This document shows positions 1-13,656 of a stretch of DNA of 13,656 nucleotides, one piece after another. How positions within the stretch are numbered: the first letter of the stretch is position 1; the number at the start of each line of letters is the position of its first letter. The notes under the pieces were generated by a model. The model made no database searches. It saw only the letters and a list, made by a program, of their open reading frames with translations, and was not told where the DNA came from. The DNA is from an uncultured archaeon. GTDB lineage: Archaea > Asgardarchaeota > Thorarchaeia > Thorarchaeales > Thorarchaeaceae. The position numbers and the translations under genes are program-made. The DNA lies in NCBI GenBank assembly GCA_964590575.1, contig CAZPWM010000085.1, positions 1 to 13,656 of the forward strand, read 5' to 3'.

Positions 1-1
1 T

Positions 2-916
2 CAGATAGAGTTCAGATGGCTCTATATTGCCTTTGCTGACGACGGATTGTTCATCAATTATCCAGGTAGTATATTGGGACCAATTTCAGACCCAGCTAGG
101 TTAGCTGATCCCTATGACCCAAGAGGAGAAGATTGGTACCAGACTATTTGGGATGGCGATGGAGATATGGTGTTTGTTGAGCCATACTATGACGAGTTTG
201 ATGAAGTGCTACTGATATCGATTGGAAAAGTCGTGTACAGAAACAGCATTCCTTTTGCTGTCATCTCTGGGGACATTACAATTGAGGATATCAAGGAGAA
301 AGTCATCAATGTTGAAATCCTCGAGAGCGGATATGCATTCTTGTTGGGTTCCAGCGGAGGAGTAGTTGCACATCCAGAGCTGGAACCAGTAGACTATGAA
401 AGCGGCTTACCAGATCTTCTTGCAGTTGAAACCAATTCAGATCTCACTGTTACAAGTCGGGACCTAATTACAGGAGTAGCTGCAGGAACATCAGGGACTC
501 TGAGATACACCAGAAACGGAGCAGAACATATCCTAGTTTTCACACAAGTAGGAAAGGGTGATTACATCTGTGTGATATCAGTACCTCTAAGTGAGGTTCT
601 TGAGAGCATACCACTTCTTCAGGCACGAATTGTTGAACAGAACGCTCAGGCTGCAAGTTACATCATCCTTGTCACCATTGGAGGTATTTTGGTAGCTGGA
701 ATCGTTGCTGTTGTCATTTCGAATACTATTACTAGACCATTGCAATATCTCATGGACCTTGCAGAGAGAAATGTAGCAGCGAGAATTAGAGACCAACCTC
801 TCGATACTGGAGACCTCCAAGTCGATGCAACATATATCGCGCAAGATGATGAGATTGGCGAACTTGCCCGAGCATTTCAAGGAATGCTTGATTCTATTCG
901 CGAAGACGAAGAATAG
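2..916 (+). CDS. Membrane sensor protein with dCache_1 domain, one TM helix and C-terminal HAMP domain, no output domain (5' truncated by window edge)
   Basis: Frame is open from nt 2 (QIEFRWLYIAFADDGLFINYPG), so the TTG at 47 is not the real start. dCache motifs YDPRxxxWY, FVEPYYD, VISGDI and SGYAFLL..GGVVAHP. Hydrophobic TM YIILVTIGGILVAGIVAVVI. HAMP ITRPL...DDEIGELARAF, then stop. Confidence 0.85.
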   Translation, partial: QIEFRWLYIAFADDGLFINYPGSILGPISDPARLADPYDPRGEDWYQTIWDGDGDMVFVEPYYDEFDEVLLISIGKVVYRNSIPFAVISGDITIEDIKEKVINVEILESGYAFLLGSSGGVVAHPELEPVDYESGLPDLLAVETNSDLTVTSRDLITGVAAGTSGTLRYTRNGAEHILVFTQVGKGDYICVISVPLSEVLESIPLLQARIVEQNAQAASYIILVTIGGILVAGIVAVVISNTITRPLQYLMDLAERNVAARIRDQPLDTGDLQVDATYIAQDDEIGELARAFQGMLDSIREDEE

Positions 917-947
917 TCGCGTACCTCATCGGTAAAAACACGCAAGG

Positions 948-2798
948 GTGAATACATTGGTAAAAGAGACTTGGTCAGTAGATAAGTCTAGATTAGTCTA
1001 TGGTGTAAATCGTAATGATCTACATTTTTTGGACATCACAGAGGACGGAGAACTCTGTTTACGATTACGTGACCAGACAATCACATTCGTTGAAGTCATT
1101 CAGAGAATTAGGGAAATGAATGGTGATTCTCCCAGCTATGCGTCATCATTCACTCTCCGAGTACCTCAGCTAGTGACTTATCAGGTAAAGAAACTGAAGT
1201 CGGTCTTTCAGCGAGCTATCAATGAGCTTGACTATGGTGGCAAGTTTATCGGCATCTATCCGGTAAAGGTCAACCAACGAAAGGATTGTGTCACTGCGAT
1301 TATTCGTTCGGACAACGATTATGGTTTGGAAGCAGGTACAAAGGCAGAACTTCTTCTAATAAAGAAGGTCATCGAGAGTGAGAAACACAGGCACATTGTA
1401 TGTAATGGAGCCAAGGATCCTGAGTACCTTGGTCTAATCAAGAAGTGTATTAGTGAGGATTACAACATAGCAATTTCTATTGAATCCCTCCACGAAGCTC
1501 GATTAATAGTTGAACGTTTCCAACCAGAAAAGACCAATCTTATTCTTCGAATCAAGCCCTACCTCAGTGTAGAGGGGCATTGGTCACATTCCACAGGGAG
1601 AGATTCAAAATTCGGTCTGAGTATTCATGACCTATATGATGTTGTAGAACTGCTGAAAGAAACTAGCTTCGTGAATTCAGTTCAAACGATTCTTGCACAT
1701 GCAGGCTCTCAGATAACTGATATTGAATCATTCGAGAAATTTGGTAGACTACTGACGAAACTCTATGCAGAACTAAAAGAAATGGGACTGTCTAATCTAG
1801 AGAACATTGATTTTGGTGGGGGGTTAGCTATTGACTACACAAGTTCGCATGGTTCAGATTTCATGTATCGATATGCACATCTGCTAATTTCAGGCGTAAA
1901 AGCACAACTCGCAGATATGTACGATAAATATCCACCACCAAACATAATGATCGAGTCAGGACGAGGGGTTACAGCTCTATCCACCATGGTCATCGTTGAA
2001 GCTCTTGAAGCTCGGTCTATATTTCCATCATCCAGAGATGATTACATTTCCGAAATCACCGAGGATGATGAAAGGAAGACACTTGATAGAATCAAGAAAG
2101 CTTCAACACTCGTGGAGATTAAAGAAATCTGGAACAAGTTCCATGAGAAATATGGTGGCTTGAATCTTGCTGGAATGAAATTCATACTCGAACAAGAGAT
2201 GGTCACTGGGACTCTAGAAGATGCCGTTCGGGAAAGACTTGTCGAATTGAATCTGAAATCATATGAGATAGAAGGGTTGGTCAGAAGCTTCTGGCATCCT
2301 GAACATATTGTCATCGGCAACTTTAGTGTCTTCAATAGTATTGCGGATCATGTTTTGGTGAAACAGCATTTTCCGGTCATCCCAGTACGGGACCTCCATC
2401 TAAAACCTCAAACCACTGTACGTCTTGTAGACATTACATGTGACTCCGATGGTGAAATAACACAGTTTTATAGACCAACCACCAGCGAGGTGTGGTTTAC
2501 CACTGATAACAGGCTCTTGACTATGCTTGAAGGAAAAATGGGGGAGGGTATTCCGGTGGGTAGTCTAGAGAATGTCCCTGGTTCTTGTTTTGTTCTTGCG
2601 CTTACAGGTGCCTACCAAGATGCTATCGAGATGGATCACAATCTGCTTGGTGATCTCCCAGATGTTGAATTGTATCTTCAGGATGATGGAAAGTGGGGTC
2701 TCTCATGGGTCACAGGCGCTGAGTCAATTGAGCATCTCCTAAAGGATGTCGGTTACGCTGACATCGATGTGGATGAAGACCCGTACATGGCAGAGTGA
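948..2798 (+). CDS. speA: Biosynthetic arginine decarboxylase (PLP fold type III, SpeA-like)
   Basis: YPVKVNQ (PLP Lys107), GLEAGTKAEL, CNGAKD, SKFGL, HAGSQI, IDFGGGLAIDY, ESGR, NFSVF, DITCDSDG, GAYQD..HNLLGD. The 616-aa length matches SpeA rather than ODC/LysA. Confidence 0.88.
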   Translation: MNTLVKETWSVDKSRLVYGVNRNDLHFLDITEDGELCLRLRDQTITFVEVIQRIREMNGDSPSYASSFTLRVPQLVTYQVKKLKSVFQRAINELDYGGKFIGIYPVKVNQRKDCVTAIIRSDNDYGLEAGTKAELLLIKKVIESEKHRHIVCNGAKDPEYLGLIKKCISEDYNIAISIESLHEARLIVERFQPEKTNLILRIKPYLSVEGHWSHSTGRDSKFGLSIHDLYDVVELLKETSFVNSVQTILAHAGSQITDIESFEKFGRLLTKLYAELKEMGLSNLENIDFGGGLAIDYTSSHGSDFMYRYAHLLISGVKAQLADMYDKYPPPNIMIESGRGVTALSTMVIVEALEARSIFPSSRDDYISEITEDDERKTLDRIKKASTLVEIKEIWNKFHEKYGGLNLAGMKFILEQEMVTGTLEDAVRERLVELNLKSYEIEGLVRSFWHPEHIVIGNFSVFNSIADHVLVKQHFPVIPVRDLHLKPQTTVRLVDITCDSDGEITQFYRPTTSEVWFTTDNRLLTMLEGKMGEGIPVGSLENVPGSCFVLALTGAYQDAIEMDHNLLGDLPDVELYLQDDGKWGLSWVTGAESIEHLLKDVGYADIDVDEDPYMAE

Positions 2799-2804
2799 TA
2801 TCTC

Positions 2805-3617
2805 ATGCAGATCACAACCAAGATCAAGTTTGATGATATTTGCAATATGCTATCAGGAAAAAGTATTCTTGTGGCATTCAGTGGAGGAGTAGATAGTACA
2901 GTTTTGGCTCACATTGCGAAAAAGTGTGCATCAAAGATTATGCTACTAACAATAGTGAGTCCAACGGTCCCAGAGAGTGAGCTTCGCGGCGCAAGAACCG
3001 TCGCGAAAGAATTAGGTCTCCAGCTGAAAGAAGATTCAGTCAATTGGCTCAAAGTAAGTAACCTTTCCGAGAATCCAGTTGACAGATGCTATACCTGCAA
3101 AAGGGCTCTAGCAGATCTCTGGTTGAAAAATGCTCAGAAGTTAGGATTTGGTACTGTCATTGAGGGGACAACTGCTACAGAAACTGAAGGGTATCGACCG
3201 GGGCTTGCAGCATTGAAGGAGTCAGGTGTAGATTCTCCATATCTTCAAGTAGGAGTCACAAAAGCTGAGATACGGGAATATGCCAGAGAGAACCATCTCT
3301 CCATCGCAGAGAAACCATCGGGGGCATGTCTTGCATCGCGATTTCCATATGGTACTGAAATAACAGTTGAACGCTTGACAATGGTCACGACAGTAGAAGA
3401 AAAGGTGCGAGAAATTTTTGGAGTTGAATGTGTTCGTGCGAGATTTCATGGAAACCTTGTCCGGGTCGAGGTAGGGTCAGAGGAACTTTCTAAGATGTAT
3501 GACCCAGAGAAACTCCATCAATTGGATAACGCAGCTAAAAATGCAGGATTCACTTATGTCACCCTAGATTTGCAGGGATACAGAACCGGAGCCATGGATG
3601 AAGGCTTGTCTAGCTAA
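2805..3617 (+). CDS. larE: LarE-family ATP-dependent sulfur transferase (PP-loop), with CxxC..C motif
   Basis: PP-loop VAFSGGVDS, NPVDRCYTCK, RPG, SPY..TKAEIR, KPSGACLASRFPYG, RARFHG..RVEV and YVTLDLQGYRTGAMD are LarE hallmarks. Confidence 0.88.
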   Translation: MQITTKIKFDDICNMLSGKSILVAFSGGVDSTVLAHIAKKCASKIMLLTIVSPTVPESELRGARTVAKELGLQLKEDSVNWLKVSNLSENPVDRCYTCKRALADLWLKNAQKLGFGTVIEGTTATETEGYRPGLAALKESGVDSPYLQVGVTKAEIREYARENHLSIAEKPSGACLASRFPYGTEITVERLTMVTTVEEKVREIFGVECVRARFHGNLVRVEVGSEELSKMYDPEKLHQLDNAAKNAGFTYVTLDLQGYRTGAMDEGLSS

Positions 3618-4791
3618 TACAAATCAGTTCTTTTTGCGGTTTCGAGAGAAACTTACATCCTTGTCGAGTTATGAGAATATCCTCTTCAAGGCTGACCTGA
3701 CCGTAATGCTCAGTGGTCACATAGAACTCGAGGGTGAAAACATTACCCACTTCTACAACACCCATGGGGCTATCTCCATATCGTTCCCATTTTGGGCCAA
3801 GAAGCGTACCGCCATCATGAGCCAGTCGACCAAGTTGGTGACCCAATGCGTGTTGATATTCTTCATAACCCGCAGCCTTCACAAATTCACGAGCTATATT
3901 GTCAACCTCGTAACCCACAGCTCCAGGTCTGATCAAATCAGCCGCCGCTTGAATGCCATCCCGGACTGTTTCGAAGGCATGTTGTACCTCAGAGGGAATA
4001 TCCTTCTTATCCCCAAAGAAGAACATACGCTGAATATCTGAGCAATATCCATTGTATTTCACACCAAAATCGAAATGAAGTAGGTGACCTTCCAAGGTCT
4101 TGTTGTCTATTGGACCTGCATGGCCAAACTGTTTGTAGGGGCCTGCATCAACAGCGGGATTGTGATCCGCTTCCCAAGCATTGGTTACTCCATATTCATT
4201 CATACACTTGTGGAAGTAATCGTAGATTTCTATCTCAGTCATGTTAACCTTAACGAACTTCTTAGCACGTTCATAAATCTCCTCTGTGATTTCAATAGCT
4301 CTACGAATTCTTGAGACCTCTTCAGCTGTTTTCCGACCTCGTAATTTACGAATGTGGTACTCAGCAGACATCAGACGATTGCTATATGGTGTGTTCTTGA
4401 GGTAATCCTTCAGAAGCAGATGCATTCCAACACTTAGTCCATCAGCAGCAACATCATTCACACTGTAGTTAACTGCAATCTTCTCAGGATTTTTTCGTTT
4501 GAGTTGTTTGACTAGTTCTTCACGGATACTTGCTGTATAAGGAATGACCGTATCGAAGATTCCCTTTGACTTCACACCATCTGCATCAAAGTTCCCAACA
4601 ATCGCAATCTTCTCGTCCCGAGTGAAGATAAGAGCCGATTGCCAGGTAAGCTCACCACCAAACACTAGTTCGAGTACTGGGTCTGCCATTTGAGAGGTTT
4701 CTCGAACCCAGACGAGCCAAGCACCAATATCCTGTTCTATGAGTATCTCGCATGCCTGCTTGGCTTTCTCCTTCTGTATTGCATAGTCCAT
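3610..4791 (-). CDS. M24 family Xaa-Pro aminopeptidase/dipeptidase (creatinase N-domain plus pita-bread domain)
   Basis: Metal-ligand motifs FDFG..YCSDIQR, HALGHQLG..HD, TLEFY, LEEDILI, plus LRGRKTAEE. Start moved to ATG 4791 (MDYAIQ): it is preceded by GGTGAT and lies 1 nt after the ADH stop. The longer ORF would overlap the ADH gene. Confidence 0.9.
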   Translation of the reverse strand: MDYAIQKEKAKQACEILIEQDIGAWLVWVRETSQMADPVLELVFGGELTWQSALIFTRDEKIAIVGNFDADGVKSKGIFDTVIPYTASIREELVKQLKRKNPEKIAVNYSVNDVAADGLSVGMHLLLKDYLKNTPYSNRLMSAEYHIRKLRGRKTAEEVSRIRRAIEITEEIYERAKKFVKVNMTEIEIYDYFHKCMNEYGVTNAWEADHNPAVDAGPYKQFGHAGPIDNKTLEGHLLHFDFGVKYNGYCSDIQRMFFFGDKKDIPSEVQHAFETVRDGIQAAADLIRPGAVGYEVDNIAREFVKAAGYEEYQHALGHQLGRLAHDGGTLLGPKWERYGDSPMGVVEVGNVFTLEFYVTTEHYGQVSLEEDILITRQGCKFLSKPQKELICIS

Positions 4792-4792
4792 A

Positions 4793-5905
4793 TCAATCAC
4801 CATGTGGCTTGATAACAGCCTTGAGTGAAACTTGCTTCTCCTGTGCCTCGAGTGCTTTCTGAGCATCATCTAGAGAGAATCTATGAGTAACCAACTCTTC
4901 GAACGGGAATCGGTCATAGTTTTCTGCAACTGTCTTGATGCCTTTGTAAACATGAAGTGTTCTCGATCCCCAGACAGTCTTGATGTCAAGGTGCTTCTTG
5001 TTCATCAGGTGAGTATTGATCTCAACTGTCCCATGGTCTGTGTATTGACCACAGATCGAGTATGCTCCACCATCACGAACTAGCTCAATTCCTTCGGGGA
5101 TTGCACGTGGATTGCCAGTTGCTTCGTAGACAATATCTGGTCCGTGACCGCCTGAAATCTCCCGAAGCTTCTCCTTTCGCTCTTCTAGGGTGGTCTCTCC
5201 AATATTCAGTGTATCTGTGGCTCCAAACTTTTTAGCAAGGTCAAGACGATTCTGCGCCTTATCCAGAACGGTCACTGATGCTGCTCCACTCACACTTGTT
5301 AGAATGGCAATCATCAATCCAACAGGTCCAGAGCCTTGAATTGCTACATTCGCACCCCAAGTCATAGGACTACGAAGAACTGTATGGACCGCGGTCGGCA
5401 TTGCGCAACCAACAGCACTGGCTCCCTCGAAACTCACGTGATCTGGCAACTTCATGATGTGGGTTCCAGGTTTGAGATAAAGGTACTCGGCATACCCGCC
5501 TATCAATCGTGGAAACTGTGATGAGTCCATGGTGATTCCGTAGACCTTTCGATTCGGACACTTGGTGGGAGCATCCGCAATTAGGCAGTAGTAGCACGAG
5601 AAACACGTGTCAGTGACATCATGAAATCCTACACGGTCTCCAACCTTCAGCTCATAACCATCTAGGTCCTTAATGGGTTTAGGACCAATAGTTTCGATTG
5701 TTCCAACAGCCTCATGTCCTAGGATTAGGGGATACGGTACTCCTGCGAGTTTTCCGTGCCATAGGTGGACATCTGTCCCGCAGCACCCAGCCAATCCAAC
5801 CTTCATCAGGGCGGCACCTGGTTCTAGTTTGGGAAGTTCATATTCCTCAATTATCAGATCTGCACTTGGTTTTGGAACAACAGCAGCTCGACTTGTCTTT
5901 GCCAT
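4793..5905 (-). CDS. Zinc-dependent alcohol dehydrogenase (MDR family, TM0436-like), probably NAD-dependent
   Basis: Catalytic Zn GCCGTDVH and GHE. Structural Zn CFSCYYC-x7-C. Rossmann QGSGPVG with an acidic residue in VLDK. Confidence 0.9.
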   Translation of the reverse strand: MAKTSRAAVVPKPSADLIIEEYELPKLEPGAALMKVGLAGCCGTDVHLWHGKLAGVPYPLILGHEAVGTIETIGPKPIKDLDGYELKVGDRVGFHDVTDTCFSCYYCLIADAPTKCPNRKVYGITMDSSQFPRLIGGYAEYLYLKPGTHIMKLPDHVSFEGASAVGCAMPTAVHTVLRSPMTWGANVAIQGSGPVGLMIAILTSVSGAASVTVLDKAQNRLDLAKKFGATDTLNIGETTLEERKEKLREISGGHGPDIVYEATGNPRAIPEGIELVRDGGAYSICGQYTDHGTVEINTHLMNKKHLDIKTVWGSRTLHVYKGIKTVAENYDRFPFEELVTHRFSLDDAQKALEAQEKQVSLKAVIKPHGD

Positions 5906-5950
5906 TACTTCACTATCCTGTGGTGGGTAGTTGCGAACTACACAAACACA

Positions 5951-5998
5951 GATTTAAACGAGTCCGAATGGACGAGGTTGGATAATCAAACTTATAAG
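5951..5998. promoter_or_regulatory. Divergent archaeal promoter region: BRE/TATA-like AATCAAA-CTTATAAG for the tusA operon and TTTAAA box for the adh-peptidase operon
   Basis: CTTATAAG at 5991-5998 follows an A-rich BRE-like stretch and lies about 25-40 nt before the candidate tusA starts. TTTAAA at 5953-5958 lies upstream of adh on the minus strand. Confidence 0.5.
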
Positions 5999-6029
5999 AG
6001 ATAATTAACAATTGTTAGGTGTGAAATCC

Positions 6030-6275
6030 GTGTCAAATATGGAACCAGTTGAGAGCCTAGACTGTGTGGGGCTATTCTGTCCGCAACCACTTTTTCAGAC
6101 CCGAGAGGCAATTGATGGGTTGAAACCCGGTGAGATACTTGAGATGCTATCTGATGATCCAGCCGCAGAGGAGGACATCAAGAGGTTTGCTAAGAGGACT
6201 GGGAACATCCTTTTGAGCTTCGAGCGTCTTGAAGATGGCGTGCAGAGGTTTCTCATCAAAAAGAAGGAGGAATAA
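6030..6275 (+). CDS. tusA: TusA/SirA-family sulfur carrier protein
   Basis: LDCVGLFCPQP (CPxP persulfide Cys), GEILEMLSDDPAAEEDI and C-terminal FLIKK. Start uncertain: GTG 6021, GTG 6030 after AGGTGTGA, or ATG 6039. Confidence 0.92.
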   Translation: MSNMEPVESLDCVGLFCPQPLFQTREAIDGLKPGEILEMLSDDPAAEEDIKRFAKRTGNILLSFERLEDGVQRFLIKKKEE

Positions 6276-6278
6276 CAT

Positions 6279-6632
6279 TTGAGTAGCATCCTTTATGTAC
6301 AGACCAGTGACCAAGCTGAACGGCAGTATTCTCCATTTGTCTTAGCGCAGAGTGCAAAGGCGATGGATATTGATGCAAAAGTTTACTTCCTAGGACAAGC
6401 GTTAAGGGTCCTTGAACCTGGAGCAGCAGAAAAAATCAAGATAGGCAGCTTCCCTAGTCTTCATGAAACAATGAAGAAGACAATTGAGATGGGGATTCCA
6501 ATCTATGTATGTGAAGCTTCCAAACAGATGTTGGGTTGGGACAAAGTGGAACTTGACCCAGATCTGAAGATCGTTGGAGCTGCAACACTCAATGACCTTG
6601 TTCTAGAAGCGGACGCAACTATGTGGTTCTAG
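6279..6632 (+). CDS. DsrE/DsrF-like family sulfur relay protein
   Basis: 117 aa. A..AKAMD..AKVYF.G.A, GIPIYVCEAS (single conserved Cys78), IVGAAT....LEAD..MWF. TTG start with GGAGG RBS, 3 nt after the tusA stop. Confidence 0.85.
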   Translation: MSSILYVQTSDQAERQYSPFVLAQSAKAMDIDAKVYFLGQALRVLEPGAAEKIKIGSFPSLHETMKKTIEMGIPIYVCEASKQMLGWDKVELDPDLKIVGAATLNDLVLEADATMWF

Positions 6633-6653
6633 TTCAAGTTTGTGGGGATTGAA

Positions 6654-7817
6654 ATGAAACAAGTATACCTCGATTATCAGAGTGCAAAACCAGTTGATCT
6701 TAAAGTAATGGAAGGAATGATGAAGTATTTCCATGAGTCGTTTGGAAATCCATCATCTTTACATCATGTAGGAGATGTAGCTACAGATGCACTAGAGGAA
6801 AGTAGAAAGAAGATAGCTGGCTTCATTAATGCTGATGAGGACGAGATTATCTTCACATCTGGAGCAACAGAAGCTATCAATCTGGGTATTATTGGCTATG
6901 CTCTGAGGAACAAAAAGAAAGGCAATCATATCATAATTTCTGAGATAGAACACATATCGATACACAACATTGCAAAGTACCTTGAAAGAGAGGGATTTAC
7001 TATCTCAAAGGTTCCTGTTGACCAATTTGGTAAGGTAAGTCTGAGGAAACTCGAACAACGAATAACGGATAAAACAATTCTCATTTCTATAGGAATGGCA
7101 AGCAACGAGATTGGAACCATTCAACCAACTAGTGAGATTGGGAAACTAGCTGCTGAGAAGGGAATCGCATTCCATACAGATGCAGTAGCTGCAGAAGGAC
7201 TTGTTCCGATTGACGTTAAGAAAGATAATATCAACCTCATGGCACTCTCATCTAATGATCTCTACGGGCCTCGTGGTGTAGGAGTGATGTATATGCAGAA
7301 AAAGTACAGAGTCAATCCTATTATCATTGGAGGCGGTCAGGAGAGAGGCTTTAGATCTGGTAGCGAAGACATTCCTGGAATTGTAGGAATGCGGTTCGCA
7401 GCAGAAATAATGCAAAAGGAAATGAACACTGAGATTAAGCGATTCCAAGAGTATCGGGATAGAATGATAAAACAGGTACTAGATGAAGTGCCTGATAGTC
7501 ATCTCAATGGACATCCCAAAGACAGACTTGCATCTAATGCTCATTTCAGATTTGATGGGATTGAAGGCGAGTCGATTCTGCTTTCATTCAAAGATTTAGG
7601 TATCTCTGTTTCAACCGGGTCCGCTTGTACATCAAAAACACTTGAGCCATCGCACACTCTAATTGCTACTGGACTTTTGCATGAAGAAGCACATGGGTCG
7701 CTTCAACTTACTGCGGGTAGATTCAGTACAGATGATGATATTGATATAGTACTTGAAGCCGTACCAAAGGTGGTTTCACGACTAAGAGAACTATCTCCAA
7801 TTTACAAAACAAAGTAA
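6654..7817 (+). CDS. iscS: IscS/NifS-family class V PLP-fold protein, atypical (PLP Lys replaced by Asp); probably not an active cysteine desulfurase
   Basis: YLDY..P, FGNPSSLH, IIFTSGATEA, EH, NEIGTIQP, HTDAV, GGGQERGFRSG and STGSACTS identify group I IscS. The SxHKxxGPKG motif reads SSNDLYGPRG. ATG 6654 preferred over GTG 6642. Confidence 0.92.
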   Translation: MKQVYLDYQSAKPVDLKVMEGMMKYFHESFGNPSSLHHVGDVATDALEESRKKIAGFINADEDEIIFTSGATEAINLGIIGYALRNKKKGNHIIISEIEHISIHNIAKYLEREGFTISKVPVDQFGKVSLRKLEQRITDKTILISIGMASNEIGTIQPTSEIGKLAAEKGIAFHTDAVAAEGLVPIDVKKDNINLMALSSNDLYGPRGVGVMYMQKKYRVNPIIIGGGQERGFRSGSEDIPGIVGMRFAAEIMQKEMNTEIKRFQEYRDRMIKQVLDEVPDSHLNGHPKDRLASNAHFRFDGIEGESILLSFKDLGISVSTGSACTSKTLEPSHTLIATGLLHEEAHGSLQLTAGRFSTDDDIDIVLEAVPKVVSRLRELSPIYKTK

Positions 7818-7829
7818 GGGTAATGGAAG

Positions 7830-8609
7830 ATGAAATCAACTAAATATAGTGAAAAAGTTTTAGATCATTTCCGCAATCCACGGAATGTAGGAACTCTTGA
7901 AGGAGATGATGTAGCGGTAGGTAAGGTTGGTAATCCAACTTGTGGAGATATCATGGAGGTCTTTATTCGCATCGATGGAGATGTTATCACCGATGCCAAA
8001 TTCAGAACCTTCGGTTGTGGGTCTGCAATAGCGACGACAAGCATGACGACTGAGATGGTCAAAGGAATGACCCTTGATGAGGCAATGGAGTTAACTCGTC
8101 AAGATGTCGCTGATGAATTGGATGGACTGCCACCAATTAAGATGCACTGCTCTAACCTTGCAGCTGATGCCTTACACGAAGCAATCAAAAGTTATCGGAA
8201 AGGCAGAGGCGAAGATGTACCTGAAGAGAACGAAAAGGTGAAGGAAGAGGTTGAGTGTCTTATTGGGAAGGATGAGTTTCTTAACAAAGGACTCTATCTT
8301 AATGTAGAAGATATTAATGAGTTCAAGGATCGAAGAACTCTGATTCTTTATTCAGGCGATGAATCAGTAGAAACTGCAATAAATATTTCAGAGGTCAGTG
8401 AACGCGTGATTCTTCTCACACCAGATGAAACCCTTGTACTCAATCCAGATCTTGCTGAGAAACTCGCAAGCTCCGGAGTTAAAGTCTTGTATCAATCGAA
8501 ACTTCTTGAGATTCGTGGCGAGTTCGAAGTTGAAAAAGTTCTGATATTTAATATTGATGAGGATGAAGACTATGAACTCTTCGTTGACGCTGTCGTAATC
8601 ATTGAATAA
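7830..8609 (+). CDS. iscU: IscU/NifU-N Fe-S scaffold fused to a degenerate thioredoxin-reductase-like Rossmann domain
   Basis: YSEKVLDHFRNPRNVG, GNPTCGD, FGCGSAIA and LPPIKMHCSNLA (three Cys plus Asp and His). About 117 extra C-terminal residues resemble the TrxB NADPH domain. Confidence 0.9.
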   Translation: MKSTKYSEKVLDHFRNPRNVGTLEGDDVAVGKVGNPTCGDIMEVFIRIDGDVITDAKFRTFGCGSAIATTSMTTEMVKGMTLDEAMELTRQDVADELDGLPPIKMHCSNLAADALHEAIKSYRKGRGEDVPEENEKVKEEVECLIGKDEFLNKGLYLNVEDINEFKDRRTLILYSGDESVETAINISEVSERVILLTPDETLVLNPDLAEKLASSGVKVLYQSKLLEIRGEFEVEKVLIFNIDEDEDYELFVDAVVIIE

Positions 8610-8653
8610 GAACAATAGGTACAAATGACATCTGTATTATTTCCGAAGATGTC

Positions 8654-9115
8654 ATGATAGATATCAAACCTGCAACTCCAGAGGATATTCCATTAATCGA
8701 GGAGATGTATAGGAGGGAGGTTGAGGACCACGCGGAACGAGCTCAAACATTCGCAGAGGACCTGGTTCTGAGATACAAGACCCTTCTTGCTGTCAAAGAT
8801 AATACTGTGTGCGGAACAGTATCATGGGAACCTCGAGGGGGGTTCGACGATGGTGTGGTCGAGATGATTGGGCTTGGTGTGAGTGAAGGTTTCAAGCGTC
8901 AAGGCATAGCGACGAAGCTGGTTGATGAGATGATTGAGGTGGCTTCACAGTTCTTTACATCAAAGGGATATTCTTTGAGGGTAATTCTCCTGTTTATGGA
9001 GCGAGAAAATGAAACCGCGCGAAAATTCTACTCCGTAAACAGATTCAAAGAGGTTGCTACTATACCCTCACTCTATCCAAGCGATGATGCATCCATCTGG
9101 ACGCGTCATCTCTGA
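8654..9115 (+). CDS. GNAT family N-acetyltransferase
   Basis: IKPATPEDIP N-terminus, acetyl-CoA motif A GVSEGFKRQGIATKL, and motif B ENETARKFY...F. Confidence 0.88.
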   Translation: MIDIKPATPEDIPLIEEMYRREVEDHAERAQTFAEDLVLRYKTLLAVKDNTVCGTVSWEPRGGFDDGVVEMIGLGVSEGFKRQGIATKLVDEMIEVASQFFTSKGYSLRVILLFMERENETARKFYSVNRFKEVATIPSLYPSDDASIWTRHL

Positions 9116-9136
9116 ATTCATTTCGGGTGAAACCAC

Positions 9137-9823
9137 ATGACCAAGGGACCAATCATTGGAACCCTACAAGAGCGGTCTCTGCATGCCAGCTTGAAGGAAC
9201 TCTACATGACCGGAGATGCAAGAGACGAGGTGTCGATTGATGGATTTGTTGTGGATGTTATCAGAAATGGACTCATAATTGAAATTCAGACTCGAAATTT
9301 CGCGGCTATCAAGAACAAGCTATCTTCGCTTCTCAAGAATCACCCTGTCAGACTCGTGTATCCGCTACCCAAGAAAAAGTGGATAGTGAAAGAAACGCCA
9401 GATGGAGCGAAACAGCTCAGTCGAAGGTCTTCTCCCAAGAGTTGTGGATTTGAAGATGTTTTCAATGAGCTTGTGCGAATACCAAATTTTATAGCTCACT
9501 CAAATTTCTCAATCGAGGTGTTGTTGACCGAGGAGGAAGAGATTCGCCGCCAAGATGGACAAGGGAGCTGGCGGAGAAAGGGGTGGAGTATCGTGGATCG
9601 GAAACTTATCACTATCATTGACAAGCGTCTGTTCGAAAAACCACTGGACTTCCTGCAATTCATCCCAGACACAATTGAGAGACCTTTCAAGAATTCAGAC
9701 CTTGCGAAAGCTCTTGGTATACCACAACGACTCGGCCAAAGACTGACGTATTGTCTGAGAAAGATGAATGTTCTAAAAAAAGTTGGTAAAGAAGGAAATG
9801 CGCTCCTGCATGACATCGGATGA
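9137..9823 (+). CDS. Hypothetical protein, PD-(D/E)XK/restriction-endonuclease-like N-domain with C-terminal winged HTH
   Basis: ERSLH..LK, EV.IDGFVVDV, IIEIQT pattern. C-terminal SDLAKALGI......YCLRKM.VLKKVGKEGNA. GGGTGA RBS 6 nt before ATG. Confidence 0.65.
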   Translation: MTKGPIIGTLQERSLHASLKELYMTGDARDEVSIDGFVVDVIRNGLIIEIQTRNFAAIKNKLSSLLKNHPVRLVYPLPKKKWIVKETPDGAKQLSRRSSPKSCGFEDVFNELVRIPNFIAHSNFSIEVLLTEEEEIRRQDGQGSWRRKGWSIVDRKLITIIDKRLFEKPLDFLQFIPDTIERPFKNSDLAKALGIPQRLGQRLTYCLRKMNVLKKVGKEGNALLHDIG

Positions 9824-9830
9824 TACCTTA

Positions 9831-10919
9831 TTATCGGTCTTTCAAGACATTCCGAATGTCCTGCAAGTACTCACTCCCAGGGGTTTCCCAACGATTTGTT
9901 TCCTCGTTATAAAGGTCGTATGGGTGAGAATCCATGCTCATTTTTGCATCATGGATTGTCTGAATGAAACTAGATGCCAAGTGAGGACGGAGAACATCCA
10001 AGCCTCTGAGAAATCCTTTCGTATCCTGTGCATTGAGAGCAATTTGAATGGCATATCGAGTTCTAGATTCCATTGTTATAGTCGCAGGATATGGGATTTG
10101 GTAAAAGACAGAGAGTAACTGGTCAAATGGTTCATCCATTTCGATGAAACAAATGATGTTCAGTTCATCATCAGTTGCACAAAGTGACGATCTATATCCC
10201 TTGATTATGCCTTCATCTTCCAATCGGCGGATCCTCTTGTTCACCTGAGCTTCCGAGAGCGACAAAATTGTTGCTAACTTCTTCTGTGTTATCTCTCCAT
10301 CATCGAACATATGCTTCAGGATGAGAACATCATTTGTGTCAAATTCCACAATAGATTGAACCTCATTTAGAGGGTACTTGGGTTTTTTCTTTGATTTAAG
10401 CGTCTTAGGAATCAGATCCTTCCAGTGACCCCAATCCCATACCCAACCTAATCCAGAGTTGAAGTAACTGAAGTCTGCAAACTTGGCATCAAAATCCGTG
10501 ATATCGAAAATGAAGAAGTCAGAGACCAACTCAGCTTTTTGGAGTTCCTCTAGAATCCTACGAGTGATTCTGGGAGAAGAAAGAGAGTAGAGCGCGTAAG
10601 CCAAGAAACCATTGTACCTTCCATAGGTAGGACTGTTATGATAGATTGTATCAATGGCATGAAAAATATCTGGCAACACGTCTGATCCAAGAGGTGTGGT
10701 GTTCGCAAGAAAGATGTTCTCGCCTAAGCCCATTTTACGTTCCAAAGCCATTACTCGAGTTGGACTCAGGACTCCTGTTTCTCGTAATCTCTTTAGACGA
10801 TATCTTACCGTTCTTGAGGGTAAACCCAATAGCGCACCGACTTCCTCTGTCGAGACCTTAGGACCTAATCTATCGATAGCTCCGATGATTTTGATATCCT
10901 TGGGATCTATTTGCGTCGT
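9831..10919 (-). CDS. Lrp/AsnC-type regulator with two tandem wHTH + effector-like modules; probable non-canonical start
   Basis: Second HTH is FDTNDVLILKHM..DGEITQKKLATILSLSEAQVNKRIRRLEDEGIIKGY. First HTH, IDPKDIKIIGAIDRLGPKVSTEEVGALLGLPSRTVRYRLKRLRETGVL, extends 30 codons upstream of the TTG at 10829 to an ACG at 10919. Confidence 0.8.
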   Translation of the reverse strand, partial: TTQIDPKDIKIIGAIDRLGPKVSTEEVGALLGLPSRTVRYRLKRLRETGVLSPTRVMALERKMGLGENIFLANTTPLGSDVLPDIFHAIDTIYHNSPTYGRYNGFLAYALYSLSSPRITRRILEELQKAELVSDFFIFDITDFDAKFADFSYFNSGLGWVWDWGHWKDLIPKTLKSKKKPKYPLNEVQSIVEFDTNDVLILKHMFDDGEITQKKLATILSLSEAQVNKRIRRLEDEGIIKGYRSSLCATDDELNIICFIEMDEPFDQLLSVFYQIPYPATITMESRTRYAIQIALNAQDTKGFLRGLDVLRPHLASSFIQTIHDAKMSMDSHPYDLYNEETNRWETPGSEYLQDIRNVLKDR

Positions 10920-10992
10920 TGGTTTTCACCTTGTTATTATTTAGTATTAATACACAATTAAGCTTGGTTTCTAAGCAATTACAATATTACGT

Positions 10993-11075
10993 TATTGGCA
11001 ATATATATATACTATTTTTGCCAGAAACGTATGCATAACTACTATATTGGCAAGAAATTGGATTGAAATAGCCAG
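10993..11075. promoter_or_regulatory. Two tandem imperfect palindromic boxes (TATTGGCAA-N15/16-TWGCCAG) in an AT-rich divergent promoter region
   Basis: TATTGGCAA at 10993-11001 and 11045-11053, each followed by TTGCCAG (11018-11024) or TAGCCAG (11069-11075). Lies between two divergent HTH genes. Confidence 0.55.
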
Positions 11076-11104
11076 TATATATTTCCCGTTGAAGCGTGGT
11101 TAAC

Positions 11105-11389
11105 ATGAGCGTGCCCATCAACCTGACTAAAAGCACATTGATAGTAATTGACAAGTTGGATAAGGAAGGACCGATGAGTCCACAGGACTTGGCTAAGTCG
11201 TCTGGTCTTGCTATGAGAACAGTCACGTTGGCTCTCAAAACACTCTTACTTGGGAAGGTCTGCAGAAGGACACCGAATCTCTTGGACATGAGAAAACCAC
11301 TATATCATGTTGATTCAGAAAAAGTCAGAGAGCTCCGACGTAATGCGGAGATTTGGCGGTCAATGGCACACATCCACACTATCAGATAG
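11105..11389 (+). CDS. Small archaeal winged-HTH (MarR/ArsR-like) DNA-binding protein
   Basis: LTKS...VID.LDKEGPMSPQDLAKSSGLAMRTVTLALKTL, with wing PNLLDMRKPLYHV. ATG 11105 preferred over GTG 11096. Confidence 0.8.
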   Translation: MSVPINLTKSTLIVIDKLDKEGPMSPQDLAKSSGLAMRTVTLALKTLLLGKVCRRTPNLLDMRKPLYHVDSEKVRELRRNAEIWRSMAHIHTIR

Positions 11390-11445
11390 CTGACCATAGT
11401 CTGGCCTTGATGAATCTACAGCCAAGACATTTCCTTTTCAAAATA

Positions 11446-11802
11446 CTAATGACAGCTGTTGTCAGCGAAACAATTCTTGAGAACAGCATGCATGACTGCA
11501 CCTCGAGCTTCGTCAATGTCGGGAAGACCACTAATGAATTCCTCGCATACTCTCATTGCAGGAAGTCCAACGGGGGCAGGAAGTCCGCAGCCATCATCAT
11601 CACCCTTCGCGACATCGACTGTCCGGATAACGGAAGGTGAAAGGCCAAAATCAGAAATGACGCTATACATGATCTCTAAAGCAGCATCACAAAGAACACA
11701 TTGTTCGCTTGTGTACAGAATTATGCATGCACATCGACCGCACTCAGTCCGCTCTCTTTTGTAAGAAACATAGGTTGATTCTTGTTTTACCGTCATTTCC
11801 AA
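11446..11802 (-). CDS. Cys-rich thioredoxin/glutaredoxin-fold protein
   Basis: IILYTSEQCVLC (CxxC after a beta strand), IRTVDV, cis-Pro-like GLPAMRV and FISGLP. Start TTG 11802 or ATG 11796. Confidence 0.75.
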   Translation of the reverse strand: MEMTVKQESTYVSYKRERTECGRCACIILYTSEQCVLCDAALEIMYSVISDFGLSPSVIRTVDVAKGDDDGCGLPAPVGLPAMRVCEEFISGLPDIDEARGAVMHAVLKNCFADNSCH

Positions 11803-12015
11803 TCAAGAGAAACATAGCTAATTTTGAATATAACCGGTCTGAGGAAATCCACCAGCCATATAATGCTTCAAAACGCCGTGTAGTCTCATTATAAGAGAAC
11901 TTTCGTAAGCAGATAGAAAATATGTGCTTGTCAGAGAGACTAGAACAGCAGGTCCGATATAGCTGTAACCCTGTATCTTAACAATTGGCCATATTATCAA
12001 GATATTACGAGCCTA

Positions 12016-13191
12016 TTACAGGACTTCCAGGCCAGTCATCAGATCATCCAACAAATCTGCTGAATCTTCTATTCCTATAGACAAACGAACCGTGGATTCT
12101 GAGATACCCATCTCATTGAGAGCTTTCTCGTCAAGACCATAATGCGTAGTCAGTGCAGGAATGCTTGCCAAGCTCTCGACACCTCCTAGTGATACTGCAT
12201 TCAAGAAGATTTGAAGAGAGTCTACGAACTTGCTTGTCCCGGCCAAGTCGGAATCAAGGGTTATCGCCATCATGCCTCCAAAACCATCCATTTGTTTCTT
12301 AGCTACATCATGTTGAGGATGACTTGCAAGACCCGGATAATGAACTTCTCTGATTCGTGAGTCATGGGACAGTTTCTCAGCCAAAGACATAGCATTCGAG
12401 TTGTGCTTCTCCATCCGGACTCCAAGTGTCTTAATCCCTCGATCAAGAAGGAATGAGGCAAATGGGTCCATGGTACCGCCGAGTAATTTTGCAGCGCTGC
12501 GAACGTCTGCCATCAACTCTTTTGAGCCAGAGATAGTCCCTGCGATTATGTCACTGTGACCACCGAGATATTTGGTTGCACTATGCATCACAAGGTCCAC
12601 ACCCAATGTGTGAGGTCTCTGGTTGATTGGAGAGCCAAATGTACTATCAATCATGCTAATTGTACCCGTTTCACGAGCTGCATCGGCAACTTTCTTGATA
12701 TCAATAATCTTCAATGTGGGATTGGTAGGGGTTTCAAAGAAACAGAGTTTATAGGAGGATCCGGAGTCTGAGAGTTTATCAGCGAGTTCATCTGTATCAA
12801 CATAGTCAACCTGAATACCATTAGGTGAGAGTATCTTGTTGAAGAGATTGACAGTTCCTCCGTAGATCGAATCACTTGAGAGAATGCGCTCGCCACTTTT
12901 TACATGACCCATTATAGCTGAAGAGATAGCAGCCATCCCAGATGCCAGAACGTGTGTGTCTTCTGTGCACTCCAATGCATTGATTTTCTCTTCAACGCTC
13001 TTCGTTGTTGGATTACTCCATCGTGTGTATACATCTTTCCCGGTTTTACCCTGTACTGAGTCAAGCATTTGTTGTTGATTCTCAAAGACAAAGGTGGAGG
13101 TTTGGACAATAGGGACCACCGCAGGTCCGGATGTTTGTGTGTGTTCACCCTGAACGCAGAGAGTGGATGGTTGTCTTTTCCTAGCATTCAT
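12016..13191 (-). CDS. Cys/Met metabolism PLP-dependent enzyme (cystathionine gamma-synthase/gamma-lyase family)
   Basis: PIVQTSTF, YTRWSNPT, ASGMAAI, YGGT, ETPTNP, DSTF.SP, HSATKYLGGHSD (PLP Lys intact), YPGL, AVSLGGVESL, VRLSIGIE. GGAG RBS upstream. Confidence 0.92.
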   Translation of the reverse strand: MNARKRQPSTLCVQGEHTQTSGPAVVPIVQTSTFVFENQQQMLDSVQGKTGKDVYTRWSNPTTKSVEEKINALECTEDTHVLASGMAAISSAIMGHVKSGERILSSDSIYGGTVNLFNKILSPNGIQVDYVDTDELADKLSDSGSSYKLCFFETPTNPTLKIIDIKKVADAARETGTISMIDSTFGSPINQRPHTLGVDLVMHSATKYLGGHSDIIAGTISGSKELMADVRSAAKLLGGTMDPFASFLLDRGIKTLGVRMEKHNSNAMSLAEKLSHDSRIREVHYPGLASHPQHDVAKKQMDGFGGMMAITLDSDLAGTSKFVDSLQIFLNAVSLGGVESLASIPALTTHYGLDEKALNEMGISESTVRLSIGIEDSADLLDDLMTGLEVL

Positions 13192-13332
13192 ATTTTAGAC
13201 TCCAAATTTTGACAAACTGATAAAATGTGGATGCTCATTTCAAACTTATAGGTAAGCACAAACGGGCAAATTAGTTGCTGGTTTTTTGTGCTATCCATCA
13301 GCATCATCGAAAAGGGTGCCATAGCCTGCAAA

Positions 13333-13569
13333 TCAATATGGTTCTTCTGGAATTATAAGACCCACGATGATGTATCCGAGAATTCCAATCACTGTGAGTG
13401 TGAATAAGAACATAAGAACCCGAACAAGTGTTGGATCCATATTGTAATGTTTAGCAAGTCCTCCGCACAATCCCAAGATTATTCGGTCATCTCGAGACCT
13501 GTACAATCCAGAACCCCTTTGTCTTGGGATATCGTTTGGAAAATCGTCTGGCGTTGGTATCTCTGCCAT
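13333..13569 (-). CDS. pspC: PspC-domain membrane protein
   Basis: LYRSRDDRIILGLCGGLAKHYNMDPTLVR, then hydrophobic segment ending GYII..LIIPEE. GGTGG RBS upstream. Confidence 0.88.
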   Translation of the reverse strand: MAEIPTPDDFPNDIPRQRGSGLYRSRDDRIILGLCGGLAKHYNMDPTLVRVLMFLFTLTVIGILGYIIVGLIIPEEPY

Positions 13570-13656
13570 TCTACCACCATCTCTACAGTTCTGCGAGTGA
13601 TATTAAACATTTACACACACTGAAGTAGGTATCTACTTATTAGACGAGTGAATCAA

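Follow-up and report, generated by a model that had tools for sequence, protein, structure and literature searches.

Structures of the inactive IscS2–IscU pair from Archaeoglobus fulgidus date back to 2012, yet a review published in 2022 still asks how a cluster can be assembled without desulfurase function (PMC8918507 section 10). As described there and in PMC7585200, A. fulgidus IscS2 shows no desulfurase activity, ligates the cluster through a Cys of its own, and draws on a sulfur source that is left open. In the crystal (4EB5), this ligand is the mobile-loop Cys, which binds the [2Fe-2S] cluster held by IscU. The searchable part of the published work on the pair yielded no mention of TusA or DsrE. 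In Methanosarcina acetivorans, the isc1 cluster encodes IscS1, which lacks the catalytic lysine, and four genes of the cluster are given no function in the account of PMC7585200.

Sulfur carriers of the TusA and DsrE families are known from other settings. The E. coli IscS–TusA crystal (3LVJ) places the TusA Cys opposite the IscS loop Cys at ~4 A, with W45, E49, and D52 of IscS binding TusA (PMC2854127); in this relay, TusA accepts sulfur from a catalytically active IscS, and tusA lies outside the isc operon. Carriers of the TusA and DsrE3 types can be loaded with polysulfide and pass the sulfur on, and archaeal DsrE3A is described as a thiosulfonate carrier (PMC11094781). In the sHdr/Dsr relays of sulfur oxidisers, the two carrier types are found side by side and feed dissimilatory oxidation enzymes. 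Two-protein IscS/IscU-like cores lacking HscAB, Fdx, and IscA are represented by MIS (MisS–MisU), which has been termed "the least studied" system (PMC13066941 section 11), and by SMS (SmsBC), which uses sulfide and not cysteine (10.1101/2024.03.20.586028).

The locus described here, from an uncultured Thorarchaeota (Asgard) archaeon, shares features with each of these systems. It was analysed within a window of 13,656 nt, the whole stretch of DNA under study. As in the A. fulgidus system (4EB5, 4EB7, 4HVK; D199K variant 4R5F), an orthologous IscS with an SSND motif and a loop Cys is encoded next to IscU, although the crystallised A. fulgidus IscU has 153 aa, whereas that of the window has 259 aa and carries a relic reductase domain. 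The two protein families of the E. coli relay recur, but with tusA beside the iscS–iscU pair; likewise, TusA and a DsrE3-like carrier stand together as in sHdr/Dsr relays, but adjoin an Fe-S scaffold pair. The core resembles MIS and SMS; however, MisS is described as a cysteine desulfurase, whereas the IscS of the window (hereafter IscS*) lacks the catalytic residues and is accompanied by two sulfur carriers. We propose, with moderate confidence, that TusA and the DsrE3-like protein of this four-gene cassette most likely replace the lost sulfur-mobilising step and feed IscS*/IscU.

Locus layout and transcription

Four co-oriented genes, tusA, dsrE, iscS*, and an iscU fusion, occupy positions 6030–8609, separated by gaps of only 3, 21, and 12 nt, in agreement with the tight packing reported by the first-pass annotation. 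In the cassettes of relatives, stops and starts even overlap between genes. The single TATA-like box that had been proposed upstream also holds up: TTATAAG (5992–5998, + strand), 32 nt 5' of the GTG at 6030, is identical in 10/10 aligned Thorarchaeota upstream regions, while the flanking intergenic DNA varies. Between this box and the start codon lies a near-palindrome, TTAACAATTGTTAG (6005–6018, + strand), which is a candidate operator. Its TTAAC..GT core is kept in the 10 aligned loci, and its 14-mer class has six further sites in the genome, four of them 18–27 nt 5' of start codons.

The window ORFs include no iscA, hscBA, or fdx, and the locus thus differs from a canonical ISC operon (iscRSUA-hscBA-fdx-iscX); family searches of the same ORFs found no shdr or dsr genes. 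A GNAT gene (8654–9115) and a 228-aa ORF (9137–9823) were considered as further members and rejected, as they lie downstream only in same-genus loci (eight each) and are absent at L018, L019, or beyond.

Near-identical contig pieces are present in four sediment metatranscriptome libraries, and some span the tusA/dsrE and iscS/iscU junctions, although this is weak evidence of transcription, given that DNA carry-over is possible. The contigs from the four runs cover 5–12 of 30 bins, and gaps in this coverage carry no meaning; among these pieces, none bridges dsrE and iscS* or extends past 8133. The sole piece past 7890 (X4 record 18) covers 8049–8083 and has loose ends.

A lysine-less IscS and the adjacent sulfur-carrier genes

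The iscS* gene (6654–7817, + strand) starts at the ATG at 6654, with a GTG at 6642 as a possible alternative, and encodes a type I IscS homologue of the class V aminotransferase fold (Aminotran_5, PF00266, E 7e-73). NifS/IscS models match with E values of 1e-118 to 1e-136, each under its equivalog cut-off, and the sequence falls within the IscS/NifS type I group. The top PDB match is A. fulgidus IscS2 (4eb5_A/4hvk; E 2e-131, residues 4–385). Cys325 is retained in a GSAC motif, and SSND (Asp202) stands where SGHK, with the PLP lysine, is expected; this motif is identical to the SSND of 4eb5_A and aligns with the SSNK of the D199K variant 4r5f. By this similarity, IscS* is an orthologue of the crystallised, inactive A. 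fulgidus protein.

Mapping onto E. coli IscS identified the replacements K206D, H205N, Q183A, and R354Q, whereas H104, D180, S203, A327, and C328 are retained. The pattern extends to the whole Asp-type set of 64 sequences, in which position 206 is D or E in 64, position 205 is N in 64, position 183 is A in 61, and position 354 is non-Arg in 64; conversely, C328, A327, H104, and D180 are kept in 64/64. From the loss of these four residues, together with the A. fulgidus biochemistry, we infer that IscS* is catalytically dead: it would be unable to form a Schiff base with PLP or to hold the substrate cysteine. The first-pass annotation had called the desulfurase module degenerate and had cast the protein as an adaptor or cluster ligand; the former is supported by these replacements, and the latter coincides with the published reading of the lysine-less A. 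fulgidus orthologue (PMC8918507, PMC7585200).

Could IscS* nevertheless desulfurate cysteine in vivo with non-covalently bound PLP and, like the IscS of the E. coli Tus relay, act as the donor from which TusA/DsrE receive sulfur? The retention of H104, D180, and S203, which provide ring-stacking, N1, and phosphate contacts, would suit such an activity, as would the PLP or PMP bound in the A. fulgidus structures (PMC8918507). However, four catalytic or substrate-binding positions (K206, H205, Q183, and R354) have been lost together, the A. fulgidus wild type is inactive, and even its D199K variant holds PMP (PMC8918507 section 10), and we regard this activity as extremely improbable. If IscS* cannot make a persulfide, any transfer between IscS* and TusA must run opposite to the E. 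coli direction. Asp-type proteins show no specific conservation of W45, E49, and D52, the residues with which E. coli IscS binds TusA, and family mapping of the hot spots W45, E49, D52, D65, R220, and R237 gave no separation of Asp-type from Lys-type proteins. Prediction of an IscS*–TusA complex from 41-row alignments scored 0.00 in two runs, a result that counts neither for nor against contact.

The tusA gene (6030–6275, + strand) begins with GTG at 6030, where 8/9 aligned Thorarchaeota relatives have ATG; ATG 6039 and TTG 6012 are alternative starts. Its product matches PF01206 with 81 bits (gathering cut-off 28.6) and carries the motif C14-P-Q-P (numbered from Met 6039), of which C14, P15, and P17 are invariant across 41 cassette TusA sequences. 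Among solved structures, E. coli TusA (1dcj/3lvj_C, E 5e-10) comes closest, yet the score against the E. coli-type equivalog NF001423 is 47.5 bits, below the cut-off of 78, and the protein belongs to the family without being an E. coli TusA equivalog. The neighbouring dsrE gene (6279–6632, + strand), starting with TTG 8 nt downstream of GGAGG, encodes a single-domain DsrE-family protein (PF02635, 62.1 bits; cut-off 22.7) with Cys78 in the sequence IYVCEAS. The nearest solved structure, 3mc3 (E 4e-10), has a Cys that aligns with Cys78 and is assigned to S. solfataricus SSO1125 in a passage on archaeal DsrE3A proteins (PMC11094781); this closest structure suggests that the DsrE may be DsrE3-like.

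TusA C14, DsrE Cys78, and IscS* Cys325 are thus all in place, as had been claimed for the sulfur-carrying residues. Among cassette neighbours, the CPxP motif is present in 59/59 TusA proteins and the active-site Cys motif in 36/36 DsrE proteins. Such invariance would be unexpected if the part of TusA, with or without DsrE, were purely structural, modulating IscS*–IscU or aiding its assembly non-catalytically while no sulfur passed through the carriers. Although the relic tail of IscU (see below) shows that non-catalytic modules are tolerated in the system, we consider a modulator role very unlikely.

Lysine loss and carrier genes across archaea

The first-pass annotation had suggested comparing archaeal genomes for co-occurrence of the Lys-to-Asp IscS with adjacent tusA–dsrE. 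Synteny was therefore counted at 45 Lys-type loci and at those 60 Asp/Glu-type iscS loci whose upstream sequence reaches 800 nt or more, using HMMs built from small proteins only, with the 443–444 aa IscU-reductases and the ~790 aa proteins excluded. A tusA and/or dsrE gene lies directly upstream of iscS in 60/60 Asp/Glu-type loci, compared with 0/45 Lys-type loci, and the predicted co-occurrence was thereby borne out. Both carriers are present at 30 of the 60 loci, tusA alone at 27, dsrE alone at 3, and neither at 0. Carriers are also absent where a Lys-type IscS–IscU pair of this sample belongs to an anaerobic archaeon or a clostridium. Because 27/60 loci lack dsrE and 3 lack tusA, neither of the two carriers can be strictly indispensable.

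The 65 Asp-type rows all fall into a single clade (SH-aLRT 100) with members from Asgard, Bathyarchaeia, and Halobacteriota; the L101 and L106 proteins, with the motif LASND, are also of the Asp type. Synteny inside one clade may count as a single historical event, though the link has been kept across three archaeal phyla, which suggests a hint to the sulfur source of dead-enzyme systems. Gene content, residue losses, synteny, monophyly, and phyletic pattern are in each case direct observations. The association extends to sequences close to A. fulgidus IscS2: the gene for the L099 IscS, a close relative of the A. fulgidus protein (residues 1–382, E 2e-233, ~90% identity as counted by hand), lies behind genes for a 77-aa TusA and a 119-aa DsrE, while at L097, where the first 60 IscS residues differ by eye from 4eb5_A at one position, only dsrE lies upstream. 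No description of the tusA/dsrE link was found in the searchable literature. This strict, phylum-spanning link between lysine loss and two dedicated sulfur carriers provides a concrete candidate for the missing step, one open to direct tests on proteins for which crystals have been obtained and in a methanogen amenable to genetics.

These counts also bear on an alternative scheme, in which free sulfide feeds IscS*–IscU and the carriers share the operon for regulation only, their own task being a different one under common control: the handling or detoxification of reactive sulfane sulfur, for example, or the thiolation of tRNA or cofactors. Free sulfide can feed anaerobic Fe-S assembly, so the carriers may not be needed for supply; indeed, assembly that draws on sulfide and needs no desulfurase is reported both in a minimal SUF system and in IscS-deficient E. 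coli (10.1101/2024.03.20.586028, PMC13015791), sulfide is the hypothesised source for A. fulgidus (PMC8918507 section 10), and DsrE4 proteins have been proposed to detoxify reactive sulfur species (PMC11094781). The absence of either carrier from some cassettes fits as well. However, the 60/60 versus 0/45 association tracks loss of the catalytic lysine and not IscU or anaerobiosis, and the 3–21 nt gaps, together with the overlapping stops and starts of relatives, point to one translationally coupled unit. We therefore consider this scheme improbable.

The IscU fusion, Fe-S inventory, and sulfur source

The iscU fusion ORF (7830–8609, 259 aa) opens with a scaffold domain (residues 1–125; 7830–8204, + strand) that matches PF01592 (NifU_N) with E 5e-48 and TIGR03419 with 192 bits, above the cut-off of 187.9. 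The closest PDB matches are 7c8m (E 1e-50) and 4eb5_C (E 7e-44). Its cluster ligands, Cys38, Asp40, Cys63, His106, and Cys107, are intact, as had been noted. It is the genome's one IscU and its only NifU_N match.

The remainder (residues 146–257; 8265–8600, + strand) resembles the NAD(P)H-binding subdomain of TrxR/FNR-like flavoenzymes, matching TIGR01292 (E 6e-12), the thioredoxin reductase NADPH domains of 2zbw and 3f8d (E 2e-6), and residues 256–370 of the 444-aa L114 fusion (31% identity, E 3e-15). A predicted model (pLDDT 84.8) has 3f8d, 2zbw, 3lzw, and 6gas as its best Foldseek matches (TM 0.81, rmsd 1.5–1.7 A over ~119 residues). The tail thus shares the NAD(P)H subdomain fold of TrxR-like ferredoxin-NADP+ reductases and low-Mr thioredoxin reductases (2ZBW, 3LZW, 6GAS, 3F8D); unlike these enzymes, it has no FAD domain with GxGxxG and no GxGxxA, CxxC, or HRRD motif. 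Nothing in the window IscU aligns to the FAD domain of L114, tGDxSxExA stands in place of GGGxSAxEEA (YSGDESVETA against GGGNSAVDAA in the L114 alignment), and no conserved Cys is found in the tail across 30 fusion proteins. Sequence and model together indicate that the tail is a relic of a flavin reductase and not an enzyme, consistent with the degeneracy originally ascribed to the reductase module.

Intact IscU–flavoreductase fusions (NifU_N + Pyr_redox_2, 443–444 aa) do occur in the cassettes of L101, L106, and L114 and suggest an unknown electron donor for minimal ISC-type systems. A tail left over from a flavin reductase that is intact in some relatives is a hint that sulfur arrives as S0 and that two electrons are needed; for this organism, that requires a donor other than the relic tail.

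A search for SUFBD_core gave matches in 14/14 control genomes but none in this genome (91.45% complete), where no iron-sulfur scaffold system besides the cassette was detected. The absence of SufBD may reflect incompleteness, with SufBD present in 10/25 same-genus genomes. Across the order, Asp-type IscS occurs in 64/72 genomes and SufBD in 32/72; cross-reading of the two tables gives 35 genomes with a cassette IscS and no SufBD. Roughly half of the sampled genomes of this Thorarchaeota order thus have the cassette as their sole detected scaffold system, and it consequently bears on how Fe-S clusters are made in archaeal relatives of eukaryotes.

The organism also encodes a stand-alone SufS-like protein (G000:C8:35235–36500) with SVHKM and RSGWHC motifs that retain the HK and the Cys, and cysteine-derived persulfide could therefore load TusA/DsrE here. 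A split ISC machine of this kind, in which the SufS-like enzyme persulfurates TusA/DsrE and the sulfur then passes to IscS*–IscU, is the same relay with cysteine-derived sulfur and, for this organism, a sub-case of our preferred explanation. With no SufE, SufU, or SufBCD encoded beside it and no SUFBD_core in the genome, the SufS-like enzyme lacks its usual acceptor; an orthologue is present in 71/72 genomes of the order (24/24 of the high-quality ones), and at L100 a fragment of a Lys-type iscS adjoins the tusA–dsrE–iscS*–iscU cassette divergently. On the other hand, the SufS-like gene lies on a different contig from the cassette, and its product scores 421 bits against TIGR01979, below the curated cut-off of 475. 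Moreover, a survey of PF00266 matches (E <= 1e-20) in 10 other cassette-bearing genomes found five (G029, G176, G069, G324, and G334) without a Lys-type class V desulfurase, their only matches being Asp-type IscS and an AGXT-like aminotransferase. The cassette family therefore cannot depend on a SufS-like enzyme, and we judge the split arrangement unlikely. The description "desulfurase-independent" from the first-pass annotation is accordingly supported only in part: those five genomes speak for independence of the cassette as a family, but it is not sustained for this genome, which has the SufS-like enzyme.

Under the preferred relay, TusA and DsrE would carry sulfane sulfur as a persulfide (or thiosulfonate) and hand it to IscU, to the loop Cys of IscS*, or to both, for reduction and combination with iron; the ultimate source may be cysteine, via the SufS-like enzyme, or else sulfane sulfur or sulfide taken from the environment. 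Carrier binding, the direction of flow, and the chemical form and origin of the sulfur are what we infer here. A bolder version is possible but doubtful: the cassette could be a self-contained, cysteine-independent Fe-S machine. Its carriers would take sulfur from polysulfide, thiosulfate, or oxidised sulfide and load the loop Cys of IscS*, which would now do no more than receive that sulfur and provide IscU with a fourth cluster ligand; the once-fused flavoreductase, a relic here, would formerly have supplied two electrons. If true, many Asgard archaea would have this machine as their main or only Fe-S scaffold system, and it would also be the sulfur route that is missing for the A. fulgidus IscS–IscU pair. 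A second tusA–dsrE pair (C37) and a DsrEFH-like set (C163) are encoded in the same genome, indicating that such carriers have other roles as well.

A conserved cassette around a Lys-less IscS

The four genes at 6030-8609 are real and represent a conserved variation on the inactive IscS/IscU pair that is already known. They lie on contig C85 (13,656 nt) of G000, a 3.4-Mb Thorarchaeota genome of 91.45% completeness whose nearest public relatives are Candidatus Thorarchaeota MAGs (IscS identity 84-90%), and all four ORFs share one orientation (+), with intergenic gaps of 3, 21, and 12 nt. The first, tusA (6030-6275), encodes a protein with a CPQP motif (PF01206, 81 bits), and the second, dsrE (6279-6632), a 117-aa protein carrying Cys78 (PF02635, 62 bits). 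These are followed by a gene for a 387-aa IscS/NifS-type class V protein (6654-7817; PF00266, E 7e-73) and by iscU (7830-8609), whose 259-aa product matches PF01592 (E 5e-48) and scores above the cut-off of TIGR03419. For tusA, GTG at 6030 is the likely start codon, since eight of nine aligned Thorarchaeota relatives show ATG there. The first-pass annotation had described a tightly packed operon behind a TATA-like box; this anatomy was borne out in its ORFs, motifs, and gaps, and the box itself (TTATAAG, 5992-5998) is unchanged in 10/10 aligned Thorarchaeota loci, the remaining spacer being variable.

Downstream of TTATAAG, the same alignment contains a conserved near-palindrome, TTAACAATTGTTAG, at 6005-6018. 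Apart from the copy that separates the TATA box from tusA, sites of this class (TTAAC[AG]AT[TCA]GTTA[AG]) occur at six other places in G000 (C15:44000, C22:8523-8536, C31:9774, C35:19121, C42:11358, and C42:16678), with 10 strand hits versus the approximately 0.8 expected by our own arithmetic from base composition. Four of the sites are located 18-27 nt 5' of start codons, those of genes for an FTR1 iron permease, an HMA-domain P-type ATPase, an aldo/keto reductase, and a fasciclin protein. This distribution suggests a candidate shared repressor site, possibly a metal-responsive one. The base composition of the window was examined and showed nothing anomalous. Near-identical contig pieces are present in four sediment metatranscriptome libraries, where the tusA/dsrE junction is crossed by one record (X1 record 2) and the iscS/iscU junction by two (X2 record 12 and X4 record 17); these pieces offer a weak hint that the cassette is expressed.

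Several other genes share the contig. A GNAT acetyltransferase gene (8654-9115, +) and a gene for a 228-aa protein lacking any match in a Pfam search (9137-9823, +) lie 3' of iscU in the same orientation, and each is matched in eight other loci, all of Thorarchaeota type (IscS identity 84-90%). A LarE-type ATP-dependent sacrificial sulfur transferase is encoded at 2805-3617 (+; TIGR00268, 255 bits) and a Cys/Met-metabolism PLP enzyme at 12016-13191 (-; PF01053, E 6e-125). Each of these two genes matches ORFs in just four other loci, mainly from near Thorarchaeota relatives; the two further LarE matches (L048 and L049) are in Lys-type loci of methanogens.

Residue losses and gene neighborhood of the Lys-less IscS

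Among solved structures, the window IscS is closest to A. fulgidus IscS2 (4eb5/4eb7/4hvk; E 2e-131), with which it shares the SSND motif; the engineered D199K variant of the latter (4r5f) reads SSNK at this site. The earlier view of a degenerate desulfurase was supported when E. coli IscS served as the reference for mapping 64 Asp-type sequences (Asp or Glu at the position of E. coli K206) and 46 of the Lys type. The K206 position is Asp or Glu in 64/64 Asp-type sequences and Lys in 46/46 of the Lys type, the H205 position is Asn in 64/64 versus His in 44/46, and the Q183 position is Ala in 61/64 versus Gln in 46/46. At the position of R354, which binds the substrate carboxylate, Arg is found in 0/64 Asp-type and 45/46 Lys-type sequences. 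All 64 Asp-type sequences retain the equivalents of H104, D180, A327, and Cys328 of the loop; therefore, the catalytic apparatus has been dismantled in a coordinated manner that spared the loop Cys and the cofactor pocket. This pattern agrees with what has been published on the A. fulgidus protein, described as devoid of desulfurase activity, binding PMP, and contributing a Cys ligand to a [2Fe-2S] cluster on IscU (PMC8918507, section 10; PMC7585200, discussion). Because that protein matches, the Lys-to-Asp IscS must be regarded as already known. A second Lys-less class V protein is encoded in G000 (C9:23067-24281, +); it is SufS-like (TIGR01979, 238 bits), with FSANIG at the position of the SufS HK motif and the RSGVLC Cys motif kept.

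The association with tusA and dsrE was assessed in the window, in 80 loci of named genomes, and in 30 loci drawn from a sample of 401 genomes in the phylum to which a Methanoregula genome belongs. Neighbors were identified with TusA and DsrE profiles, and the 114 IscS ORFs with scores of 200 bits or more were sorted into 67 Asp/Glu-type (65 ND, 2 NE) and 47 Lys-type ORFs. The 30 Methanoregula-phylum loci are enriched in the Asp type by design, because they were chosen as best matches to an Asp-type query, and the Lys-type control loci derive mostly from clostridia, methanogens, DPANN, and some Asgard genomes. Among the 60 Asp/Glu-type ORFs with at least 800 nt of upstream DNA, both genes were found in 30, tusA only in 27, dsrE only in three (L091, L097, and L114), and neither in none, whereas all 45 comparable Lys-type ORFs lacked both genes, counting any tusA or dsrE that lay within 1.2 kb in the same orientation. 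The proposed co-occurrence of Lys-to-Asp IscS with adjacent tusA/dsrE was thus upheld in 60/60 versus 0/45 loci. Short upstream DNA excluded two Lys-type and seven Asp-type ORFs, the latter comprising three with nothing upstream (contig end), two with dsrE only, one with tusA only, and one with both. The active Cys is kept in the neighbors, with CPxP in 59/59 TusA and the DsrE Cys motif in 36/36.

A tree of 111 IscS rows built with IQ-TREE grouped all 65 of the Asp type in one clade (SH-aLRT 100), with members from Thorarchaeota, Hodarchaeota, other Promethearchaeota, Bathyarchaeia, and genomes of the Halobacteriota phylum. The tusA/dsrE link thus has one origin and has been kept across three phyla at 50-65% IscS identity. 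It extends to a close relative of the crystallized A. fulgidus protein, the IscS of locus L099 (full-length match, E 2e-233, approximately 90% identity by our own count from the alignment), which is encoded in the order tusA(77)-dsrE(119)-iscS-iscU(153). In the literature searched, no report was found linking TusA or DsrE to a Lys-less IscS. A 2026 review terms MIS the least studied system, and four mentions of TusA in it refer to E. coli (PMC13066941).

Some loci depart from the common arrangement. At L097 (G176:C1:510841-514980), the start of IscS differs from PDB 4eb5_A at one of the first 60 residues (by eye); upstream lies a dsrE ORF alone (94 aa as called), with no tusA ORF of 45 aa or longer found, and genome G176 holds a second Asp-type iscS copy. 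At L100 (G271:C105), an Asp-type cassette has a divergent, partial Lys-type iscS 42 nt from its tusA; thus, active and dead IscS genes are neighbors there. Contigs from MAGs labelled Actinomycetes bacterium (L021) and WOR-3 (L022) each carry a full cassette with the IscU tail, and in the tree their IscS proteins fall among the Asgard sequences as sister to the Thorarchaeota group, a placement suggesting that the contigs are mis-binned or transferred. In non-Thorarchaeota Asgard loci, multidomain proteins of 738-797 aa are encoded 0.9-2.7 kb downstream of the cassette. The example at L025:7197-9587 is CoA-disulfide/persulfide-reductase-like and combines Pyr_redox_2, Pyr_redox_dim, rhodanese, TusA, and second rhodanese domains; similar ORFs occur at L023, L024, L026, L027, L029, L030, L032, L035, L037, L039, and L040. 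A search of G000 with this protein returned matches of 23-29% identity to the N-terminal reductase part only (query residues 3-447 at most) and none to the part with the rhodanese and TusA domains, which makes the gene a lineage-specific neighbor.

The IscU tail and intact reductase fusions

At residues 146-257, IscU matches the thioredoxin reductase NADPH domain (TIGR01292, E 6e-12; PDB 2zbw and 3f8d, E 2e-6). The predicted model of this tail, built from 30 homologous tails (pLDDT 84.8), fits the NAD(P)H subdomain of S. solfataricus TrxR-B3, a T. thermophilus TrxR-like protein, and Bacillus ferredoxin-NADP+ reductases (TM 0.81, rmsd 1.5-1.7 Å). In the 30 fusion proteins, tGDxSxExA stands in place of GGGxSAxEEA, and no conserved Cys was found in the tails. 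The tail also aligns with residues 256-370 of the 444-aa L114 protein (31% identity, E 3e-15), in which IscU is joined to a complete Pyr_redox_2 flavoenzyme (156-1487, -) with GGGPGG, GGGNSA, and HRKD motifs and, like TrxR-like ferredoxin-NADP+ reductases, without CxxC. The tail in the window therefore represents an NAD(P)H subdomain excised from a reductase of this kind and stripped of nucleotide and redox motifs, in agreement with the first-pass view of the reductase module as degenerate. Complete IscU-Pyr_redox_2 fusions of 443-444 aa reside within the tusA-dsrE-iscS cassette at L101:167-1495 (-), L106:1926-3257 (+), and L114; such intact fusions are candidates for a built-in electron donor. 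A word-based search placed the tail in 212 protein clusters among 375 candidates. Among the best 120 listed clusters, 117 carry PF01592 alone and three carry no domain, and among the matches listed, tail-bearing proteins are labelled simply NifU or IscU scaffold by their sources.

Sulfur supply and the Fe-S inventory

Beyond gene content, residue state, and synteny, we infer every mechanistic step. TusA and DsrE would bring sulfane sulfur to the loop Cys of the Lys-less IscS and/or to IscU, with IscS serving as a receiving arm and fourth cluster ligand. Carriers associated with sHdr have been charged with polysulfide or thiosulfate (PMC11094781). Reduction of S0 would require two electrons, a need that the intact IscU-reductase fusions of relatives would suit; the tail in the window cannot supply them and may be structural. 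In canonical ISC, ferredoxin with NADPH and ferredoxin-NADP reductase passes electrons to IscS/IscU (PMC4547094). The sulfur source of the A. fulgidus cluster is left open in the sections cited for that protein, where sulfide is hypothesized (PMC8918507, section 10; PMC7585200, discussion). E. coli TusA-binding residues mapped onto the IscS family do not tell Asp-type from Lys-type proteins. The proposed sulfur-supply function is open to direct testing.

The claim that assembly is desulfurase-independent goes too far for G000 but finds support at the level of the family. G000 encodes a stand-alone SufS/CsdA-like protein (C8:35235-36500, -) with SVHKM and RSGWHC motifs, scoring 421 bits against TIGR01979 (under the cut-off of 475), with no suf genes beside it; an orthologue is present in 71/72 genomes of the order, and this enzyme could load TusA/DsrE from cysteine. 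In 10 other cassette-bearing genomes of unstated completeness, surveyed with PF00266 at E <= 1e-20, five (G029, G176, G069, G324, and G334) matched only through Asp-type IscS and an AGXT-like (GSQK) aminotransferase, and the other five contained SufS-like and/or Lys-type IscS proteins. With five of 10 genomes showing no Lys-type class V desulfurase at this threshold, the cassette as a family therefore cannot depend on one.

The window iscU is the single NifU_N match in G000, and no SUFBD_core match was found in this genome, whose 91.45% completeness leaves absence unproven (control genomes 14/14 positive). Across 72 genomes of the order with completeness of at least 80%, Asp-type IscS was present in 64 (22/24 of the high-quality ones) and SufBD in 32 (10/25 of the same genus as G000). 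Cross-reading of the two tables gave 35 genomes with the cassette IscS and without SufBD, 29 with both, three with SufBD only, and five with neither; thus, the cassette is the core system and often the only scaffold system detected. G000 holds two TusA and four DsrE-family genes. Besides the pair in the cassette, these are a second, divergent tusA-dsrE pair accompanied by a small membrane protein (C37:3015-4210) and a DsrE/DsrF/DsrH-like triplet of 121, 119, and 101 aa (C163:3125-4165, -). Both sets point to further sulfur-relay modules in this genome.

Follow-up and report, generated by a model that had tools for sequence, protein, structure and literature searches.

The window, a stretch of 13,656 nt from an uncultured archaeon of the family Thorarchaeaceae (Asgardarchaeota), carries four consecutive genes in the order tusA-dsrE-iscS-iscU, which is also the usual gene order at the public loci described below (Table 1). 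The iscU gene starts 12 bases downstream of the iscS end and is longer than a simple scaffold gene, because a C-terminal tail is fused in frame to the IscU core.

Table 1. Coordinates of the features of the iscU fusion locus in the window
Feature	Position	Strand	Basis or remark
tusA-like sulfur carrier, 87 aa, first operon gene	6012..6275	+	Pfam TusA, E 7.9e-23
dsrE-like sulfur relay gene, 117 aa	6279..6632	+	Pfam DsrE, E 7.3e-17
iscS/misS-like gene, 391 aa, predicted docking partner of the tail	6642..7817	+	4eb5_A match; SSND in place of S-x-H-K
IscU-tail fusion open reading frame	7830..8609	+	single open reading frame, 259 aa
IscU scaffold core, fusion residues 1–128	7830..8213	+	NifU_N at 5–125, E 5.2e-48; TIGR03419 above cut-off
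Linker, residues 129–142, acidic, disordered	8214..8255	+	low pLDDT; variable length and sequence
Tail, residues 143–259 and stop codon	8256..8609	+	TIGR01292 match; AF2; Foldseek; predicted IscS binding
GNAT acetyltransferase	8654..9115	+	Pfam Acetyltransf_1, E 2.6e-11

The IscU core and its operon

Judged by its sequence, the IscU core is intact. The NifU_N domain (PF01592) scores 162.8 bits against a cut-off of 22, and the NCBIfam model TIGR03419 (NifU_clost) gives 192 bits against a cut-off of 187.9. The closest PDB match of the core is 7c8m_A (E 1.1e-50), and 4eb5_C is matched with an E-value of 7.1e-44. All 21 rows of alignment A1 have C38, D40, C63, H106 and C107, and these three cysteines, the aspartate and the histidine we take to be the cluster ligands. 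PDB IscU chains have lengths of 118–159 aa and none was found with a tail. The three-domain NifU (TIGR02000) has the N-terminal IscU-like domain in common with the fusion, but the fusion scores 149.2 bits where the cut-off is 273.3 and matches by residues 5–137 alone; Pfam detects no Bfd-like or Nfu domain in it. The fusion is the sole NifU_N gene found in the assembly, which is 91% complete, and no SufBD gene was found there.

Core and tail are joined by a linker whose length and sequence differ among the rows of alignment A1. Its acidic character, remarked upon in the first-pass annotation, is borne out by a net charge of −5 for residues 129–145. Residues 131–143 have pLDDT values below 50, and the full-length model has a pTM of 0.49. 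The cysteine at position 143 was considered as a conserved feature and rejected, being present in 18 of the 80 public loci only.

The upstream genes accompany the fusion in other genomes. In 14 distant loci (L014–L027, inspected over as much as 6 kb of either flank if the contig extends that far) tusA is found upstream in 12 and dsrE in 11; in the 80 public loci tusA lies within 2.5 kb in 63, dsrE is present in 46, and IscS adjoins the fusion in 72. The GNAT gene is downstream in 11 of 11 same-genus loci (L003–L013) and in L023 and is absent from the 13 other distant loci, and its membership in the system is doubtful.

The IscS encoded next to the fusion has 4eb5_A as its closest PDB match (E 2.4e-131). 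Its D206 aligns with the lysine of the D199K variant 4r5f, i.e. the PLP-binding lysine is absent. All 19 rows of alignment A3 have the SSND motif and the loop cysteine C329, and the ND motif is seen in all 68 readable IscS genes that adjoin a fusion. The IscS2-IscU system of Archaeoglobus fulgidus (PDB 4EB5, 4EB7, 4HVK; D199K variant 4R5F) likewise has Asp at the position of the PLP lysine and keeps the loop Cys, and the two-gene iscS-iscU core is common to both systems. The window operon differs by its additional tusA and dsrE, and the solved A. fulgidus IscU chain of 153 residues is without a reductase-like tail. The review PMC8918507 names A. fulgidus as the organism of the 4EB5-type IscS2-IscU; it reports that the A. 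fulgidus IscS has no desulfurase activity and may contribute no more than a Cys ligand, the sulfur possibly coming from sulfide. Because the same lysine is substituted, the window IscS presumably also lacks desulfurase activity and has a co-scaffold role by analogy. The fusion is best explained as serving a minimal IscS-IscU system (MIS, Archaeoglobus-type) as its Fe-S scaffold.

The tail is a degenerate NAD(P)H domain

The tail matches the thioredoxin-disulfide reductase model TIGR01292 at profile positions 119–232 of 300, which correspond to the NADPH domain (E 1.3e-12), although its score of 44.9 bits lies far below the family cut-off of 343.45 and the tail does not belong to the low-Mr thioredoxin reductases. 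Pfam Pyr_redox matches are sub-threshold (17.6 bits against 22). Twenty-two distinct PDB sequences match the tail at E ≤ 1; the closest are 2zbw_A (E 3.9e-7) and 3f8d_A (E 6.6e-7), and these are colinear with tail residues 4–116. Modelled alone by AF2, the tail has a pLDDT of 95.7. A Foldseek search of the PDB with this model gives at least 500 matches at E ≤ 0.001, and the approximately 40 matches listed from ranks 1–50 are all thioredoxin reductases, thioredoxin reductase-like ferredoxin-NADP reductases or AhpF. The best is 3f8d_C (E 2e-12, TMq 0.91, rmsd 1.8 Å). The low-Mr thioredoxin reductases and thioredoxin reductase-like ferredoxin-NADP+ reductases (3F8D/3F8P of Sulfolobus TrxR-B3, 2ZBW, 3LZW) thus have the same NAD(P)H-domain fold with a colinear sequence; over the thioredoxin reductase-type structures TMq is 0.90–0.91, rmsd 1.5–1.8 Å and identity 24–29%.

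The motifs of the enzyme are gone. In alignments with PDB sequences the tail displays LxxE at the CxxC site (L-N-V-E, compared with C-S-V-C of 3f8p), YSGDES at the GGGDSA site and TPDE at the HRRD site. Neither Pfam nor NCBIfam matches an FAD domain anywhere in the fusion protein, whose last residue, 259, is two residues past the last strand of the NADPH domain. The first-pass annotation, made by eye, had proposed colinearity with the NADPH segment of TrxB and the absence of CxxC, the GGG loop, HRR and an FAD domain, and had expected Foldseek to return TrxB; the searches agree with it on each of these points.

The tail is therefore an NAD(P)H-binding domain with the low-Mr thioredoxin-reductase/TRLF fold that stands by itself and has lost the cofactor motifs. 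It cannot be a reductase, since approximately 115 of the roughly 310 residues of a low-Mr thioredoxin reductase are present, the FAD domain, CxxC, GxGxxA and HRR are missing, and the score is below the cut-off.

Distribution of the fusion and its complete counterparts

Of 80 public loci, 52 bear archaeal and 28 bacterial titles. The fusion is in frame in 77 of them, and the remaining three are cut by the contig start. The records are independent and include complete chromosomes. Several families within the phylum have full-length matches. The fusion is present in Asgard archaea, among them one record with the title Candidatus Lokiarchaeum ossiferum, and in many anaerobic bacterial phyla. The 120 homologues listed all cover 100% of the query with 75–95% identity. 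Tail residues R169, R192, Y248, L250 and D253 are invariant in 80 of 80 loci and K218 is conserved in 79, and the invariance holds across archaeal- and bacterial-titled loci. An assembly chimera, which the earlier annotation had named as a way in which its proposal could fail, or a gene-calling artefact of this metagenome-assembled genome would have to recur as the same single open reading frame in those 77 public records and in all 120 listed protein clusters; nothing was found in favor of this explanation, which was rejected and whose probability is negligible. No description of an IscU-tail fusion was found in the literature, in line with what that annotation had supposed.

Stand-alone copies of the tail were also considered. 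Seven of 19 shorter representatives begin with or contain the end of IscU and are cut gene calls rather than stand-alone forms: P0124, P0126, P0129, P0134 and P0156 begin MHCSNLAADAL, and P0127 and P0138 contain LPPIKMHCSNLAADAL. P0131 holds pieces of IscU and is likewise a cut gene call, and P0128, P0133, P0135, P0140, P0145 and P0146 have unrelated N-termini. Among the 120 longer forms listed (455–2000 aa) none has a reductase domain; by precomputed Pfam assignments 117 combine LAGLIDADG/intein families with NifU_N and three are IscS-IscU fusions.

Complete IscU-flavoreductase fusions of about 444 aa do exist, e.g. P0170, P0454 (named Jordarchaeaceae) and numerous Methanoperedens-named clusters. 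At this size they belong to the “near” length band, and they came to light in the representative search. Their annotations read only “NifU” or “thioredoxin reductase”, and no paper on them was found in the literature. In these proteins a domain from the reductase family of the tail comes after the IscU core, but they keep the whole FAD domain, GGGNSA and HRK, which the tail has lost. The P0170 sequence contains the FAD and NAD(P)H glycine motifs and is without CxxC, so that the parent of the tail, as judged from this sequence, was probably a CxxC-less thioredoxin reductase-like flavoreductase, and the tail lineage may at no time have had the redox disulfide. The earlier description of the tail as a stripped thioredoxin reductase is then right as to the fold and the missing motifs but imprecise as to the enzyme.

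In the phylum sample the complete fusions occur in six of six genomes of one family (f19) and nowhere else. A profile of the tail scores them at 75–94 bits, compared with at most 79 bits for free reductases of other lineages; only the Methanoperedens-named entries of 303–324 aa, which have 78–90% identity to the reductase part of P0170, are comparable (80–82 bits). In the NADPH-domain tree (72 rows by 118 columns) the tails form one clade with support of 100/100. The quick version of this tree joins them to 12 complete fusions and P0191 (SH-aLRT 92), whereas the careful version puts them at another position with low support (57/76 and 78/74) and gives the tail clade a long stem, 0.89 changes per column. 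A joint clade of tails and complete fusions is not rejected by the AU test (delta lnL 4.56, p 0.39). The NADPH-domain tree does not decide the origin of the tail. However, in a quick tree the tail-associated IscS clade has as its sister the IscS beside one complete fusion (SH-aLRT 92), and for this reason the tail may be a relic of a complete IscU-flavoreductase fusion.

A possible, and quite tentative, course of events is that an IscU-tethered flavoreductase once fed electrons straight into a cysteine-independent, sulfide- or carrier-fed Fe-S assembly. The FAD domain would have been lost in one lineage, and the orphan NAD(P)H domain would have been re-used as a built-in clamp or regulator on the catalytically dead IscS, at the site taken by frataxin- and ferredoxin-like partners in the classical ISC system. 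The tusA-dsrE-iscS-iscU-tail module would then have been passed among Asgard archaea and anaerobic bacteria, and many of these organisms have it as the sole Fe-S scaffold found.

Predicted docking on IscS and the function of the tail

Complex prediction with two copies of IscS and the tail gives ipSAE values of 0.77, 0.76 and 0.77, while the best of three controls gives 0.00. At least 93% of the contacts are common to the runs, and the partner pLDDT is at least 90. The ipSAE mark is reached by 116 of 157 solved complexes and by 2 of 215 mismatched pairs, a calibration set from which the IscS-tail job differs in having two IscS copies and its own alignments, and the score is the model's own confidence. 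The prediction covered the IscS dimer and the tail alone, and no solved complex of this kind was found in the PDB.

The predicted contacts on IscS are residues 101, 122–140 and 341–347, beside the mobile Cys329 loop. On the tail they are R169, R192, K218, E235, Y248 and L250–D253, at the N-terminal edge of the parallel sheet and in the beta-meander. Invariant charge pairs are predicted between IscS K136 and tail E235, and between IscS 127–128 and tail R169 and R192. Over the 80 loci, 7 of 13 tail contact columns are at least 95% conserved, compared with 8 of 94 other columns (Fisher p 2.7e-4; 10 search-pattern columns were excluded from the count).

Six of 391 IscS positions separate 84 tail-associated rows from 8 tail-less Asgard IscS, and three of the six (E101, K136 and I341) are among the 14 predicted contact residues (p 6.9e-4). 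The tail-associated IscS are one clade; their signature residues go back to a single evolutionary event, which makes the 84 rows dependent on one another, so that weight is placed only on the position-wise enrichment. The predictor was given tail-associated IscS alone and could not make use of the contrast with tail-less IscS. At these positions E, K and I are found throughout or almost throughout the tail-associated IscS, and the two solved tail-less IscS differ: the A. fulgidus protein (4eb5 chain) has A101, F136 and M341, and that of E. coli has K101, E136 and R340.

In the alignment I341 of the window IscS corresponds to R340 of E. coli, and H347 to D346. As far as the available part of PMC2854127 (Shi et al. 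2010) goes, the R340E change in E. coli IscS weakens binding of ThiI, CyaY and IscX and leaves IscU binding unaffected, D346R does not disturb the partners tested, and the mutants given there do not include positions 101 and 122–140. The E. coli IscS partners CyaY (frataxin) and IscX are acidic and, like ThiI, dock close to the active-site loop; the tail, with a net charge of −16, is acidic too, and it is predicted to lie on the IscS segment that aligns with E. coli residues 340–346. Their folds are unrelated to that of the tail, however, and the tail is covalently tethered to IscU. The likeness to CyaY/IscX docking may thus be one of the way of working, by analogy, and not of family membership. 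Overlap with the CyaY/IscX footprint on E. coli IscS is partial at best, because D346R is without effect.

On the strength of the complex prediction, the conserved contact residues and the IscS signature positions, docking of the tail on IscS, which would give IscU a second grip on the lysine-less IscS, is the favored reading and is held with moderate confidence. The first-pass annotation had put forward a pseudo-domain used for docking, for example to a thioredoxin-fold protein or sulfur carrier, or for stabilizing the scaffold, and had named the thioredoxin-like protein encoded at 11446–11802 of the window for pull-downs. Docking remains the best-supported function, but IscS is the partner indicated: the open reading frame at 11446–11802 has only a sub-threshold glutaredoxin-like match (E 0.009) and no counterpart beside the fusion in the 14 distant loci, and it was dropped as a candidate.

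That the tail docks instead on TusA, DsrE, a ferredoxin or a glutaredoxin/thioredoxin-like protein and so brings in sulfur or electrons, the IscS prediction being a false positive or a secondary contact, is considered unlikely. The NADPH domain of thioredoxin reductase carries a thioredoxin-docking surface, the tail is highly acidic (pI 4.19), and tusA and dsrE are conserved in the operon, all of which fit such partners. However, both carriers are also present in 6 of 8 tail-less IscU operons (neither was found in the other two, L117 and L118), so the carriers do not need the tail, and the residues that changed together with the gain of the tail are on IscS. Nor does the tail look like an inert evolutionary leftover or a solubility tag. 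The loss of every catalytic motif and the long stem of its clade agree with such a fate, but an inert relic would decay or vanish, and the tail has kept its full length, its invariant arginines R169 and R192 and other invariant or nearly invariant contact residues, and a confidently predicted fold; this reading is very improbable.

Rather improbable, too, is continued binding of a small molecule (NAD(P)H, ADP or a nucleotide like these) in the Rossmann pocket, by which the tail would sense redox state or metabolites or even let electrons in. The former nucleotide pocket retains G176 in 79, S/T179 in 80, A183 in 80 and T197 in 78 of the 80 loci, with D177 also conserved; the predicted IscS interface avoids this face and leaves it free, and GGGNSA and HRK are kept in the complete fusions. 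But in 79 of 80 loci D, H, Y or E stands in place of the first glycine of GxGxxG, the HRR site has variable residues (e.g. TPD, TSA, TEL), the Pfam NAD-binding models stay below cut-off and there is no FAD domain for onward electron transfer. The beta1-alphaA turn and the packing of the helix can account for the conserved pocket residues; their conservation could be structural or could reflect a ligand that is still bound. The role of the tail is probably one without redox chemistry, that of gripping IscS.

Under the docking model a flexible linker of approximately 15–20 residues would tether the tail to the IscU core, and the tail would dock next to the mobile Cys329 loop. IscU would in this way have a second grip on an IscS that is presumably not a desulfurase, and the contact may stabilize the complex or position the Cys loop. 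The docking site would overlap the site used by the acidic partners (CyaY, IscX, ThiI) of E. coli IscS.

The sources of sulfur and electrons and the role of the “dead” IscS in lysine-less MIS systems are open questions (PMC13066941 and the review PMC8918507). To these poorly understood systems the tail adds a widespread and unannotated third domain, and its predicted interface with IscS is concrete and can be tested by mutation. The complete IscU-reductase fusions suggest what may have donated electrons in the ancestral system. The tail itself is a clear example of how a catalytic domain becomes a binding module.

An IscU scaffold with a degenerate reductase domain

Residues 5-125 of the IscU protein match the NifU_N domain (Pfam, E-value = 5.2e-48), and the core scores above the cut-off of the NCBIfam model TIGR03419 (192 bits, cut-off 187.9). 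Residues C38, D40, C63, H106 and C107 are invariant among 21 aligned homologues. Judged by sequence, residues 5-125 are a bona fide IscU.

The tail, i.e. the C-terminal part of the protein, displays similarity to thioredoxin-disulfide reductase (TrxR; NCBIfam, E-value = 1.3e-12), but only over positions 119-232 of the 300 in the profile and at about 45-47 bits against a cut-off of 343; the Pfam Pyr_redox models are all below their cut-offs. Alignment with PDB sequences shows the tail to be colinear with residues ~130-247 of TrxR-type proteins, the top matches being 2zbw_A (E-value = 3.9e-7) and 3f8d_A (E-value = 6.6e-7). In this alignment LxxE is found in place of CxxC, YSGDES in place of GGGDSA and TPDE in place of HRRD. 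The tail modelled alone from 32 aligned sequences has a pLDDT of 95.7, and Foldseek matches it to the NADPH domain of TrxR, TrxR-like ferredoxin-NADP reductases and AhpF (best match 3f8d_C, E-value = 2e-12, TMq 0.91, rmsd 1.8 Å). The first-pass annotation had described an IscU fused to a TrxR-type NADPH domain that lacks the redox CxxC, the GGG loop and the HRR motif, and had proposed a fold comparison of residues 143-259; its observation is confirmed in every part. The full-length model is confident for each domain; the linker (positions 131-143) has a pLDDT below 50 and the pTM is 0.49. This model leaves the orientation of core and tail unfixed.

Features of the window (positions in nucleotides)
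Feature	Position	Strand	Remarks
Open-ended dCache/HAMP sensor, PLP-dependent Orn/Arg decarboxylase, PP-loop ATPase, Cys/Met-metabolism PLP enzyme	2-916, 948-3617, 12016-13191		
ORF, 147 aa	3598-4041	+	no family match; almost wholly within opposite-strand M24 peptidase gene
M24 peptidase gene	3610-4869	-	ATG at 4869
Zinc-ADH gene	4793-5905		
tusA	6012-6275		first gene of operon
dsrE	6279-6632		second gene of operon
iscS	6642-7817		directly before iscU-tail; SSND in place of PLP-lysine motif
iscU-tail ORF	7830-8609	+	single ORF, 259 aa
Tail	8256-8609	+	residues 143-259; TIGR01292 match
GNAT acetyltransferase and 228-aa ORF (no Pfam match)	8654-9823		downstream of fusion
ORF, 118 aa	11446-11802	-	CVLC motif; Glrx-like match, E 0.009, below threshold

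Elsewhere in the window, the 147-aa ORF is unlikely to be a gene. About 77 bases of the M24 gene are shared with the 3′ end of the zinc-ADH gene, thus the real M24 start may lie further in. The Cys/Met-metabolism enzyme fits a sulfur-metabolism neighbourhood. In same-genus loci GNAT follows the fusion in 11/11 cases and the 228-aa ORF in 10/11; among more distant loci the pair is found only in one (L023).

Conservation and origin of the fusion

All 120 homologous clusters listed cover 100% of the query, with chain lengths of 256-260 aa and 75-95% identity; source names, where given, are Thorarchaeota or Sifarchaeia. In a survey of 301 sampled genomes of the phylum, the near full-length matches listed (from residues 1-4 to 252-259) come from families f1 (that of the window), f9, f24 and f30 and from one f22 genome, and the listed IscU-only matches from several other families span about residues 3-140. 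Public genomes, one per species, were also scanned with the tail alignment; 191 of 359 candidate stretches were confirmed and the best 80 of the 191 kept. By record title 52 of these 80 are archaeal (Thorarchaeota, Promethearchaeota, Hermod-, Hod- and Odinarchaeota, Candidatus Lokiarchaeum ossiferum and "uncultured archaeon") and 28 are bacterial, e.g. Zixibacteria, WOR-3, Stahlbacteria, Aminicenantes, Actinomycetota, Thermodesulfobacteriota and Fibrobacterota. In 77/80 an IscU core precedes the tail in the same frame, and the remaining three start at a contig end. The fusion is real and conserved. The listed clusters and the in-frame public loci also rule out an assembly chimera as its source.

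Two homologues have altered ends. One (locus L020, G240:C171, positions 5998-6651) is without the first ~60 IscU residues, and a search for IscS, TusA and DsrE within 6 kb found none; this copy may be decaying or displaced. In P0121 a tail homologue (76% identical) is followed by about 55 residues that are nearly all D and E, with a few W.

No description of an IscU-reductase or IscU-NADPH-domain fusion was found in the literature covered. Domain architectures could be mentioned in the paper defining MIS (the minimal IscS-IscU system) and SMS, cited as reference 67 in PMC13066941, or in its supplements. Excerpts of PMC6857552, PMC12872458 and PMC13066941 do not mention the fusion. Databases name the proteins plainly "NifU" or "IscU", and a precomputed Pyr_redox match is present in only 1 of the 120 listed clusters. 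The fusion is apparently undescribed.

Complete fusions, with both FAD and NAD(P)H domains, also exist. The representative P0170 (443 aa) combines NifU_N (6-127) with a complete Pyr_redox_2 domain (138-426); GGGPAG, GGGNSA and HRK are present and CxxC is absent. Its relatives of 433-454 aa make up most of the tail-profile matches listed and are named Methanoperedens, Methanosarcinales or "uncultured archaeon", and one, P0454, is named Jordarchaeaceae. Among the genomes sampled from the phylum, all six of family f19 have the complete fusion (residues 1-448), one of them with an in-frame TAG, and it was found in no other family. This TAG lies between the IscU and reductase parts (locus L031, G064:C208, positions 1456-2802) and could represent a split gene, a sequencing error or a pseudogene. 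Other long IscU homologues have a different architecture: most of those of 480-580 aa from other archaea (P0233-P0352; source names include Thermoplasmatales, Methanomassiliicoccales and Verstraetearchaeota) display LAGLIDADG/intein Pfam domains inside the scaffold, and P0244, P0292 and P0343 are IscS-IscU fusions.

With the tail profile, complete fusions score higher (75-94 bits) than do free reductases of other lineages (79 bits at most), except for three Methanoperedens-named entries of 303-324 aa (80-82 bits) that are 78-90% identical to the reductase part of P0170. In the NADPH-domain tree the tails form one clade (100/100). The quick version joins them to the complete fusions (SH-aLRT 92); the careful version places them apart with weak support, and an AU test of the joint clade gives p = 0.39, thus this tree leaves the origin undecided. 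The IscS tree (41 rows × 401 columns, quick method, E. coli outgroup) is more telling. A single clade (SH-aLRT 98) unites all 31 tail-associated IscS from archaea and bacteria; its sister is the IscS beside one complete fusion (SH-aLRT 92), and tail-less Asgard IscS fall outside. This topology, read from one full-fusion operon in a quick tree, is consistent with the tail having arisen once from a complete fusion and having later been transferred between domains. Such a derivation needs two deletions, since the FAD domain lies on either side of the NADPH domain.

The operon and predicted docking of the tail on IscS

The gene order is tusA, dsrE, iscS, iscU-tail. In 14 distant loci IscS is directly upstream in 13, with TusA in 12 and DsrE in 11; within 2.5 kb in the public loci the counts are 72/80, 63/80 and 46/80. 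The window IscS is by sequence of the Archaeoglobus type (best PDB match 4eb5_A, E-value = 2.4e-131). It has Asp where the engineered D199K variant 4r5f carries Lys, and the PLP-binding lysine is missing, as in the inactive A. fulgidus IscS2. All 19 aligned sequences share SSND and the loop Cys329, and all 68 fusion-adjacent IscS genes with the motif region present have ND and none has Lys. According to an excerpt of PMC8918507, A. fulgidus IscS has no desulfurase activity and may only donate a Cys ligand, sulfide being a possible sulfur source. Tail-less Asgard IscU genes have IscS upstream in 8/8 cases examined (ND at the lysine site in 6, NS in 2) and TusA and DsrE in 6/8, thus the operon is independent of the tail.

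As to what the tail does, the first Gly of GxGxxG is D, H, Y or E in 79/80 public loci and the HRR positions are variable. This family-wide loss of nucleotide motifs makes a redox role unlikely. The tail may retain some ligand binding. Its invariant residues, in archaeal and bacterial loci alike, sit outside the lost motifs: R169, A183, R192, G230, Y248, L250 and D253 are kept in 80/80 and K218 and F251 in 79/80. E235 and E244 are invariant too, but lie within the columns of the scan pattern, EKVx[IVM][HLF][DN][LFI][DN]E, which makes conservation of tail columns 93-102 a matter of construction. The tail is highly acidic (net charge -16, pI 4.19).

The first-pass annotation proposed a docking role, e.g. 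to a thioredoxin-fold protein. Docking is favored by a predicted complex; however, the partner indicated is IscS. The 118-aa ORF suggested as a thioredoxin-like partner has only the weak Glrx-like match and is not kept beside the fusion in distant loci. With two IscS copies (alignment A3) and the tail (alignment A2), all of the window's own sequences, three runs give ipSAE values of 0.77, 0.76 and 0.77 (best of three controls 0.00), where the mark is reached by 116/157 solved complexes and 2/215 mismatched pairs, although this job departs from that calibration set. Contacts agree between runs at 93% or more, with a partner pLDDT of 90 or above. The contacts are at tail positions 25, 27, 49-50, 76, 78, 89-90, 93-94, 106 and 108-111 (add 142 for protein numbering) and at IscS positions 101, 122, 125, 127-128, 136, 139-140, 341-344 and 346-347.

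Outside the 10 pattern columns, conservation across the 80 loci reaches 95% or more in 7/13 tail contacts versus 8/94 other columns (Fisher p = 2.7e-4). On the IscS side, 84 tail-associated rows (82 distinct sequences, some from the same genomes) were compared with 8 tail-less Asgard IscS. Positions at least 95% conserved in the former and common to at most one of the latter number 6 of 391 (51, 101, 136, 318, 339 and 341). The 14 predicted contacts include three of these, E101, K136 and I341 (p = 6.9e-4), with 339 adjoining them. The tail-associated IscS are one clade, thus the row counts are not independent; what carries the argument is the location of the changes within the protein. Neither pattern is built into the predictor, and both support the interface. 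The 4eb5 IscS, whose partner IscU is tail-less, has A, F and M at positions 101, 136 and 341; the corresponding residues of E. coli IscS are K, E and R. The alignment pairs I341 with E. coli R340; excerpts of Shi et al. 2010 (PMC2854127) report that R340E lowers the binding of ThiI, CyaY and IscX but spares that of IscU, and that D346R has no effect. The predicted site therefore meets the footprint of these acidic accessory proteins only partly. The tail may dock a partner other than IscS; docking on IscS is the computationally well supported prediction.

In the window's assembly (91.45% complete) the iscU-tail gene is the single NifU_N match and SufBD has no match; SufBD is patchy in the family (28/61 sampled genomes). 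Thus many of these organisms may have no Fe-S scaffold other than the tail-bearing IscU. The window encodes a minimal IscS-IscU system to which a pseudo-reductase domain has been added.
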